IMG/VR virus record: IMGVR_UViG_3300038829_000269
Span: 522-64,521 of that record
Source of the DNA: a virus
DNA length: 64,000 nt
Direction: 5' to 3' (one strand)
Positions 1 to 64,000 of the stretch are shown here, in pieces. Positions within the stretch are counted from its first letter, which is position 1. Each line of letters starts with the position of its first letter. The notes below the pieces were generated by a model that made no database searches, was not told the DNA's origin, and saw nothing but the letters and a program-made list of their open reading frames with translations. The position numbers and the translations under genes were made by a program.

Positions 1-1
1 G

Positions 2-1396
2 ATCCAGACGCTTGGCGTCCTGTTCACCCACCGGATCGCGGCGGGCGGTCACCTGCCAACGATGATCCTGGCCCCGACCTCGGTGGTCGGAGACTGGCAC
101 GCCAAGTTCCGGCGCTTCGCCAAGATGGAGATCGCGGTCGCGGACGGGACGCCGGGCCGCCGCCTGAAGGTCTACGAGAGCAAGCCCGAGTTCCTGTGCC
201 TGAGCTACGACACGTTCATCAAGGACAACGTGAAGATCGTGCAGAACTTCCATCCCAAGGCGTTCATCCCGGACGAGGCTCAGCGGTTCACCAACCGCAA
301 GTCGAAGGCCGCCGAGAAGATCATCGAGTTCTGCGACATCGTGCAGCCGCGCTTCCGCATCCCGATCAGCGGAAGCCCCGTGTCAAACAGACCCGACGAT
401 CTCTGGCCCTTGTTGCGCGTGATCAACAAAGACCTGGCGGGCACGGCCAAGGCGTTCGAGGGGCGCTACCTCAAGCAAGAGACGAATTGGGCCATGATCA
501 AGATGATGGAGAAGAGGAACCCCGGCAAAAAGATTCCTTACAAGCCGATGATCCTGAAGTCTCTTGATCCGCGCAAGCCGGATGAGGCGCGCCTGCTCGG
601 CGAACTCAGGATGAAGATCGCGCCCTATGTTCTGCGACGCCTGAAGAAGGACGTGCTCAAGGACCTGCCGAAGAAGTTCCACGAGCGGCTGGAGATCGAG
701 TTGAGCGCCGAGGAGCGCCGCGCCTACGAGGAGCTTCAGGCTCAGTTCGCTGAGGCGATGGCCGGGGTGCTGGAGGACGACCAGGACACGGCGGCCTCCA
801 ACTTCCTCCAGTGGTTCACGCGCGCGCAGCAGATTTGCTCCAGCCTGGAGATCGTCGGGCTCGGCGATAAGTCGTCGAAGATGGATGAGTTGAAGCACTT
901 CGTTAAGGACTACGCCGACGACGAGAAGATCATCATCTTCAGCCGGTTCACTGAGATGACGAAGATCGTGTGCCGGGAGTTGAAGGCCTATCACCCTCTG
1001 CACTTGCACGGCGGCATCCCTCAGAATAAGCGCCAACCGCTGATCGACGCCTTTCAGGAAAAGGATGAGCATCGTCTTTTCGTCTCCACGCTCAAGGCGG
1101 GCGGCGTCGGCCTGACTCTGACGGCCGCGACGATCGTCGCACGCCTAGACCGCTGGGTGTCGCCCACGGCCAACGATCAGGCCGAGGACCGCGCTCACCG
1201 CATTGGGCAGCGCAATGACGTGACGGTCGTCGACTTCGTGGTCAAGGACTCGATCGAGGAGCGCATCCTGGAGATGTTGGACAAGAAGCTGAGGATGATC
1301 GCGAGCCTGATCGCGGCGGACGACGACGAAGAGGCGCAGGAGCGCAAGATCGTGCGCTCTCTCCTCCGCAAGCAGGAGATGATGAAACTGATATGA
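2..1396 (+). CDS. SNF2-family (SF2) helicase/ATPase, 5' end outside window
   Basis: Frame is open from base 2 (IQTL..., just after where Walker A would lie). Motifs LAPTSVVGDW (Ia), DEAQ (II), SGSPVSN.PDDLW (III), LRRLKKDVL..LPKK, KIIIFSRF, GGVGLTLTAA, QAEDRAHRIGQ (VI). Confidence 0.93.
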   Translation: MQTLGVLFTHRIAAGGHLPTMILAPTSVVGDWHAKFRRFAKMEIAVADGTPGRRLKVYESKPEFLCLSYDTFIKDNVKIVQNFHPKAFIPDEAQRFTNRKSKAAEKIIEFCDIVQPRFRIPISGSPVSNRPDDLWPLLRVINKDLAGTAKAFEGRYLKQETNWAMIKMMEKRNPGKKIPYKPMILKSLDPRKPDEARLLGELRMKIAPYVLRRLKKDVLKDLPKKFHERLEIELSAEERRAYEELQAQFAEAMAGVLEDDQDTAASNFLQWFTRAQQICSSLEIVGLGDKSSKMDELKHFVKDYADDEKIIIFSRFTEMTKIVCRELKAYHPLHLHGGIPQNKRQPLIDAFQEKDEHRLFVSTLKAGGVGLTLTAATIVARLDRWVSPTANDQAEDRAHRIGQRNDVTVVDFVVKDSIEERILEMLDKKLRMIASLIAADDDEEAQERKIVRSLLRKQEMMKLI

Positions 1397-2031
1397 AGAC
1401 CAAGCTCAGAGCGGTGCCCGACTACCTGACGAATAGCACGGACGAGATCGTGAAGCGGATGCGCTTCACGCTCAAGGACGAGGGGTCTGTGGGCCCCGCG
1501 CTCTTCTACCTGGACCCGTGCGGCCACCAGTTCAGCCTGCCGCTGGACTATGACGACATGGTGCGGATCGGCCGCGAGATGTCGGCCATGACCAAGGCCG
1601 CGTTCTACATGGCTCAGATGGGCGCCCAGTTCGGCTTCTACGCGATGCAGGTCGCGCAGCGGGCCTCCGACCCCAGGCTCGTGGCCGAGGATCGCGAGTT
1701 CTTCCTCGCGACGATGAACCACATGCTCTGGCACTCGGCGCCCGCCGCGTTCTTCGTCGCGATCCCGACCGTGATCGTGGTGGGCGCCGCGACCCCCGCG
1801 TCGATCGCCGAGATCGCGGCGGCCGGACCCAATCACCCAGACGCGAAGAACGCGCTGGTCGTCGTCGGCCGGAACATGGTCAGGGGCTACGCGGTGGTCA
1901 CCCCGTTCGAGATGGACGCGGACAAGGGGCTCGTGACCTACGACAAGCCCTATACCATCGACTCGTCGCGCGGCGAGCACATCGGCTGCCTCGGGCCGTT
2001 CTCCTCTATCTATGACCCCTCCCAGAACTGA
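1393..2031 (+). CDS. hypothetical protein
   Basis: 212 aa ORF, 4-nt overlap with helicase stop, coding-like GC3 bias; no recognised motif. Confidence 0.7.
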   Translation: MKTKLRAVPDYLTNSTDEIVKRMRFTLKDEGSVGPALFYLDPCGHQFSLPLDYDDMVRIGREMSAMTKAAFYMAQMGAQFGFYAMQVAQRASDPRLVAEDREFFLATMNHMLWHSAPAAFFVAIPTVIVVGAATPASIAEIAAAGPNHPDAKNALVVVGRNMVRGYAVVTPFEMDADKGLVTYDKPYTIDSSRGEHIGCLGPFSSIYDPSQN

Positions 2032-2464
2032 GAACCGCCCCATCATCCCGATCGAGGAGGCCGCCAAGTTCGGCGCCCAGGCCCCGGCGTTCGCCCTGGT
2101 CCTTGGCCTGGGCCGCGAATATCACCTCCCGGCCTCGGCCCACAGCAGCAACGTGCGCTCAGCGCGCCGCGACCCGCAGTCGTTCCTGGTCGACGGCGTC
2201 GTGTTCAAGAACCCGGTCACGTTCGGCGACCGCCTGGTGCTGGTCCAGGCGACGGCCCCTCTCATCGGCTTCTACAACGCGGAGCCCGGCGTGTTCTGCG
2301 GCGCCTACGGCACCCCGGTCCTGGACCAGGCGTGGGACGTGCAGGTCGCAGCCACGTTCCGCCCATACATCTCGTCGGCCCCGGCCGTCGTCTACGAGTC
2401 GATCACCCTGACCGTGATCGGCGAGCACCAGCCCAAGCCCAAGACCGCTTTTTCTAACCCCTAA
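2012..2464 (+). CDS. hypothetical protein
   Basis: 150 aa ORF in the operon, normal composition. Confidence 0.65.
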   Translation: MTPPRTENRPIIPIEEAAKFGAQAPAFALVLGLGREYHLPASAHSSNVRSARRDPQSFLVDGVVFKNPVTFGDRLVLVQATAPLIGFYNAEPGVFCGAYGTPVLDQAWDVQVAATFRPYISSAPAVVYESITLTVIGEHQPKPKTAFSNP

Positions 2465-2485
2465 TACCCGGAGAACCCCCTCATC

Positions 2486-4573
2486 ATGGCGATCAAAGAA
2501 TTTTTCGCGCCCGGCGGACCGTTGGCCGAGCGCTTCCCGAAATACGAGGCGCGCCCAGAGCAGGTGGCGATGGCCGAGGCCGTGTTCGAGGCCGCGACCA
2601 AGATCAAGCCGCTGGTGGTCGAGGCCGGGACCGGCGTCGGCAAGTCGATGGGCTACCTCGTGCCGATCATCGAGATCATCAAGGACAACCGGACGGTCCG
2701 GGCTGAAATCTACGACCCGGTCAACGACGAGACCAAGGTCGAGGACCGCCCGCGCCGCGTGATCGTGTCCACGCACTCGATCAACCTTCAGAAGCAGCTT
2801 TTCGACAAGGAGCTTCCGCTGCTCAAGTCGATCTACCCGTGGCTCAGCTACTCGATGGCCGTCGGGTCCGAGAACTACCTGTGCGGCGCCCGTCTGAAGA
2901 AGGCGATCGGCGACGTGGGGACTAACCCCCTGATCCAGGGTGAGATCGGCGACCTGGAGAAGCTGGACGCCTGGTCGCGCGAGACAACGACCGGCCTCCG
3001 CATGGACATCGGGACCCAGGTGTCGCACGAGGCGTGGTCGCTGGTCAACCGCCAGGCCGACTTCTGCCGGTGCAAGAAATGGGACCCCGCGACGCCCTGC
3101 TTCTACCGGAAGGCGCGCCTCCAGATGAACGAATCGAACGTGATCATCGTGAACCATCACCTGCTGATGGCCGCGCTCACGATCGAGAACGGCGCGGTGC
3201 TCCCCGGATTTGACTACATAGTCGTGGACGAGTTGCACAGTTTGGAGGAGGTCGCGACCCAGTGCTTCGGCGTCGAGATCAGCAACTATAAGATCGACCG
3301 CCTGATGAAGGACACGCGGCGCGTCGTGCGGAACGCCGGGTCCGAGGTGCACCGCGCCGACGAGATCAACGAGGTGATGGACATCTGCGGCCGGGCCGCC
3401 GACTCGCTCTTCTACGTCATGAAGCAGCAGATCGAACTGGCGAAGAAGGACTCGCTGCGCCTGCGCCAGAAGCTGCCGATCGACCTGACGAACGTCGAGT
3501 TGATCGAGCAGCTTGCGCGCGCGGCCAAGCTGGTGAAGGAGGCGGGCGACGAGATCACCGACCCGCAGAAGGCTCACGAGGTGAAGGCCGTGGCCAAGCG
3601 GACGGCGGAGTGCGCCGACCAGGTCAAGTCCTGGCTCCTCCAGGCGGAAGAGGACCACGTCTACCAGATCATCAGCGAGAAGGGCGGCAAGCGCCTGATC
3701 GCCAAGTCGAGCCCGATCGACATCTCCGAGGAGTTGAACAAGTGCCTCTGGGCGCAGCCGTTCGTCACGATCGGGACGAGCGCCACGGTCTCGACCAGCG
3801 GGAACATGAAGTTCGTGAAGGAGAAGTTGGGCGCGGGCGACGCGCAGGAGATGGTGCTCGCCTCGCCCTTCGACTACGTCAACAACGCGATGATCTACAT
3901 CGCGGCCGACCTGCCCGAGGCGCCGCGCGAGCAGGACCCGAACTACTACAACGCCCTGGTCCAGCGGTGTGCCGACCTGATCTCGATTCCAAACGGCCGG
4001 GCGATGGTCCTGTGCACCAGCAACCAGTCGATGAAGACGCTGGGCCAGCGCCTGCGCGGCCTGCTGCCGCACCTCAAGATCATGATCCAGGGCGAGGAAC
4101 TGGAGCGGCACCAGATGGTCGAGGAACTGAAGAGAAATCCGCGCTCGGTTATTCTTGGAGTTTCTAGTTTTTGGCAGGGGGTCGACGTGTCGGGCGACGC
4201 GCTCCAGATGGTCATTTTGATCAAGCTCCCGTTCCCGAACGTGGGCGACCCGCTGTTCGAGGCGCGCGCCGAGCGCATCGACGCGGTGCGGCCCGGGACC
4301 TTCCGCTCGTTCAACAAGATGAGCATCCCGGAGATGATCATCAAGCTGAAGCAGGGCTTCGGCCGCCTGATCCGCACGTCGACCGACTACGGGTGCGTCG
4401 CGATCCTCGATCCGCGCGTGATCACGAAGAAATACGGGAGCACCGTCCTCGGTTCGCTGCCCCGCACGCACATCAAGTATCAGGTCGACGACGTGAAGCT
4501 GTTCTTCGCGCACCGGACTCCGCCTCCCGAGCAGCCGATGGTCGAGGAGCCGATCGAGGAGGTCCCGTTCTGA
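2486..4573 (+). CDS. DinG/YoaA-family ATP-dependent Fe-S helicase
   Basis: YEARPEQ Q-motif, EAGTGVGKS Walker A, STHSINLQKQL, Fe-S Cys cluster (NYLC...FCRC...PCFY), IVNHHLL, VVDELH, TSAT, SPFDY, SFWQGVDV.GD.L, KLPF, LKQGFGRLIR..TDYG...ILDPR. Confidence 0.95.
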   Translation: MAIKEFFAPGGPLAERFPKYEARPEQVAMAEAVFEAATKIKPLVVEAGTGVGKSMGYLVPIIEIIKDNRTVRAEIYDPVNDETKVEDRPRRVIVSTHSINLQKQLFDKELPLLKSIYPWLSYSMAVGSENYLCGARLKKAIGDVGTNPLIQGEIGDLEKLDAWSRETTTGLRMDIGTQVSHEAWSLVNRQADFCRCKKWDPATPCFYRKARLQMNESNVIIVNHHLLMAALTIENGAVLPGFDYIVVDELHSLEEVATQCFGVEISNYKIDRLMKDTRRVVRNAGSEVHRADEINEVMDICGRAADSLFYVMKQQIELAKKDSLRLRQKLPIDLTNVELIEQLARAAKLVKEAGDEITDPQKAHEVKAVAKRTAECADQVKSWLLQAEEDHVYQIISEKGGKRLIAKSSPIDISEELNKCLWAQPFVTIGTSATVSTSGNMKFVKEKLGAGDAQEMVLASPFDYVNNAMIYIAADLPEAPREQDPNYYNALVQRCADLISIPNGRAMVLCTSNQSMKTLGQRLRGLLPHLKIMIQGEELERHQMVEELKRNPRSVILGVSSFWQGVDVSGDALQMVILIKLPFPNVGDPLFEARAERIDAVRPGTFRSFNKMSIPEMIIKLKQGFGRLIRTSTDYGCVAILDPRVITKKYGSTVLGSLPRTHIKYQVDDVKLFFAHRTPPPEQPMVEEPIEEVPF

Positions 4574-4574
4574 C

Positions 4575-4889
4575 ATGAACACGCAGATCGCCCCGTTCAA
4601 GGTCGGGGAGAAGGTTAAATTCACGTCGGAGAACCGGCGCTACACCGTGCGCGCGTCCGGGCCCAGGTTCGCCGTCCTGAACAAGCCGTTCAACCCGAAG
4701 AAGACCGTGATCTACACGATCGTGGACCTCGAAGAGGGCATCCGTGGGCCTGAGAACCTGGTTTTCGGCATGGGAGCCGAGACCCAGGAGCAGTGCGCCG
4801 AGATGTTGGCGCGCATCGAGTCCGGGAAGACCGAGATTTCTCACCGCAGTCGAGTGAACCTGGAGATCGAGTCCCGGGAAGAAGCGTAG
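4575..4889 (+). CDS. hypothetical phage protein
   Basis: 104 aa, translationally coupled to the DinG-like gene, beta-rich N-terminus. Confidence 0.7.
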   Translation: MNTQIAPFKVGEKVKFTSENRRYTVRASGPRFAVLNKPFNPKKTVIYTIVDLEEGIRGPENLVFGMGAETQEQCAEMLARIESGKTEISHRSRVNLEIESREEA

Positions 4890-5023
4890 TCGATCGTTCG
4901 TAAGGGCCCGTCTGGCCTTGTCGCCCGTCGTCCCGTCGCACCTTGCTGGAAGATTGACGTTATGGACATCTACCCGCCAGGCGCAGGGACCTCGGGATCA
5001 TACACGACAAGGAGAGCACTCAG

Positions 5024-5554
5024 ATGGGGAAGGGCAACAGGCATCGCGGCGGAAGCCGGAGACGGGATGATCGCGGAGAAGAGAAGGAGCAGTTCCATCA
5101 GCAGCCGAAGTCGTTCGGCGGCCGGGGGCAGAGGTTCGGGAGCACGATCGGCGGCGCGCTCGGTCAGTCGGAGCGCCATTCGGATTCGTGCTTCCTCGCG
5201 ATCAAGGAAGTGAGCAACGTGAGAGCCAAGATCAACACGATGGAGCGGGAGATGTCCAAGGACCCGGACTTCGTCGCGTATCTCAAGGCCAAGCGCGAGA
5301 TGATCGAGTTGGAGAAGAAGCTGGGCAAGACCAGCAAGTTCTCCGACTATCAGAAGGCGCGGCGCGAGCTTCGGGGCGCGGTCACGAAGCTGAACGAGGA
5401 GAAGCCCAAGTGCGTGAAGTGCAACTTCACCAGCATCGTGAAGAAGGAAGGCGAGCAGCAGCAGCCCGCGACCGAGGCCCAGGCCCCGGTCGAGACGCCG
5501 TTGCCCACGCCGGTCCCGCACACGGAGGTCCCGGCGCCCGCTCCAAGCGCCTGA
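5024..5554 (+). CDS. hypothetical protein: RG-rich N-tail, coiled-coil hairpin flanked by HxxxC and CxxC, Pro-rich C-tail
   Basis: AAGGAG RBS upstream; 176 aa; HSDSC...CVKC. Confidence 0.75.
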   Translation: MGKGNRHRGGSRRRDDRGEEKEQFHQQPKSFGGRGQRFGSTIGGALGQSERHSDSCFLAIKEVSNVRAKINTMEREMSKDPDFVAYLKAKREMIELEKKLGKTSKFSDYQKARRELRGAVTKLNEEKPKCVKCNFTSIVKKEGEQQQPATEAQAPVETPLPTPVPHTEVPAPAPSA

Positions 5555-5557
5555 GCC

Positions 5558-5866
5558 ATGTGTGATCGCTGCGGATGGCGCGATCTGGTAGCCCAGGTCC
5601 GGGAGGTGGTAAAAGAACGCCACCCGGGCCTGGGCGATGGCCAGCAGCGCTGGATCGAGACGATCGCGATCACGGCGGACGACGACCGGCACTGCACCGA
5701 TCACCAGAAGACGGTGGTCCGGCGCATCCTGAAGGAGAGGAAGATTGACCGCTGGCGGTTGATCCCCAAGGCGACGGACAAGACGAAGTGGAGCGATGCC
5801 AAAAAGCAGCGCCACATCGAGAATAAGAAGATGAGCCGCAGGCTGCGGCGACACGGGAGTTTCTGA
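5558..5866 (+). CDS. small basic hypothetical protein (N-terminal CxxC)
   Basis: 102 aa, MCDRCGW start, TGATG coupling to the next gene. Confidence 0.6.
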   Translation: MCDRCGWRDLVAQVREVVKERHPGLGDGQQRWIETIAITADDDRHCTDHQKTVVRRILKERKIDRWRLIPKATDKTKWSDAKKQRHIENKKMSRRLRRHGSF

Positions 5867-6798
5867 TGAAGAGCGAAGAGAAGGACGGGGCGCTGATCCC
5901 CGGGACGCAGCGTGCGGACGCGGCGGAGCGCGGGATCACCGAGTTGAAGGTCGGCGAGCACGGGTCTGTCGTCGGCTCCAAGCTCACGGGCGGGAACATC
6001 GGCGCACCCCGGGTCAGCGACTTCTACCTGATCGACACGCCGATGGAGCCCGAGGCCTTCGTCAGGCTGCTGAACGACGAGGTGCTGGGCAACTACGACG
6101 TGCAGGATCACCAGGGCGACGCCGAGTTCGGGTTCGTCGTGTTCAAGCACATCCAGGGCCTGCCCAAGCCGGGCACCGCGCTCCCGGCCGGTGACCGGGG
6201 CCCGTCCCCCTTGGCCAAGGTCCGCCCGATGCTCGTGGTGAAGCTCGACGCCGGGCCCTGGCCGTGGTATGACAACGCCTCGACCGCGATCCTGGAGGGC
6301 ATCGTCCGCCGCCTCGGCCGCCGGGCCTGGCGCTGCGGCTGGGCGATCGACAAGCAGTGGTCGTGGGTCGAGCACTGGAAGGTGGATCAGAAGACCCGCC
6401 AGGGCAAGATGACGGAGACGATCGACGGCCCGGCGAACGCCGTGGTCACGTCCGAGGCCCTGGAGCGCTGGGGGATCGACGTGCGCCAGGCGTTCGACGA
6501 CCTGATGCGCGTCGTTCAGTGGGAGGCTCTGCGCCAGTGGCTGATCCTGCCCGAGCCCAGGCCGATCCCGTTCGCCGCCCACGTCTCGTTCACGGCGGGC
6601 AAGCTCCTGATCCAGGACAAGGACGTGGAGTGGATCGAGCCGAAGTGGAAGGAGTTCTTCGGCGACCGTGATCCTATCAAGGGTGGAGCCCTGCACCTCC
6701 AGCGCTACTACGTCCCGGCGCCCGGCGTGGTCAAGCCTCCGATTCCCAAGGACAAGCTCGTCGAGAGCTACAAGCATGAGCCGAAGCTGCTCGACTAG
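5866..6798 (+). CDS. hypothetical protein
   Basis: 310 aa, Trp-rich, coding-like codon bias. Confidence 0.7.
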   Translation: MKSEEKDGALIPGTQRADAAERGITELKVGEHGSVVGSKLTGGNIGAPRVSDFYLIDTPMEPEAFVRLLNDEVLGNYDVQDHQGDAEFGFVVFKHIQGLPKPGTALPAGDRGPSPLAKVRPMLVVKLDAGPWPWYDNASTAILEGIVRRLGRRAWRCGWAIDKQWSWVEHWKVDQKTRQGKMTETIDGPANAVVTSEALERWGIDVRQAFDDLMRVVQWEALRQWLILPEPRPIPFAAHVSFTAGKLLIQDKDVEWIEPKWKEFFGDRDPIKGGALHLQRYYVPAPGVVKPPIPKDKLVESYKHEPKLLD

Positions 6799-6810
6799 GC
6801 CCGCTGGGTC

Positions 6811-6846
6811 TTGACAAATACCGTTAGTCTGTTATAATAACGGTAT
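6811..6846 (+). promoter_or_regulatory. sigma70-type promoter with overlapping palindromic operator, probably leaderless mRNA
   Basis: TTGACA 6811-6816, 16-nt spacer, TGn-TATAAT 6830-6838. Inverted repeat ATACCGTTA (6818-6826) / TAACGGTAT (6838-6846). ATG at 6845 is 7 nt after the -10 box, with no SD. Confidence 0.85.
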
Positions 6847-7267
6847 GAACAAACTCCCCGCCGACCAGAAGGCCTTCGCGGTGTTCTACGCCAACCGGGC
6901 GATGTTCCGCCAGTCGAACCTCGACCTTCGCGCCGACAAGAGCAAGAAGATGACGATGGCGGAGTTCCACGAGCACTACACCTACGTCGGCACCTACAAG
7001 GCGGAGTCGGCGGACGCGGTGTTCTCCCTCCTTCAGGACGGCGGCGGCGGCCTGGGCGCGGACCCGGTGAAGCCCGCGTCCTCGGCCGCCGACTCGAACG
7101 CGGCGCGCATGATGCAGGAGCTTCTGATCCGCAAGGTCGGCCACACCTCCATGTCGACGAGCGACGTGATCGTTGACTTGGCCCAGGGCGAGGTCATGGT
7201 CTGCGCCTCCTTCGGCTGGGACAAGATCGAAGTTCTCGGTCTCAATTCTCTCGCGGCGGTGGCCTAA
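6845..7267 (+). CDS. YodL-like domain protein
   Basis: Y.YVG.Y.....D.VFSLLQ ... GHTSMSTSDVIV ... VCASFGWDKI resembles the YodL (PF14191) pattern GHSxSVSDV...VDxFGF. Confidence 0.65.
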   Translation: MNKLPADQKAFAVFYANRAMFRQSNLDLRADKSKKMTMAEFHEHYTYVGTYKAESADAVFSLLQDGGGGLGADPVKPASSAADSNAARMMQELLIRKVGHTSMSTSDVIVDLAQGEVMVCASFGWDKIEVLGLNSLAAVA

Positions 7268-7268
7268 C

Positions 7269-7448
7269 ATGGACATCGGCACCCTGCTGCTGGACATCGG
7301 CGGCCTGAACAAGGAGCCCGTGGATCGCGGCCTCACGGTCTACGCGCGCGACGGGAAGACCGTCCTGTCGGTCGGCGACCACGGCGTGTTCGCCGCGATC
7401 CACCTGACCGACGATGAGAAGGCCAAGCTCCGGGAGGCCCTGAAGTGA
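7269..7448 (+). CDS. small hypothetical protein (59 aa)
   Basis: ATG 1 nt after the previous stop; GTGA overlap with the next gene. Confidence 0.6.
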   Translation: MDIGTLLLDIGGLNKEPVDRGLTVYARDGKTVLSVGDHGVFAAIHLTDDEKAKLREALK

Positions 7449-7870
7449 TCGACGCCCCGATCCAGACGGCGGACGAGGCCCTGGACTTCATCGCGGTCCA
7501 GCGCGCCATGGGCCTGACCCCGGTGATGAAGGGAACCCGGTTCTACCGCCACTCTTTCGCCGTCAGCCAGTTCGGCTCCTATCTCTATTACCTGGACGCG
7601 CGCGGGACCAAGGGCTGCTGCCAGCCCCGCAACCTGCTGGCGACCTTCGATTTTATCCACCTGGGCCTGCCGGTCCCCGGATCGCTCCCCGACCTGCCGA
7701 TCGTGCGCGAGGCGCCGGAGCGTGGCGTCGGGCTCGCGGTCGGGATCATGGGCGGCGAGCGCCAGCCCAGCCTGCTGGCGGCGGCCGAGGCCGCGCTGCG
7801 CGTGATGACCGAGGGGCCGGAGCGCGACGATCTGGAGATGGCCGTGATGGCCGAGCGGAGGATTCACTGA
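7445..7870 (+). CDS. hypothetical protein
   Basis: 141 aa, coupled at both ends. Confidence 0.6.
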   Translation: MIDAPIQTADEALDFIAVQRAMGLTPVMKGTRFYRHSFAVSQFGSYLYYLDARGTKGCCQPRNLLATFDFIHLGLPVPGSLPDLPIVREAPERGVGLAVGIMGGERQPSLLAAAEAALRVMTEGPERDDLEMAVMAERRIH

Positions 7871-8439
7871 TGGCTTTCAGCAAGGACAAGTTGAACGAGG
7901 AGTTGAAGAAACAGGTTGAGGCGCTGCTCCCCGACATGAAGAAGCTCAACTTCAATGGCGACGGGACCGGCCCCTACTGGGACCAGTTCTACCATTCCAT
8001 GTCCGGCGTCACGGTCAAGGTCACCCCGTTCAAGGAGCCGAAGTCCTGGGGCTCATACGGCGGGTTCAAGCTGCGCGTCGAGCGCAACTACCACCCGGGG
8101 CGCGGGAGCAACACCGTCCTGCTCAAGATCGACAACCTGGCGGCGGTAAAGAAGGCGATCACCGACTCGATCTCCTACCGGCGCGCGGTGAAGAAGTCGG
8201 AGCGCGAGAAGGCCAACTTCAAGGTGACGCTGGAGAAGACGATCCCGAGGCTGTTCCCCGGATACGACCGCTCGGTCTACACCGGCTCGCACGGGGACAT
8301 GCACATCTCTCTGATCAGTCACAATACAAAGCCGTCGGTGAGCATCGACATCTCGCCCTCAGGCCAGATCAGCAAGGTCGAGATCAGTTACCCGAAGGCC
8401 GGGCTCGAAGGCGTGGCCAAGCTGCTGGAGGCCTGGTGA
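7870..8439 (+). CDS. hypothetical protein
   Basis: 189 aa, TGATG coupling, GGAGG RBS. Confidence 0.7.
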   Translation: MAFSKDKLNEELKKQVEALLPDMKKLNFNGDGTGPYWDQFYHSMSGVTVKVTPFKEPKSWGSYGGFKLRVERNYHPGRGSNTVLLKIDNLAAVKKAITDSISYRRAVKKSEREKANFKVTLEKTIPRLFPGYDRSVYTGSHGDMHISLISHNTKPSVSIDISPSGQISKVEISYPKAGLEGVAKLLEAW

Positions 8440-8762
8440 TCTGGTTCATCGGCGCCGCCCTGGTCCCGGTCTCCTTCCTTCTGGGCGCCGCCTGGACTCA
8501 GCCCGACTGGACGATCCGCATCCTGTTCACGGCCATGGCCATGGTCCCGATCTGCCTGTTCCTGGAGCAGCTTCGCTTCGCGTTCCCGATCCGCTGGCGC
8601 CTGAACCCGCGCTGGGACGCCTTCCTCTGCCGCGTGGGTAGCCACCGCTGCATCCCGATCTGCGGCTCCCGCTGTTGCTGGGAGTGCCTGCGTTGCAGCC
8701 CGGAGAGCGCGGCGGTCAAGCGCCACTTTGAGCGCATGGATCGCCTGGGGATCAAGCCATGA
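8436..8762 (+). CDS. membrane protein with two N-terminal TM segments and a Cys/His-rich C-terminus
   Basis: Hydrophobic residues 1-45; C..G.H.C...C...CC.EC.RC. Confidence 0.6.
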   Translation: MIWFIGAALVPVSFLLGAAWTQPDWTIRILFTAMAMVPICLFLEQLRFAFPIRWRLNPRWDAFLCRVGSHRCIPICGSRCCWECLRCSPESAAVKRHFERMDRLGIKP

Positions 8763-8965
8763 AGACCGGCACGCCCTGGGGCAAGACGGTCGGCGCCCGG
8801 CGCCTGCTCGGGGCCGCGACCCCGGAGTTCACAGCCACGCGCAAGGTGACGTGGAAGCGCTCAGAGTTCGGGACCCCGGCCGTCGCCTGCTCGTCCTGCG
8901 GCTGGGCCAAGGGCGTGGGGCACGACCGGTGGTGCAGGTTTGTGACCAAGCGGAGAACCCAATGA
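8759..8965 (+). CDS. small Zn-finger-like hypothetical protein
   Basis: 68 aa, CSSC...H..WC; ATGA overlaps. Confidence 0.5.
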   Translation: MKTGTPWGKTVGARRLLGAATPEFTATRKVTWKRSEFGTPAVACSSCGWAKGVGHDRWCRFVTKRRTQ

Positions 8966-9624
8966 CTGCCGACATGATGATGCGGGTGAAGGACCAGGTG
9001 TTGATCGTGCTCGCCGACTACCAGTCGTGCAAACGCGACGAGATCGACGAGCGCCTGGACTTGAATTTCGAGCAGGAGGCCAACCGGATAGCGGCCGAGG
9101 TCGCCAAGCGCGTGATGAGCAACTATAAAATCCTCACCGGAAGGAAAAATGATCTCCCGTTCATGATTTTGGCCCAGGCCGCGATCGAGGTCTACGTCCT
9201 GGACCAGGCCAAAGCCAAGCACGACCCCTGGGTCCTGTCCCGGGACGAGGGCACGCGCATCCGCGCGGCCTACGACATCTCACGGATCATCGAGGCGCGC
9301 GCGGGTAAGGCCCACAAGTTCAGCGTCTGGTCCGGGATCATCTACGGGGCGACGGCCAAGAAGCTGATGCCCAAGCGCAAGGAAGAGGACCGCCATCGCG
9401 GTATTCGCATCCTGATCGCGGCGCCGTCCGCGAAGAAGGCGGTTGAGACCCTGAACGAGGTCCTGGGCTGCAACGAGAACCTGAGCAACTTCCGCGACCA
9501 CTGGTCCGGCGGCGGCACCCTCGGGAACAAGGTGGCGACCAAGATCGGCATCTGGGCCGGGGTCAAGGACGAGCAGTTCGCGCACACCGAGAAGGACTGG
9601 AAGCTGATTTGGGAGCCCAAATGA
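8962..9624 (+). CDS. hypothetical protein
   Basis: Likely start MTADMMM at 8962 (GGAG RBS, ATGA overlap); 220 aa. Confidence 0.65.
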   Translation: MTADMMMRVKDQVLIVLADYQSCKRDEIDERLDLNFEQEANRIAAEVAKRVMSNYKILTGRKNDLPFMILAQAAIEVYVLDQAKAKHDPWVLSRDEGTRIRAAYDISRIIEARAGKAHKFSVWSGIIYGATAKKLMPKRKEEDRHRGIRILIAAPSAKKAVETLNEVLGCNENLSNFRDHWSGGGTLGNKVATKIGIWAGVKDEQFAHTEKDWKLIWEPK

Positions 9625-10166
9625 AGAAGAAAACGGTGATCCTGGAGTTGAGGACGAGCCTGGAGCACGAGATCACCCGCGTCCTGGATAGCAAGGCCAC
9701 GGTCGCGGCGAACCTCCTGAACGAGGACGTTCATCTCGGAGTGCTCGGCGCCCGCTGGACCTGGTGCGGCCTGTCCAAGGTGGTCAAGGTCACGACCGGC
9801 TGCATCTTCTACGTCAACCACAACAAGGACAAGCAGGTGACGTGCAAGAAGTGCCTGGCCCGGATCAAAGAGGGTTCGCCGGTCCCGACCGTGACCAATA
9901 TCCTGGAGATCGCGGTCCAGGAGATGCGCCAGGAGCGCAAGATCAGCCAGGACATCATGACGAAGACGCACAAGCAGATCATGTCGCTCCCCATTTACAC
10001 GGTGACCGTCAGGATGAAGGCGAGCGGAAAGGGCTACTACGAGCGCGAATACGACACGCGCTACCCCGAGGCGATCTCCGGTCAGATCATGGGCATCAGC
10101 CTGAAGACCACCGGGTTCCAGGGCGTGAACGACGCCTACATCGAGGAAGCGGAGAAATCCAAGTGA
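9621..10166 (+). CDS. hypothetical protein with H..C..CxxC Zn site
   Basis: ATGA overlap; VHLG...TWCG...VTCKKCL. Confidence 0.65.
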   Translation: MKKKTVILELRTSLEHEITRVLDSKATVAANLLNEDVHLGVLGARWTWCGLSKVVKVTTGCIFYVNHNKDKQVTCKKCLARIKEGSPVPTVTNILEIAVQEMRQERKISQDIMTKTHKQIMSLPIYTVTVRMKASGKGYYEREYDTRYPEAISGQIMGISLKTTGFQGVNDAYIEEAEKSK

Positions 10167-10858
10167 GCAACAAAGACGATCTCGAAGGAGAGATGGAGTC
10201 GCACCCTGCGTTCGGGCTCGCCCACTTCAACCGCGTGACCTTCGGAGGCGGGTCGAAGCGCCAGCGCCGCCTGTTCGGCAGCAGCATCGACAGCCTTGGG
10301 GCGATCACGCTCACGATCAGCAACTGCCGCGTCCAGCACAGCCTTGGCTCCGACCACTACTACGACGACAAGGAGATCATCCAGGTCGAGATGACCGAGG
10401 CCCAGTTCGCCTCTCTGATCTCGACGCTGAACCAGGGCCAAGGCGTCCCGGTCACGATCCGACACATCCAGCACAAGCGGATGCCGGAGCTTCCCGAGTC
10501 CAAGGTCGAGGCGATCAAGATCAGGGACACGTTCCACGAGCGCCTTGAGGCGTGGAAGAAGCAGATGAACACGATCACCGATGAGGTCGACGCGATCACG
10601 TCGAAGAAGGGCGCACTCACCGTCGCGGAGAAGGAGCGGATCAAGGAGTTGACGACCAAGCTGGTCCACAGGATGCAGGACAGCAGCGGGTTCCTCCTCG
10701 ACCAATTCAACGAGAGCATGACCGGGATCGTGGCCGAGGCCAAGACCGAGGTCGAGGGGTTCATCAACAACGCGATACAGAAGACCGGGCTCAAGGCGCT
10801 CCAGGGCCAGGCCGTGAACCTGCTTGGCCTGGACACGCCGAAGAAGGACGGAGAATAG
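10163..10858 (+). CDS. conserved phage hypothetical protein (HPAFG...LFGS...EMxEAQFA...GxGVPVTI type)
   Basis: GTG start overlapping the previous TGA; globular N-half, coiled-coil C-half; motif pattern recalled from phage/plasmid hypotheticals. Confidence 0.7.
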   Translation: MSNKDDLEGEMESHPAFGLAHFNRVTFGGGSKRQRRLFGSSIDSLGAITLTISNCRVQHSLGSDHYYDDKEIIQVEMTEAQFASLISTLNQGQGVPVTIRHIQHKRMPELPESKVEAIKIRDTFHERLEAWKKQMNTITDEVDAITSKKGALTVAEKERIKELTTKLVHRMQDSSGFLLDQFNESMTGIVAEAKTEVEGFINNAIQKTGLKALQGQAVNLLGLDTPKKDGE

Positions 10859-10860
10859 CC

Positions 10861-11436
10861 ATGCGAATGAGACTCGTGATCGAAGTTCCGCTCGCGACGC
10901 CCGAGGGCCAGGACCCCGGCGACTTCCACCCCAACCTGCAATACGACACCCAGCAGGTCGACCGGACGCTGCCCCAGGACGCGATCATCATCTCCTCCGA
11001 ATACGTCACGACGCCAGAGGACATGAAGGCCACGTTCAAGAAGCTGCTGCGCCTGAAGCTGGAGGGCGGACCGCTGCGCGGGTTCAAGAGCAGTGGCTAC
11101 TACTCCAAGGGGGACGAGGACGCCCCGTTCTACTCCGAGTCCTACCTCTACAACCTGTTGGGCAAGGAGGACGCGCGCACCGTCCTCGGCTACCTGAACC
11201 ACCTGGCGAAGATGGCGGGTCTCGACCTCTATGCGATCCAGCGCGAGGTCTCGGCCGAGATCGCGGCTGAGGAGAGGGCGGAGGCCGAGCGCAAGGAGCG
11301 CGTGGCCAAGCGCCGGGCCCTGGTCGATGAGGTCGCGGCCAAGCACGGGTGGAAGCGGGACCCTAACAGGCTCCTCGGCTACCCTGACGAGCAGTGGCAG
11401 AAGATCAAGGCCGAGTTGAAGGGGGCTGGGCTCTAA
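10861..11436 (+). CDS. hypothetical protein
   Basis: 191 aa, GGAG RBS. Confidence 0.7.
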   Translation: MRMRLVIEVPLATPEGQDPGDFHPNLQYDTQQVDRTLPQDAIIISSEYVTTPEDMKATFKKLLRLKLEGGPLRGFKSSGYYSKGDEDAPFYSESYLYNLLGKEDARTVLGYLNHLAKMAGLDLYAIQREVSAEIAAEERAEAERKERVAKRRALVDEVAAKHGWKRDPNRLLGYPDEQWQKIKAELKGAGL

Positions 11437-11921
11437 TGGTCCTCCAAATCGTCGACACCTGCCCGGCCTGCGGCTCCTCGTCGTTCAACAAGAACGACAA
11501 GTGCTACTCCTGCGGGTTTAATCCGAAGAAGGCCTGCGCGTCCTGTGACTACGCGCTGGACGGGCGCGGGCGCTGCGCCCGGTGTTACAGCGCGGACCCG
11601 CAGAGCCTGGAGGCCATGAAGTGGGTGAGCATCATCTGGACCATGTGCTCGGTGCACGGGGCGATGGAGGCCGGGGGCAAGGAGACGCACTTCCACGTCT
11701 CCTGGACGACTCCGAACGCCAAGGACAAGCGGAAGAAGGACGGACACAGCGAGTGGCGCCACCGGTGCCGCGCGTGCATGGCCGTGAACAACGCCACTGG
11801 CTCGTTCGACTGGAGGCTGGCGGAGAGCGCGATCACCTATCGGGACAAGATCATGATCCCGCGCGAGGTCTACCAGCCGCTGATCGACGCGAAGCTCGCC
11901 GCGTTCAGAGATGAGTCATGA
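11436..11921 (+). CDS. multi-Zn-ribbon hypothetical protein
   Basis: TAATG coupling; CPAC, CYSC, CASC, CARC, CSVH, CRAC. Confidence 0.7.
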   Translation: MVLQIVDTCPACGSSSFNKNDKCYSCGFNPKKACASCDYALDGRGRCARCYSADPQSLEAMKWVSIIWTMCSVHGAMEAGGKETHFHVSWTTPNAKDKRKKDGHSEWRHRCRACMAVNNATGSFDWRLAESAITYRDKIMIPREVYQPLIDAKLAAFRDES

Positions 11922-12481
11922 ACATCTTCTACTCGTCGGACCACCACTTCTTCCACAAGAACATCCTCAAGTATTGCCCGCGCCCGTGGAACACGATCGA
12001 GGAGATGAACGAGGGGATGATCCAGCGCTGGAACTCGGTGGTCGGGCCCGACGACGTGGTCTACTACCTCGGGGACTTCGCGTTCGGCTCCGTCGAGAAG
12101 CAGCGCGCTATCATCGTGCGCCTCAACGGCCAGAAGATCATCGTGCGCGGCAACCACGATCGCGGGCACGAGAACCTGAAGGCGATCGGGTTTCAGGCCT
12201 CCTGCAACTCGATGGAGCGCGACGACGGCGGGCGCCGCTGGCTCCTGATCCACAACCCGGCGGACGCGGCGGGGACCGGGCACGGGAACGTGATCTGCGG
12301 ACACGTCCACCAGCACTGGGCGCGCCAGACCAACTACATGCGCCAGGGCATGGACGTGATCAACGTGGGGGTCGACGTGCGCGACTTCACGCCCAGGACT
12401 ATGGCAGAGCTTTTGGCCGCACCAGCCACACCCGACATGATAGACGCCGTTCCGGCCCGCCATCGCGGCCGAGGAGAGTAG
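11918..12481 (+). CDS. calcineurin-like metallophosphoesterase
   Basis: SDHHFFH, LGDF, GNHD, LIH.P, GHVH, INVGVD motifs. Confidence 0.92.
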   Translation: MNIFYSSDHHFFHKNILKYCPRPWNTIEEMNEGMIQRWNSVVGPDDVVYYLGDFAFGSVEKQRAIIVRLNGQKIIVRGNHDRGHENLKAIGFQASCNSMERDDGGRRWLLIHNPADAAGTGHGNVICGHVHQHWARQTNYMRQGMDVINVGVDVRDFTPRTMAELLAAPATPDMIDAVPARHRGRGE

Positions 12482-12483
12482 AG

Positions 12484-12879
12484 ATGACCACGACAGCGGA
12501 GCGTATCTTCGCACGACGTAAAGAGGACGCGATCGGCAAGGTCCAGTGGAGGCTCGCCAGCCACCACCCCGAGTCGGTCGTGAGCATGATCAAGGAGGTT
12601 GAGACCAAGCTGCACGGGTCTACCGCCCTGGTTAGGAACACGGCGATGGACGGAGTGCTCCGCGCGGCGGCCGAGGAGATCGTGAACCAGGTGCAGAAGG
12701 ACCTGGGCCTCGGCGCCACGCGGATCATCTACAAGGCCAAGAAGAGGAGCGGCGGGGGTGGCGCCGGGCGCCCGCCGGGCGTCCTGCACTGGACCCAGAA
12801 GCCCGAGAACAAGAAGCGGGTGAAGGCCGCGCTCCGCAAGGCGAACAAGGCCAAGGCCGCGAAGAAGGCGGGGGCCTGA
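12484..12879 (+). CDS. basic putative DNA-binding protein
   Basis: GAGGAG RBS; C-terminus KAKKRSGGGGAGRPPG...HWTQKPE...K/A-rich tail. Confidence 0.65.
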   Translation: MTTTAERIFARRKEDAIGKVQWRLASHHPESVVSMIKEVETKLHGSTALVRNTAMDGVLRAAAEEIVNQVQKDLGLGATRIIYKAKKRSGGGGAGRPPGVLHWTQKPENKKRVKAALRKANKAKAAKKAGA

Positions 12880-13034
12880 TGCTCGACGGCTCGCCCGCGC
12901 AGTTGGAGATCACCGAGATCATGAAGCAGGTTCCAGAGCTTCCGATGGTCACGGTCATCTCGCTGCCGGGCGGGCCGGTTCAGCGCATGTTCCTGAAGAA
13001 GCACCTCGAACTTTTGCCGTGGGAGAAAATCTGA
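12879..13034 (+). CDS. small hypothetical protein (51 aa)
   Basis: Not in the ORF track; TGATG coupling at both ends (MLDGSPAQLEITEIMKQ...PWEKI). Confidence 0.55.
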   Translation: MLDGSPAQLEITEIMKQVPELPMVTVISLPGGPVQRMFLKKHLELLPWEKI

Positions 13035-13879
13035 TGACCAGAACCTTGACGCCGCTGCCGATCGTGTCGGAAGAGATCGCGAACTCCGACGGCTACAAGA
13101 AGCTGCTGGAGTCAGTGGAGCACGATCACAAACAGTCGCCCGGCTTCCACGACTACAACGCTAAGCTCGCCTGGGTCCTGGACCGCGCGAAGCACTATGC
13201 TGAGAAGACCGGCCTGTCCCAGGTCGACATCCTGAACTCGTGGGAGAAGCTGCGCGACTACTGGTATATGAACTACTACCAGGACGCTAACCTCCCGCTG
13301 ATCGAGGGCGAGCGGGTCAAAGTGTTCGACGTGGTCGAGGACCTGCACAAGTCCGTCGCCGGGTTCGGATTCCGCTGCCCGGCCTGCGACGGCGCGTCGC
13401 GCGATCCCTACGCCTGCGACTCCGGCATCAAGATGAAGGTGACCAAGGGCAAGGGGAAGAAGGCCAAGCTCGTGGACAGCGACAAAGTCTGCGACTGGAA
13501 GGTATACGGCCTGCTCGGCGACCTGGGCAAGGGCGTCTACGTCTTCGTCAAGTCGGAGATGCGCGGCCAGCGCGTGTTCAAGCCCATCGCGTGGGAGACC
13601 GAGGAGGAGCGCGCGGCCAAGCCCAAGCTCAAGCCGCTGCCGAAGAAGGAGCCCGAGACCACCAAGCCGCCGATCTCCGAGACCTCGGCCGCCGGGTTCC
13701 AGATCAACGACGAGGTCGGCTACAAATCGTCGCTCAAGGACACCGAGTTCCAACACGTCGGCAAGATCAGGAGCGTCCACCCCGAGGGCATCCCCTCGTC
13801 GAAGGAGCCGATGCTCAAGATCGAGGGCAAGTCGGGCGTCGTCCTCGCGTCGCACTGCACGCTGCTCAAGAGAGGCTAA
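13034..13879 (+). CDS. hypothetical phage protein with Zn site and C-terminal small beta domain
   Basis: YWYMNYYQ, FRCPAC, CDWKVYGL motifs; Pro/Lys linker followed by FQINDEV...GKI beta domain. Confidence 0.72.
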   Translation: MTRTLTPLPIVSEEIANSDGYKKLLESVEHDHKQSPGFHDYNAKLAWVLDRAKHYAEKTGLSQVDILNSWEKLRDYWYMNYYQDANLPLIEGERVKVFDVVEDLHKSVAGFGFRCPACDGASRDPYACDSGIKMKVTKGKGKKAKLVDSDKVCDWKVYGLLGDLGKGVYVFVKSEMRGQRVFKPIAWETEEERAAKPKLKPLPKKEPETTKPPISETSAAGFQINDEVGYKSSLKDTEFQHVGKIRSVHPEGIPSSKEPMLKIEGKSGVVLASHCTLLKRG

Positions 13880-13883
13880 GACC

Positions 13884-14366
13884 ATGGCGACCAAGACCGG
13901 GACTCCGATGTGCCCGAAGTGCGTGAAGACGATGAAGGAGAACAAGGACTGGTATCAGTGCGACTACCACATCGTGGCTGGCGACAGCGGCGAGTGCCTG
14001 ACCCATCCGGTGATCACCAACCCGCGCGTCGTCCGCACGCTCAAGACGCTGCGCGCCTGGTCCTTGGACCCGGCGGGCACCAAGATGACCGTCGGCTCCC
14101 CGACCTACGGGATGTCCAAGGTCGTGATGCACACGGGCGGCGGCCATATCCACGAGCGCAACGCCTACCTGAGCCTCTTCGACTACGAGAGGCCGTTCGT
14201 CGATCTGCTGGTCGAACTCGGATACGTCTCCCGGCACAAGGGGACGCGCACGCCCGAGGAGACGACGCCCACGACCCTGACCGTGAACAAGTCTGGGGAC
14301 GAACTGATCCGGCAGAGCTTGCTCTTGGCCGAGGTCAGAAACGACAAGAGCCCGTTGACCCCGTGA
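13884..14366 (+). CDS. hypothetical protein (N-terminal Zn ribbon, possible winged-helix C-terminus)
   Basis: CPKC...WYQCDYH; LVELGYVS...LTVN.SG. Confidence 0.62.
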   Translation: MATKTGTPMCPKCVKTMKENKDWYQCDYHIVAGDSGECLTHPVITNPRVVRTLKTLRAWSLDPAGTKMTVGSPTYGMSKVVMHTGGGHIHERNAYLSLFDYERPFVDLLVELGYVSRHKGTRTPEETTPTTLTVNKSGDELIRQSLLLAEVRNDKSPLTP

Positions 14367-14402
14367 GCTAATTTGTAGAATCTTTGTCAAGAGGTGATGA
14401 CC

Positions 14403-15170
14403 ATGGGACTTTTCGACTTCTGGAAGCGACGGCGCGAGGGCTCCGAACGCGCGGGCCTGCTCAGCAGCCCGGCTCAGGGGGACAAGAACCGCTACCTGGC
14501 GAGCACCGCCGGGAGCAAGGGGCTCATGGCTCTGCGCGTCAGCGGCTTCGACCTGCTGACCGGCGCCCAGCACCCGCTGGTCCACGCCCGGTTCATCGGG
14601 CGCCGGGGCCCGGACGGCCAGATCGAGTTCCGGCAGGCGACGGCGGTCCAGGCCCGCGCCTGGGCCTTGTCGATCAACGCCCTGGAGAAGGTCGCGGGCC
14701 CATTCAGGAAGACCGTGCTCAAGAGCGGCGGGACCATCGTGGTGTCGGCCGACGTGAACGTGCAGTCGGACGCCGGGTTCATGGGCCGGGTCCGCGCCCT
14801 GATCGACAGCCTGGTCCAGCGCTACTTCACGCGCTCGACCAAGGTCGAGAACGCGATCGACACCGTGGAGCAGAAGCTCCGGGCGCCGGAGATGGGCGAG
14901 GAGGATCGTGTGATCCCCGCCTACTCGATGGGTAACCTATTCCAGGGCCGCTATCACGGGAAGGACCCGCAGACCGGGCGCATGACCCTGTTCAATGAGC
15001 AATCGTTCGCCGTCGAGATCAGGGGCGTGGACTCCGATGTCCTGGACGCGGTGGCCGACTCGATCCGCTCCTCGTTCAACCAGTATGCCGTGCTCGTGAT
15101 CAACGACAATGAGGGGCAGGTCTACCTGATCGAGCAGGATCAGCAGAAGGAAGCACCGGCCCAGGGATGA
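14403..15170 (+). CDS. hypothetical protein with C-terminal DUF3574/SAM-lyase-like motif
   Basis: GAGGTG RBS; G.Y.G...FNEQSFAVEI...VA..I...FNQYAVLV. Confidence 0.6.
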   Translation: MGLFDFWKRRREGSERAGLLSSPAQGDKNRYLASTAGSKGLMALRVSGFDLLTGAQHPLVHARFIGRRGPDGQIEFRQATAVQARAWALSINALEKVAGPFRKTVLKSGGTIVVSADVNVQSDAGFMGRVRALIDSLVQRYFTRSTKVENAIDTVEQKLRAPEMGEEDRVIPAYSMGNLFQGRYHGKDPQTGRMTLFNEQSFAVEIRGVDSDVLDAVADSIRSSFNQYAVLVINDNEGQVYLIEQDQQKEAPAQG

Positions 15171-15277
15171 GCATGAGCGCAGGGACGTATCAGGCGGTTC
15201 GCAAGATCATCGCCAGGATCAAGAAGCACGGGGCGAAGCGACCCTGGTTCGGTGAATCAAAATTTGGAGGAAAGCCT

Positions 15278-15577
15278 ATGCAGACCACGACCAAACCCAT
15301 CAGCCAGGCTGAGATGGCCCGGCACGCCGCGAAGCTCGATCTCGCCTATCGCGAAGAGTTCGACGCCAAGATCAAGGAGCGCAAGGAACTCGGCTTCACG
15401 ATCAACGACATGTCGATCCTCACCGGCTGGACGAAGACCTACTTCTTCCGGCTGATCAAGGACAAGCGCATCCCGAAGCCGGACCGGCACGGCAAGAACC
15501 ACACGCTGCGCTGGCCCGAGGATCGCGCGCGCGTCGTGATCGCGTTCTATCAGCAGCAGCAGGGGAAGTTCTCCTGA
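15278..15577 (+). CDS. AlpA/excisionase-like HTH DNA-binding protein (in-frame upstream ATG at 15167 also possible)
   Basis: GGAGG RBS before 15278; FTINDMSILTGWTKTYFFRLIKDKRIPKP...LRW matches the AlpA-type winged HTH. Confidence 0.72.
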   Translation: MQTTTKPISQAEMARHAAKLDLAYREEFDAKIKERKELGFTINDMSILTGWTKTYFFRLIKDKRIPKPDRHGKNHTLRWPEDRARVVIAFYQQQQGKFS

Positions 15578-15580
15578 TTC

Positions 15581-15589
15581 TGGTATAAT
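15581..15589 (+). promoter_or_regulatory. extended -10 promoter (TGgTATAAT)
   Basis: Perfect TATAAT at 15584-15589 with TG at 15581, in a high-GC genome; no clear -35. Confidence 0.5.
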
Positions 15590-15593
15590 CTGC

Positions 15594-15682
15594 TTCCTCA
15601 TCGGCCCGGGTTGCTCCCTGCGATCTCGTGACCAAAAGTGAGGAAAAAGGCCTCGATCGACGATGATCGAGGCCTTCGTTTT
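15594..15682 (+). ncRNA. candidate small RNA (about 90 nt)
   Basis: Lies between the extended -10 and a terminator; TTCCTCA/TGAGGAA closes a 5' stem; no ORF. Confidence 0.3.
15644..15682. terminator. probably bidirectional intrinsic terminator
   Basis: 12-bp perfect stem AAGGCCTCGATC (15647-15658) / GATCGAGGCCTT (15665-15676); A-run before, CGTTTT after. Confidence 0.7.
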
Positions 15683-15760
15683 GCCACCTAGCCCATCGTA
15701 AACCTGTCAAGTAAAAAGAAAGTAAAAAATTTTCTCGACGAGGAATTGGGTTGAGCATGT

Positions 15761-15840
15761 CGAAAACAGCCCGTTTTCGGTCATTCTGAAAATGGTCATC
15801 TGTTATACTTGTGGTAGATGTTCATACTACAGTATCAACA
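15761..15840 (+). promoter_or_regulatory. promoter/operator region of the histone gene
   Basis: AT-rich island; TGtTATACT at 15801-15809; inverted repeats CGAAAAC-N5-GTTTTCG (15761-15779) and ATACT-ac-AGTAT (15824-15835); direct repeat GGTCAT x2. Confidence 0.55.
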
Positions 15841-15850
15841 GGAGGACAGA

Positions 15851-16075
15851 ATGGCTCGACTACTCTACGTTCAGAAATCCAAGGTCCGGCGGTTCATCAA
15901 CGAGCGCGGGATGAAGGTGTCGAAGTCCTACATCGACGCGCTCGACCGCGAGGTGATGATCCTCATGGAGAAGCACCTGCGGATCGCGAAGGCCGACCGA
16001 CGCAAGACCGTGATGGTCGTGGACATCGACCTGCCCGCCAAGATCGCGAGCCTGTCTCGCGATCTCAAGAGGTAG
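15851..16075 (+). CDS. bacterial-type histone-fold protein (Bd0055/HBb-like), 74 aa
   Basis: AGGAGG RBS. MARLLYVQKSKVRRFINERGMKVSKSYIDALDREVMILMEKHLRIAKADRRKTVMVVDI: alpha1 (SKVRRFI), L1 (GMKVS), short alpha2, L2 RKTV with RD clamp (RKTVxxxD). Confidence 0.88.
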   Translation: MARLLYVQKSKVRRFINERGMKVSKSYIDALDREVMILMEKHLRIAKADRRKTVMVVDIDLPAKIASLSRDLKR

Positions 16076-16078
16076 CCC

Positions 16079-16750
16079 ATGGGTGCTGACAAGGTCTATG
16101 CCTGGGAGCATCGTCAGTTCAAGTGGCACTACGCGGTGAAGATCGCGTATGAGCACCGGCGCCGCGTGGCCGTCGACCTGGCCAAGCGCTTCGGGATCAA
16201 GGACCTGCGCGTCGACCTGGACACGCGCGGCGGCGGCCGGGCGTTCGTCATGCAGCGGCGGATCAGGCTCCCGTCCTGGAGGCATAGCTGCTCTCTCGGC
16301 CTGATCCTGCACGAGATCGCGCACGTCTACGACTGGATTCACCTGGAGGGGAACGGGCACCGCGCGACCTTCAAGAAGTGCATGATCAAGCTCGCGATTG
16401 AGACCAGGGCTATGCGCTACCTGCCGCCGATCTTCGCCCAGATCAGGGCGGAGGAGGCCGCGCGCTTCGCCCAGGTCAGGAAGGGCCACGTCCGGGCCCA
16501 GAAGGCCCAGGCCGCCGCGCAGAGGGCCGTGGACAGGCGCCTGGCGCTCAAGGAGCGGAAGAAGACACCGGAGTGGCGCCTGGAGCGCGCGCGGGCCAGG
16601 GTCAAGGCCCTGGGCACCAGGATCAAGCGGTTGCAGACCGCCCAGCGCAAGGCGGAGCGCCAGGCCCGGGGTCTGGAGCGCGTGGTGGCCCGTCGTGTAT
16701 CAGAATCGGCGGGAAGTGATACGCTCGCGGTCGAAGTGTCTCACGCCTGA
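16079..16750 (+). CDS. SprT-like zinc metalloprotease with long basic C-terminal helix
   Basis: GGRA....RIRL...LILHEIAH...GH...FK (HExxH plus distal His); Arg/Lys/Ala-rich helical tail. Confidence 0.75.
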   Translation: MGADKVYAWEHRQFKWHYAVKIAYEHRRRVAVDLAKRFGIKDLRVDLDTRGGGRAFVMQRRIRLPSWRHSCSLGLILHEIAHVYDWIHLEGNGHRATFKKCMIKLAIETRAMRYLPPIFAQIRAEEAARFAQVRKGHVRAQKAQAAAQRAVDRRLALKERKKTPEWRLERARARVKALGTRIKRLQTAQRKAERQARGLERVVARRVSESAGSDTLAVEVSHA

Positions 16751-16751
16751 T

Positions 16752-16820
16752 ACAAAAGAAAACCCGCCCAGTGTGCCCCCGGGTCGATCGACCGCGAGTC
16801 CGGGGCGCAGGGCGGGTGTG
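16752..16820 (-). terminator. long GC stem-loop terminator at the convergence of the two gene blocks
   Basis: ACCCGCCC (16762-16769) / GGGCGGGT (16810-16817) with inner stems, followed on the - strand by TTTTCTTTT. Confidence 0.75.
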
Positions 16821-16828
16821 TTGCCCAG

Positions 16829-16857
16829 AGGATAGCAGGTCGTCAGCAGGAGGTCAA
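16829..16857 (-). promoter_or_regulatory. putative sigma70 promoter pointing into the stem-loop
   Basis: - strand TTGACC-N17-TATCCT with extended TG. Confidence 0.45.
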
Positions 16858-17409
16858 GACCCCGTCCCGCAGCCAGCCGTGCCACTTGGGCGTGGCGATC
16901 GACGGGCTGACCGTGAGCTTGAGCACGGGCCCGGACCGCGACCAACAGCGGTGCTCAGGGCTCGGCGGGCACTGGCAGTTCCCGGCCTTGCCCTCGGTCA
17001 TCCACTCCTCGCCGGTCGGCAGCTTGATCACCCAGCCGTGGCCGTCCTGGCCCTTGTCCGGCCACCAGGTGGCGTCCCGGACCGCCCCGCCCGGCGCGTC
17101 CTCCCACGTCATGATCTCGCCGGTGTCCTGGCGCCGGTAGACGCCGTGGGCGAAGACCTGGCGGTTGTCCACCTCGGCGAACTCGTAGCCGCACTCGCAG
17201 CGCGCGGGCCAGCGCGGGTCCGCCGTGTCCACCTCGGGCGGCCGGGACCCGGTCCAGTCCTTGGTCGGGTCCTCTTCGGTCTCCGCGATCTGGCCGCTCA
17301 TCGCGTTGTGGTAACCGAGCCTGCCCGGGCATTTGGAATCGCCAGCGTAGCGCCGCAGGTAGTAACGCGCCTTCCTCAGGTCCTCAAGCATGAATAAGGG
17401 AGTGGACAT
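16843..17409 (-). CDS. DUF6527-like metal-binding protein
   Basis: GGAGGTG RBS; C..H, CECG, C.C....HRCW; C-terminal LTVSPSI...WHGWLRDG motif. Confidence 0.6.
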   Translation of the reverse strand: MSTPLFMLEDLRKARYYLRRYAGDSKCPGRLGYHNAMSGQIAETEEDPTKDWTGSRPPEVDTADPRWPARCECGYEFAEVDNRQVFAHGVYRRQDTGEIMTWEDAPGGAVRDATWWPDKGQDGHGWVIKLPTGEEWMTEGKAGNCQCPPSPEHRCWSRSGPVLKLTVSPSIATPKWHGWLRDGVLTSC

Positions 17410-17580
17410 ATTCACCTCCGTCAGTCAGTTTATGCGCGATCTCCGACGGAGAATCGCCGTAATCATTCAGGCCGTGAATATGGCCTATTCATTCATGAAT
17501 TTATTCACCAAATAAGATCAGTGCGCTGATCTTATTTGCCTGATTGCTGAATTTGGATTGCTCCGATTCAGCAATTCCCG
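17410..17580 (-). promoter_or_regulatory. AT-rich multi-hairpin leader (candidate cis-regulatory RNA)
   Basis: Stems 17416-22/17445-51 (covers the RBS), 17469-73/17482-86, 17509-21/17526-38 (13 bp perfect), 17543-52/17566-75; repeated ATTCA/TGAAT. Confidence 0.5.
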
Positions 17581-17585
17581 TGCAA

Positions 17586-18332
17586 TTAGCGCGCAATCGC
17601 GTCGACCGGCTCGACGTAGTGCTTCCAGATGCCCGCGAAGATGCCGAGGCTGATGTATTCCCGATACCAGACCTGCTTCAGGAGCCGGACGGTGAACGGA
17701 TCGAAGGTCGAGCCGCAGTTAAGGACCAGCGCGGGGATCGCGAGCCCGGAGTAAATCTTCTCCTCGTCGAGCAGCGGGCCAACCGGCCTGGGCTTGCGCC
17801 GCGTTCGCTTCGCCACCTCGCGGATCACGCTCTCCGCCAGGTCCTGGGCCTCGCCCACACCGTTGTGCCTGACCTCAAGGCCCTCGTCCGTCGCGTAGTT
17901 CGTCAGGTCGATGGCGATCAGGAGTTCGGCCCCGATGTGCTTGGCGAAGTTGATGCGGGCCTGGGCGTCGCGCTCCAGGCTCGTCTGCCCGTCGTTCCAG
18001 ATGCGCGGCGGCAGATGCTCACTGTTCTTGTCCTCGCGTAGCGACGGCCGCACGCGGCAGTAGCGAAGGTATTGCCCGGCGCTCTCGTGGAACAGTGGCT
18101 GCCGCGACTCGCCGACCTCCTGGGTCGAGCGGCGCAGGCAGCGGGTGGCGAACACGTCGGCGCCCACCACGCGCAGGATGTCGTAGGACGCGGCTGCGAC
18201 CTCCGACGTGATGATGTCGCCGGGGATTCCGGCCACCGGCTTCTTCTGGTAGCGCCATTCGCGGATGCGCTCGTCGTTGTAGAGCCCGCCCATCGGGTCG
18301 AGCAGAATTTTCTTGCCTTTGATGTTATCCAT
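17586..18332 (-). CDS. Amidase_3 (N-acetylmuramoyl-L-alanine amidase) fold, catalytic residues lost
   Basis: GKKILLDPMGG (cf. DPGHGG), GADVFATR, ARINFAK..GAELLIAIDL (cf. ISIHAN), PALVLNCG (cf. VLVECG). Confidence 0.7.
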   Translation of the reverse strand: MDNIKGKKILLDPMGGLYNDERIREWRYQKKPVAGIPGDIITSEVAAASYDILRVVGADVFATRCLRRSTQEVGESRQPLFHESAGQYLRYCRVRPSLREDKNSEHLPPRIWNDGQTSLERDAQARINFAKHIGAELLIAIDLTNYATDEGLEVRHNGVGEAQDLAESVIREVAKRTRRKPRPVGPLLDEEKIYSGLAIPALVLNCGSTFDPFTVRLLKQVWYREYISLGIFAGIWKHYVEPVDAIAR

Positions 18333-18347
18333 GAGGATTTTCGTCTC

Positions 18348-19070
18348 CTAGAAGTTGCTTCGCAGGTTGGTGCCCACGGCCCAACCGCCTTTCCATTCCT
18401 TGCCCCCGCTCACGCCGAACTCCATGTTGTTCATGTGCAGCCAGCGCGGCGTCACGTCGTCGATGTGCCTCGTGAACTCCGGTCCGACATAGAACATGTT
18501 CGCCTGGATCAGGCCTGAGTAGCGGCCCCAGTAGCCCCACTTCCAGTCGAGTTGCGGGCTGATTGGAACGCTGAGCTTCATCCCGTCGCGGACGTAGAGG
18601 TCCAGCTTGTGCCCGGGGCTGAACGCCAGGCCGTAGCCGAAGCGCGAGGTCAGACCCCAGTCGCGGAAGATCACCTCCGGCGGCTTGTTCAGTCCGTCGG
18701 ACACGGTCTTCAACTGGTCCTCGATCCGCTTGACCTCGTCCGGGGTCTTCGCGTTCTTCAGCTTCTCCAGGAGCGCCTGATATTGGGCGATCGCCTCGTT
18801 CCGCTCCTTGGTCAAGACCGTGACCTTGGCCTCGTCCGGGACGTAGCGGACGCGGACCTCGGTCTTGCCCTGGGCGTTCCTCACCATCTCGGTGAGCTTG
18901 CGATTCTCCAGGACGTATTGGGCGAGGACCCCGGGCGGCAGGCCCTTCTCCGCGATCTCGCGCTGCTCGCGGAGCGCGCGCTCCCCGTTGAACATGTGGG
19001 CGTAGAACGCGGCGGCGATCAGCGCGGCGGCCAACGCGATCCGCTCGATCTTCCTCAGCAGGTCATCCAT
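18348..19070 (-). CDS. spanin-like membrane protein (N-terminal TM, coiled coil, C-terminal amphipathic beta strands ending in Phe)
   Basis: Position after the holin; ALAAALIAAAFYA TM; ...GWAVGTNLRSNF end. Confidence 0.5.
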   Translation of the reverse strand: MDDLLRKIERIALAAALIAAAFYAHMFNGERALREQREIAEKGLPPGVLAQYVLENRKLTEMVRNAQGKTEVRVRYVPDEAKVTVLTKERNEAIAQYQALLEKLKNAKTPDEVKRIEDQLKTVSDGLNKPPEVIFRDWGLTSRFGYGLAFSPGHKLDLYVRDGMKLSVPISPQLDWKWGYWGRYSGLIQANMFYVGPEFTRHIDDVTPRWLHMNNMEFGVSGGKEWKGGWAVGTNLRSNF

Positions 19071-19416
19071 TGTCCGCCTCCGGTCCCATCTTGTCCCCGA
19101 CCTTGGGCACGGCGCCTGGCGCCGAGTAGGCCGGGAACTGGTTTGCCATCTTCTTCTCGGAGTTCGACGCGATGACGTAGCCGGTGAACGCGGTGCCCGC
19201 GAGCCCGGCCGTCGCGTAGATCACGGCCACGCCGCAGGTGTCCGCGTGGTAGAGCGTCATGTAGCAGGCGATCCAGGTGTAGAGCGCGAGGATGACGTAG
19301 CACCAGATCGAGCGCAGCGACTTGAGGTCGCGCACCAGGTTCTGGATGTAGTCTCCGCCCTCCTTGACGCACCAGGCGCGGGCGCTGGCCAGCCTCTGCC
19401 TCGTCTGCTCGCTCAT
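19063..19416 (-). CDS. putative holin (2 TM)
   Basis: 117 aa, two hydrophobic helices, directly after the endolysin. Confidence 0.65.
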   Translation of the reverse strand: MSEQTRQRLASARAWCVKEGGDYIQNLVRDLKSLRSIWCYVILALYTWIACYMTLYHADTCGVAVIYATAGLAGTAFTGYVIASNSEKKMANQFPAYSAPGAVPKVGDKMGPEADNG

Positions 19417-20078
19417 GCCAGCCTCTCGATCAGGGTGTAGACCTGTTCCCCGTCCTTCTCCACCATCCGCAGGACCTCGCCGCAGCGCGCCGGGTCCCGG
19501 TAAGGGCGGCCCAGGCTGACGTGAATCCAGATCGACTTGGAGTAGCCGCGATTGGCCTGCTCCACGATCAACTGGCCGAACTTGATCTCTCCGCGCTTCG
19601 CGGCGGCCAGCACCTTCTGGAACGCGGCCTCGATCGACTCCACGGTGTCGGGCCCGGCCGGTGACCAGTCACAGGCCTCGAACAACATGTGCTGGCTCTT
19701 GGTCGCGGCCTTGGCCGTCGCAGCGTTGAGGTCCGGGCACCGGTAGCCGCTGTGCACGTCGATCGCGCAGCCCATGATCGTCCTGATCTGCTCCATGAGC
19801 GCGGCAAGCTCCCGGGCCTTCTTCAACTGGGCGTCGGTCAGGAACCGGTTCTTGGACTGGAGCGCCGCGTTGTTCGTCTTCGTCAACTCGAAGAGCCCGA
19901 AATGCGGCGACAGGTCGACATCCGCCCTGGGCAGAGCCGGGTCCTGGGCCGTGGGCGCGGCGGGCATGGCGTGGCTCCCGACCACGGGGGTCTTCTGAGG
20001 GATGTATCCCTCTTCGGACTTCCCGGTCAGCAGCTTGAACACGTTCTTGCCCGTCTCGATCATCTTCCCGATGTCCAT
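19413..20078 (-). CDS. endolysin, peptidase M15 (Zn D-Ala-D-Ala peptidase-like)
   Basis: LSPHF.L.EL, SGYRCP.LN, SQHM..EACD, QLIVE, WIHVS. Confidence 0.9.
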   Translation of the reverse strand: MDIGKMIETGKNVFKLLTGKSEEGYIPQKTPVVGSHAMPAAPTAQDPALPRADVDLSPHFGLFELTKTNNAALQSKNRFLTDAQLKKARELAALMEQIRTIMGCAIDVHSGYRCPDLNAATAKAATKSQHMLFEACDWSPAGPDTVESIEAAFQKVLAAAKRGEIKFGQLIVEQANRGYSKSIWIHVSLGRPYRDPARCGEVLRMVEKDGEQVYTLIERLA

Positions 20079-20088
20079 GGCCCTCTCC

Positions 20089-22110
20089 TTACGGGTTCTG
20101 CGCGATGTTCGTGAACACAGTGATCGTCGTGGGCTCGCGCAGCGCGCCAGCCGTGCTCGTGTTGGCCCCGGCGAACAGGTCGGCGCCGGTCCCGGACGAG
20201 CCCCGAAGGACGTAGTCCGGCTGCCCGGCGGCCGATCCCTCGACGTGGTTCTGGGTGAAGGTGAAGCGCGCGCTGCCCCCGCTCGCCCCGATGAAGATCG
20301 GGGAGGACAGGGCCCAACTCGCGTCGAGCTTGAACGAGCAGCCGGTGACCACCACGTCGGTCGACGAGCTAAGGACGTTGATCACCCGAGCGCCGCCGTT
20401 GTTCGCGTAGAAGCGGCAGTGGACGATCGTCGGCGTCCCGCCGAGGACCAGGATGGCCTTCGACGAGTCGAACTTGCAGTCCTTGACCAGCGGGGTGACG
20501 GTTCCCCGGATGATCAGCGACTCGCCGTTGCTCCCGCCGATCGCCCAGCCCGCCGCGCCGCCGAACCGGCAGTTGATGAGCCTGGACGCGGTCCCGTTGA
20601 TGTCCAGGCCGTTGGCGAAGTCCACGTTGTCGAACACGGACGTGCCACCGCCGCTCGTGCTGAACTGAGAGCCGCAGTAGACGTTGGTCCAGAGCAGGGT
20701 GGTGTCCACCTTGCTCCCGGCCGCGCCCAGGCCCAGGACCTGGCAGTTGACCATCGTGTTGATCACGCCCGTGGTCAAGGTCATGACCGGGTCGCCGGTG
20801 ACGGGGAACGCCTTGAGCACGGCGTTCGTCCACGAGCAGTCGACAGCGGTCATCGCGCCGGACGAGACGATCAGCGAGCGGGTGCTGACGAACGAGCACT
20901 TGGTCATGGTCAGGATCGCGCCGTTCGCCACGCTCATCGCGTCGGTGGTCGCCGCCGTGAACTGGCAGTTGATCACGTCGACTACCGCAGAGGCTCCGAC
21001 TTCGAGCGACGCCACGGTGCTGGAGTTCTGGGCGTAGACCACGCAGTTGCGGATCGTGACCGTGCCGCCGAGCAGCGTGCTGATCCCGGAGAAGGCGTTG
21101 ACCGCGTTCTCCGCGTAGTAGAACGGGGCCAGGATCAGGTTCTCAAGCGTCGCGATGAAGTCTCCGGTCATGAACACGGTCGTCGAGTGCGATCCGCTGC
21201 CCGAGACGTAGTCCAGGGTCAGGTTCTTGATCGTGATGTGGTCGACGCCGATCCTCGCGGCCGAGAGGCCGGAGAACGACCCCTGGATCACGCACGACTC
21301 GGGGTCGACGCCCACCAGGCTGACGTAGGGGTCGTTGAACGCGAGCGGCGTGGTGATCGTGTAGATTCCGGGCATGACCAGGATCGTCCACCGATCGTTG
21401 ACCCCGGTCTGGCCGATGAGGCTGTTGATCGCGGCCACCGGGTCGTTGAAGTCTCCACCCACGGGCGATACGATCAGCGTGTTCGCGGGCTTGAACTGTG
21501 GGTTGAGCGCGGCGAGCGGGCGCACGTCCAGCACGTCCTCCGCGTTGATCGCCGGGTCCGACGCGCGGCGGGTGATCATCGCCAGCGGTAGGCCGACGTG
21601 GCCCACGGGCAGCGTTGGGACCGTGGTGCTCGTCGCGTTCTGGCTCACCGCGAAGTTGTAGCGGATGCGCTCGCGCAGCGCGCTCGGGCCGAGAACCGGG
21701 TCCTGGATGTCGGGGTCCATCGTCGCGTTCACCGTCTCCATGAAGATGTCCAGGTAGACGAGGTCAGTGCGGTTGGTCGTCGGCGTGGCGATCGCCATGT
21801 TGTAGACGAACTGGCCGAGGACCAGAGGGTGAAGAGTGTCCGGCAGGATCAGGCGCCTGCCCATGGAGTAGCCGCCGGAGCCTGAGGGGGTGACGTTCAC
21901 CGCGTTCGAGAGCCCGGAGCCCACGACCTTGAACGAGTCGCCGAAGAACCCGTCGATCAACAGGTTCTGGGCCAGAGCCTCGCGCTCGCGGTTCTGGTAG
22001 TCCTGAAACTCCACCATCTCGAAGTCGCCGGGGTGCGTGTTCTCCTGGAACAGCACCGTCTCGTAGCGCTTGCCTTCGACGAACGTCCTTCTGCTGAGGG
22101 TCATAGTCAT
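20089..22110 (-). CDS. tail spike/fibre with pectin-lyase-like parallel beta-helix
   Basis: Baseplate-anchor N-terminus (KRYETVLFQ...EFQ; RTDLVYLD); then GDF....AAI...ILVMPGIY and repeated I.NC.F beta-helix rungs. Confidence 0.8.
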   Translation of the reverse strand: MTMTLSRRTFVEGKRYETVLFQENTHPGDFEMVEFQDYQNREREALAQNLLIDGFFGDSFKVVGSGLSNAVNVTPSGSGGYSMGRRLILPDTLHPLVLGQFVYNMAIATPTTNRTDLVYLDIFMETVNATMDPDIQDPVLGPSALRERIRYNFAVSQNATSTTVPTLPVGHVGLPLAMITRRASDPAINAEDVLDVRPLAALNPQFKPANTLIVSPVGGDFNDPVAAINSLIGQTGVNDRWTILVMPGIYTITTPLAFNDPYVSLVGVDPESCVIQGSFSGLSAARIGVDHITIKNLTLDYVSGSGSHSTTVFMTGDFIATLENLILAPFYYAENAVNAFSGISTLLGGTVTIRNCVVYAQNSSTVASLEVGASAVVDVINCQFTAATTDAMSVANGAILTMTKCSFVSTRSLIVSSGAMTAVDCSWTNAVLKAFPVTGDPVMTLTTGVINTMVNCQVLGLGAAGSKVDTTLLWTNVYCGSQFSTSGGGTSVFDNVDFANGLDINGTASRLINCRFGGAAGWAIGGSNGESLIIRGTVTPLVKDCKFDSSKAILVLGGTPTIVHCRFYANNGGARVINVLSSSTDVVVTGCSFKLDASWALSSPIFIGASGGSARFTFTQNHVEGSAAGQPDYVLRGSSGTGADLFAGANTSTAGALREPTTITVFTNIAQNP

Positions 22111-22116
22111 GTCTCC

Positions 22117-22935
22117 TTAGAATCCGAGTGCCCAGCGGACGAAAATGCCCTGACCGGGAGTGATCGCCGTGCCCGGGATCAGTCGTCCCCAGGCCAGAAT
22201 GTCGTTTCCGTTGTCGCCCAGCACCGCGATCTCGCGGATCGTGTCGTTGACGCCGAGCGAGAACGGCGCGCGGACGAGGACCGACGGGTTGGGCTCCGTG
22301 CTGATGTCCAGCAGGTTCGGCTGCAAGAACTCCAGGGTCGTGATCCCGTTGATCGCCCGGTCGCCCAGGAAGTCGACGGTCACGTTCGTCGTCCGTCCGA
22401 GTTCGTCATACATGCGCGCCACGTTCATGAACGTCTTGACCGTGGTGTCGCACTCGACGTAGCCGATGTAGATGATATAGTCGGCGGGCGCCGCCGGGGG
22501 CACGGGGCTCCCCGTCGGGATGTTGAGCACGTCACCGATCCCGTAGATGCCCGAGGTCCCGGTGTGGACAAGGAACAGGTGGTTGAAGTGGTTCTGTTGG
22601 AGGATTTCGCTGCCCGTCGGGTTCGGGCCGAAGGCCAGAGCCAGGTCCACGTTCGGGTTCGCCTGCTGGATGAAGTAGAAGGAGTTGGGCACCCCGTTCG
22701 CAGTGAAGTTATAGACCGGGAAGTCGTTGTGCACCACGACCGGTCCGGTCCCGGCCATCGTCATCTCGAAGTTGTTTCCCACGCGGCTATTCGTGCCGAA
22801 CGGGGAATAGGCGCCGCCCACGCCGCGCCCGACGGCGACGTGGCTGATCCCGGACAGGGCGGTGCCCTTCATCAGCTTGGAGATCAGGCTTCTGCCCGCT
22901 CTCGTGATCTCGATCGTATTGGTCAATCCGGCCAT
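22117..22935 (-). CDS. baseplate/tail-collar fibre attachment protein
   Basis: ITRAGR.LI...ISHVAVG.G ... ELGR ... IREIAV pattern of tail-collar (P2 gpH N-terminal-like) proteins. Confidence 0.6.
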   Translation of the reverse strand: MAGLTNTIEITRAGRSLISKLMKGTALSGISHVAVGRGVGGAYSPFGTNSRVGNNFEMTMAGTGPVVVHNDFPVYNFTANGVPNSFYFIQQANPNVDLALAFGPNPTGSEILQQNHFNHLFLVHTGTSGIYGIGDVLNIPTGSPVPPAAPADYIIYIGYVECDTTVKTFMNVARMYDELGRTTNVTVDFLGDRAINGITTLEFLQPNLLDISTEPNPSVLVRAPFSLGVNDTIREIAVLGDNGNDILAWGRLIPGTAITPGQGIFVRWALGF

Positions 22936-22947
22936 GGTCTTCTTCTC

Positions 22948-25900
22948 CTAGAATCCGGCGTCGAACCGAATGAGGCGGAACTGGTTGTCGTTGGACAGAG
23001 CGTAGACGTATTTCATCCCGTCAAAGGCCAGGCCCCTGATCTTCTCGATCGAGGAGATGGTCTTGGACAGGGTCAGCGTCCCGGTCGTCGTGAAGATGCC
23101 GGGCGCGCTGAAGATGTAGATGCGGCTCTGGCTCTGGAACCCGCCGCTCAGCTTCTGGACGCTGGTGTGGGACCCGACCGCGACCGCGATCTTACGGTTG
23201 GCCATCAACTCCATGGACATGAAGTCGGTGGTCAAGTCGACGAGGTCTCCGTTCGTGTTGATCGGCGTGCCAGGAACGCGCCCGATGATATTGAACGACG
23301 GGTTCGTCGGGTTAAACTGCATGTCGATCAGGTAGATTTCCCCGCGCAGCGTGAGCGCGAAGAGCTTGGCCACTCCGTCCGACACGATGTCCACGACCCG
23401 GCCCGGTATGTCGATCAGCTTGTAGTAGCTGTTCTGCAACCGCTGGGCGCGGAACACGGTCGTCGCGTTGACTCCGGTCTGGACGCAGAACGCGCAGTCG
23501 CCGTTCAGGTTCTCCAGCCTCCGGGGCAGGATCGTGGAGATGGAGAACGGGGTGGCGACCGTCGTCTGGCCGCCGGTCGTCCCGCTGTTGTAGGCCGAGG
23601 ACAGGTTGATACCGGTGAGCGTCGACGACCAGGGGACCAGCCGGAGCGGGAAGTTACCGTTCATGTTCAAGATCGGCGTGAAGTTGACGAGCCCCCAGCC
23701 CGCGTAGTCGCCCGTCGCCCCGTCCAAGTATGGAGCGCTCTCGATGTCCGCGTAGTAGTCGATCTGCGCCTGGCCGAAGGTGAAGGCGCCGCCCCCGTAG
23801 GTGTAGAGGTCGTTCGACGTGTCTGGCACTGAGGTCACGACGCTGAGGTTCGTCGCGTCGACGAGCACCGCGTCCCCGGTCCCGGGCGTCGCGCCCGTGA
23901 AAACCACGAGCCGCGTCTGGTCCCCGGCGATCCCCGAGTAGGCGTTGGTCACCGGCGGGTTGGTGTTCGACGTGACAACCGGGTCACCGGCCAGATCGAA
24001 GCTGATCTTCGCGATGCCGCCCAGGCCCACGGCGAACACGTCGCGCTGCACGAACTTGTTGCGCGCGCCATGGATGCGGACCTGCTTGATGTTGCCGAGC
24101 GGAGTGTTCACGATGTCGCCAACGGTGATCGACTGGGGCTGAGACGTGGGCCCGAGTTCGATCGCCGACGTGTAGCGCGCGGAGTAGACGATTTCGTCCC
24201 CGACCGCGACCGGCGTGTCGCTGTAGAGGAAGCCGGAGAAGAACGGGAAGTTCTGCTGGAAGATAACGGTGGCCGGGGCCCCGTTCAGGCTCCGCAGAAG
24301 CTGGACCTTGTCCCCGGCCGCGCCGGACCCGATGGTCGTGGCCCAGGTCAGAGTCACGATGTTCCGCGTCGGCTGCTCAAGCTCGATGCGCGGAGCCTTG
24401 AACCTGGCAGTGAGCGTCCCGTAGCCGGAGAAGATGGACGAGGTCTGGGCGTTGAACGCCAAGATCGCGTAGGTGAAGATTTCACCGGCCGTGGACTCGA
24501 CCGTGTCGTCGTGGAACCTGGCCGCCGCGTCGTTGATCGTCGCGATCTGGAGCAGCGGGCTGGCCACGCCGCCGGGCATCGTGATCTGGCGGAAGACCTT
24601 GAACCCGGTGGCCAACGTGTTCGTGTCGGTCCACGCGATGTGGTTGACGCCCGCGACCGCGCGCGTCACGGTCACGGCCGTGGGCACGGACAGGGCGGCG
24701 ACCGTCGACACGGTCTCCGAGTAGTCGCCGAGGTTGGTCGGGACCGGGACCGTTCCGAAGATCGTGTATGCTTGCTTCACCTTGCGGACCCTGAAGCTGA
24801 CGATCGCTCCGGGCACGCCGCCCGCCGTCGACGCGACGAACGTGGGGCTCTGGCCGAAGGCCACGCGCGCGATCTCCGAGAACCCGCCGCCCGCAAACGA
24901 TCGCTCGATCGAGATATAGTCCTCGTTCGTCGACTGGGGAAGGGTGAAGGTCGTCCACTGGAGCGTTACTTGGTTTGGCGGGATCACTGCCGCAATCTGG
25001 AGGCTGACCGGTCCGTCGAGCGGGCTGCTCGTGACTCCGTAGGCGGAGAGCGGACCCGTCTCCTGGTTGTTGAAGTCCTGGACCTGATAGGCGTAGACCT
25101 GCCCCGGGATCGTCTGGAACTGGTCGACGTAGTTCCTCGCGTCCTTGGGCAGCGTCGCGATCTGGATGGGAGCCGCCCCGTTGATCGAGCGGAAGAGGTT
25201 GACACCCCGGTTGCCGCTGTTCAGACCGGTCCACGTCACGTTCACGACCCCGAACCTGATGAACGAGGGGGTGACGTTGATGGACGCGACGAGCGTCCTG
25301 TCGATGATCAGGCTGACGATCGTGGAGAACGCGCCGGTGACGAAGGCGTTGGACGCCCTGATCTTGTAGGCGACCGTGTCGCCTATCGACAGGGCCACGA
25401 GATCGTCGAACTGGCGGTCTCCGCCGCCGGGAGTTCCCACGATGGAGAACGCGCCGCCGTTGATCGAGCGCTGCACCTCGTAGGCCGTCGCGTGGGCGTT
25501 CGCGTCGGTCCAGAAGACGCGAACGCCCACGTCCGAAAGCTGGGTGAGAGCCGTGATCGCCGGGGTCAGGAGGCTGGTCGTGGCCAGGGCGGTCGCGGAC
25601 CAGGGGCCGGGGTGCAGCGCGTTGAACGCCGTCACCCGGTAGGCGTAGGTCTGTCCCGGGACCGTGGGGAACACGTCGTTGTAGCTCGTGGTGCCCGCCG
25701 CGAGCGTCGCGATCCTCTGGAACTGGCCGGTGGAGGTCACCGCGCGCTCGACGTAGACGCCCGCCTCGTTGAGCGGCGGGTTCGGGTCGGTCCACGCCAG
25801 ATTGATCTGCGTGTCGCCGAGCGCCGGGGTCGCGGTCAGGGCCGTCAACTGGAGTAGCGTGAAGTTCACGACGATGCTCTGGGTATTGGAGAACGGTCCG

Positions 25901-26784
25901 GTGTCGCGCGGCACGGTCGAGACCGCCCTCAGCTTGTAGCTGTAGGTGGCCGGGACCAGGGTCAGGAAGTCGAAGGCCTCGACGTAGGACGTGGGCATCG
26001 GGGCCGCCGTCTTGGTCAGGACCGTGAGCAGCGAGAATCCGAAGCCGTCCACGTCCTTCCAGATTTCGATCCTCTGGCCGGTGGCGTAGACGTTGGGATC
26101 GACCCACGAGATGGTGACCTCGTTGTTGAGCCTGGTGGGCGCCGCCTGGGTCTGGGCCGTGAACCCGCTGGCCACAGCCGCGTTGTCCGTGTTCGAGAAC
26201 GCGGTGGTCATGAACTTGTTCTTGATCTGGACCTTGTAGGCGTAGTCGTGGCCGAGCGGGGTCGCGACCGAAGTCCAGTTCGTTCCTGCGGGCAGGATGA
26301 TGATCGTGCCCGTGGGCAGCACCTGGCTGTGGCCGTCCGGGCGCAGGACCTCGGTGTCGAACAGGACGGAGGCGGGCGTCGCGCCCACTACGGGGTTGAA
26401 TCCAGGGGTCACCGGCATCGTGACATAGGTCGCGATCGACGGGCTGAGGGTCACCTGGCTGCCGTCCGGGAGCGTGACCGTCGCGCTCAGGACGAACATC
26501 ACCTGGTCCTCCAGCGTCGCGAGGATCACGCCCGCCTCGCGCTCGTAGATCGTGGTGAACGGAGAGCCGTCGAAGGAGCGCTGAACGATGTAGGTATACT
26601 TGAACAGGTCGGCGCCCGCGTTCGGGTCCGTGATCGCGATGCTCAAGTTCGTGCCGCCGTTCGTCACGCCGGTGATGGTCGCGGCGGTCAGCACCTGGAA
26701 GGTGTCGACCTCATTAGGGTTTCCGGTCTGGTCGGTGTGCAGCGACCAAAGATTTCCGAGGCGGCGAGGTCTGATGTCGCTCAT
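22948..26784 (-). CDS. large tandem fibronectin-III virion protein with C-terminal beta domain
   Basis: Likely start MSDIRPRR at 26784; about 8 repeats of L.W.D....G..VERS.NG.......Y.D......Y.Y.V.AFN....GP.S. Confidence 0.8.
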   Translation of the reverse strand: MSDIRPRRLGNLWSLHTDQTGNPNEVDTFQVLTAATITGVTNGGTNLSIAITDPNAGADLFKYTYIVQRSFDGSPFTTIYEREAGVILATLEDQVMFVLSATVTLPDGSQVTLSPSIATYVTMPVTPGFNPVVGATPASVLFDTEVLRPDGHSQVLPTGTIIILPAGTNWTSVATPLGHDYAYKVQIKNKFMTTAFSNTDNAAVASGFTAQTQAAPTRLNNEVTISWVDPNVYATGQRIEIWKDVDGFGFSLLTVLTKTAAPMPTSYVEAFDFLTLVPATYSYKLRAVSTVPRDTGPFSNTQSIVVNFTLLQLTALTATPALGDTQINLAWTDPNPPLNEAGVYVERAVTSTGQFQRIATLAAGTTSYNDVFPTVPGQTYAYRVTAFNALHPGPWSATALATTSLLTPAITALTQLSDVGVRVFWTDANAHATAYEVQRSINGGAFSIVGTPGGGDRQFDDLVALSIGDTVAYKIRASNAFVTGAFSTIVSLIIDRTLVASINVTPSFIRFGVVNVTWTGLNSGNRGVNLFRSINGAAPIQIATLPKDARNYVDQFQTIPGQVYAYQVQDFNNQETGPLSAYGVTSSPLDGPVSLQIAAVIPPNQVTLQWTTFTLPQSTNEDYISIERSFAGGGFSEIARVAFGQSPTFVASTAGGVPGAIVSFRVRKVKQAYTIFGTVPVPTNLGDYSETVSTVAALSVPTAVTVTRAVAGVNHIAWTDTNTLATGFKVFRQITMPGGVASPLLQIATINDAAARFHDDTVESTAGEIFTYAILAFNAQTSSIFSGYGTLTARFKAPRIELEQPTRNIVTLTWATTIGSGAAGDKVQLLRSLNGAPATVIFQQNFPFFSGFLYSDTPVAVGDEIVYSARYTSAIELGPTSQPQSITVGDIVNTPLGNIKQVRIHGARNKFVQRDVFAVGLGGIAKISFDLAGDPVVTSNTNPPVTNAYSGIAGDQTRLVVFTGATPGTGDAVLVDATNLSVVTSVPDTSNDLYTYGGGAFTFGQAQIDYYADIESAPYLDGATGDYAGWGLVNFTPILNMNGNFPLRLVPWSSTLTGINLSSAYNSGTTGGQTTVATPFSISTILPRRLENLNGDCAFCVQTGVNATTVFRAQRLQNSYYKLIDIPGRVVDIVSDGVAKLFALTLRGEIYLIDMQFNPTNPSFNIIGRVPGTPINTNGDLVDLTTDFMSMELMANRKIAVAVGSHTSVQKLSGGFQSQSRIYIFSAPGIFTTTGTLTLSKTISSIEKIRGLAFDGMKYVYALSNDNQFRLIRFDAGF

Positions 26785-27398
26785 GGTCCCACGATCTCCT
26801 GCTGAAAGGTAAGGGCGAGGAACTGGTGCGCGGGGCGCACGAACTCCAATGCCTGAGGAACGAAGTGCAAGAACTCGATGTCCGCCGGGTCCCCGACGCT
26901 CACGACCTGGACCTGGGACCCGTATTGGTCGAAACCCAACTGGCGTAGAAGCTGTCCGGGCATCCACACGGTGTTCACCCCGTTCCACACGTTGCCGGGC
27001 GCCGTGCTGTTAAGGGTGAAGAACGTGGCCGGGTCCGGGCCCACAAAGTTGCCCGAGTCGTTGAAGTAGTCGCGGATCACGATCTGGGCCGTGGGCGCGA
27101 ACGCGAGAACCGTGTCCTTGATCGACTGGCGCGTGGGCGCCCCGATCCTGGCCTTGATCAGGCCGAGGAGGATGTTCCGATACTGGTCGACGGTGAAGCT
27201 CGGGTCGAAGGACACCTCCAGGAGCGTGCCCCAGTTTGCCTGGAGAGTATCGCCGCGCGCCGTCGCGATGTTCCGGTCCTGGCGCACGCGGTCGATCTCG
27301 CTCTGGGCGTCCTCCATCTGGACGGCCAGGAGGTAGACCTGGAGCAGCACGTTCGAGGTCGTGAGCGTCTGTGGCGTCAGGTTTCTGGGTGTGGACAT
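26781..27398 (-). CDS. baseplate wedge subunit (P2 gpI-like)
   Basis: IATARGDTL..WG, D.YR..L, G.PT...I, C-terminal L..VRPAH. Confidence 0.72.
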   Translation of the reverse strand: MSTPRNLTPQTLTTSNVLLQVYLLAVQMEDAQSEIDRVRQDRNIATARGDTLQANWGTLLEVSFDPSFTVDQYRNILLGLIKARIGAPTRQSIKDTVLAFAPTAQIVIRDYFNDSGNFVGPDPATFFTLNSTAPGNVWNGVNTVWMPGQLLRQLGFDQYGSQVQVVSVGDPADIEFLHFVPQALEFVRPAHQFLALTFQQEIVGP

Positions 27399-27402
27399 AG
27401 GA

Positions 27403-28230
27403 TTAGGGCAGGAACACTCCGGGTTCTCCGACCATCAGGTTCCACTTGAAGACGACCGGCACATCCGCGTCCTTGAGCAACTGTGGCGAGATCGGGAGGA
27501 AGGCCACGATGTCCGCGCCGAGCTTGACCGCCAACTGGCCCACGGCCCCGGTCCCGGTCCCGGCCGGGAACGTGAAGGTCGTGGTGATCACATTGGACGG
27601 GGTCGGGGTGAAGTCGCCAGCCCAGTCAGCGAACTCGGTCGGCGCGTCGGCACCGACGCTCACCGCCGTTCCGAAGATCGCCGGGTAGGTCTGGAGCAGC
27701 GTGACGAGCCCGGTCGGGTCGACGAAGCACATGGCTTGGCGCGCGCTGACCGTCACGCCCAGGTTCGAGAGCAGAGCGGGGCTCGGGTCGGCCGCGCTGT
27801 TGTTCGAGATCACGGCCAGGGCGAAGTTGTTGGCCTGCGACACGTCGTAGACGACGTAGATGTGGTTAAACCTTCCCGAGAGAAGCACCACGGTCTCGCC
27901 CCAGGTGATGAACTCGGAGAAGAAGTAGTTCGTCCCGTCGTTGCGCGCGCCGGGCGGGATCGAGGTCACGCTCGTGATCGCGGTGTCGACCGCAGCCTTG
28001 ATCTCGACGAACCCGGCGAGCGGCACGGTCATCACGATGGAACTGGCCTTATTCACGATCTGGTTCGTGGCCGGGCCCGGGAGGATGAGCATCGTGTTCC
28101 CGTTTTTGATGTTGGGCACGGCCGTGGCCCACACCGCGTCGTCGGTCGCCGCCCCGAGACTGGCGGTGAACGACTGCGGCTTGAGCAGTCCGGCCACGAC
28201 TTCGTTGAGCTTCCTGAGTGGGGTTGCCAT
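27403..28230 (-). CDS. baseplate/tail-collar-like structural protein
   Basis: Position in baseplate block; C-terminal TFTFPAG.G.G.V...A....L.K.....FKW. Confidence 0.55.
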   Translation of the reverse strand: MATPLRKLNEVVAGLLKPQSFTASLGAATDDAVWATAVPNIKNGNTMLILPGPATNQIVNKASSIVMTVPLAGFVEIKAAVDTAITSVTSIPPGARNDGTNYFFSEFITWGETVVLLSGRFNHIYVVYDVSQANNFALAVISNNSAADPSPALLSNLGVTVSARQAMCFVDPTGLVTLLQTYPAIFGTAVSVGADAPTEFADWAGDFTPTPSNVITTTFTFPAGTGTGAVGQLAVKLGADIVAFLPISPQLLKDADVPVVFKWNLMVGEPGVFLP

Positions 28231-28239
28231 AGATTCCTC

Positions 28240-31200
28240 TTAGAACGCGCTGATCAGTTCCCTGGCGACGTAGCCGCCGTTGTTCGACAGGTAGACGTAG
28301 GTGCCATCCGTCTTCGCCCCATCCTTCTGTCCTTGGTTGAAATGGGATTGAGAGATGGCCGAGACGAAGGCGGGCGCGTTGCTCACCTTCATGATGCTGT
28401 TGAATGTGCCGCCGACCAGCGCCGTCTGTCTGTGGGCCAGGTAGATGGCGCTGCTCCCGCTGTCGTAGACAAGGCTCGTGACTCCGTTGGACCCGAGGTC
28501 GGCCGTGCTCGCGACGAACGTGAGCGGTCCGGTCGAGAACTTCTCGATCCTGCCCTGAGCCCCGTTCGTCCCGTGGAAGTAGACGTTCGATCCGTCGTTG
28601 ACCATGTAGTCGGGGAAGGTTACGGCGCTGGTCGCGGCGCTCTGGTCGATCGCGAGCGTCGCCTGGTTGATCCGGTGCACCTGGTCCGTGGCCGTGTTGA
28701 AGTTGTGGGTCGTGATGAACAGCCCGGCGCCGAACGCGGTGCCTCCGCCCACGTTGAGACCGGCGCCGAGCGACGCTCCAGTCAGGACGTTGGACATCGT
28801 GCTCGGGTCGAACTGGGTGATCTTGACCGAGCCGTTCGGACCGTTGGTCGCCCAGCAGTTGGTTCCGTCCGTGATCAGGTTGTGGTTCCCGTTCCCGCTG
28901 GTCAGAGCCAGTGTCGCGACCTGGGTCAGGTTCGACGGGTCGATCTTGATGATCCTGGAGTTGGCCTCGCCCTGATCCTTGATCAGGATGTGGATATAGC
29001 CGCCGATCATGATCGCGGCGCCAACCGTGGTGAACGTCCCGACCGGGATGTAGACCGACAGGTTCTGAGTCCTGATCGAGGAGTCGGACAGGTCGATCTT
29101 GGTGATCACCACGTTCACGCTGCTCGCGTCGCCCGAGACGTAGTAGGCGAATGAGCCGTCGAGCAGGAGCGGGCCGCCGCTGCTCCCGATGTTCGTGACC
29201 TTGATCTCGTGGTAGACCGGGGCCAGGCTGAACGCGCCGCCCTGGATCGGCGAGTCGGCGGAGTTCCCGCCCGGGCCGCTGGCGAATATCTTGTCGTAGC
29301 GGACCTGGGCGTTTCCGAACGCGGTCGTGTCGTGATAGCTCGTCACGTTGCCGAGCGGGAAGCTCACGGGGTAGCTCACGCTGTTGTCCGTGCTCCTCTT
29401 GACCGTGTAGCCGGTGACGATCCCGCCGCCGACCCCAGGAGTCCAGCCGATGAACGCGCCCTCCCAGCCAGCTTCCCAGAACACGCCGGTCGGGGTCGCG
29501 GGCGGGGCGTCCACCTGGATCACGTTCGAGTATGCGCCGGGGCCGTAGACGAAGCTCGGGAAGCTGAGGCTGGGGCCGTCGCGCTGCTCGGCGCGCACGC
29601 GGTAGAAGTAAGGGTAGACCGTGGCCGTGGTGTCGACCATCGTCACCTGCTGGTCGGCCCTCGTGCTCGGGTTATAGGTGAAGGCTCCGCCCACCGGCGT
29701 CCCGTCCGGCTGCACGTTGTCCGGGATCATGGAGCGGGCCGCGACCTGGGTCCAGTTTGTCAGCCCGTCCGGGGACCTGTAGAGGAAGAGGACGTGCGGC
29801 CGGTTGGTCGTCGAGTTGATCGGGCCGCCGAGCGTGATCTCCCCGTCGTCGAAGTGCACGGTCACGTTCGAGCCCACGACGCTGGTCAGGAGCAGGTTCG
29901 TGCAGTCCCCGAGAGGCGGCGTCAGGTAGGGGACGCTGAACACGGCCTCGGCCGACGCGACCGAGGTCCCGACCTGGTTGAAGGCCTTGACCCGGTAGCG
30001 CAGATCGTCGCCAGAGTGGAACGTGGGCAGCAAGCTGCTCTGGACGAAGCAACCGTTGCCGAAATACTCGCGCTTCACCTCGGAGAACGCGCCGAGGTTG
30101 ACCGCTTGCTCGACGATGAAACCGGTGGCCTCAGCCATCGGGTCCCATCCGATGCCCATCCCCGTGTGCGTGTTGTTGAAGTGGCAGCGCACGTTGGACG
30201 GGGCGGAGGCCGGGGTCACGATCGTGAACGTGTCGGCCCGGTCCGCGAAGATCGCGATCGGGGCGGCTACCGCGCGCGTCGTGATCATGTCGTCGACCAC
30301 CGCCACGTCGTTGAGCGTCGCGTCGATTCGGATCGCGCCGCGCGGTAACCACTCGATGGACGCTGAGCCCGGGGTGAACCTGGCCATGGCCCCGTTCCCC
30401 ACGACGTAGAGGCGGCTGTCCGGCCCCAATTCCATCTTCGGGACCAGGGCGTCCATGCTCGCCGTCGTGTCAAAAGGCAGCGGGATCACGTCGATCGGCG
30501 CCAGCGCGGGCAGGCCGTCGACCACGCCCTCCTGGAGCTTGATCACCTTGCCCGGGTTGCACAGGGCCAGGGAGTAGAAGTAACCGCCGGTCTTGATCAG
30601 CGAGTTCTTCGCGATCATGTCCGCATCGTCCGAGAAATTCTGGGTCGAATACGTCGTCAGGTTGCCCATGTCGGCCATGTCCGACTTCCTGATCTTGCGG
30701 TGGAAGAGCAGCCACCAGAATATGAGGTTGGCGCCCAGGTCCGGTGACCCGGCCGTGATGCTGTTTCCGGGACTATCGCCAGCGAGAAGGCGCGAGGTCG
30801 GGATGTATAGGTATGTCCCGTCGTCGGCCATCGCGTTGTGCTTGATAAAAAGCTCGGAAAGCGCTCCGTTCTTGATGCTGATCTCGCTGCCCGAGATCGT
30901 CATCGTTGCCGGGTCGACCTTGGACAGCTTGGAGTCGCTGCCCGTGTCGCGCACGACCCACAGGAACGTGCCGTCCGCGTGCAGCGCGTTGGGCACCGTG
31001 CCGTAAGCCAGGTCGGTGCGCGCGCTGAGCGCCTTGTCGTAGCGGCTGAGCTTGATCGAGGCGTCGCTCATCGTCTGGCTGATGTAGAGCCAGTTGGAGT
31101 CCACGGCCATGAACCGGGCTTGGCCCGAGGCGGGGGACGCGGTGCCGTAGGCGCGGAACACGCCGATCCCGGTCGTGATGTCGTATTTCACGAGCAGGTT

Positions 31201-31662
31201 CGTGCCCATCCCGGCCGTGCCGCCAATGAACAGGTCGGTGCCGTCCAGGACCAGGTCCGCGACCGGCGCGCCGAGCGCGTAGGCCGAGAACAGGGTCGGA
31301 TGGGTGAGCACATTCTGCTCCGTGAACCCGGGGGCGAACGCATCGTCGATCTGCTGTTGAATCTCCGGGGGGAAGAACTGGACCTGGATAGTGTTCTGGC
31401 CAGGGGTGAGCAGGACGCTCGCGGACCAGGCGCCGAGCGAATCGGCGACGATGTCCGGGACCGGGGACTGGTCGAGCCCGTTGATGAACACCTTGACCGT
31501 GGCGAGCGGCACCACCGTCCCGTTGATGGACACGGGCTCGATGCGCGGGATCATGAACTCAGGGTCCACGTTGAAAATCTGCTTGGGCAAGAGCCCGGCC
31601 ATCGAGTTGAAGAACTCGTTCTGGCGCTCGGGCAGATTGATTTTAAGGTCGATGATCGCCAT
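28240..31662 (-). CDS. virion protein: Ig-like + beta-propeller + Fn3 + beta-propeller (putative receptor binding)
   Basis: AD..GAWS..V.L.PG.N.I Ig domain; repeated xxDGTYLY/DGTFLW propeller blades; YRVKAFN..G.S Fn3 repeats. Confidence 0.75.
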   Translation of the reverse strand: MAIIDLKINLPERQNEFFNSMAGLLPKQIFNVDPEFMIPRIEPVSINGTVVPLATVKVFINGLDQSPVPDIVADSLGAWSASVLLTPGQNTIQVQFFPPEIQQQIDDAFAPGFTEQNVLTHPTLFSAYALGAPVADLVLDGTDLFIGGTAGMGTNLLVKYDITTGIGVFRAYGTASPASGQARFMAVDSNWLYISQTMSDASIKLSRYDKALSARTDLAYGTVPNALHADGTFLWVVRDTGSDSKLSKVDPATMTISGSEISIKNGALSELFIKHNAMADDGTYLYIPTSRLLAGDSPGNSITAGSPDLGANLIFWWLLFHRKIRKSDMADMGNLTTYSTQNFSDDADMIAKNSLIKTGGYFYSLALCNPGKVIKLQEGVVDGLPALAPIDVIPLPFDTTASMDALVPKMELGPDSRLYVVGNGAMARFTPGSASIEWLPRGAIRIDATLNDVAVVDDMITTRAVAAPIAIFADRADTFTIVTPASAPSNVRCHFNNTHTGMGIGWDPMAEATGFIVEQAVNLGAFSEVKREYFGNGCFVQSSLLPTFHSGDDLRYRVKAFNQVGTSVASAEAVFSVPYLTPPLGDCTNLLLTSVVGSNVTVHFDDGEITLGGPINSTTNRPHVLFLYRSPDGLTNWTQVAARSMIPDNVQPDGTPVGGAFTYNPSTRADQQVTMVDTTATVYPYFYRVRAEQRDGPSLSFPSFVYGPGAYSNVIQVDAPPATPTGVFWEAGWEGAFIGWTPGVGGGIVTGYTVKRSTDNSVSYPVSFPLGNVTSYHDTTAFGNAQVRYDKIFASGPGGNSADSPIQGGAFSLAPVYHEIKVTNIGSSGGPLLLDGSFAYYVSGDASSVNVVITKIDLSDSSIRTQNLSVYIPVGTFTTVGAAIMIGGYIHILIKDQGEANSRIIKIDPSNLTQVATLALTSGNGNHNLITDGTNCWATNGPNGSVKITQFDPSTMSNVLTGASLGAGLNVGGGTAFGAGLFITTHNFNTATDQVHRINQATLAIDQSAATSAVTFPDYMVNDGSNVYFHGTNGAQGRIEKFSTGPLTFVASTADLGSNGVTSLVYDSGSSAIYLAHRQTALVGGTFNSIMKVSNAPAFVSAISQSHFNQGQKDGAKTDGTYVYLSNNGGYVARELISAF

Positions 31663-31664
31663 GG

Positions 31665-33281
31665 TTATTTCGCCTGCTTCACCGTGATCGTCCCGGTCAG
31701 CGGGAACTCGTTGCGCGCGAGGAACACGGTCGCGGCCGTGGCCTCCCCGCGCCTGGCCAGGAGGTCGAGCGGGCGCACGTCGTCGACGCCCACCGTCTCC
31801 TTGACCAGGTCGAAGACCTGGGCGTATTTGATCTCGGCGCCCAGAGTCAGGTTGTCGATGTATCCGGCCACCGCGTCGGTGATCGCGGCCTCGACCTGAC
31901 CGAAGTCGGCTTCGGACGTGAGGACCACCGTGCAGCCAACGTCGATCGGCACCTGGGTCGCGGTCCGGGTCAGGAAATCGCGGGACGGGACGGCGTTCGC
32001 GTCGTCCTCAGCGAAGAAGAACTGAATGTCCTCCAGTAGCCCGTTGCTGACGTAGTTGATGATCAGCGTGTCGCCCGGCGACGCGCCGCCGATGACCATC
32101 AGAGCGTCCTGGGCCGAGGTCGACCCCGAGAGGTCACCGGCGTCCGTCACCAGGAGGTAGTTCCCGGCCGTGATCGGGAGGCTCGTCGTGTCGTTGAACA
32201 CGCTGGAGATGGAGAGCACCGGCTGGTGCTCCAGCACAACGTTCGCGCCGGAGAACAGGACGGTGTCGACCTGCGCGCGGTCGATCCCAGCCTCAGCCTG
32301 GATATAGAGGTCAACCTTCCCGCCGATGCCGCCGCCCCGGACCATGAGCGGGTCCCCGGCGCCGACCACGAGCGCGTCGATCACATTGGTGAACGTGAGG
32401 GCGCGGCTCCTGATCCCACGGAAGGTGACGGCGTCGTTCGCCAGGAACGTGGCCCTGATCCGGGCCGCGAAGTCGGTGTCCGACTCCTGGTCCCGGCCGC
32501 CGTTCGTCGGATTCTGGTTGGCGACCACCGAGATGCCGAGGATCGCCGTGCTCAGAATAACGATCGAGCCGGAGCCGACGTTGCCCGACGAGCCGGAGTT
32601 CTCTGCCTCGACCGGGATCGTGACCGAGGACTGTCCGGGGAAGATCGAGCCGTCCTCGATCGTGCGGAAGAAGACCGAGCCCTGGGTCGTGGTCGAGAGC
32701 GTGGCGACCCGGGTGCCAGCCGGGATCAGGATCAGGGCCGTGGCGATCGCGCTGGAGCCGAACGTGACGCTGCCAGAGGCGATCGTCGACCCGCCGCGCA
32801 CCACGTTGAAGTTCGCGCCGAAATCATCGAGTTCCGTGCCCTGGAAGCTGCTCAGGTTGCTGAGCGACTGGATCAGGCTCACGCGCTGGATCGCGCCGTA
32901 GAGGTTTCCGAACTGGTTGGCCGGGAGGTCGATGAACAGGTTGCGGGTCACGGACCCGATCTGGGTCGAGGCCGATGGCTGGAGCGCGCGCATGTTCACG
33001 TCCATCTCGCCGCTCACCTGATCGAAGGTCTTGAACGAGGAGTCGGCCTGGAACGTGTAGGTGACGTAGTAGGACTGTCCGGTGGTCGGCTCCTTTCCGG
33101 GAGGCGACCAGTCGACTTCACCGTTCGTCAGGCGATAGTCGACCACCACGTCGAAGTCGGAAGACGACGACTGGAGGCCGACGCGCACGATGCTCAGGGC
33201 GGAGAACGTCAGAGCGTCAGCCGTGTTCGGCTGGCCCTTCGTGACTCTCTCGGTGATCTGGTTTAAGACTGCCGTGGCCAT
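31665..33281 (-). CDS. baseplate J-like wedge protein
   Basis: GTELDDFGANF...R, A.G.VTF, IPAGTRV.T, G.SGNV, GG.D.ESD..F..RI, YI..L.LG. Confidence 0.9.
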   Translation of the reverse strand: MATAVLNQITERVTKGQPNTADALTFSALSIVRVGLQSSSSDFDVVVDYRLTNGEVDWSPPGKEPTTGQSYYVTYTFQADSSFKTFDQVSGEMDVNMRALQPSASTQIGSVTRNLFIDLPANQFGNLYGAIQRVSLIQSLSNLSSFQGTELDDFGANFNVVRGGSTIASGSVTFGSSAIATALILIPAGTRVATLSTTTQGSVFFRTIEDGSIFPGQSSVTIPVEAENSGSSGNVGSGSIVILSTAILGISVVANQNPTNGGRDQESDTDFAARIRATFLANDAVTFRGIRSRALTFTNVIDALVVGAGDPLMVRGGGIGGKVDLYIQAEAGIDRAQVDTVLFSGANVVLEHQPVLSISSVFNDTTSLPITAGNYLLVTDAGDLSGSTSAQDALMVIGGASPGDTLIINYVSNGLLEDIQFFFAEDDANAVPSRDFLTRTATQVPIDVGCTVVLTSEADFGQVEAAITDAVAGYIDNLTLGAEIKYAQVFDLVKETVGVDDVRPLDLLARRGEATAATVFLARNEFPLTGTITVKQAK

Positions 33282-33294
33282 TTCTCTTCTCCCG

Positions 33295-33711
33295 CTACGT
33301 CAGATTCAGTGAGAATACCGTCCTCAGTCCGTTGACCGTCGTGACCGCGATCTGCACGTTGATCCGCCCCTGCGACGGAGAGGAGACGGCGACCGCGTCG
33401 ATCGAGCCGATGACCTCGTCGTAGGTCAGCGTCTGCTTCGTGCTCTGCATCAGTTCCAAGGACTGCATGTAGTTCAGCGCCTCGGACACGGACTTGGCGA
33501 TCGCCGTCTGCAAGATGCTGAAGTCGAACGGCTGGCCCAAGCTCTGCTGGAGCGTGGAGCCGTAGAGCGGCGATCCGATGTCGAGCCCCGCCTTCGTCAG
33601 CAGGATTTTCCCGATGTCCTGGGCGAGCTTCGCCTGGCCCGTGACCTGGACGGGGTTGCCGTCCGGGCCGAAGCTGATGTCGCCGTTCGTCAGTTTCAAG
33701 TCGTAGCTCAT
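33295..33711 (-). CDS. gp25/GPW-like baseplate wedge (sheath initiator)
   Basis: DL.L.NGDI, KL.QDI.KILLT..G....P.YGS.L. Confidence 0.82.
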   Translation of the reverse strand: MSYDLKLTNGDISFGPDGNPVQVTGQAKLAQDIGKILLTKAGLDIGSPLYGSTLQQSLGQPFDFSILQTAIAKSVSEALNYMQSLELMQSTKQTLTYDEVIGSIDAVAVSSPSQGRINVQIAVTTVNGLRTVFSLNLT

Positions 33712-35195
33712 GCGAGCACCGTGAGATTCCCGTTGTCGATCTTGCCCGTGACGCTTGTCGGCGGCGTCGGGACCGTGGCTGTGGAAGGCGCGTTCGTCGG
33801 CCCCGTGGGGTTTCCAGGCAGGGCCGAGAGGTGCGTGTGCAGGTTGTAGACCGTCTGAATATCGGTCAGAATCGTCTGCAAATCGGTCAAAAACTGCATA
33901 AAAGTGGGGTCGGTCACCGCGTTGATCAGAGTGGCGTCCGTCTTGCGCGCGACGGGCAGCACGCCGCCGTTCAGCACGATCGACGTGCCGGTCAGGCTCA
34001 TCTGGGCGGACGAGATCAAGCTCATGGCTCCGGTCGAGGTCACGCCGTATGTCCCGGTCACCTTCGTGAGGCTGGAGCCCGCGACCGTCACGGTCTCGGA
34101 CCCTCCGATCGCGACGGTGACGCCTCCGCCGACGGTTAGGCTGAGCGCGGTGCCCACCGACATAGTCTTGGCCCCGGCCACCGTCTCGCTGTCCGCTCCG
34201 TTCACGGTCACCGTCCGATTCTGGTTCACGGTTGCGATCAGGGTGCCGGTCGCGTAGGTGTCGGTTTTTCCCACGGTCGTGACCCTGGAGTCGGCCTCCG
34301 CGTTCATGTCCGCGAGCGCGCGCAGGCTCAGCGTCGCGGCCGTGGCGAGCAGCGTATTCGACGCCTGGATCGTGCGGTTTACCGCCGACTCAAATCGGTC
34401 TCCGTCGATGTTCTCGGTCTTGCTCGTCATCGACTGGGCGATCGTCCCGGACGCGGACATGGCGATGTCTTTGCCGCTCAGGCTCACGTTTCCGTTCGCC
34501 GACAGGTCGAAGTCCCCGGCGTCCGTGATCGTCACGTTCCCGGTCACGCCGTCGATCACGATCTTAAACTGAGAGCCGACTCCGTCCTCGGAGTTCGCCA
34601 GGTTGTCGCCCTGGATGAAAATCTTGCCGTCCGAGCGCATGTGGAACGTCGACCCCAACTGGAGCTTGTTCAGCGTCTTGATCTGGCTGTTGTCGTCAAG
34701 GACATAGGCCGGGATGTTGCAGTTCGGGCAGCGTTCGATCAGCGTCGTGTTGTCGAGGTTGCTCTCCCACGCGGTGAGCGACGAGGTCACGCCGCACACG
34801 ACGCACCGGGCGGCGTTCGCCGCCGGGCGCATGAAGATGTCGCCCTCCGCCAGGTCGTCGGGGATGCCGAACACCTGCTTGGAGATCGCGTAGTAGGAGT
34901 CCGGGCTGAAGGCGTTGAACGGGTAGTAGGCGAGAATGATCGGGACCTGCATCGCCCTGATCCCGACGATGACCACGGCGCCCTTGCGCGGGACAGAGTA
35001 AATACCGCCGCCCGGGTAGGCCGAGGGCATGGGGATCGGCACGCGGGTCTTTCCGCTGCTCTCCTCCAGGAACTCGATGTCCACGACCATGTCCACGGTG
35101 TCCACCGCCGTGATCTTGGCCAGGCGCAGAGCCTTCACCGAGTCGAGCGCATCTCGGTTGCCCTGCGAGAAGAAGAGGCCGGTAGGAGTTCCCAT
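33708..35195 (-). CDS. central baseplate spike (gpV/gp5-like) with inserted Zn ribbon
   Basis: N-terminal OB-fold (LAKITAVD...P.KGAVV.VG), CVVC...CPNC insert, V.G..T.TV triple-beta-helix repeats, C-terminal HTH (HxH) tip motif. Confidence 0.85.
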   Translation of the reverse strand: MGTPTGLFFSQGNRDALDSVKALRLAKITAVDTVDMVVDIEFLEESSGKTRVPIPMPSAYPGGGIYSVPRKGAVVIVGIRAMQVPIILAYYPFNAFSPDSYYAISKQVFGIPDDLAEGDIFMRPAANAARCVVCGVTSSLTAWESNLDNTTLIERCPNCNIPAYVLDDNSQIKTLNKLQLGSTFHMRSDGKIFIQGDNLANSEDGVGSQFKIVIDGVTGNVTITDAGDFDLSANGNVSLSGKDIAMSASGTIAQSMTSKTENIDGDRFESAVNRTIQASNTLLATAATLSLRALADMNAEADSRVTTVGKTDTYATGTLIATVNQNRTVTVNGADSETVAGAKTMSVGTALSLTVGGGVTVAIGGSETVTVAGSSLTKVTGTYGVTSTGAMSLISSAQMSLTGTSIVLNGGVLPVARKTDATLINAVTDPTFMQFLTDLQTILTDIQTVYNLHTHLSALPGNPTGPTNAPSTATVPTPPTSVTGKIDNGNLTVLA

Positions 35196-35196
35196 A

Positions 35197-38100
35197 TCAG
35201 CAGTTGGGGCTCACGGTCCAGACCATGAACCCGGTGTAGAAATAGACGTAGGTCGGAGGAATCTTTGAGTCGATGTTCACCTTAGAGATTCGCGTGGAGT
35301 CGATCGAGTCGTTGACCACGAGCTTCATCTGCCCGGTGTTCGCCGGGTTCAGGACCGAGGCGGCCTGAGCCCTGAGGAACGCCTGCGCCTTGTTCTGCGC
35401 GTCCTCGAAGCTCGTGTCGCTACGCGAGATGTAGACGTAGATCACGGCGCCAAACGGGAAGCTGGTGATCTTGGACACGTCGGCGCCAGCCACCTGAAGA
35501 GCCTGGCGCGCGGAGTCCGGGAGCGTGGCGTTCGCCGTCAACGGGATGTCGAGCAGCGTCTTGATCGTCTTGCCGCCCATCACCGCGTTGAACGCCTTTT
35601 CCTGGAGGTCTGAGATCGCCTTCTGACCCTCGGCCAGCAGCTTTTTCTTGGCCTCGGCCTCAGCCTTGTTCAACTCGATCCCGAGCTTGGCCAGGGCCTT
35701 GGCGATCGCGGTCTCCGCGCTGTCGATCCCCTTGGTGATCGCCGTGCCGATCTGGTTCAGATAGTCGGAGAACGACTTGGACTTGGCCTTGCTCTTGTCC
35801 TTAGCCTTCTTCTCAACCTGATCCGGCTCGTTCTTCTTCGATAGCACTGTGCAATACGCGGTCTGCAACTTCTCGATCGCGCCGTTGATCTCCGAGGCGA
35901 GGAACAGGCGCGCCTTGGTCAGCAGGTTCGCCTTCGGCTTGTTCGCGGTGAACCCGAACTGGCTGGCGTCCTGCGGCGTCAGGTAGCTGGTGTTGCCCGA
36001 CGCGATATACTGGAGCTTGTTGTTCACCTCGCGCAGGAAGGCGTCGGCGTCCGCCCCGGTCAGGCTCTGGCCGAAGGCCGCCTTCATCTGCTCGACGACC
36101 GAGTCCGAGTCCTTGGCGTCGAGGGCGTAGCCAACGCTGCCCTGGTTCAGTGGCTCGGTCCACGGCCGCCCGTGCGTCAGTGTCAAGGTCGTGGTATAGC
36201 GCCCGCCCTGCGTGTAGTTGTGGGTCACGGCCGAGACGTAGTAGACCAAGATGTTCTTGAGCGCGGCGACCGCCCCGATGCTTGCGGCCGGGGAGAGCAC
36301 CGCGCCCTTGTTCACGATGTTCGCGGCGGTGGCCGCCACCGTTCCGAGCCCAGTCACGTCGCTGATCGACAACTGATTTTGGGCCACGTTTCGCATCGTT
36401 TGCTGCAAATTACCGACGAAAGCGACGGTGTTGCACACTCTGATCTCGGGGGTGCCGTTGATCGTGACGGTGGCCGACCGGAGGCGCGCGTTGCGCCGGT
36501 TCATCCAGGCGCGGGCGTATCCGTCGCGCGCCGTGTTCCGCGCCTTGTCCGTGAGCAGCTTCTGGTTCCCGGTCTTGGTCGCGGCCACTGAGTCCAGGCC
36601 GCTGAGGATCGGAACCGACTTCTTCTGCCAGCGCACGCCGTAGCGCTGGATCAGGGCGTCGGACGCCTGGATCAGGCTGTCGTTGCGGCGCAGCGCGTTG
36701 TAGGCGATCGTGTCCGGGATGAAGCTCGGCTGCGAGTGAACCTCGACCACGGTCAGGACCTCGGCCTCATCCACGTTGTGCGACTCGCTCTCGATGTCGA
36801 TATCCTCGATCAGATACTGCGGGGCGAACGGATTGAGGAAGTAGAGAGGCGGGTGATAGTTGACCACGCCCAGGCCGTCGACGTAGAACTCGAACTCGGT
36901 CACGTCCGCGACCTCGCGGCAGATGTCGAACTTGGTCCTGGCGTCGGTCTCCCACAGGCGGAAGGCGTTCTTGAACTGGCTGGCGTATGGCGCCCACCGC
37001 GTGAGCAGGTCCTCGAACAGGTTGAGCTTGATGTTCTCGAAATCGGAGGCCAGGCTCACGACGTTCGACGTGGTCGTGAACTTGGGGATGGTCTGGGTGC
37101 CGGACGCCTGGACCTCGACCTTGGACAGGACCTCGACCTGGCTCAGGCCGAGGATCGTGCCGGGCGATCCCTTGAGCAGGCCCTTGATCAGGTCGGCGCC
37201 CGTCTTGAACTGGGCGGACTGGAGCACGTTCTGGAACGGCGTGACGTTTATCCCCGCCGCGCGGAAGCTCGGGTCGAGCGCCGGGTCCACGTTGACGCGC
37301 GCCAGGCGCAGGACCTTGCCCACGTCCTCGGCCTGGACCGTGACGCCGATCGTGCTCCCGACGTAGCTCACGCTCGTCTTGGTCACGAACCCGGTGAACA
37401 CCGGGGCGTAGTCGCCGGGGAACGTGCTGCCGGTCGACAGCTTCTTGCGGCCCCAAATCTGGATCATGTCGAACGGCTGGATCGTGGTCTCGCGCAGGTT
37501 TGATTTGAGGATGCCCAGGGTGCTGGACGGGATCGAGCGGCCCGCCTGCTCCAGCGTCGAGAGCGAGAACACGTCCTCCGAGTTGAAGCCCATGAACAGA
37601 TCGGGCGTCAGGCTGTTGGACGCGAGCGGCAGGTGGAACGCGACGCTCGCGGTCCCGGGCTGGCCCAGGCGGTTGAGCGACGTGTCGACCTTGTAGGGGC
37701 CGAGCAGGCAGTCGAGCAGGATCGGCTCGTAGAACGGCCTGAGCGGAGACGAGGCGTTGAGCACCGAGAGGTCGGCCTGCAAGTCCTGGGCGCGCTGCAA
37801 CTGCTGGGAGCGCAGCGTGTTTAACTGGCTGATCTGCGCCTTGTTCCCGGTGCTCGGCGCGCGGAAGCTCAGGATCGAGTCGATGGTGGCCGAGACCCGG
37901 ACGCGCAGCGCCTTCTCGTCCTCGGGCAGCAGGTCGCCGCCGATCAGCAGATCGAGGTCGGAATTGAGCGATTTAACCCAGTTCTTCTCGATCGCGATCA
38001 GATCGGGGAGCGTCGCCAGGTTCTGGTCGACCAACGCCTTGGTCTGATAGAAGTGGGAGCGGTCGCGCACTATCGGCGGGTCTCCGATCGTCGAGACGCC

Positions 38101-38718
38101 GGGCAGCGAGCCGGGCGTGTTCGGGATGTTGGTCCCGGGCACGGTCGACCCGCTGATGTTCGCGGCCTTGGCCTGCGAGTAGGTCACGGGGTCGTTCTGC
38201 GTCTTGAAGAAGAAGGCCGACTCCTGGGCCAGGGTCGTGGACACGCCGGTGGGCAGCGTCTGGCGCAGGCCCCCGGCGTTGCTCGGGTTCACGGGGCCGA
38301 CGAAGCCCGGCGGCAGACTGATGGCCTGGAGCGTCTGGTCGATCGCCGAGATCGCGGTGTTCGTGTCGGCCAGCGCCTGGGTCTTGGCCACGATCGTCGC
38401 GCGGAAGTCGGCAGCGACCTTCACCGCCTTGGCCTTGACCCGGTCGCGGAAGTCCTTCGGGCTGTAGTTCTCGAACAGGGTGTCGATCAGCTTCTGGACA
38501 TTGGCCCGGAACTCGGTGTCCGACTTCGAGGTGTTGGCCGCCGTGATCAGCGAGTTGACGTTCGGCGACTTCGTCTGGTCCTGGTTCGCAGCCGAGGGGA
38601 AGCCCGCCAACTGGGAGGGGGAGAATAGGGAGTTGGAGTCGCGGCCGAGTTCTCCCGGCACCACGAGGCGCCGGAAGAAGACCTTGAAGTCGTGACCCTG
38701 GACTCTGGCTTCGGCCAT
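35197..38718 (-). CDS. baseplate hub protein (T4 gp27/Mu gp44-like), 1173 aa
   Basis: I.PFD.I.IW..., PVFTGFV, EFYVDG.G.V.Y.PP, .RYG.R, ATVTING.PEI, YYV.AVTH.Y....YTT.L.L. Confidence 0.82.
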   Translation of the reverse strand: MAEARVQGHDFKVFFRRLVVPGELGRDSNSLFSPSQLAGFPSAANQDQTKSPNVNSLITAANTSKSDTEFRANVQKLIDTLFENYSPKDFRDRVKAKAVKVAADFRATIVAKTQALADTNTAISAIDQTLQAISLPPGFVGPVNPSNAGGLRQTLPTGVSTTLAQESAFFFKTQNDPVTYSQAKAANISGSTVPGTNIPNTPGSLPGVSTIGDPPIVRDRSHFYQTKALVDQNLATLPDLIAIEKNWVKSLNSDLDLLIGGDLLPEDEKALRVRVSATIDSILSFRAPSTGNKAQISQLNTLRSQQLQRAQDLQADLSVLNASSPLRPFYEPILLDCLLGPYKVDTSLNRLGQPGTASVAFHLPLASNSLTPDLFMGFNSEDVFSLSTLEQAGRSIPSSTLGILKSNLRETTIQPFDMIQIWGRKKLSTGSTFPGDYAPVFTGFVTKTSVSYVGSTIGVTVQAEDVGKVLRLARVNVDPALDPSFRAAGINVTPFQNVLQSAQFKTGADLIKGLLKGSPGTILGLSQVEVLSKVEVQASGTQTIPKFTTTSNVVSLASDFENIKLNLFEDLLTRWAPYASQFKNAFRLWETDARTKFDICREVADVTEFEFYVDGLGVVNYHPPLYFLNPFAPQYLIEDIDIESESHNVDEAEVLTVVEVHSQPSFIPDTIAYNALRRNDSLIQASDALIQRYGVRWQKKSVPILSGLDSVAATKTGNQKLLTDKARNTARDGYARAWMNRRNARLRSATVTINGTPEIRVCNTVAFVGNLQQTMRNVAQNQLSISDVTGLGTVAATAANIVNKGAVLSPAASIGAVAALKNILVYYVSAVTHNYTQGGRYTTTLTLTHGRPWTEPLNQGSVGYALDAKDSDSVVEQMKAAFGQSLTGADADAFLREVNNKLQYIASGNTSYLTPQDASQFGFTANKPKANLLTKARLFLASEINGAIEKLQTAYCTVLSKKNEPDQVEKKAKDKSKAKSKSFSDYLNQIGTAITKGIDSAETAIAKALAKLGIELNKAEAEAKKKLLAEGQKAISDLQEKAFNAVMGGKTIKTLLDIPLTANATLPDSARQALQVAGADVSKITSFPFGAVIYVYISRSDTSFEDAQNKAQAFLRAQAASVLNPANTGQMKLVVNDSIDSTRISKVNIDSKIPPTYVYFYTGFMVWTVSPNC

Positions 38719-39455
38719 TAGAAGAGTTGGACCCCCCAGCCTTTACCGAACTGATAGTCCTCGGGCACGATCGAGATGTCGGACTGGTTGCCGTTCACGT
38801 TGAAATTGTTTCCGATGTTCACCACGTTGCTGATCAGGTTCGTGAGGTTGTTTCCGACCATGAACGACACGTTCTGCGTCACGACGAACGTGAAGCTATA
38901 GGTGAACTGGAACGGAGTCTGCGACGAGAGCGTGTAGCTGAAATCGGTGAAGTAGCCCTTGAGCGCCTGGCTCTCGAACAGCATCCCGATCAGGGGCGCG
39001 CCCTTGAACGGGAGGTTCGGGTCGAAGCGGCTCTGGTAGCACTGTCGCTTCAGAAGCTCGAAGGCGGCGAGCGGGTGCTTGCTGATCTCGAAGTAGGCGG
39101 TCGCCGCCTTGACCTCGATCACCTCCAGGTCGTGCCCCCAGAACTGGACGACGAACCCGCCGCGCGTCTGCTTCTTGTCGAGCAGGACGTGCTTGTTCAC
39201 CTGGATAGACTCCGGGTTGAGGAAAAGCTGGACGACGGGATTGCGCGCCTGCCCCACCAGATAGTCCAGGTTCTGGAACTGGGACTGGAAGGCCTGAAAC
39301 TTGTCGCTGAGGCTCGCGCCCGGCGCCGGGTTCTTGAAGAAGTTCTTGAGATCGGTGAGGTTCCCGGTCACGCCGCTCTGCCCCTGGAGGAATGGGATCA
39401 GGTCGGTGAACGCCATCTTCGTCACCTGGAGGCTGGAGAGGTTGAGGGTTCCCAT
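38718..39455 (-). CDS. tail tube initiator/baseplate protein (gp48/gp54-like)
   Basis: LFLNPESI, QTRGGFVVQFWG, GYF.DFSY...PF.F.Y.F.F; position after the tape measure. Confidence 0.72.
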   Translation of the reverse strand: MGTLNLSSLQVTKMAFTDLIPFLQGQSGVTGNLTDLKNFFKNPAPGASLSDKFQAFQSQFQNLDYLVGQARNPVVQLFLNPESIQVNKHVLLDKKQTRGGFVVQFWGHDLEVIEVKAATAYFEISKHPLAAFELLKRQCYQSRFDPNLPFKGAPLIGMLFESQALKGYFTDFSYTLSSQTPFQFTYSFTFVVTQNVSFMVGNNLTNLISNVVNIGNNFNVNGNQSDISIVPEDYQFGKGWGVQLF

Positions 39456-39458
39456 GGT

Positions 39459-41408
39459 TTATTGCGCGAGAGACGCGGCCCTCCACTGTTCGTCGACTTT
39501 CTGAAGGACCTCGTCCTTGAGCTTGTCCATCGCGGCGCCGACCTCGGCGCGCAGCGAGCCGCGCTCGCCCACCTGGATGCTGATCCCGCCCAGGCTGACC
39601 GACGCGCCGCCCCCGCCCTGCCCGCCGCGAGAGACGCGCTCGCCCGCGTGCAGGTAGTAGGCGCCCTCTTCGGGGATCACGCCGCCCGAGGCGCGCGAGC
39701 CCATGATCCGGCCCATGCGCTTGGCCTGGTCCTGGCTGATGTAGTTTTCTTCGCCCGCGCCGGTCGCCCCGGCCACGGCCTGGCGCAGGGCGCCGAGCAT
39801 CCCGTGCTGCTTGATCGTGTCGCTGATCTGGTTGGTCGCCGTGTGGAACTCGCGGACCGAGTCGTTGAACTGCTTGGACGCGCCGTCATAGAGCTTGGCG
39901 TTGGCCGCCGCGTCCTCGCGCATCTGCTCGGCCACGGACTTGGCGCTCATCGACGCGGCCTTCTGCTCGTCGGCCGACGCCTGGTGCTTGACCACAGAGT
40001 TCCCGAACAGGTCGACGATCCCGTCCATGTTCTTGATCGAGGGGCCGAGCGTGGACAGGACCTGGCTGAAGACCAGCATCTGTGTGTCACGCGATCCGCC
40101 GCCGCCCTTGGCCAGGGACTCGGAGATCGTGCGGGGGAGGTCGGAGAGCGCGGCCTTCTCCTCGGCCGAGCCCGACTTCCTGATCTCGACCGCGCGGAAG
40201 ATGTTGGCCGCCGCGTCCCCCGTCATCTTGAGCTTGGCGGCGGCCTCGGGCGCCACCTGGCCGAGCAGCGCGAAGATCGCGGCCTGCTTCTCGATCGACT
40301 GGGACTGGGTGTCGGTAAGCGCGATCACGTCCTGGATGCTCAGCGTTCCGCGCCGAAGCTCGTCTCCGTAGCGTCCGGCCGCGAACAAAACCTGCTCGAA
40401 GCTCGTGCCCAAAGAGCGCGAACCGTTAGACAAATCGTTGAAATTCTTCAGGAAGTAATCCATCTGCTGTCCGCTCGCGCGACCGCTGCGGATCACCTTG
40501 GCGAAGGCCTCGTCGAACTCCTCGCCCGTCCTGGAGAAGCGGGTTCCCAACTGGGTGCCGGTCTGGGCCAGCGCCGAGAGGTCCGCGCCGAACGCCTTGT
40601 GCGCGGCGGCCAGCGTCCCGACCTCGCGCTCGTAGGTCGCGGTCACCTGGGATGCGCTGCTCAACCCCGCGTTGCTCCGGTCGATCAGCACCCCGGCCTT
40701 GGACAGGGCGAGGGCCAGACCACCGGCCTCCTTCTCCGAGAGGTTGAACTGGGTCCCGGCCTTGAGCACGGCGTCCGTCCCCTGACGGATCGCGTCCGCG
40801 TTGTCCTTGGCCCGGATGCCCTGCTGGAGGAACACGTCGGTCGCCGACTTCTGGGAGTCGGCCGCCGCGTCCAGCGCCGCGACCACGGCCATGGCCGAGA
40901 CCGAGAACACGCTGAGCGCCGGACCCGCGACCTTGAGCGCCGAGGCGAAAGCCCCGACCTCTCCCTGGGCCATGGACGACATCTTCGTGCCCAGGGCGCC
41001 GACGCCGGACAGCGTGCTCTTCAGAAGCTCGCCGCCCGAGCCCGAGGACAGGATGGCGCCCATCGACTGGATGGCACCAATCGTCTCGCCCACGGTCTTG
41101 CCCAGCTTCTCCTGATCCTTCTGCGCGTCGCGCGCCGTCTTGTTCACCTTGTCGAAGGCGTCGAGCGCGCGGCGCACCGCCTCGCTGTTGTCCCGGTTGT
41201 CGAGAGCCAACTGCCGCAGGTTCCTAGAGCACTCGGCGATCACGCGCGTGAACTCGACGAGGGAAAGGTTCCCCTCCTCGTAGTTCTTCTGCGCCCGCTC
41301 AACCTCCTGGTTGAGCAGCGATAGTTTGGCCTCGACCTGCTGGACGCCGGGGACCTCGTTCGGTCCCGCGAACCCGTCCGGCAAGCCCTGCGGTGCTGCC
41401 TCAGCCAT
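39459..41408 (-). CDS. tape measure protein
   Basis: 649 aa, Ala/Gly/Ser-rich helical; C-terminal ASGG.I...G..YLHAGERV motif; follows the tail chaperone. Confidence 0.85.
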   Translation of the reverse strand: MAEAAPQGLPDGFAGPNEVPGVQQVEAKLSLLNQEVERAQKNYEEGNLSLVEFTRVIAECSRNLRQLALDNRDNSEAVRRALDAFDKVNKTARDAQKDQEKLGKTVGETIGAIQSMGAILSSGSGGELLKSTLSGVGALGTKMSSMAQGEVGAFASALKVAGPALSVFSVSAMAVVAALDAAADSQKSATDVFLQQGIRAKDNADAIRQGTDAVLKAGTQFNLSEKEAGGLALALSKAGVLIDRSNAGLSSASQVTATYEREVGTLAAAHKAFGADLSALAQTGTQLGTRFSRTGEEFDEAFAKVIRSGRASGQQMDYFLKNFNDLSNGSRSLGTSFEQVLFAAGRYGDELRRGTLSIQDVIALTDTQSQSIEKQAAIFALLGQVAPEAAAKLKMTGDAAANIFRAVEIRKSGSAEEKAALSDLPRTISESLAKGGGGSRDTQMLVFSQVLSTLGPSIKNMDGIVDLFGNSVVKHQASADEQKAASMSAKSVAEQMREDAAANAKLYDGASKQFNDSVREFHTATNQISDTIKQHGMLGALRQAVAGATGAGEENYISQDQAKRMGRIMGSRASGGVIPEEGAYYLHAGERVSRGGQGGGGASVSLGGISIQVGERGSLRAEVGAAMDKLKDEVLQKVDEQWRAASLAQ

Positions 41409-41814
41409 TCGTTCCTCCAGCCTGCTTCTGCGCCATTTCCTGCCGCATCTTCTCTAGGATCGGTCCGGCCTGATCCATGATCGCCTTCGACTGCTCGATC
41501 ATCTTCTTGACCTTCGCCTCGTGATCGAAGTCCGTGACCTTCTTGGTCGCGATCTCCATCTTCCCGTTGCGAACGACCGATTCGACAACCGGCTTCTCCG
41601 CCGTCGGCTGGTCTCCGCTACCGACCAGGAGCTTGGCGATAAACTCCAAGCCCTCCCACGTCGCCTTCCGGTCCCGCTCGTCATCCTGCATCGCGCACAG
41701 GAAGTGGATTCTCTTCTCCCAGTCCGGCAGAGCCTCGAACGCTGCGAGCGAGATTTTAAGCGCCCCGATTACTTTCCAGCGCCAGAAGGCGTAGTCGGGG
41801 ACCCGGCGTTTTTT
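41401..41814 (-). CDS. tail assembly chaperone GT extension (translated via -1 frameshift)
   Basis: Open -1 frame RRVPDYAFWRWK...QAGGTNG without its own start, beginning at slippery A AAA AAC (41814-41808). Confidence 0.75.
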   Translation of the reverse strand, partial: KKRRVPDYAFWRWKVIGALKISLAAFEALPDWEKRIHFLCAMQDDERDRKATWEGLEFIAKLLVGSGDQPTAEKPVVESVVRNGKMEIATKKVTDFDHEAKVKKMIEQSKAIMDQAGPILEKMRQEMAQKQAGGTNG

Positions 41815-42179
41815 TCCGCTTCGGCGATCGCGTCGTCGCGCCTCTTCTCCAGCTTCTCCAGTTCGGCGTAGACCTTGGCCACGACCGGCGGCTGCCACTT
41901 CCAGATCACGACCCTGGCCTTCGCCACCTGGGTCATGCCCTTGGCCTGCTCGTCGGCCGACAACGAGAAAGGCACGCCGTCGATCGTCTCGATCGAGCGT
42001 GCCAGTTTCTCCAGCTTCAGAACGTCGCGCCGGGTCTCGTTGTCGAACAGCCCGGACGACGACTTGGCCGAGGCTTCCTGATCCGAGTCCAGGGTCTTCA
42101 TCACGAACTTGCGACCCAGGATCGTTACCGTCTCTTTCACGCTGCCCAAAAGGGCAAGCTCTTCTGCCGGTGAAGTCAT
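41769..42179 (-). CDS. tail assembly chaperone (gpG-like)
   Basis: 136 aa between tube and TMP; AAGGAGG RBS; ends AEKNAG... Confidence 0.8.
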   Translation of the reverse strand: MTSPAEELALLGSVKETVTILGRKFVMKTLDSDQEASAKSSSGLFDNETRRDVLKLEKLARSIETIDGVPFSLSADEQAKGMTQVAKARVVIWKWQPPVVAKVYAELEKLEKRRDDAIAEAEKNAGSPTTPSGAGK

Positions 42180-42257
42180 GAGACCTCCTTTGATCTTGGG
42201 CCCGGCTTCTCACCGGACCCCATGAATTTTTGTGCGACGGGTGCCAACGGTGCTGCT

Positions 42258-42881
42258 TTACGCCGACTTGTTCACGACCTCGATCTTGTCCGACGTGATC
42301 GAGAGACCGTCCTTGGTGCTGGTGCGCTGGGCCTTGATGTCCATGGCCTCGACCGTGAGCAGGTCGCCCGAGCCGATGACGGGCCGGGTGAAGCGCGTGA
42401 TCCAGCAGTTGTGGTAGGTCGTGATCATGACCTTGGTGTCGTCGAGCGGGCTCTGCTCGTTCAACTGGCACTGGAACCCGATCGGCATGTCGGCCAGCGA
42501 GCGGATGTCGGCCAACGAGTGCCCCGCACCCAGGCGCTTCTGCACCCAGATTTGGAGCGCGGTCTTCGTGTCGTCCAGGCTCAGACCGGCGGCGGCCGAG
42601 ACGCCCGCGAGGTTTCCGCTCGCCACGGCCATCGCCACGATCCCGACCATGGTCGCGCCGTAGATCGCGACGTGCTCCAGCGCGAGCGTCACGGGCTCAG
42701 GCTGGCCGGGGGCCATCTCGACGACGCCCACGGTCCCGATCTCGTAGATCGGGTTGACGGGGCGCGCCTGCGTCTCGGTCACGCGCTTGGCGTAGCCGAT
42801 GGTGAACGAGCCGATCTGAAGCTCGACGTTGGGCGAAAGGACCGCATTGGTAACGGCCCTCGATCCGGTGATGTCAGCCAT
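42258..42881 (-). CDS. tail tube protein
   Basis: IG........R...IYEIG...VE..PG; ITTYHNCWI; directly after the sheath. Confidence 0.82.
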   Translation of the reverse strand: MADITGSRAVTNAVLSPNVELQIGSFTIGYAKRVTETQARPVNPIYEIGTVGVVEMAPGQPEPVTLALEHVAIYGATMVGIVAMAVASGNLAGVSAAAGLSLDDTKTALQIWVQKRLGAGHSLADIRSLADMPIGFQCQLNEQSPLDDTKVMITTYHNCWITRFTRPVIGSGDLLTVEAMDIKAQRTSTKDGLSITSDKIEVVNKSA

Positions 42882-42914
42882 AATTCTTTATCCTCCCTTC
42901 TTATCTCTGGGCCG

Positions 42915-44309
42915 TTAGACCAGGTTCAAGTCGATGCTGAAGTTGACGTTGATCTCCAGGACCTCGCCCGCAGGCAGGTAGGAGAACGAGACGCTGAACT
43001 TGGTGATCGAGTTCGGCAGCCGGTTGGCCTTGGACGGGGCGAAGGCCTGGATGTCGCCGGAGCCGCGCTCGTCTTCGAGTTCCGCGTCGGTGATGCGCTC
43101 GATCTGCGACGGGATGGACGGCGACCCGCGCAGGCCGATGATCGACGCCTTGAGGCGGCGCCGCACGCGACCGATGAGCACGTCGCGCGCCTCGACCGTG
43201 GGGATCGACTTCTCGATGTCGTTCGCGACGTTGACCGTCACGTCGTTGACCATCGAGATCGTTCCGCCCACGCTCTCGCAGACCATCGCGCCCACGTCGT
43301 CGAGCGTGTCGATCTGCGTCGAGGAGAACGTCGACCGGTAGCCGTTGAACGCCGGGAGCAGCTTGTTGAGCGCGGGCTGCGACGCGACCTGCGTCGAGCG
43401 GAAGCCAGCGATCGCGGCGGCCTGGAAGAAGCCGTCGAGATTCACGTCCACCGGCCCCGAGTTCGAGGAGACACTGATCACCGGGTCGAAGTTGGCGGCC
43501 AGCGTGAGGCGACCGCTGTTCACCGAGTCCGTGCCCAGGGCCTGAGCGGCCGAGACCACGGTGTTGAACGTGGCGGTCGACTTCAGGCCGGTGTAGATGC
43601 GCCGCTCCTTGCGGAACTGCGGGTCTGCCATCTGGATGGCGTGGTTCAGGTAGGCGGCGTTCACCACGGACACGTCGCTGTCGCTGAGCTTGCCGCCCAG
43701 AGGCGTGATGTAGTAGGGGTCGATGTTCAGCGGCCCCACCGAGTTGATCATGTCGGCGAGCGCCCCGGTGAAGTCCGAGGCCACGGGCGAGCCCGCGACC
43801 GTCGGGTTGATCTGCTTGATGATCAGGGTCTGGGCGCCGATCCCGGGGCCCATCATGATCTGCGCGGCCATCGTGATGTAGGACGCGGGCGTGAGCACGC
43901 CGTTGATGTCCAGCGCCACGGGGCCGTAGGCGTTTAGGATGTCGTTGAAGTTCGTGAACAACTGCGGAGCGAAGTCGGCCGCGACCTTGGCGTATTTGTA
44001 GGTCACGAAATACTTCGCGCCGGTCACGGGCTCGACACCGGCCGGGGACCAGTCCACGTCGCCACCGGTCAGGATGTAGTCGGTGGTCGGCTGGTAGTCC
44101 GTGGTCGTCGAGAAGTTGCCGACGCGCAAAATCTGCGTGGCAACCTGCGAGAGGTTGTCCGTTCCGCCGCTCGCGCCCTTGGTCACCTGCTCGGTGACCG
44201 TGAACGTGATGGCTCCCTCTCCGACGATCGCGGGGACCCGAAGCGACGCCGCGAGCGGCGACGAGACGGGAGAGGACGAGAAGCTGCTGGTGACTCTGGG
44301 CCTGGGCAT
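42915..44309 (-). CDS. tail sheath protein (compact, 464 aa)
   Basis: PRPRV..., VPAIVG, AAAIAG, P.LNK.L..F, C-terminal V.F.Y.PA.....I.V.F. Confidence 0.85.
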   Translation of the reverse strand: MPRPRVTSSFSSSPVSSPLAASLRVPAIVGEGAITFTVTEQVTKGASGGTDNLSQVATQILRVGNFSTTTDYQPTTDYILTGGDVDWSPAGVEPVTGAKYFVTYKYAKVAADFAPQLFTNFNDILNAYGPVALDINGVLTPASYITMAAQIMMGPGIGAQTLIIKQINPTVAGSPVASDFTGALADMINSVGPLNIDPYYITPLGGKLSDSDVSVVNAAYLNHAIQMADPQFRKERRIYTGLKSTATFNTVVSAAQALGTDSVNSGRLTLAANFDPVISVSSNSGPVDVNLDGFFQAAAIAGFRSTQVASQPALNKLLPAFNGYRSTFSSTQIDTLDDVGAMVCESVGGTISMVNDVTVNVANDIEKSIPTVEARDVLIGRVRRRLKASIIGLRGSPSIPSQIERITDAELEDERGSGDIQAFAPSKANRLPNSITKFSVSFSYLPAGEVLEINVNFSIDLNLV

Positions 44310-44322
44310 TTGTTTACTCCTC

Positions 44323-45150
44323 CTATGGCAATGTGCTTACGGCCGTCCCCACGACGGAGACATCCGTGACCGTCTCCGCAAACTGGACGATGGCCTCGAA
44401 CTCGGTCCCGATCGAGACCGTGAATTTCGTCTGATACAACTTCTCGGCGCCGTAGTCGGGCTCAGCGAAACCGCTGAAGTCCACCTTGTAAACGACGATT
44501 CCGAGCTTTCGCAGCGCCTTCTTCTTCTCGAACCAGAGCACGGACTGGATGCGATCGCCAAGGAGTTGGCGCGTCGTCGTGTTACGCGCGCACCCCGTGA
44601 CCATCAACTTCATGTCATACCAGCCACCGAAGACCTGCCCGGTAGGATAGTTCGCGACCGACGCCTCGAAATTTTTGAGCGGGAAGCTCGCCTCGGGGCC
44701 GATGTTCGTTCCCGCCAACTCGACATAGTTGATCGGGGTGAGCGCCACGAGCTTCTGCTTGACCTCCAGGTTCCAGGGAGGAGGCGGGTTCATGCCCGTC
44801 GTGTCCCCGGTGTAGCGGAGGTTGAGCGTGCTGCCCACGACCAGCGCGAGCGGCACGTCGAAGGTCCTGAGCGTCTGGGTCCCGCCCGGCTCCTCGACCA
44901 GCGGAACGCCGAAGAACGGGCGCACGATGTCCCCGCCGATCCCGATCTGGCGCGAGGCTCCCGGCTGGCCGAGGACCACGACGCACGGGAAGTCGCGCTG
45001 CTGGTTGCCCCAGGTGTCGAGCACCATCGTCTCGTTCGAGCGCGAGGGCCCCGTCTTGTCCGGGGAGAAGAGCGGGTCGGACTGGAAGGCGTCCTTCAGG
45101 ACCTTGATCCCGGCCCTGGTCGCCGCATACGACAGGTTGACCACGGCCAT
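44323..45150 (-). CDS. tail terminator/neck completion protein
   Basis: Likely start MAVVNLSY at 45150 (TAATG coupling); FP..VV, GGWYD, R..L.D pattern; precedes the sheath. Confidence 0.65.
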   Translation of the reverse strand: MAVVNLSYAATRAGIKVLKDAFQSDPLFSPDKTGPSRSNETMVLDTWGNQQRDFPCVVVLGQPGASRQIGIGGDIVRPFFGVPLVEEPGGTQTLRTFDVPLALVVGSTLNLRYTGDTTGMNPPPPWNLEVKQKLVALTPINYVELAGTNIGPEASFPLKNFEASVANYPTGQVFGGWYDMKLMVTGCARNTTTRQLLGDRIQSVLWFEKKKALRKLGIVVYKVDFSGFAEPDYGAEKLYQTKFTVSIGTEFEAIVQFAETVTDVSVVGTAVSTLP

Positions 45151-46604
45151 TAGAGGAAGTCCCCCGGGTTGACGAAGCGCGGGTCCGCGTTGTTCGGCGC
45201 GTCGGTGACCAAGCCCGCCGCCTGACCCTGCGTCTTTCGGATCACGTTGAGGTCGCCGGGCTGACGATCGAGCGCCACGCCCTGGTCGTAGATCGAGTTG
45301 ACGCCCTGGACGGGATGCGTCTGATCGAGCAGGTCGATCTCCGCTTCCTGCGCCAGGCACACGCCCTGGTAGTGGTTGGCCGTCACGTTCAGCACCTGGT
45401 AGCGGCGCGTCACGTTCAGGGCCGCCTCGTAGGTGACGTAGTAGGTGACGCCCGGCGCCGGGCGGTTGACCGTGAGCCAGAGGATGCCGCTGCCCACGAT
45501 CGTGACCAGGAAGTCGGCGGCCGGGAACGTGGTCTGGTTCGAGAGGTTGGAGCCCGTGGCGCCCACCAACGTGATGAGGAAGAACCCGGCGTCCGCCCCG
45601 GTCCCAACCGTGAGCGTGGTGCTGAACGCCTGGGGCTGGGCCGCGCGGTTGAACGCCTTGGCCGCGAGCCCGGCGGACAGCCCCGTGGGGAGCAGGACCT
45701 CGACCGGATCGGTCTCACCGCTCGGGGTCTCGGAGTCCGGCGGGAAGAGGGGCGCGCGTTTGCCCAGGACGCGAAGGATGCGCGTGTCCGCGTTCGGAGG
45801 CGCGGTCAGCGCGTTGTCCACCGTGAGTTCGCCGCCGGTCAGCACGAAGTCCAGGCCCTCGACGAAGCTCGCGGCTCCGCCCGTCTTGGGCACGGGGCTG
45901 TAGTTGCCGACCAGGTCGGTGTCCGACCCCGAGGGCGGCTGCGGGTTGAGCAACACGCCGTCCTGGGTCAGGCTGATCTTGATCACGGACCTGGCGTTGA
46001 GCTTGGCCAGCGGGTCGATGTCCCCGCCGCCTCGGACCACGGGCTCGGCCTGGAACCGCATGAGATCGGTGCTCGGGTTTCTGGCCTTGGCCACGATGAA
46101 GTCGCGATCCCGGATCGGGAGGTCGGGCAGTAGGTATAGCGCGGGTTTCTGGCTCAGGGCGATGCCCATCTCCAGGAGCTTGCGCGTGAGAGGGTTCGGG
46201 CCGATGTAGCCCGCCGTCTGCCCGATCATGTCGTAGCCGCCGACGAACCTGGTGCCGAAGCAGATGCGGCATCCGTCCATCGCCTGGTTCGTGTTCGAGT
46301 CGACGCACGCGCAGGGCTGGCCGAATTTCTTCTGCCGGTAGACCAGCATCTCCTCGCCCATCGCCTTGAACACGATCGCCTGCTGGTTGAGGAACTGGTT
46401 GACGACCAGGTCGCGGGCCACCGACTCGTCGGGCTCCAACTGGTAGCGGCCGAGCGGGTTCGGGAAATTGGTCTCCAGGTCCTTGGCCCCGGGCGCGGGC
46501 GGGACGTAGGGGCTCACCGGATCGGGAGTCACCGGATAGAAGCTCTCGCCTCCCTGCGGGCAGGCGGTTCCGGTCGAAAACGTCTTATCCTGTGGCGTGC
46601 TCAT
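45150..46604 (-). CDS. neck/head-closure protein with Zn finger and inserted Ig-like domain
   Basis: Likely start MSTPQDK at 46604; GE..LVY, CAC...CRICFGT.F.GGY, I.DRDFIV, RRYQV. Confidence 0.68.
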   Translation of the reverse strand: MSTPQDKTFSTGTACPQGGESFYPVTPDPVSPYVPPAPGAKDLETNFPNPLGRYQLEPDESVARDLVVNQFLNQQAIVFKAMGEEMLVYRQKKFGQPCACVDSNTNQAMDGCRICFGTRFVGGYDMIGQTAGYIGPNPLTRKLLEMGIALSQKPALYLLPDLPIRDRDFIVAKARNPSTDLMRFQAEPVVRGGGDIDPLAKLNARSVIKISLTQDGVLLNPQPPSGSDTDLVGNYSPVPKTGGAASFVEGLDFVLTGGELTVDNALTAPPNADTRILRVLGKRAPLFPPDSETPSGETDPVEVLLPTGLSAGLAAKAFNRAAQPQAFSTTLTVGTGADAGFFLITLVGATGSNLSNQTTFPAADFLVTIVGSGILWLTVNRPAPGVTYYVTYEAALNVTRRYQVLNVTANHYQGVCLAQEAEIDLLDQTHPVQGVNSIYDQGVALDRQPGDLNVIRKTQGQAAGLVTDAPNNADPRFVNPGDFL

Positions 46605-47422
46605 CGGATTCGATACTGCCTCGGGGCGTAGGTCCTGATCCTGAACGGCATCGTGTTGTTGGCGAAGCCCTCGCCGTGCACGGTCCGCATCGTGAAGTTG
46701 AGCTTGATGCTCTTGATCTCGGCGGCGAACGACGAGTCCTCGGACGAGATCAGGGTGTTGTAGACCCCGGCGCGGTTGATGTTCACGGTCGCGCCGCCGA
46801 TCCCCATCGAGAACTCCTTGGCCGCTTCGAGGCTCGACTGCATCCTGAGCGCGGCGAGCCGCGCGGCGACCAGGACGTAGTTGAACAGGTCCTCGGGCAT
46901 CGAGTCGAAGTTGAAATTCGTGTTCATCGGGATCGAGTTGACGCGGCTCATCCCCATGCGTAGCGCCAGCCACAGGTCGTCGTCAGTCCACCGCTGCGCG
47001 CGGGGGTCGGGCGGCGAGTCCTTGAGCGATCGGCGCAGGTCGTCGACGAACCGGTTCGAGCGCTGCGAGAAGTTGCAGATCGAGATCGACGGTTCGCTCT
47101 CGTTGCCAGACACGTCGACCGACGTGATGAAATAGGTGAAGAACTGCACGTCGCCGCCCGGCTCATAGTCGAGATAGACGAGGGGCGCGACGTTCGGCAC
47201 GTTCGCGAGTTTGCACCCGTTTCGGTAGACGTTGTAGCTCACCACGTCGGGCATCCCGACGGGCGCGACCCACGTCACCTTGATCAAGTTGCGGTTGCGG
47301 TCCGCTCCGCTCGTTGAGTAGATGGCGGCGAGCCCCGTGGGCGGCGTCGGGTGCACCGTGTTCAGCGGGTAGAGGAAGATCAGGTCGAGCGCCGAGTTCG
47401 GGAGCAGGGTCAGGTTAGGCAT
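46601..47422 (-). CDS. head-tail adaptor with N-terminal Fn3 domain
   Basis: PTGL...W.AP...SYNVYRNG...Y.ITSVD..GNES Fn3; then LR..L.D...RWTDD.L adaptor-like helices. Confidence 0.68.
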   Translation of the reverse strand: MPNLTLLPNSALDLIFLYPLNTVHPTPPTGLAAIYSTSGADRNRNLIKVTWVAPVGMPDVVSYNVYRNGCKLANVPNVAPLVYLDYEPGGDVQFFTYFITSVDVSGNESEPSISICNFSQRSNRFVDDLRRSLKDSPPDPRAQRWTDDDLWLALRMGMSRVNSIPMNTNFNFDSMPEDLFNYVLVAARLAALRMQSSLEAAKEFSMGIGGATVNINRAGVYNTLISSEDSSFAAEIKSIKLNFTMRTVHGEGFANNTMPFRIRTYAPRQYRIR

Positions 47423-48089
47423 TTTGCACCCCCACCTTCTGGAAGTCGAAGGTCTCCTTCTCGAACGTGATCGCGAGCGGCACGTTCTCCGGCAGGTTGG
47501 CGGACCAGATGCCGCTCGCGTCGGTCTTCCGGTGGGCGATCAACCGGACCTCGGGGTCGAGCGACATGTCCTCGACCTTGACCGACACGTTCTCGATCAC
47601 CGACCCGTTCTGGGCCTTTACCGTGTGCGTGTGCGGGATCGGGCCGGGGCCGTCGAACACGTTTATCCCGGACAGGACCTGGAGGTTGTTCACCACCTTG
47701 GTCGCGAACCCCGCCTTCTCGATCTTCACGTTGTAGGAGCCGGTGTTCAGATGGAGGTAGGCCGCGCCGTTCACGTCCGTGGTCTGGACCTCGGCGCGAC
47801 CGTTGTCCGCGCCGCCCACCGCGTTGCGGTAGCTGGCGGTGATCGTCACGTCGGGGACCGGCGTGCCCGTGTTCGTCAGGATCAGGAACTTCACGATCTC
47901 GCCCTGGGCGATCGACAGGAAAGTGATCAGCGTGCTCGTGGTCGAGGCCATGTCCGTGGCGTCGACCTCCACGTTGTAGAAGTCCACCGGCTGCGTCGGG
48001 AGCGTCGCGACGTAAGCCTGGAGGAACGAGTCGAACGTCACGACCAGAGGCGTGCCGTTCACCTTGATCACGACGGACTGGATGGACAT
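47415..48089 (-). CDS. virion protein with carboxypeptidase-regulatory-like (prealbumin-fold) repeats
   Basis: GTPV..V.I ... TTD.NG....L..GSY.V.IEK.GF; repeated TD.SG. Confidence 0.6.
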   Translation of the reverse strand: MSIQSVVIKVNGTPLVVTFDSFLQAYVATLPTQPVDFYNVEVDATDMASTTSTLITFLSIAQGEIVKFLILTNTGTPVPDVTITASYRNAVGGADNGRAEVQTTDVNGAAYLHLNTGSYNVKIEKAGFATKVVNNLQVLSGINVFDGPGPIPHTHTVKAQNGSVIENVSVKVEDMSLDPEVRLIAHRKTDASGIWSANLPENVPLAITFEKETFDFQKVGVQNA

Positions 48090-48217
48090 TAGCCCACCAC
48101 CTTGACCTGGACCTGGGCCGTGCCCGGTCCAAAGTCGACCATGCGGATATCGGTGAACACCGGCGCCACAGCGGGCACGAACACGTTGGCCAGCGCGGGC
48201 AGGGACTGGATGATCAT
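48089..48217 (-). CDS. small hypothetical protein (42 aa)
   Basis: Not in the ORF track; TAATG coupling at both ends (MIIQSLPALANVFVPAVAPVFTDIRMVDFGPGTAQVQVKVVG). Confidence 0.5.
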   Translation of the reverse strand: MIIQSLPALANVFVPAVAPVFTDIRMVDFGPGTAQVQVKVVG

Positions 48218-51200
48218 TAGATATTCCCCGCCTGCGTCCCGCCCGTGTAGGCCGAGAAGCCGTTGCACCCGGTGATGTTCCCGGGGGACGCGGTGCTCAC
48301 CGTGATCCCGCCGACGGAGGCGTTGGACGAGTCGCCGATGCAGCCGACGACCGCGACGCCGTGCGCCGTGCTCACGAGGATCGAGCGCGTCTGCGCGTTC
48401 GTATACTGCTTGAACATGCAGCCGCTGATCACCACCATCTCCGGCGAGTTGCTGTTCGCGGGAGGGGCGACCTGGACGATCGCATTGCTGTAGGCCTTAT
48501 TCGATGCGAAGTAGCAGTTCACCAGACGACCCGAGTTGATCTGGAGAAGCTGGGAGAAGGACGCGGCCGTCCCCTCGAAGTAGCAGTCGGTTATCGACCC
48601 GTCGAGGTTGAACGTGTAAGACGAGGCCGTGCCCGCGTCGTAGAAGTCGCAGCCACGGAACTTGTGCTTGCCGAAATCGAAGGTGCTGCTCGGGGTGATG
48701 TCCACCGTCGGGTTACCGACAGCGGTGAACGCGATGAACGTCACGTTGATGAACGTGTGGTTCGATCCCTTCATCACCATGTCCTGCGTCGCGCCCGAGC
48801 CGAAGCGAGTGAGGAATCCGAAGTCCAGGTTCAGGTCCATGAACCCGCAGACGTGCGGGACGGTCCCCGAGTCGGAGATCATGCGCGTGGTTCCCAGGCC
48901 AGTGGTCCCGCGCAGCGTCGTCCCGTAGACGGCGCCGCCCGTGCTCCCGGCCGAGAGACCGGTGTTGAATCCAGTGCTCTTGCCCTGGCCCCGGAGCATG
49001 ACGCCGGACTTCGGGTTGATCGTGGTCGAGATCAGGTAGACGCCCTCGCGCAGGAGCACGACGCCGCCGCCAGCCGCGTTCGCCGTGTTGATCGCGTTCT
49101 GAATGTTCGTCGTGTCAGTCGCGGCCACGCCGGAGGGAGCGGCGACCACTACGGTCGCAGAGTAGCTGCTGCCACCGGCCGGAGTCTGCCAGGTGGCGGC
49201 CGTCGCGCTCGTCGCGGTCAGGACCTGCCCGGTGGTCGGGGGCGCGGCCGTGTTCACCACGACCGACGCGCCGGTCGTCCCGAGTTTTGCAACGGTCGCG
49301 TTCGGTAGGTTGCCGGACAGGTCTCCGCCCAAGGTCGTAGTCGTCTTGATCAGGACAGCGTCGTTCGACAGGTTGGCGGACGAAATCTGGGTGCCGTTCA
49401 CTCGGAACACGCCGCCGTTCGTCGCGTTGATGCTCCCGTTGACCGTGAACTTGTGCGTGGCGTCCGGCGGGCTGTCGATGCCCATATTCCCGGTCGAGCG
49501 TGAGAGGCGGAGGCGGCTGGTCCCGCCGTCCTTGATCCTGATCTCGTCGCTGCTCGGGTCATACTCGAAAGTCGCTTTGATGTCGGTGCCCGGGTTCGTG
49601 CCCGAGGCCAGGGCGAGAGCCGTTCCAGTCCCGTCGGTCGCCGCCAGGTAGAGGACCTGGGTCGAGAACGGGCCGCCGGAACCGATGAACGAGCCGACGA
49701 GCGCGCTGCCCGTCACGGTCAGATTCCCGCCCACGGACAGTTCTCCGCCCGCCTCGCTCACGATCGAGTCGGTGAGCGCGGTTCCCGAGGACCACTTGGG
49801 TAGCTTTCCCGTGGTGCCGGAGCCGTGAACCACGTTCGCGACGCGCGGATCGTTGTCCCCGACCGCGATCGGCGCGGTGGGCGACGCTGGAGCCAGGCTC
49901 AGTGTGACCACGCCCTTCACCGAGTCCGAGGCGTCGAGTGCGGAGAGCGTGTTTCCCGACTTGGCCAGACCCTGGCCCGCGATGATCTGCCCGGCGCCAG
50001 AGAACTGGGCGAAGGTCAGCGGCGTGGTGTCGAGCACGATCGGATCGGGAGTGGTCAGGACGTAGCCGTTTCCAGCCGCGATCGTCCCTTCCTCGACGAA
50101 CGTGAACATCCCGTTCGTCACCTCTCCGCCGCTCGGGGAGTTGTCGGCGTCCGGCGACCGGGTCCAGGAGCCGGAGGACACGTCGTAGAGGCCGTTCTGC
50201 TCAGGGAGCGTCTGGTCCTTGACCAGGATGCGGTTCCCGGCGACGAGCGCCACGCCGTCCACCGTCTGCTCGCCGCTCAGCACGAGGTCGGCGGTGGACG
50301 CGGCGCGCACGCTCTTCTTGATGTCGAGACCCTGGGCCACGCCGTCGACGTAGACCTTGTTCGCGGCGTCGGTGTCCGCGCTCGGCGTTCCGAGCCCGAT
50401 GATCTTGAACGTGTTGAGGTTCAGGTCAGCGTTCATCGCGGTCAAGCCGTCCGACCTGACCAGGGTATTCCCGTCGATCAGTTCGTAGGAGGCGGAGAAC
50501 GATGCGGCCCAGTTGACGCCGTCGAACCGCAGAAGGTTCCCGGGCACGGCCCCGGCCGTGAGCAGCGGGTTGCCCTGGATGTTGGCGATCGTCGGATTGG
50601 GCAGGTTCCCGGTCAGATCGCCGCCAAGCGCGGTGTTCGTCGTGATCAGTAGCGCTGAGTCCGAAAGATTGGTTGACGCGAGTGGCGCTCCGTTCACGCG
50701 GAATCCAACCGTCGCGTTGATCTCACCGTTCGCGTGGATGCGGAATCCAGGGTCCGCGCCGGTCCCGACCCGGAGCGTTCCAGCCGGTCCGAGGAACATC
50801 TGTCCGACGCTCGACGTTCCGCCGATCGGGGTGACCGACCAGTTGAGTGAGGCACCGCGCGCGCTCGGCGTCCAGTTCTCTGCCGCGCTCACTCCCATCC
50901 CGGCGCTGCCCGTGGAGGGAAACGCGACGCCGTCGTGACCGCGTCCGTTGAACACGCCGAGGCTGTCGTTGGCCATAACGGCGGTCGGCGTGGCGCGAGT
51001 CCCGCGCGCGGTCCTCACCGCTATCGCCGCTCCGACCCCTGGCACCGGAGTCCCGTAGAAAATCGAGTTGACGACCGAGGACACGCCCTCGGCCGACACC
51101 CTGATCTGACCATTGGCGTGAATCTGGACCTCTGGATCGGGGATGCCGATGCCCAGGCGCTTGTTCACGTCGTCCCAGACCATGGCCGCGTCCGAGGTCA

Positions 51201-51642
51201 CGGTCTGGGTCCCGGAGAAGAACGGGAGGCGTCCGGTGACGCCCGCGCCCTTGATCAGGGTGCCGCCGTCCGACAGATTGGTCGAGGCCAGAGCCACGCC
51301 GCCCACCATGTAGGAGGCGGCGTCCACGTTCCCGGCCACGAGCAGCGTGACGCCGTCGTCCGACAGAATCGAGTCGCCGAGCGTCGTGGCCCCTGTCCAC
51401 TTCGAGAGCTTACCCGTGGTGCCAGAGCCCGAGACTCCGCCCGCGTCGGCGGCCGGGGCCCAGGACGTGCCGTTAAACTTCAGGACCTGGTTGAGCGTCG
51501 GCGCCGTAGCCGAGACGGGCGTGCCGCGCAGCAAGATGCTCGCCGCGTCGATCAGCGCCAGGTTCTGGTTCATGTCCGCGCCCCACAGATCGAACGTGGG
51601 GTTGATCGGGGGCTGGACCAGGCCGAGATTGGGTGTGGGCAT
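48217..51642 (-). CDS. long fibre protein (head or tail fibre) with C-terminal beta-helix
   Basis: TPNLGL..P...WG..N.N...ID start; repeats GSGTTGKL.KW, LGGDL.GNLPN, DAANK.YVD, RILVKDQT...NG.Y; D...IQ.AIN.A...GGG.V.L..G.Y beta-helix cap. Confidence 0.8.
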   Translation of the reverse strand: MPTPNLGLVQPPINPTFDLWGADMNQNLALIDAASILLRGTPVSATAPTLNQVLKFNGTSWAPAADAGGVSGSGTTGKLSKWTGATTLGDSILSDDGVTLLVAGNVDAASYMVGGVALASTNLSDGGTLIKGAGVTGRLPFFSGTQTVTSDAAMVWDDVNKRLGIGIPDPEVQIHANGQIRVSAEGVSSVVNSIFYGTPVPGVGAAIAVRTARGTRATPTAVMANDSLGVFNGRGHDGVAFPSTGSAGMGVSAAENWTPSARGASLNWSVTPIGGTSSVGQMFLGPAGTLRVGTGADPGFRIHANGEINATVGFRVNGAPLASTNLSDSALLITTNTALGGDLTGNLPNPTIANIQGNPLLTAGAVPGNLLRFDGVNWAASFSASYELIDGNTLVRSDGLTAMNADLNLNTFKIIGLGTPSADTDAANKVYVDGVAQGLDIKKSVRAASTADLVLSGEQTVDGVALVAGNRILVKDQTLPEQNGLYDVSSGSWTRSPDADNSPSGGEVTNGMFTFVEEGTIAAGNGYVLTTPDPIVLDTTPLTFAQFSGAGQIIAGQGLAKSGNTLSALDASDSVKGVVTLSLAPASPTAPIAVGDNDPRVANVVHGSGTTGKLPKWSSGTALTDSIVSEAGGELSVGGNLTVTGSALVGSFIGSGGPFSTQVLYLAATDGTGTALALASGTNPGTDIKATFEYDPSSDEIRIKDGGTSRLRLSRSTGNMGIDSPPDATHKFTVNGSINATNGGVFRVNGTQISSANLSNDAVLIKTTTTLGGDLSGNLPNATVAKLGTTGASVVVNTAAPPTTGQVLTATSATAATWQTPAGGSSYSATVVVAAPSGVAATDTTNIQNAINTANAAGGGVVLLREGVYLISTTINPKSGVMLRGQGKSTGFNTGLSAGSTGGAVYGTTLRGTTGLGTTRMISDSGTVPHVCGFMDLNLDFGFLTRFGSGATQDMVMKGSNHTFINVTFIAFTAVGNPTVDITPSSTFDFGKHKFRGCDFYDAGTASSYTFNLDGSITDCYFEGTAASFSQLLQINSGRLVNCYFASNKAYSNAIVQVAPPANSNSPEMVVISGCMFKQYTNAQTRSILVSTAHGVAVVGCIGDSSNASVGGITVSTASPGNITGCNGFSAYTGGTQAGNI

Positions 51643-51646
51643 CGCG

Positions 51647-51979
51647 CTAAGCTCCCATGACCGTGACGTTCCCGCCCTCGCCGTAGGGGCGAGAGCCGAA
51701 GTCGTTGGGCTCGACGGCGACCAACGTGTAGTGGACGTTCTGGCCCTGGACAGGCTCGTTAAGATCGTCGAACTGGACGGCGGCCGGGCCCAGCACGTTC
51801 TCGTCCGCGATCAGCGTGCCGGGCGGGGTCGGGACCGTGCCCCGGAACAGGCGGTAGCCGATAATCTGGTGACCGGCCTTGTTCGCCAACGAGTAGGGCG
51901 ACCAGGAGACTCGGACGTTGCGCGGGCCGGGGAGCAGGCTCGCGATGACGCCGGGAGGGGCGACGATCTCGTAGGCCAT
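51647..51979 (-). CDS. single Fn3-like domain virion protein
   Basis: V.VSW...IIGYRLFRG...F.D...V.YTLVAVE. Confidence 0.6.
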   Translation of the reverse strand: MAYEIVAPPGVIASLLPGPRNVRVSWSPYSLANKAGHQIIGYRLFRGTVPTPPGTLIADENVLGPAAVQFDDLNEPVQGQNVHYTLVAVEPNDFGSRPYGEGGNVTVMGA

Positions 51980-52497
51980 TACGCTGCCTCCAGGGGAAGC
52001 GCGTCCAGCGCCTCGTAGATGTCGCGCGGCGTCATGGTCGAGAGCGTGAGATAGAGGCGCGTGCCGATCACCTCGACGAGGATCGCGCCCACGAGTTCGG
52101 AGCAGAAGAAACCGTGGCCGTTGCCCATCGGGTTGATCGTCAGGCGTCGGCCGAACAGACGCGCGATCCTCACGATCGCGATACCGAACACGGCCTTCAG
52201 ATCGTAGGGCTGTCCCGCCTTGTCGATCGCGAACTGCATGACCTTGTTCATGGTCTCGTCGCTGACCTGGATCGGGAACTCCTTGATCACCAGCGCTTCG
52301 TCGTCGAACGCGGGGCGCCCCATGAAATTGACCATCGTGTGACTGGCCTGGTAGATCAGGTCGCGATCATATTTCTCGGCCCGCACCCGGATGTAGGTGT
52401 GCGAATAGGGCGTGAACCCGTCGAACGCGCGGATCGCCCAGGAGAAGGGGGCGAAGAAGCGGCGGGGCCGCGAGAAGCCGATGGTCACGGTTCTCAT
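51979..52497 (-). CDS. permuted papain-like (YiiX/YebB, NlpC/P60) amidase
   Basis: Likely start MRTVTIGF at 52497; YSH early, G.PYD, FFCSELV late, TP.D. Confidence 0.8.
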   Translation of the reverse strand: MRTVTIGFSRPRRFFAPFSWAIRAFDGFTPYSHTYIRVRAEKYDRDLIYQASHTMVNFMGRPAFDDEALVIKEFPIQVSDETMNKVMQFAIDKAGQPYDLKAVFGIAIVRIARLFGRRLTINPMGNGHGFFCSELVGAILVEVIGTRLYLTLSTMTPRDIYEALDALPLEAA

Positions 52498-53258
52498 TGG
52501 CGGTAAAGCTCCAGGAACGTGGAGATCGGCATCTTGTGCCCGGCCGGATGGTAGAGCAGGAACCTGATCTTGTTCGTGTGGTAGGTCGCGGAATACTGGA
52601 GCCACTTAGCCGCGCGCCCGTCCGCGTTCACCCCGTCGGCGGCCGGGAGGAACTTGAGGTTTATGTTCTGGACGAAGTGCTTGCTCCCGCCCGCGACCGC
52701 CGGAACGTCGGGGACTCCCACGACCGCGATCCGCACGTCCTCGGTCGGCTGCGTGATGAACTTGAGCTTGCCGCCAGCGATGTAGATGTCGTAGGGCGGC
52801 TCGATGTCGATGATCGTCTTGACGCACTCGGCGTCAGCCACCGCCTGATCGGTGATCAGCGTTCCATCCGCCTTGTAGAGCTTGAGCGTGGCGTCGGCCA
52901 GATCGGAGTTGTCCGCGTCCTTGTTCACGACGCTGGCCAGCGTCGATGTCGCGAACTCCACGCCGCGATATTGGAAGTTCCAGCCGCTGGGCGCGACCTT
53001 CACCCGGCTCATGACCGCGCCGTCAGAGTCGATCTGCGTGGTTCTGCCGTTGAACGTGCTCTTGAGCGCGTCGAACTCGATCTGGGCAGGGCTCGGCGGA
53101 TCGGTCTTGGTCAGGGAGAAGGACCAGAGGAAAGCCCCGTCCTCGGCCGCGAACATCTCGTAGGCCGCAGCCGTCTCATAGTATTGGACTGGCAGAGCCT
53201 TGCGCGTGATGCACACGGACTTGAACTCGGCCCACGACGGGATCGGCATCATCTGCAT
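52494..53258 (-). CDS. hypothetical virion protein
   Basis: 254 aa beta-rich protein in the structural block. Confidence 0.6.
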   Translation of the reverse strand: MQMMPIPSWAEFKSVCITRKALPVQYYETAAAYEMFAAEDGAFLWSFSLTKTDPPSPAQIEFDALKSTFNGRTTQIDSDGAVMSRVKVAPSGWNFQYRGVEFATSTLASVVNKDADNSDLADATLKLYKADGTLITDQAVADAECVKTIIDIEPPYDIYIAGGKLKFITQPTEDVRIAVVGVPDVPAVAGGSKHFVQNINLKFLPAADGVNADGRAAKWLQYSATYHTNKIRFLLYHPAGHKMPISTFLELYRQ

Positions 53259-53259
53259 A

Positions 53260-55014
53260 CTAGACGGCCTCCACCCAGTCGAGAACGAGACCCAGGATGC
53301 GGTTGTTCGCCGACGGGTTGCCGGATATAACGATGTCTTGTCCGGGGTCGAGGATGATGCTCAACTCGTATTCCCGGACCCCGTCTAGCGGGATGTTCGT
53401 GCCGCCGACCCTGATCGTGTCGAAGCGCGTGCCGAGGACAGCGATGGTCGGCCCGGTGAACGCGGTGGCGACCGGAGCCGTGGGGGCCGACCTGAAATAC
53501 TTGGACACGATGGTCGCGGCGATTCCGGCCAACGTCACCGTGGGCCCAACGAAGGCTCTGACCATGATGTCACCGGCCGCCGCCGAGCTAAGGAATAGGG
53601 CCTGGAGCTTATTCAGGCAGAGCCTGCGCCCAGAGCCGACTGGATTCCTGAATAGGAAAGCCGGGTTCTCGGCGCCGCCCACCGCGAGGTTGAACTCTAT
53701 GCTGCACTGGAAAGCGAAGCCGAGTTCAGATCGGCGCGCCACCATCGGAGTCATCATCACGGCGAGAGACTGCGTGCCGAGCACGCTCTCCGACCTCAGG
53801 CTCTGGACGTTGGCCCCGTCGTAGGCGCCGATCACCACGGGCGCCGGGTTCCCGGCCGCGCCGTTCGCGATCGAGCCGTTGACGTTGACCGGCGAGTGGT
53901 CGGAGGCCAGGACGACGGGCGCGGACCCGGCCATCAACTTCTGGCCGAGAGACCCGAGCTTTCCGTCGATCGACGAGAGCGAGGAGTTGGCCGTCGACTG
54001 GAGGGCGGAGGTCGAGGCCCCGGTCGGGAGAGGGAGAGACGCGGCCGAGATCGGCACGACCTCGTCCGAGGCCAGGACGACGGGGACGGACGCGGCCATC
54101 AGCTTCTGGCCGAGCGTAGTGGCCACGCCGCCCCACTCCCCGATGTTGATGCCGGAGCCGATGAACGTGACAGGAATCGCGCTCTGGTCCGAGGCGATGA
54201 CCACGCTCAGCGCGTCCACCGACACGGTCTGCCCCATGCTCAAGGCCTTATAGGAGCCGGACGGGAGCTTGGCGTTGACCGCCGAACGCACGGTCTGCGC
54301 GTAGTTGTTGTCCGTCAGATTCTGGGTCATCGGCCGCGAGATGAGGCCGGTTCCCGTCTTGTGGTAGATCGTCGTGAGCCTGAACGTGGCCTGGTTCACT
54401 GGCCCGTTCGTGTAGACGATGCGGAAGAACTTGGCGCGGACCGACAGGGAGAAGGCGCGCCCCGCCCCGGCGAACACGTCGGAGTTGTCGATCACGTCCA
54501 CGTTCGACCCGTCCGATGACCACTGCGTGCTCAGTCCGCTGACGGCCGACGCCTGGTCGGAGAACAGAGAGAAGACGATGATCGCATAGTCGGTGACGTT
54601 CTCCCACGCGCCGGTGAACGTGGTCCCGGCGGTGAGCGTCGCGACCGACGAGTTGCCGACCGACTGGGTGCCGAACGCGATGTCCGTCTTGATCGGGGAC
54701 TGGTCAGAGGCGATCGTCACGGGCACGGACCCGGCGGCCAACGCCGGGCCGAGCGGAGCCAGCTTTCCGTCGATCGACGCGAGGCTCGCGATCTCCACGC
54801 CCTGGTTCAGCGACGTGGCCGCGCCCGTTGGCAACGGCAGGCTCGCGGCCGACACAGGCTGGGTGACGGCCGATCCATCGACCAGCAGGCGGTCAGCGGC
54901 GAACGTGAACCGGTCGAGGTTCGCGTCGACGGCCAGGACGGAGGAGTCCAGGGCGAGTCCGCCCGTCGTCCCGATGTCCGCCGTGATCCTTGATGGTATT
55001 CCGCTGAAAGCCAT
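53260..55014 (-). CDS. repeat-containing fibre/decoration protein
   Basis: SAASLPLPTGA.T x2, SIDGKL x2, GQ..MA.S.PVV(I/L)ASD x3-4. Confidence 0.68.
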   Translation of the reverse strand: MAFSGIPSRITADIGTTGGLALDSSVLAVDANLDRFTFAADRLLVDGSAVTQPVSAASLPLPTGAATSLNQGVEIASLASIDGKLAPLGPALAAGSVPVTIASDQSPIKTDIAFGTQSVGNSSVATLTAGTTFTGAWENVTDYAIIVFSLFSDQASAVSGLSTQWSSDGSNVDVIDNSDVFAGAGRAFSLSVRAKFFRIVYTNGPVNQATFRLTTIYHKTGTGLISRPMTQNLTDNNYAQTVRSAVNAKLPSGSYKALSMGQTVSVDALSVVIASDQSAIPVTFIGSGINIGEWGGVATTLGQKLMAASVPVVLASDEVVPISAASLPLPTGASTSALQSTANSSLSSIDGKLGSLGQKLMAGSAPVVLASDHSPVNVNGSIANGAAGNPAPVVIGAYDGANVQSLRSESVLGTQSLAVMMTPMVARRSELGFAFQCSIEFNLAVGGAENPAFLFRNPVGSGRRLCLNKLQALFLSSAAAGDIMVRAFVGPTVTLAGIAATIVSKYFRSAPTAPVATAFTGPTIAVLGTRFDTIRVGGTNIPLDGVREYELSIILDPGQDIVISGNPSANNRILGLVLDWVEAV

Positions 55015-55017
55015 TGT

Positions 55018-55314
55018 CTATCCGTTGGCCTGCATCTTGAAGTCGGTAGGCGCCGTGAACGTGACGAACGCCTTCTTCGCGAACTCACCGGTCCAGTCCC
55101 AGGCCCCGGCCGCGACCACCATGCCGCTGCCGGACGGCGTGTTGAACTTTACCGTGATCTCCTGATCGTTCTCGATGTGCACGTCCTTCCGCAGCCCGCC
55201 GAAATCGAACTCCACGTCCGCCGCCGGGGCCTGAACGCCCTCGATCGCGAAGCTGCCGAGCGCCTTGCTCGGCCGAGTCGAGATCACGCCTTCGACTAGG
55301 CGGAACAGGCTCAC
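55018..55314 (-). CDS. small beta-sandwich virion protein
   Basis: 98 aa, coupled ORF. Confidence 0.6.
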   Translation of the reverse strand: MSLFRLVEGVISTRPSKALGSFAIEGVQAPAADVEFDFGGLRKDVHIENDQEITVKFNTPSGSGMVVAAGAWDWTGEFAKKAFVTFTAPTDFKMQANG

Positions 55315-55805
55315 GAGATGACCTCGGCGATCGACGCCACGTTGTCGTCCGCGTCCCTGGTGATCGTGCTGGTCTTGGTCTTGCCCCCGGCCACTTCAAC
55401 GATCTGCGACACGAGCCCGGTGCCCGGATCGCGGATGATCGTCGTGGCGAACGGAAGCCCGTTGATCTTGTCCACGATCGTGACGTGGGCCGAGCCATCC
55501 GGGTCCACGATCTGACGGTCGTCCGTGTCCCGGTTCTTCAACTCGACGGCGCCGATCTCGATGTCGCCGACCACGAGCGTCGCGTCGACCTGGAGCTTTC
55601 CGTCCTTCCACTGCACCGGCATGAAATTGCCGCTGGCGGGATCGAGAGCGAAAAGCTGTGCGTGCTTTTCGCTCTCGGAGCCCTCCGCCAGCGGTTGCGG
55701 GGTGACCGGGTCCGGCCCCACAGGTTTCTGGGGGCTGAACTCGGTCGGCGACTGCGGCGGACGATTGTCGCTCTGACCCGGCGTGTAATAGGGCTCGTCG
55801 GCCAT
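55311..55805 (-). CDS. hypothetical virion protein
   Basis: 164 aa; GDIEIGAVELK motif. Confidence 0.62.
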   Translation of the reverse strand: MADEPYYTPGQSDNRPPQSPTEFSPQKPVGPDPVTPQPLAEGSESEKHAQLFALDPASGNFMPVQWKDGKLQVDATLVVGDIEIGAVELKNRDTDDRQIVDPDGSAHVTIVDKINGLPFATTIIRDPGTGLVSQIVEVAGGKTKTSTITRDADDNVASIAEVIS

Positions 55806-55817
55806 GATCTCTCTGCT

Positions 55818-56438
55818 TTACTCCGCGCGGTGAACGGCGCCGCCGGTCAGGCCCGCAGCGGTCAGCGCGGGCTGGGGAGCGGCGGCCTGGGCCAACGCGG
55901 GATCGCCGCCGCCGATCGGGCTGCGGATGATCTCCGTGGGTTTGGCCTCGGTCTCTTCCTCGTTGCCGGGGATGAGCTTGCCGTCCTCGTCGCGCGTGCC
56001 GAGCAGGACCTCGGACCGGACCTTGGCCGCCTTCGCCACCTCGGGGTCCTTGTCGTTGATCCAGTCGGCGAGCATCGACATGCTCGTCGAATCGGAGATG
56101 TCGCGCAGCTTGCTGGCGCGCATCTTGCTGGCCATCTCGGCGGCCGTGGGAGCGCCGCCCGACGCGCCGACCGCCACGGGGGCCGTGGGGTTCGCCACGT
56201 CCTCCAGGTGTCCGGTGCTGATCAGGCTCGCGATCTCGTGCGCGGCGTCGATGACCTGGGACTTGCGGAACGCGGTCCGCAGGTCCAGCGTCTGTCCGGG
56301 CGCGATCTCGATGCCGTTCAGCGTCGAGAGCACGACCTTCGAGTTCTTCGTCCGGTTGCGGATCACGGTGTAGACGCGATCCTCTTCCATCCAGCCCGAT
56401 CCTTGCGGCTTCGTCTCGTTGCTCTGGGTCATGTTCAT
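55818..56438 (-). CDS. hypothetical protein downstream of major capsid gene
   Basis: GGGAGG RBS; 206 aa. Confidence 0.65.
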   Translation of the reverse strand: MNMTQSNETKPQGSGWMEEDRVYTVIRNRTKNSKVVLSTLNGIEIAPGQTLDLRTAFRKSQVIDAAHEIASLISTGHLEDVANPTAPVAVGASGGAPTAAEMASKMRASKLRDISDSTSMSMLADWINDKDPEVAKAAKVRSEVLLGTRDEDGKLIPGNEEETEAKPTEIIRSPIGGGDPALAQAAAPQPALTAAGLTGGAVHRAE

Positions 56439-56517
56439 GACCTCCCTTGATTTTTTTATGGTGTGGTCTTCGCTCGGGCGTGTGCGCCCACGTCTACGGA
56501 AATCGTGTTAGGACTCG

Positions 56518-56547
56518 GCCCCGGCGGGCCTTTCGACCCGCCGGGGC
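56518..56547 (-). terminator. strong GC stem-loop after capsid gene (terminator or mRNA stabiliser)
   Basis: GCCCCGGCGGG / CCCGCCGGGGC 11-bp stem, GAAA-containing loop on the - strand; no U-tract. Confidence 0.5.
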
Positions 56548-56569
56548 TTCGTTCCGATGTCGCCTTCTC

Positions 56570-57448
56570 TTAGAAGGGCACGAACGTCGGCTTGCCCGTG
56601 ACGTTGATGCGGCTGACGGCGCGGGGGTTGACGACGGCGATGCCCAACTCTTCGTAGACGACCCAGCCCAGGCGCAGGCGCTCGGGCTTGTCCGCCGGGA
56701 TCACGTTCACGTCCTGCCGGATCGGCATGACGCCCGTGAACTCGGGCTCGGCGATGACCCAGATCGTGCCGCGCGGCACGACCTTCGAGACGAGGATGTC
56801 CAGGGTCCAGAGATGGCCGACGAGGCCGGTCTGGAGGACTTCCCGCTGCGTGACCGGATCGAACTGGTCGCGGCCGAACTTCATGAGGTCGGAATACTCG
56901 CTGAAGTTCATGACGAACTTCGCGGGCACCAGGTCCCACTTGCCGACTTCGGCCAGACCGCTGACGAGCGCGTCGCGCGTCAACTGATTCGCGACGGTCG
57001 TCTCCGGGTTCAGCAGGTTCGAGGAGCGGTCGATGGCGTTGAAGACGTTGCGGTCCTCCTCGGCCATCAGATCGAGCTTCGCGCGCTGCTGCGCGCGGTC
57101 GATCAGGTTGTAGCGGCGCTCCTTGACCTGAGAAAAGCGCACCTGGGGATACGAGATGATTTCCCAAGTGCCGACGGTGATCCGCTCGCCTTCCACGATC
57201 GTGTCCGGCGCGCTTCCGCGCTTGCCGATCGTGATGACGGGGATTTTCACGTCCTTGTCGTAGACCGGCAGGGCGCCCTGAGGCAGAGGATCGACGACCA
57301 GGAGCTTGCGGCCGATGCCCTGGTAATCGAGCGTGAGCCGGATCGGGTTGGCCATCGAGGACGCGAGGGCCATGCGACCGGCCTCCGTCTTCAACGCCTC
57401 TTCGATCAGGAACTCTTTCTGCTCGGGCGTCATCGCTTGTGCGTTCAT
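56570..57448 (-). CDS. major capsid protein (HK97 fold)
   Basis: 292 aa; LA.SMANPIR..LDYQGIGRKLLVVD.LPQGA.PVYDKD, A..D.MAEED..VF, G.LW..DI.VS..VP.G, GWV.YE..G..V.NPRAV. Confidence 0.88.
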   Translation of the reverse strand: MNAQAMTPEQKEFLIEEALKTEAGRMALASSMANPIRLTLDYQGIGRKLLVVDPLPQGALPVYDKDVKIPVITIGKRGSAPDTIVEGERITVGTWEIISYPQVRFSQVKERRYNLIDRAQQRAKLDLMAEEDRNVFNAIDRSSNLLNPETTVANQLTRDALVSGLAEVGKWDLVPAKFVMNFSEYSDLMKFGRDQFDPVTQREVLQTGLVGHLWTLDILVSKVVPRGTIWVIAEPEFTGVMPIRQDVNVIPADKPERLRLGWVVYEELGIAVVNPRAVSRINVTGKPTFVPF

Positions 57449-57556
57449 GCGTGATACCTCTCTTGCTTTTTCGCGTAGGACACGGGCCGTCTGGTCCCAT
57501 CGCGTTCAGCGACCTTTGTCGCCCCAGCTACTCGTGAGAGAGTTCGTCAGCCGCTG

Positions 57557-58105
57557 TTAGGCGACCGTCGGCTGCCAGCGGAAGCCGAGGAGGACGCCGT
57601 TCGCCAAGTCGGCGGGCTGGATGACGTGCCCCACCTTCTTGCCGGTGCCGCCCGCGCCGCCCAGGCGCTTGGCCGGGTCCTTCGTCAGGAGCCCGCGCGT
57701 CGCGTCCGAGATGCCCGTGCCCGCGACGACGTAAAGCTCGTCGTTCACGGCGTAGGCGCCGTTCGCCGGGCTGGCGTCGAACTGGTCGGTGAAGTAGTCT
57801 CCGAAGAAGGAGTAATACGTCACCTTGCCCGACTTCAGCGTGTCGATGAAGGAATCCGCGAAGATTCCCTCCGGCTGCGCGCCGTCCGAGATCGTGACGG
57901 CCAACGTGCCGTCCGTCTCCGCCTTCAACTGAGCGATCTTGCCCGCCGCGAACCCGAGTTCCTGCTCGCCGAAGGGCTTCTGCAAGCCCAGGGCGGAGGC
58001 ACCGAGGAGTTCGGCGGTGACGCCGCCGAACGCCGCCTCGACCTCGGAGTGGAGCTTCTTGTCCGCGATGGGAACGCCCTCGTAACCGCCTTGCGTTCTG
58101 AGCAT
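57557..58105 (-). CDS. capsid decoration/cement protein
   Basis: 182 aa immediately upstream of the MCP; SGKVT...G.Y.TDQFD, Y.V.D.LY. Confidence 0.65.
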   Translation of the reverse strand: MLRTQGGYEGVPIADKKLHSEVEAAFGGVTAELLGASALGLQKPFGEQELGFAAGKIAQLKAETDGTLAVTISDGAQPEGIFADSFIDTLKSGKVTYYSFFGDYFTDQFDASPANGAYAVNDELYVVAGTGISDATRGLLTKDPAKRLGGAGGTGKKVGHVIQPADLANGVLLGFRWQPTVA

Positions 58106-58183
58106 CTGAGTCTCCTTACTACCGCGCGTTATCTGCCTGCTGCGCCGTCGGCAGCTTACGCCGCAAATTGCTTCGTCCGCCCT

Positions 58184-61066
58184 TTACGCCTTCGCCGTCG
58201 GCGGGACCTTCCACATCGAGTTCAACTGATCCGTCAGACCGGCCGGGGCCGAGGCCTCGGACACGATCGGCGTCTTGAGGCCGGGGCCCGCAGCGGCGAT
58301 CCGCAGCAGTTCCTTGGCCGACAACTCCGCCTTCTTCTCGACCGGGGCCGGGGCCACGGGCTTGAAGTTCTCGACCATCGCGGAGGCGACCTTGAACGCC
58401 TGGTCGTCGCCCAGCATCAGGCCGTCGATGAACGACGCCTTGTGCTCGATGCTGAGCATCCCCTTGGACATGGCCTTGGCCGCCAGGTCCAGAGCCTTCG
58501 CCGCCTTCGCGCGCATCGCGATGTCGGACTGGAGGCGATCGTTGCGCTCGGTCTGCGCCTTCTTGTCGGCTTCGAGAGCCGCCACCTTGGCCTCCAGACC
58601 GGCCTTCTCGGCCGCCGCCTTCTTCTCGTGATCCTTCAGGAGTTCGGCCGCATACTCGCTGGACCCGAAGGCCTTGGAGTAGTAGCCCTTCTCGCCTTCG
58701 AGCTTCTTGTCGAGCGCCGCGCCCGCCGCGCTCTTGACGAGCGGGGACAGACCCAGGAGCTTGGCGGTCTTCGCCAGGCCCTCGAACTTCGCGCTGGCCA
58801 GCAGCTTCAGGCCGTAGTCCTTGGTCGCGAACCAGGCGAAGGCCTCGGCCTGCTCGGCCGCCGTCTTCACCGGGTAGGCTTCGGCCGCGCTCACTTTGAG
58901 CACGGGCTCGTCACCGCGCAGGACCTGCCAGTAGGAGACCAGCATGTCCGGCTTGTTCGCGTCGGCGGCGCTCGCCACCTTGTTGAACACGGCCGTCCAC
59001 CGGGCGCCCGCGCGGGCTTCGGTGATCTTCGCCTTGCGCTCATCGGCGCTCAGCTTCTCGTCGGACGCCAGCTTCTCGACCGTCTCGTCCTCGATCTCGA
59101 ACGCGGTCTTCACCGCGCCCTTGGTCTTGGCGCCCAGGTCGGGCAGCGCGCCTTCGGGAGCGGGCGGGCCCTTCGGCTCGCCGCCGCCCATCGGGGGCAT
59201 CGGCATCTCGGAGCCGCCGCCCATCTCGCCACCCATCTCGTCGCCGGGCAGCTTGGCGCCGCCCTTGTCCTTGTCCTTGAGACCCGGGTGACCCAGGTCC
59301 TTCAGGGCCATGTCGATGACGCCTTCCATGTCGTCGATCGTCTCTCCCAGGTCCTCCAGGAGGCTGACCGCGTCGTTCGAGACGCCGGTGCCGTGGGGCT
59401 TCTCCAGCGCGAACTTCGTCTCCATGTGGGAGACGCGGCAGAGCAGGCCGATGTCGTGGAGCGCGGCGCTGATCACCGCGAGGCGATCCTGAGCCGTGGC
59501 CAGGGCGGAGATCGACTTCTGACCGAGCGCGACGCCGCTCGACTTCGCCAGGTCGGACTCCATGTCCCCGATCTTCTTCTCCATCGAAGCCATCTCGGCC
59601 TCGGCGCCCTTGTCCTCGGCCTTCAGACCCTTGAGCGCCTTCTGCATCTCGGCGACCTGCTTCTTCTTGTCGCCGTCCTTCGTGTCGATCTCGCCCTTGT
59701 AGCCCGCTTCGTTCGACGCGAGCTTCACGTTGGGCATGTAGGCGGACCAGAGCCGGGACATCATCGGGCTCAGGCTGCCGGAGTCGGAGGAGCGCTGACC
59801 GTGCTCCTTGTTGATCTCGGACTTGGTGCGACCGGCGGCGGCGCCGTAGTCCATGTCCTCGGCCTTGTCCTGGTTGTAGTGCCGCTTCTTGAAGTGCAGG
59901 CGCGCGGCCTCGTCTTCGGACGCGACGAACACCCGAGCGAGCCCGGCGAGCCGGGTGATCAGGTCCAGGCGGCGGGACGCGAGGGCGGGCATCTTCTCCT
60001 GCATCTCGCGCGTGATCGGGCGATCGGCCTTCGGCTCCTTGTCGAACCGCGACTCGTCGGCCTTGTTCTTCTTCCAGTAGGAAGCGGCCTCCTCGTCGCG
60101 GTTGTCGTCGTCGGCCGGATAGCGCTTCTTGCCGTCGGGCATCGAGGCCAGGGGGCGATCCTTCTGCTCCGCGACCTTGGTCGACGCGCTCTTCTCGGAG
60201 CCGCCGTCGCCCATCGACTTCGCGCCTTCCTCGGGGGTCTGAGCGGCGCCGCCCTTCGCGGGGTCTTCCAGCGCGCCCTCCACCTTGGCCTTGCGCTCGG
60301 AGCGGATCGCGGCCAGCACGTCGGCGCGCGACTTGGCGCCGCTGAGACCGGCGGACTTCGGCTCTCCGCCGTTGCCCAGGGTCTTCGCCGAGTCGACCGC
60401 GTTCTTGCCCGCGTCGCCCTCGACCTTGCCCTGACCGCCGTCCTCGACCTTCCCGGCGCCCGGATGGGCGACCTCGGAGGCCGCCGCGCGGATCGCGTCC
60501 GCGCCGGTCATCACGGCCTTGGCCCGGGCCACGATCGAGTCGATCTCGTGTCCGGCGTGCAGCGTCTTGTAGGGGTCCTTGTCCGAGACCTGCGACTCGA
60601 CCTTGGTCTCGACGGCCTTCTCGATCGGAGCGTGCTGCTTGGAGTGGAGCGACTTCTTGCGCTCCTCGTCCAGGTTGCCCTGGTCCTGAGAGTGGTCCTC
60701 GGCGACTTCTTGGCCGGGCAGACCCTTGTCGGACGCGGTCACGGCTCCGGCGATCGTCGTCGGAATCGTGTGTTCGTTGTGCGGATCGTTCTCGCGAGCC
60801 AGCGCCAGGAGGTCGGTAGGCGGCACGTCATTCCTGGCGGCGGCGGCGGCGAGAGACTTCACGTCCACGAGCTTCCCGTCCTGGACTTCTCCAGGAGCGC
60901 CGGAGCCCGCGCTTCTCGTCACTTTCATGGTGTTGCCACCCCCCGTCTGAGTCTCTTCGCCGCTGGTCGCGGCTGCTTCGGCGTTCCCGCCAAATTTGGC
61001 AGCGACGATCGTGCTGAGCATCGAGGTCTTCTCTCGGATCGTCCGCTTCAGTTCGCTGTCGTCCAT
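58184..61066 (-). CDS. capsid scaffolding/internal core protein
   Basis: About 960 aa, A/K/E/G-rich low complexity with C-terminal coiled coil; between protease and decoration/MCP; AAGGGAG RBS. Confidence 0.65.
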   Translation of the reverse strand: MDDSELKRTIREKTSMLSTIVAAKFGGNAEAAATSGEETQTGGGNTMKVTRSAGSGAPGEVQDGKLVDVKSLAAAAARNDVPPTDLLALARENDPHNEHTIPTTIAGAVTASDKGLPGQEVAEDHSQDQGNLDEERKKSLHSKQHAPIEKAVETKVESQVSDKDPYKTLHAGHEIDSIVARAKAVMTGADAIRAAASEVAHPGAGKVEDGGQGKVEGDAGKNAVDSAKTLGNGGEPKSAGLSGAKSRADVLAAIRSERKAKVEGALEDPAKGGAAQTPEEGAKSMGDGGSEKSASTKVAEQKDRPLASMPDGKKRYPADDDNRDEEAASYWKKNKADESRFDKEPKADRPITREMQEKMPALASRRLDLITRLAGLARVFVASEDEAARLHFKKRHYNQDKAEDMDYGAAAGRTKSEINKEHGQRSSDSGSLSPMMSRLWSAYMPNVKLASNEAGYKGEIDTKDGDKKKQVAEMQKALKGLKAEDKGAEAEMASMEKKIGDMESDLAKSSGVALGQKSISALATAQDRLAVISAALHDIGLLCRVSHMETKFALEKPHGTGVSNDAVSLLEDLGETIDDMEGVIDMALKDLGHPGLKDKDKGGAKLPGDEMGGEMGGGSEMPMPPMGGGEPKGPPAPEGALPDLGAKTKGAVKTAFEIEDETVEKLASDEKLSADERKAKITEARAGARWTAVFNKVASAADANKPDMLVSYWQVLRGDEPVLKVSAAEAYPVKTAAEQAEAFAWFATKDYGLKLLASAKFEGLAKTAKLLGLSPLVKSAAGAALDKKLEGEKGYYSKAFGSSEYAAELLKDHEKKAAAEKAGLEAKVAALEADKKAQTERNDRLQSDIAMRAKAAKALDLAAKAMSKGMLSIEHKASFIDGLMLGDDQAFKVASAMVENFKPVAPAPVEKKAELSAKELLRIAAAGPGLKTPIVSEASAPAGLTDQLNSMWKVPPTAKA

Positions 61067-61085
61067 GGTCATCTCCCTTGTCCCC

Positions 61086-61125
61086 AAAATAAAAAGCCAG
61101 CGCAACCTTTTCGGTTGGCTGGCTT
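61086..61125 (-). terminator. intrinsic terminator/attenuator in scaffold leader
   Basis: - strand AAGCCAGC-CAACC-GAAA-AGGTTG-C-GCTGGCTT-TTTATTTT, ending just before the RBS. Confidence 0.65.
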
Positions 61126-61175
61126 ACTCGCTTGCTGGCTTGGCCCCGGTCGGGGCTTCACTCGCTCGCTGGCTT
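61118..61175 (-). repeat. direct repeats AAGCCAGC x3 (AAGCCAGCRAGCGAGT x2)
   Basis: GCTGGCTT on the + strand at 61118, 61134 and 61168. Confidence 0.75.
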
Positions 61176-61198
61176 ACGCGGCCTGCGTCAGAAACCTG

Positions 61199-61396
61199 CT
61201 ATCTCAGAAACAGACCCTTCGTTCTCCTCGCGTAGTCGAGCACGAACCGCTTCTTCTCGCCGGACGGAAGCTGAAGCACGACGGCCATCGGCAACTGGTC
61301 GATGGTCACGTTCAGTTCCGGCACCGACGGTTCGGCGGTCTTGACGGGGACATGACCGTTTTGTGCCCCTAGATTATGCTCGGTTTTCTCTGGCAT
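61199..61396 (-). CDS. small hypothetical protein (65 aa)
   Basis: GAAAGG RBS before MPEKTEH. Confidence 0.55.
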   Translation of the reverse strand: MPEKTEHNLGAQNGHVPVKTAEPSVPELNVTIDQLPMAVVLQLPSGEKKRFVLDYARRTKGLFLR

Positions 61397-61421
61397 TTCA
61401 ATACCTTTCGTCATGGCGTCG

Positions 61422-62417
61422 CTAGGCAAGAATCGCCTGCCCGATCCCCAGGTCCAGGAGGTCGTTGACCTTGTTCCAGTCGCAGAGGCTGTTCTTGTTC
61501 AATTCCTGCTCCGCCTCGACGAGGATTTCGGCCAGCCGCGCTTTGCCCTTCACCGCGCGCAGTGCCGCGATCTTCTCCAGGTGCTTGGCCTTGGTGTCGG
61601 CCCCGACCGTGACCCAGGACTCCTCGATGAACTCGACGCCCCGGTTGTCCTCGCACGCGATCACGTTCTTCCACCCGGTCTCGGGGCCGGAGTAGGCCTG
61701 GCCCTTCCAGTTCTTGACGTGCGCGCAGTATTCCATCTCGTTGTGCGCGACGTTCGTGCACACCGAGCAGATCGAGTAGGCGACGCGGCAGCCCATCGAC
61801 ACGTCGGTGATGTAGCCGCTGTCGATCCCGCGCACGAGCATCGGGTCCTTGGACCGGTCGACGGCGAGCAGAAGCTCGATGCCCTTGACCTTGTGGTTGG
61901 GGACCGCGTCCAGGATGATGCCCACGGCGTCGGCCACCTTGGAGTTGTTGTGGTCCTTGTAATTGCCCTTGCCGATGAACGTCTGGTAGACGTAGCGCTC
62001 GCCGCCGCCCAGGCGCACGGGCTTGCCCACGGCGTCCTTCATCGCGCGCAGAAGCTCGGGCTCCGACGGGTCCTTGGCCGAGCCCCAGCGGAAGAGGTCG
62101 CCGTTCGTGTTCGGCGCGTCGCCGTGCAGGCCCATGACCCGGTAGAAGCTGAACTCCGGGTTCATCGGCGCCACGCGCTGGAGGCCCGACGCCTTCTTGT
62201 AGCTGTCGAGCAGTTCGGCGTATTTGGTCGGGGCGTCGGCGATCTTCAGGCCGAAGGCCGAGCGCTCGATGAAGTGGTGTTCGCAGCGCGGGCGCACGAC
62301 CCCGGCGGTGCGGAACAGCGCGCACTCGGGGCACGTCCCGTCCTGGCGTTCGACGACCTTGCCGCCGAACGAAGCGAACTTCATGAAGCCGCCGTTGGGT
62401 AGGGAAATCTGGTTCAT
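61422..62417 (-). CDS. prohead (capsid maturation) protease
   Basis: N.NGD.F, TF.GK..Y.DH, G.ILDA, VSMGC.V.YS.CS.C.N...YC.H, F.E.SWV..GAD..A; likely start MNQISLP. Confidence 0.85.
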   Translation of the reverse strand: MNQISLPNGGFMKFASFGGKVVERQDGTCPECALFRTAGVVRPRCEHHFIERSAFGLKIADAPTKYAELLDSYKKASGLQRVAPMNPEFSFYRVMGLHGDAPNTNGDLFRWGSAKDPSEPELLRAMKDAVGKPVRLGGGERYVYQTFIGKGNYKDHNNSKVADAVGIILDAVPNHKVKGIELLLAVDRSKDPMLVRGIDSGYITDVSMGCRVAYSICSVCTNVAHNEMEYCAHVKNWKGQAYSGPETGWKNVIACEDNRGVEFIEESWVTVGADTKAKHLEKIAALRAVKGKARLAEILVEAEQELNKNSLCDWNKVNDLLDLGIGQAILA

Positions 62418-62641
62418 GGTATCGGTCCTCTCAGGCACTTCTGGCACTGCTCTTTGTTGTCCGGCCAAATCAGGATGTTGCCGACGCAGCCGTCCAGGCC
62501 GCAGACCTTGTTGGTCACCGTGGGCTGCGGGACGAATCCCTGCTCGCCCTTGTAGACCATGACCTTCGCCGCGTTCGGGTAAGGCGTGAGCGCCACCCCC
62601 ATCTGCGGCTCGTGCGGTGCGCCGGTCTTTTCCATAGCCAT
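62414..62641 (-). CDS. small Zn-ribbon protein
   Basis: 75 aa; C...GC.G...QCQKC; GGAGG RBS. Confidence 0.6.
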   Translation of the reverse strand: MAMEKTGAPHEPQMGVALTPYPNAAKVMVYKGEQGFVPQPTVTNKVCGLDGCVGNILIWPDNKEQCQKCLRGPIP

Positions 62642-62642
62642 A

Positions 62643-63302
62643 TCAGCCTCCGTAGCGCCTCACCCACTCCTCGTGGGGGATCATCTCGCCCGCCTGCTCG
62701 TCCCAGAGCCAGGGCTGGACGGCCTGCTGCTGGCCGCCCTCATCCTGGAGCGTCTTGAGCGGGACGAACTCGTTGCGCGTCTGGTCCCACTGCCACTGGA
62801 TATCGGTCCACTCGTTCTGGTCCGGCGGCAGGCCCATGACCTCGCGGCGCTCGGGCGCCACCTCGTCGAGCGTGATCGGCTCGTCCTTCAACACGTCGGG
62901 AATCTCGCTGGGCGCGACCTCGACGCCTTCCGAGAAGTCCAGCATCTCCTCGGTCCGGTTGATGCGGAAAAGCTGGCACGCGCAGTTGACGTGCGAGAGC
63001 GAATACTTGGGCGCGTTGTGGTGCATGTTCTTGAGCAGCCACTCGATCTTGAACCGCTGCCCATCGAGCGCGAAGCACACGGGGCACACGCTGCCCATCT
63101 CGCGCCAGAGCGTGGTGTTCTGCCACTCCTCGAACCCGTAGCGCCACTCCACCTCGCGGAACCCGGCCTTCAGGAAGTCCTCCAGGATGAACGCGCTCAT
63201 GTCGTCCTTCGCCGCGAACACGGAGTGCGCGGCGACCGAGATCGGGAGCCCGAACGATGGCTTCACGATCGCAGACCTGTAGGGCATGACGATCGGGTTC
63301 AT
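62643..63302 (-). CDS. MuF-like (phage head morphogenesis) protein
   Basis: VEW...VCPVC..LDG..F...SHVNCAC; likely start MNPIVMPY with ATGA overlap. Confidence 0.65.
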   Translation of the reverse strand: MNPIVMPYRSAIVKPSFGLPISVAAHSVFAAKDDMSAFILEDFLKAGFREVEWRYGFEEWQNTTLWREMGSVCPVCFALDGQRFKIEWLLKNMHHNAPKYSLSHVNCACQLFRINRTEEMLDFSEGVEVAPSEIPDVLKDEPITLDEVAPERREVMGLPPDQNEWTDIQWQWDQTRNEFVPLKTLQDEGGQQQAVQPWLWDEQAGEMIPHEEWVRRYGG

Positions 63303-63724
63303 CCCTGGGCTCCGGGCTGCTGCGGCGCGGGCGGCGGCTGCTGCGCGGCGGGCGCTGCGGCCGGGGCCTTGACCCCGGACAGGAAGTCCATGAGCGCCTT
63401 GCCGTCGAGAACGCGATCCTGGTCCCACTCGCCGGGCTGGGCGATCACCTTGTTGATCACGTCCTCGAAGAACGTGCGGATGCGGCGATCGACTTCCGCC
63501 GCGTCCACGTTCGACCCGCGCTGCTTGAGGTAGGCGACGAGCGGGTCATAGCGCCCGGTCGGCGCCTTGTCCGCCGTCTTCCCCATGCGGCCGAGCCGGT
63601 CCATGGCCAGCTTCTTGTAGTCGAGGTCCGGGAGGTGCGAGCGCTCGCCCATGATGCTCGTGTCGTTGATGAACGAGCGCGTGGACGCATCGCGCTTGCC
63701 CGCGCCGTTCGGATCGAAGCTCAT
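63299..63724 (-). CDS. hypothetical head-region protein
   Basis: 141 aa, GGAGG RBS, coupled at both ends. Confidence 0.62.
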   Translation of the reverse strand: MSFDPNGAGKRDASTRSFINDTSIMGERSHLPDLDYKKLAMDRLGRMGKTADKAPTGRYDPLVAYLKQRGSNVDAAEVDRRIRTFFEDVINKVIAQPGEWDQDRVLDGKALMDFLSGVKAPAAAPAAQQPPPAPQQPGAQG

Positions 63725-64000
63725 GCCGCCTCCGGTAGTCCGCCGCCCGCCTGGGGTCCCTGACCGCCTTCCGTCCCTCCGGGCTGACCCTCGGACGCGG
63801 GCATCCGCTCGCCGGGCGTAGGAGGACCGGCCTCGGCCGGGCCGCCTTCGGGCACCGGCATGTCGCCGCCGCCACCGCCACCACCCATCGGCATGGGAGC
63901 GCCGCCGGGCGCCGGGGGCTGACCGCCGGGCTTGATCCCCTTGAGCACGCTGGCCTTGGCCTCGGCCTGCTCGCGCTCGATCTGCTTCTTCTCGCGCTCG
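63721..64000 (-). CDS. C-terminus of probable portal protein (5' outside window)
   Basis: Open frame to the window edge; E/K-rich helix then Pro/Gly tail typical of large-phage portals; position upstream of MuF/protease. Identity is inferred from position only. Confidence 0.45.
   Translation of the reverse strand, partial: EREKKQIEREQAEAKASVLKGIKPGGQPPAPGGAPMPMGGGGGGGDMPVPEGGPAEAGPPTPGERMPASEGQPGGTEGGQGPQAGGGLPEAA

Follow-up and report, generated by a model that had tools for sequence, protein, structure and literature searches.

A gene for a 74-residue histone and a gene for a HExxH protein of 223 residues lie next to each other in the genome of an uncultured 170-kb groundwater phage. This locus raises the question of whether both genes form a unit that has been maintained among phages and whether their products could act together on DNA. 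The window, i.e., the whole stretch of 64,000 nucleotides that was analysed, corresponds to positions 522 to 64,521 of the IMG/VR record IMGVR_UViG_3300038829_000269, and the record examined comprises 139 kb of this phage.

Gene layout and transcription signals

The coordinates of the features of the locus are collected in Table 1. The histone and HExxH genes are separated by only three nucleotides (CCC), as stated in the preliminary description of this DNA, and the Shine-Dalgarno sequence of the second gene, AAGAGG, is located inside the 3′ end of the first one.

Table 1. Features of the histone-protease locus; positions are those of the window.
Feature	Position	Strand	Basis or remarks
Helix-turn-helix gene, 99 aa	15278-15577	+	GGAGG 8 nt upstream of ATG
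Upstream hairpin, perfect 12-bp stem followed by T-rich TTCGTTTTG	15647-15676	+	Inverted repeat 100% complementary
Extended −10 promoter word TCTGTTATACT (TG-n-TATACT) of the histone operon	15799-15809	+	Conservation, rarity
Ribosome-binding site of the histone gene, AGGAGG	15840-15845	+	5 nt upstream of ATG; kept in L023
Histone gene, 74 aa	15851-16075	+	ORF
HExxH gene (SprT/Spartan-like zincin), 223 aa	16079-16750	+	ORF
HEIAH motif codons	16310-16324	+	Invariant in 20 homologues
Codon of third zinc ligand, H94, in GNGH..FKK motif	16358-16360	+	Invariant in 20 homologues
Downstream hairpin, long and GC-rich, separating the operon from the convergent block on the minus strand	16762-16817		Folding, terminator scan

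It had also been proposed that the pair has its own promoter, and the conservation of the extended −10 word corroborated this. Of the 11 diverged loci that were compared, 10 have this word about 35–45 nt ahead of the ATG of the histone gene, L006 being the exception, and in several of them a TTGACA sequence was present at a 17-nt spacing from it. Furthermore, this word is rare, with two matches in the window versus the 0.06 expected and two in the whole 139-kb record. The palindromic sites that had been claimed at the promoter are 7 bp long at most and may be no more frequent than by chance. No palindromes of 6, 8 or 10 bases were over-represented in the 139-kb record, from which GTTTAAAC is absent.

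The upstream hairpin has a predicted folding energy of −23.5 kcal/mol (z −4.6), and none of 200 shuffled sequences was equally stable. It is kept in the relative L023 with a single difference, located in the loop, and is likely an intrinsic terminator closing upstream plus-strand transcription. The downstream hairpin reaches −40.1 kcal/mol on the plus strand (z −4.0) and shows three compensatory pair changes with respect to L023. However, its T-run is on the minus strand, with an A-tract on the plus-strand side, and the terminator scan found a minus-strand pattern; therefore, it primarily terminates the convergent operon on that strand and could, at most, work in both directions. As stated in the preliminary description, the pair lies between two strong hairpins. 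An Rfam search for a candidate sRNA gave nothing relevant.

The helix-turn-helix gene upstream of the pair had been described as an AlpA-like regulator, an assignment that was not borne out. Neither Phage_AlpA nor HTH_17 was matched by its product in Pfam, and the PDB gave no match either. The sole Pfam model listed at E-values up to 1 was HTH_19, with a weak match (E 0.019); the PHROGs matches were CI-like and also weak, as was that of PADLOC (E 0.032). Among the related loci, this gene is present only in L023, and consequently it lies outside the conserved unit; in the remaining relatives a block on the minus strand occupies the left flank.

Identity of both proteins

As judged from its sequence, the 74-residue protein is an alpha3-truncated histone of the HBb type, in agreement with the earlier identification of the first gene. 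A profile built from 10 homologues was searched against the PDB and matched the HBb structures 8fvx_A and 8cmp_A at an E-value of 3e-8 (query residues 6-61, chain residues 5-61) and 9f2c at 1e-6. Residues 6-61 thereby align with the whole fold of HBb (Bd0055) of Bdellovibrio bacteriovorus (PDB 8FVX, 8CMP). The closest cellular relatives detected by tblastn were histones of Bdellovibrionales, Bacteriovoracia and Planctomycetota, with identities of 37–45%. In the alignment of the phage proteins, R51, T53 and D58 of the loop-2 motif ADRRKTVM..D are invariant and K52 is nearly so, and this motif aligns with the ADRRKTVM(D/A)RD of the cellular members; the RxT..D signature has been lost in the divergent L034 copy only. 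The HBb “bacterial dimer” histones have, besides this motif, a similar size and a similar basic charge (the pI of the phage histone is 10.6). Nevertheless, the cellular homologues end right after the loop-2 motif, with a one-turn alpha3, whereas the phage histones carry 14 additional conserved residues, L61 to R74. These residues form a conserved amphipathic C-terminal helix found in phage copies only, which probably adds a higher-order contact.

Alpha3-truncated “bacterial dimer” histones and “phage histones” are classes described by Schwab et al. (2024; PMC11390915), and 84 bacterial-like histones have been reported in Caudoviricetes (bioRxiv 10.1101/2024.12.06.627149). According to their description, on which this comparison is based, the “phage histones” likewise combine the alpha3 fold with a C-terminal helix and come from tailed-phage metagenome contigs, and the spacing of G26, R39 and K58 in the example protein equals that of G20, R33 and K52 in the histone studied here. 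However, that class is reported to be without the RxT..D motif (Schwab et al., 2024), which is present in this histone family. Low identity to other histone types and a tetramer built through the C-terminal helices are further traits given for the class.

The second protein is a small zincin that is closest to SPRTN, Wss1 and SprT in its motif, in its Pfam trend and apparently also in its predicted fold. Residues 1-114 constitute the catalytic domain; they are followed by an antiparallel hairpin of basic helices (residues 115-212) and by a disordered end (residues 213-223). Alignment of 20 homologues revealed that H78, E79, H82, G93, H94 and F98 are invariant, as is an N-terminal Y-x-W-E...F motif. 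Inspection of 145 representative clusters showed that most of them retain the pattern HExxH-x(10-14)-(G)H-x(2-3)-F. The invariance of H78, E79, H82 and H94 is that expected of an active metal site. With regard to Pfam, the window protein scored 14.8 bits with the SprT-like model PF10263, under the curated threshold of 25.6, and this model was the commonest Pfam match in 16 of 20 family members (best E 3.9e-5). The NCBIfam model TIGR04338 was matched by 9 of the 20 (best E 2e-4), and its closeness in sequence is comparable to that of the SprT models. When the predicted model of the protease domain was compared with 48,161 PDB chains, SPRTN and Wss1 were the top two matches, IrrE-type structures appearing among the weaker ones. 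Among viral proteins, the fold matches that carry a name were mostly phage SprT-like proteins. These data agree with the earlier proposal of a SprT-like HExxH protein. Sequence searches of the PDB with the protease profiles gave coiled-coil noise only and no solved protease, and PADLOC detected nothing for either the histone or the protease.

The long Arg/Lys-rich helical tail of the preliminary description was likewise recovered: residues 115-212 were modelled as two long helices with pLDDT above 90, containing 28 K+R and a net charge of +19, in a protein whose overall pI is 11.3. The second of these helices (TRIKRL..TA..KKAERQ) is nearly invariant in the 20 homologues. Among the DNA-dependent metalloproteases SprT, SPRTN and Wss1 (PF10263; PDB 6MDX, 5XBN), SPRTN has a zinc-binding subdomain and SprT a zinc ribbon next to the protease core. 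By contrast, the model of the phage protein consists of the core and the two long helices without such a subdomain, and Zn_ribbon_SprT was not matched in Pfam scans of the window protein and its family. Binding to DNA would instead fall to the predicted helical hairpin, and the N-terminal Y-x-W-E...F motif is also particular to the phage family. ArdC of plasmid R388 (PMC7213743) is another mobile-element protein in which a Spartan-like metalloprotease domain is combined with a part that binds nucleic acid, and it is made early on entering a new cell, a timing that we infer for the phage operon. However, the domain order is reversed in the phage protein, its third ligand is a histidine and its appendage a coiled coil, and homology between the two is established no further than the zincin fold.

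Conservation of the pair in uncultured phages

The preliminary description suggested searching phage genomes for co-occurrence of histone and SprT-like genes. Both genes were found adjacent in 11 distinct uncultured phage lineages (the window, L023, L001, L005, L006, L009, L011, L014, L016, L017, and L034), where they are joined by an ATGA or GTGA overlap or by a 3-nt gap, the stop/start overlap being the usual arrangement. The most divergent figures concern L034, whose histone and protease are 29 and 39% identical, respectively, to those of the window. In a twelfth lineage, L012, an HNH homing endonuclease gene is inserted between histone and protease, and their order is kept. Moreover, the pair is intact while the left flank varies among loci. 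All these sequence comparisons support that the histone and protease genes are one conserved, translationally coupled unit. Nothing in GenBank phages matched the region, its histone or its protease, nor was there a match for a cellular HBb-type histone or even for the baseplate J protein. A scan of IMG/VR from the histone side, with a profile that combined phage and cellular members, recovered an already known contig only.

In a protease tree built with FastTree, all pair-bearing members fell into one clade, so that the association looks like one of single origin and vertical inheritance; the sister clade is without histone. The protease occurs without histone in at least four lineages. In two of them, L007 and L020, the histone is absent from the same slot, and the other two, L019 and L032, belong to the sister clade; two of the four cases are nested secondary losses. 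Since the catalytic residues and the tail of the protease are intact in these histone-less lineages, the function of the protease cannot depend on the phage histone. Conversely, L031 has the histone without the protease, and its C-terminal helix is still present. Unlike the phage histone, the cellular HBb-type histone genes have no zincin operon partner, and no such protease neighbour was found within 3 kb of them. No histone-protease fusion was found among the 145 representative clusters. The whole protease family includes 219 representative clusters, about 50 of which have the basic tail.

In L002, a distant AT-rich phage, a small ORF precedes the HNH and protease genes. It was considered as a further histone but gave an hhalign probability of 0.7% and no PDB match. 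Atlas neighbours that carry CBFD_NFYB_HMF are a lead only.

Possible joint action on DNA and alternative explanations

The reading that we tentatively favour, and that we consider plausible, is that of a conserved early bicistronic operon of uncultured tailed phages of about 160–170 kb, whose histone and protease act on the same DNA. Host sigma-70 RNA polymerase would start at the extended −10 promoter and transcribe the two genes into a single mRNA, on which the 3-nt gap here and the stop/start overlap in most relatives would couple translation of the protease gene to that of the histone gene. The HBb-type histone would dimerise and bind DNA without sequence preference, and the basic antiparallel helical hairpin of the protease would tether the enzyme to nucleic acid, allowing it to cut proteins on DNA. 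Early in infection, the protease would clear host nucleoid or defence proteins from DNA and the histone would coat the same DNA. The sequence comparisons establish the gene structure, the family of each protein and the conservation of the pair and of its promoter, and it is the DNA binding, the protease activity and, above all, the joint action of histone and protease that we infer. Complex prediction with two histone copies and the protease gave a score of 0.00 in both runs, which is neither for nor against binding. A more specific proposal, “chromatin exchange,” in which the tethered protease strips nucleoid or defence proteins and the co-translated histone, with its oligomerisation helix, re-coats the DNA and so controls or protects a genome early in infection, appears rather unlikely.

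It is also quite possible that both are independent early genes that share a promoter. The protease would then act as it does in histone-less phages, for example through an ArdC-like counter-defence on incoming DNA or the removal of protein adducts. The histone, captured from a bacterium into an early position of strong expression in front of the older protease gene, would have an effect of its own on either the host nucleoid or the phage DNA. The protease family is indeed older and broader than the pairing, as indicated by its many clusters and its histone-free sister clade; in addition, the protease was kept through two nested histone losses, a histone-only locus exists, and unrelated phages that have no histone commonly encode SprT-like proteins. 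What argues for a bond between both genes is that the stop/start overlap has been retained down to 29–39% identity, that the pair holds together through the rearrangement of the left flank, and that in L012 it is still in order around the inserted HNH gene.

In repressor-protease pairs, one operon encodes first a small DNA-binding protein and then a zincin, a gene order mirrored by the phage locus. By analogy with ImmR-ImmA and DdrO-IrrE, in which the DNA-binding partner is a helix-turn-helix protein and not a histone fold, the phage histone could coat DNA early and be removed later by the protease, e.g., ahead of replication or packaging, perhaps through a cut at the C-terminal helix. This extension occurs in phage copies only, mostly those linked to the protease, and the IrrE-type structures among the weaker fold matches point in the same direction. 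Nevertheless, such a timer is unlikely: the ImmA/IrrE family was not among the matches listed in Pfam scans of the phage protease, the phage protease persists in lineages that have no histone, and the L031 histone keeps its C-terminal helix in the absence of the protease. Furthermore, co-translating a protein with its own destroyer requires a further trigger. It is very improbable that the HExxH protein is an inactive, nucleic-acid-binding structural or regulatory protein that keeps a zincin-like fold. Its extreme basicity throughout and the lack of a sequence-level match to any solved protease are consistent with such a role, but its HExxH residues and the third histidine have not changed in any of the 20 homologues and are held in most of the clusters inspected.

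Phage histones and phage SprT-like proteases have each already been reported. In agreement with the novelty claimed for the pairing in the preliminary description, our literature search found no description of a histone paired with a SprT-like protease, and neither Schwab et al. (2024) nor bioRxiv 10.1101/2024.12.06.627149 names such a neighbour, the terms “protease” and “peptidase” having 0 occurrences each in both papers. Neither the bacterial-type histones of phages nor their SprT-like proteases have a known function, and a coupled operon under a host-type early promoter leads to a concrete hypothesis for both proteins, namely coating and clearing of DNA or later removal of the histone. Should the joint action be false, the locus still gives a new subfamily of basic-tailed zincins, distinguished by the Y-x-W-E motif and the coiled-coil tail, and a variant of HBb that is particular to phages and bears a C-terminal helix. 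If it is true, this phage would be the first example of a bacterial virus that supplies a chromatin protein together with an enzyme for clearing chromatin, and the pair would be a parallel in the bacterial world to the action of SPRTN and Wss1 on histones.

The histone and the SprT-like protein

Both genes occur as one copy each in the record, and their coordinates agree with the 3-nt spacing given for the histone and HExxH genes in the preliminary description.

Features in and around the histone and protease genes of the window
Feature	Position	Strand	Description
99-aa gene	15278-15577	+	ORF
Hairpin	15647-15676	+	Perfect 12-bp stem, then T-rich run; -23.5 kcal/mol, z -4.6
TCTGTTATACT	15799-15809	+	Extended -10 element
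AGGAGG	5' of histone ATG	+	Ribosome-binding site
74-aa histone gene	15851-16075	+	ORF
AAGAGG	Within histone 3' end, ahead of protease ATG	+	Sequence
223-aa SprT-like gene	16079-16750	+	ORF; starts 3 nt past histone stop
Hairpin	16762-16817	T-run on -	-40.1 kcal/mol, z -4.0

The single histone sequence gave no match in Pfam or PHROGs. A profile of ten homologues matched the structures of the Bdellovibrio histone HBb (8fvx and 8cmp) over the full fold at E 3e-8, and also 9f2c at E 1e-6; together with the loop-2 motif ADRRKTVM..D, common to phage and cellular histones, this upholds the histone assignment. The closest cellular genes (37-45% identity) are histones of Bdellovibrionales, Bacteriovoracia, Brocadiaceae and other Planctomycetota. 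Cellular copies end directly after the loop-2 motif, and all phage copies carry 14 further conserved residues with a hydrophobic face (L61, I65, L68). The described "phage histone" class combines an alpha3 fold with a C-terminal tetramerisation helix (Schwab et al., PMC11390915). The spacing of G20, R33 and K52 in the window's histone is that of the conserved residues in the example protein of that class, whereas the R-x-T..D motif, reportedly absent from the class, is invariant in this family. A 2024 preprint counted 84 bacterial-like histones in Caudoviricetes (10.1101/2024.12.06.627149), and the phage histone taken alone is another member of an already reported kind. In two Bacteriovoracia MAGs (L025:2698-3174 and L026:543-1019) two tandem HBb-type folds were found per ORF, the 159-residue frame with its two profile matches being a doublet of the bacterial dimer histone.

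The single protease sequence fell below threshold against Pfam SprT-like (E 0.026), but this was the commonest Pfam match in 16 of 20 family members (best E 3.9e-5), and NCBIfam TIGR04338 was matched by nine of the 20 (best E 2e-4). Residues H78, E79, H82, G93, H94 and F98 are invariant. The predicted model (pLDDT 90) comprises a small zincin core of the alpha/beta type (residues 1-114) and, after it, a pair of long helices running antiparallel (115-161 and 164-212); Foldseek gave weak matches to abylysin, selecase, Wss1, SPRTN and IrrE, and the named viral fold matches were mostly SprT-like proteins of phages. Because these lines agree, the protein was placed among the SprT-like zincins, broadly defined, and not taken for a SPRTN orthologue: unlike SPRTN, it is devoid of a zinc-binding sub-domain, and near its N terminus it has an invariant Y-x-W-E...F motif specific to the family. 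The Arg/Lys-rich helical tail described earlier was recovered, with 28 K+R per 98 residues and a net charge of +19 (pI 11.3 for the whole protein). Within this tail the second helix (TRIKRL..TA..KKAERQ) scarcely varies, suggesting that it has a specific partner, either a polyanion or a protein. Exhaustive searching with a profile yielded 219 representative clusters of the protease family, 69 of them at E <=1e-10; about 50 have the basic tail and the others are the domain alone.

Transcription signals around the pair

The proposal that the pair has its own promoter was borne out, since the extended -10 word lies 35-45 nt 5' of the histone start in 10 of the 11 diverged loci compared (the exception being L006), with TTGACA 17 nt from it in several. 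The word occurs twice in the entire 139-kb record, and its form and recurrence point to the host sigma-70 polymerase and thus to a probable early expression of the pair. The sole second copy, CTGTTATA(A/C)T at window 6828-6838, is preceded by a perfect -35 TTGACA and is predicted to drive the gene starting at 6845; this gene and the histone operon may form a tiny early regulon of the host polymerase. In four other loci with a minus-strand left block (L001:3660-3780, L005, L014 and L017) the promoter-operator word is present in both orientations 5' of the histone, on either side of two TTGACA boxes in inverted arrangement. This arrangement indicates putative divergent early promoters with one common palindromic site.

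Regarding the strong hairpins said to insulate the pair, both fold strongly, the one at 15647-15676 far more so than shuffled sequences, and the pairing of that at 16762-16817 is preserved in the close relative L023 by three compensatory changes. However, the T-run of the latter is on the minus strand, so it primarily terminates the convergent minus-strand block; perhaps it is a bidirectional terminator.

The "AlpA-like" label of the upstream gene did not hold: the match is weak and to a generic HTH, and the gene is not conserved alongside the pair. A TGGTATAAT box lies 3 nt past the stop codon of the HTH gene, and from there to the 12-bp hairpin the sequence is devoid of ORFs (window 15581-15682); compared with L023, this region shows one indel and one loop change, a degree of conservation not clearly above that of the HTH gene. 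The stretch proposed as an sRNA had no Rfam match, and its 98-99% identity to L023 across about 190 nt says little because the adjacent HTH gene is already 96.7% identical. No iterated-palindrome "address" system accompanies the genes of this phage.

Distribution of the pair in phages

The window comes from a tailed phage encoding baseplate J, a gp5-like spike, SNF2 and DEAD_2 helicases and a beta-helix fibre. No resemblance to it was found among GenBank phages, baseplate protein included. The IMG/VR entry (139,276 bases, 65.3% G+C) is a cut-out of a 170,231-base groundwater metagenome contig whose outer flank is phage-like too. It is labelled a provirus; the 10 kb of contig outside the record start (locus L035) hold small phage-like ORFs and are free of host genes, and the label looks like a trimming artefact. 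The 638-aa SNF2-family helicase is encoded about 14 kb upstream of the histone (window 57-1396; L035:6995-8911), and in the phage locus L002 an SNF2 gene lies about 0.7 kb upstream of a histone-like ORF and about 1.5 kb from the SprT-like gene. SNF2 domains have been tied to viral histones in a preprint, significantly in giant viruses only.

A neighbourhood search had been proposed as a check on co-occurrence. Histone and protease genes were adjacent, with an ATGA/GTGA overlap or a 3-nt gap, in 11 distinct loci: the window, L023, L001 (= L003, L004, L036), L005, L006, L009, L011, L014, L016, L017 and L034, the last being the most distant (histone 29% and protease 39% identical to the window's). 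However, these belong to a single clade and each gene also occurs alone, the protease in L007 and L020 (same slot) as well as in L019 and L032, which are more distant, and the histone in L031. The lysis and tail-fibre block that forms the right flank is conserved. The left flank is variable: its genes are on the plus strand in the window and L023, and other loci have a minus-strand block there. Cellular HBb-type histone genes were found to have no such protease neighbour, and no histone-protease fusion was present among the protease clusters inspected.

In the FastTree phylogeny of the protease, one clade takes in every pair-bearing member; two histone-less members nested in it represent secondary losses, and the sister clade comprises AT-rich members without histone. 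Judging by Atlas neighbours alone, the small ORF before the HNH gene of L002, in this sister clade, may encode a histone fold. A homing endonuclease gene of the HNH_3 type occupies exactly the histone/protease junction in L012. In two distant phages (L012:5403-6011, also L013, and L002:3517-3963) an HNH-type homing endonuclease gene directly precedes the SprT-like gene, and homing into this junction may be recurrent.

Relationship between histone and protease

Phage histones and phage SprT-like proteins were each found in the literature separately. The claim that their pairing is undescribed stands, as our search retrieved no paper tying them together and the words protease and peptidase are absent from two surveys of histones in prokaryotes and viruses.

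A functional link is our leading, still tentative, reading, held at that level because it is only inferred: both proteins would load onto the same DNA, the protease clearing DNA-bound proteins and the histone coating the DNA. Independent action of the two proteins is rated almost as likely, and for it the best analogy is the plasmid protein ArdC, a DNA-binding protein of a mobile element with a Spartan-like protease domain (PMC7213743). It appears improbable that the protease would act as a timer by removing the phage histone. Function aside, the two genes form an operon, probably an early one, that is conserved and translationally coupled within one uncultured phage lineage; the tailed protease is its older component and the histone joined upstream of it once and was mostly retained.

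Follow-up and report, generated by a model that had tools for sequence, protein, structure and literature searches.

Why would a tailed phage encode a histone of bacterial type? The question is raised by a small gene in the window, i.e., the 64,000-nucleotide stretch of viral DNA that we analyzed (positions 522 to 64,521 of the IMG/VR record IMGVR_UViG_3300038829_000269). A preliminary description of this DNA had reported a 74-residue basic ORF, and the ORF was confirmed as follows:

15851..16075, + strand: alpha3-type histone-fold gene, 74 aa (alpha1 9-18, alpha2 25-48, L2 RKTV, alpha3 plus C-terminal helix 57-72)

The translation agrees with the sequence quoted earlier. The protein has a pI of 10.6, with 19 Lys and Arg residues against 9 Asp and Glu, and the GC3 of the gene is 0.89, i.e., the codon bias of its genome. 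An 85-residue ORF called mechanically from position 15818 was rejected as the gene, since the homologues start at the Met of MAR/MAK. The identical protein is present in further contigs and a contig from a separate study spans the locus, so that the gene is no assembly artefact. We regard it as virtually certain that the histone-fold gene is real. Atlas feature matches pointed to two mostly viral clusters (0.93 and 0.91), which were taken as leads only.

The carrier is, judging from its gene content, a contractile-tailed phage of about 170 kb (Caudoviricetes) related to Bacillus phage G. The IMG/VR record is 139 kb long and the full contig, from groundwater, 170 kb; PHROG matches in the record include a major head protein, tail sheath, baseplate and endolysin. 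The major head protein (56570-57433, - strand) is 62% identical to gp27 of Bacillus jumbo phage G, and the phage studied here has a GC content of 65%. Among relatives whose other genes diverge far more, the head protein is 96-99% identical. The "provirus" label of IMG/VR is unsupported, as the trimmed left flank (about 8 of 20 kb examined) holds only unannotated ORFs and no sign of host DNA. Neither the phage histone nor the head protein was found in the GTDB genomes scanned, and there was no histone match among 50,697 cultured phage records. A gene of the HU/IHF family was not found in the record, which is incomplete. An SNF2-family helicase gene that begins before the window occupies positions 1-1396 (+ strand); Liu et al. 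(PMC13681535) give a statistical link between SNF2 and viral histones only for Megaviricetes. Beyond the window, the same record carries a gene for a ThiF/E1-like enzyme (L123:8203-8943, - strand) beside SbcC-like, RuvC and ThyX genes.

The preliminary description had put forward an almost gapless alignment with the Bdellovibrio histone Bd0055 (HBb) and an alpha2 of the same length. A PDB sequence search retrieved HBb/Bd0055 (E 5.5e-6), HTkC (E 1.1e-5) and HLp (E 0.02). The Bd0055 alignment spans 59 residues with two one-residue gaps, in line with that description, and alpha2 aligns without gaps with those of HBb, HLp and HTkC, having the short form of alpha3 histones, in which this helix is 4-5 residues shorter than in nucleosomal histones. 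Profile-profile comparison with HBb-like histones yielded 99% probability and an E-value of 7.9e-18. The window protein had no match in Pfam or PHROGs, and PF00808 matched one of 21 homologues (E 0.005). The AlphaFold2 model (pLDDT 88) contains helices at residues 9-18, 25-48 and 57-72, which is the three-helix fold of alpha3 histones. A fold comparison with Bd0055, as had been proposed, returned HBb as the best Foldseek match (rmsd 1.5 Å over 60 columns, E 4.8e-3); no E-value went down to 0.001, as is usual for so short a chain. Foldseek rmsd values were 1.0-1.5 Å against HBb, HLp and HTkC vs 2.3-2.9 Å against HPhA and HMf. Short helical folds give only middling Z-scores, and those of VIA-align were 7.2 for HLp, 7.1 for HBb and 6.9 for HTkC (rmsd 1.2-1.5 Å over 56-57 residues) and at most 5.5 for nucleosomal histones. 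The third helix was modeled as a single helix at 57-72 with pLDDT down to about 70, and most homologues have Pro62; this segment may be either a short alpha3 (3-4 residues in alpha3 histones) followed by a tail helix or one long helix.

A dimer model had also been proposed. We modeled four copies of the protein, and the homo-oligomer scored 0.73, the best control reaching 0.00; among proteins of solved structure, 20 of 30 same-chain pairs and one of 23 single chains reach the mark used for this score. The runs share at least 63% of contacts, with a partner pLDDT of at least 73. The confident contacts are those of the histone handshake inside one dimer and involve residues 4-59, with residues 60-74 not named among them, which speaks neither for nor against a tetramer; this interface may stem from the model's memory of solved HBb dimers. 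The protein thus modeled would form a handshake homodimer.

About 23 distinct homologues of 69-77 residues were found. Neighbor genes are shared with the window in 13 of the 14 lineages examined by contig (lineage L010 has none), and in most of these lineages the histone gene lies at the end of the lysis/tail block. Comparison with nine relatives gave dN/dS values of 0.21-0.57, below 1 in core and tail alike; the histone is under purifying selection, its tail helix included. The C-terminal extension that had been pointed out earlier is therefore real and conserved, forming a helix in all homologues of the phage clade. In a phylogeny against cellular histones, another of the checks suggested at the outset, the phage proteins formed a separate clade on one side of a long supported branch (97/96; 96/93 with the tail removed), with no close cellular neighbor among the sequences sampled; these trees have few columns, and HBb-like sequences dominate the cellular sample. 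The gene is hence an old resident of these phages and not a recent capture.

A 43%-GC relative (IMG/VR 3300032053_000150) has, in the corresponding place but on the late strand, a strongly diverged 69-residue histone-like ORF without RxTxxxxD (L127:4594-4803, - strand). It matches the histone profile with an E-value of 3e-5, in alpha1-alpha2 only, and has its own AT-rich upstream region and RBS. No homologue was found in the record of one 34%-GC relative, which is 77% complete; some of the more distant phages may therefore lack the gene.

The RKTV motif and R-D clamp noticed earlier are both present: L2 reads RKTV and the D49-R51-D58 clamp is intact. R51 and D58 occur together in 18 homologues, including the window protein, and five others combine M, V or C at position 51 with H at position 58. 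The switch took place on three separate branches without any unmatched change, a count that could be inflated by exchange of gene pieces between phages. This paired change provides independent support for the clamp contact. Ten DNA-contact residues have been defined in HBb (10.1101/2023.02.26.530074). Five are identical in the phage histone (S9, K10, S24, K52 and T53), the counterparts of three (K12, T8 and N22) are basic, and two (K16 and R57) are lost; R57, a major DNA contact of HBb, is V or I throughout the phage clade. The basic residues of alpha1 are K11 and R13, and the RKTxxxxD motif comprises R51, K52, T53 and D58. By all these residue-level signs, the phage histone would work like HBb. 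The His of archaeal tetramers is absent, position 48 being A, Q or S, and the Arg (R-6) and Asn (R-2) of face-to-face histones are replaced by I45 and D49 in the window protein and never occur in 21 homologues. In the tail, residues L61, I65, L68, R70 and R74 show little or no variation across 21 homologues, and the modeled helix may offer a basic, amphipathic surface to DNA or to a partner.

The control region of the gene comprises the following elements:

15647..15676, + strand: terminator-like hairpin followed by a T-rich tail, which sets the histone unit apart from the early block upstream of it (z of the region -4.5; supported by compensatory pairs in 6 relatives)
15690..15839, no strand assigned: AT-rich control island with an invariant TGTCAAG at 15705-15711 (minus-strand TTGACA) and a conserved CGACG element
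15801..15809, + strand: extended -10 element TG-t-TATACT of host sigma70 type, without a -35 in the window lineage, conserved in relatives
15840..15845, + strand: Shine-Dalgarno sequence AGGAGG, 5 nt 5' of the ATG; relatives have GGAGG-type sites upstream

Both the AGGAGG RBS and the AT-rich island with TGtTATACT had been noted before and were located here. Among the other called genes of the 139-kb record, only five have AGGAGG no more than 18 nt from their start. Of all 150-bp segments in the record, the one that contains the -10 element has the lowest GC content (0.39 vs 0.65), and a generic promoter scan missed the promoter because this copy has no -35. Three extended -10 sites of this type occur in the record, against 0.45 expected under an order-2 Markov model, at positions 6830, 15581 and 15801, every one intergenic and on the + strand. 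That at 6830 belongs to a full TTGACA-17-TATAAT promoter (6811-6838) that heads the early block. About 11 lineages keep the sequence TCTG(T/C)TA(T/C)A(C/A)T upstream of the histone gene, and a full TTGACA is found 17 nt upstream in three of them. In lineages L009, L010 and L094, the gene has no promoter of its own. The control island of L002, L006 and L097 has two perfect DnaA boxes 99 nt apart, at distances of about 68 and 167 nt from the start of the histone gene. Near matches occur in L018 and L019, and the boxes are lost in the window lineage. One box covers the -35 position of the histone promoter; the boxes could mark a DnaA-dependent origin or control by DnaA.

The early block (6811-15690) is inverted in the window lineage and in L008, L015 and L118, relative to most relatives (L002, L006, L013, L014, L016, L097 and L099). 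The junctions showed no evident inverted repeat on their flanks, and the joints shown in four runs included no strand-changing joint of the block; contigs drop rare variants. In the non-inverted relatives, the histone promoter stands back to back with the early promoter. This layout and the promoter motif common to the early block suggest that the histone gene is transcribed early, by the host polymerase. Owing to the inversion only, a small RNA and an HTH gene adjoin the histone gene in the window. In most relatives, both are found about 7 kb from the histone gene and on the opposite strand, and a module that would unite them with the histone and protease genes was therefore rejected. The small-RNA-like unit (15581-15685, + strand) consists of an extended -10, a hairpin of 50-60 nt with the invariant apical motif GCTCCCTGCG, and a terminator with compensatory pairs. 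It was found in all six phages compared, i.e., in the window and at L002:165-278, L014:2405-2524, L097:3650-3766, L099:3420-3538 and L102:1225-1340 (all - strand). Rfam had no match for it, and it looks like an undescribed phage sRNA. In the same block, the early gene at 14394-15170 (+ strand) resembles S-adenosylmethionine lyase in its C-terminal part, although the match is weak and under the cut-off (PF23780, E 0.003); its product is a possible anti-restriction protein.

The gene is followed by that of a putative protease:

16079..16750, + strand: HExxH SprT-like/minigluzincin-type metalloprotease, 3 nt after the histone stop (4-nt overlap in most relatives)
16762..16818, no strand assigned: long hairpin with a minus-strand U-rich tail, separating the histone and protease genes from the lysis/tail genes that converge on them (z -2.5; also present in L008)

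HExxH and one further His are invariant in the protease homologues, and the protein has a long basic helical hairpin. PF10263 matched weakly in all seven homologues, with a best E-value of 7.8e-4, under the cut-off. Fold matches comprised abylysin, selecase, Wss1 and SPRTN, none at E<=0.001; the best were archaeal minigluzincins, all with E>0.01. The protease gene lies downstream of the histone gene in 12 of 14 lineages, mostly with a stop/start overlap, and the genes upstream vary. Two lineages (L010 and L094/L102) have the histone gene with no protease nearby, one of them being a 106-kb record without a protease match. An HNH_3 endonuclease gene is inserted between the two genes in L002 (8252-8860). 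Just upstream of the 16762-16818 hairpin, a promoter-like TTGACC-17-TATCCT with TG (16829-16857, - strand) may yield a second short RNA.

Regarding the role of the histone, we lean toward an early, homodimeric, sequence-blind protein that bends or coats intracellular phage DNA, which might also protect this DNA from host nucleases. Host sigma70 RNA polymerase would transcribe the gene early from its own insulated promoter, which together with the strong RBS probably makes the protein abundant. The handshake homodimer would bind the DNA backbone through alpha1, L1 and L2, with no sequence specificity, as HBb does. Bound histone would then bend or coat the DNA and so organize, compact and partly shield its target, presumably the phage genome inside the cell at the stage of early transcription and of replication. 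Phage-supplied nucleoid proteins have precedents in HU-like ones such as TF1 of SPO1. The lack of an HU/IHF family gene in the incomplete record is in favor of this role; against it count the loss of R57, the three lineages in which the gene has no promoter of its own, the reliance on motifs for host and timing, the missing Pfam and PHROG matches and the 34%-GC record without a homologue. Our literature search found no functional experiment on phage histones of this bacterial type.

The conserved tail raises another possibility, a DNA-bridging tetramer in which the C-terminal helix joins two dimers and cross-links duplexes, either in a replication compartment or in the host nucleoid. Such tetramers are predicted for the phage histones of Schwab et al. 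and for the tail-to-tail class of Liu et al. The best viral fold match, A0A516LIY4, is one of the former, the spacing of R13/G20/R33/K52 equals that of K19/G26/R39/K58 in phage histones, and tail residues L61, I65, L68, R70 and R74 are conserved, with a tail dN/dS as low as that of the core. However, the helix extends only about 14 residues past the end of HBb with no long linker after alpha3, RxTxxxxD is present here and absent from phage histones, K or R at position 33 also occurs in HBb-like histones, and Liu et al. predict dimers for the Bd0055-like class. We consider bridging unlikely, if well worth bearing in mind. It is slightly less credible that the protein serves host takeover, by heterodimerizing with or outcompeting an essential host histone or by condensing the host chromosome to shut down its genes. 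There is no indication of a histone in the host. The phage proteins make up a single clade on a long branch (96/93 on the core alone) with no close cellular neighbor sampled, and their DNA-binding residues are kept, not degraded as would be expected of a dominant-negative mimic. These points have to be set against a promoter of early type, the probable essentiality of HBb (PMC10627809) and the residues L31, V35, L38 and I59, which match L31, I35, L38 and I59 of HBb and make a heterodimer sterically plausible. Poisoning of an essential host histone, an option put forward in the preliminary description, gained no positive evidence, the lineage being an old one in phages with no recent capture from a host.

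Yeast Wss1 degrades histones (10.1101/2019.12.13.876110), and by analogy a DNA-activated SprT/Wss1-like protease might remove the histone, or host DNA-binding proteins, before replication or packaging. In favor of this, the neighboring gene keeps its place downstream of the histone gene in 12 of 14 lineages, where its start mostly overlaps the histone stop and the upstream genes vary, and its product has the invariant HExxH and His and weak fold matches to Wss1 and SPRTN. Nevertheless, such removal is improbable: two lineages (L010 and L094/L102) have no protease nearby, archaeal minigluzincins give the best fold matches, and these are all at E>0.01, phages commonly carry SprT-like genes, and an enzyme and its substrate made from one early promoter would need a timer. 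As these phages are largely syntenic, the linkage may also reflect plain inheritance. Equally doubtful is an elaboration of the same idea, i.e., a two-gene unit in which the early histone would coat phage DNA as a shield against host nucleases or silencing and a translationally coupled SPRTN/Wss1-type protease would strip it, a parallel in a prokaryotic virus to the action of Wss1 on histones, the histone representing an evolutionary link between HBb-type dimers and tetramerizing phage histones. A virion core protein that condenses packaged DNA, like the histones of Marseillevirus, is very improbable. Tailed-phage motors package naked DNA, and in the window and close relatives the histone gene runs opposite to the structural genes, has a sigma70-type promoter and is insulated by hairpins. 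This outweighs the small size, basic charge and predicted DNA binding of the protein, the location of its gene next to the end of the structural block, and the diverged histone-like gene that a distant relative has in the same place on the late strand. Early coating or bending of intracellular phage DNA thus remains the reading that we prefer.

If phage DNA is shown to be chromatinized, histone-based genome organization or protection would extend to tailed phages. The clade is a good test case, as the protein is small, well folded and near enough to HBb for residue-level predictions. About 23 natural variants exist, clamp-switch pairs among them, the promoter is defined, the extra helix is conserved and the neighboring protease is a candidate partner.

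Phage histones of this class were catalogued computationally in 2024-2025, so that the discovery value is moderate. The preliminary description had overrated their novelty, as Liu et al. (2025; PMC13681535) already report 84 bacterial-like histone-fold proteins in IMG/VR, among them a Bd0055-like viral class, BBVHFP, predicted to form dimers and to have a C-terminal helix. Compared by description, the window protein shares with that class a Caudoviricetes origin, the Bd0055-like fold, a C-terminus that is a helix and not a loop, and the IMG/VR source, which holds the window record and three homologue records; the handshake contacts modeled here would suit the dimer predicted for the class, but a tetramer is also conceivable. 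It fits BBVHFP by this published description and is hence not new in kind. The available text of Liu et al. differs from the present work in containing no analysis of genome context, promoter, selection or neighbors.

HBb/Bd0055 of Bdellovibrio bacteriovorus (PDB 8FVX, 8CMP and 9EZZ; PMC10627809; 10.1101/2023.02.26.530074) is similar in its core (about 45% identity, rmsd 1.0-1.5 Å), the short alpha2, the D49-R51-D58 clamp, K52-T53, the S-K that opens alpha1 and the lack of His48. The phage protein differs in being viral, in an L1 that is one residue shorter (as in HLp), in the changes of R57 to V/I and N22 to K/R, in the invariant D32 and K41 and near-invariant R33, E34 and R50 of its clade, and in an alpha3 extended into a 16-residue helix. 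With HBb-type bacterial dimers in general it shares RKTxxxxD, a basic alpha1 and the missing face-to-face Arg/Asn, but it is phage-encoded and its sequence clade is separate from the HBb cluster (97/96 and 96/93). The face-to-face histones HLp (9QT0) and HTkC (9F2C) resemble it in core fold (Z about 7, rmsd 1.2-1.3 Å) and, for HLp, in L1 length, whereas their tetramer residues Arg R-6 and Asn R-2 are missing in the phage clade. Unlike nucleosomal archaeal histones (HMf), the phage protein has a short alpha2 and no four-helix-bundle His.

The classes of Schwab et al. (2024; PMC11390915) include "bacterial dimer" histones and "phage" histones, the second with A0A2E7QIQ9 and A0A516LIY4. A0A516LIY4, a "Phage histone" in their data, is the best viral fold match of our protein (E 2.1e-3, rmsd 1.9 Å, 32% identity). 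Like the phage histones of Schwab et al. and the tail-to-tail class of Liu et al., the protein combines an alpha3 fold with a C-terminal helix and is encoded by tailed phages. The signature of the former (K, G, R, K at +7, +13 and +19) corresponds to R13, G20, R33 and K52 here, a likeness that is not fully diagnostic, as HBb has K33. Those phage histones differ in having no RxTxxxxD and in a longer, linker-separated helical domain (A0A516LIY4 has 139 residues), and identity to A0A516LIY4 is 32%, vs 45% to HBb. The phage clade bridges bacterial dimers, whose RKTxxxxD it carries, and the phage histones of Schwab et al., whose C-terminal helix and signature spacing it shares. By the motifs that define these groups, it is outside the cellular HBb cluster, the face-to-face histones and the Schwab phage histones. 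To what was known of this class, our analysis adds the clade, its synteny, the early promoter, selection on the tail helix, co-variation of the clamp and linkage to the protease gene.
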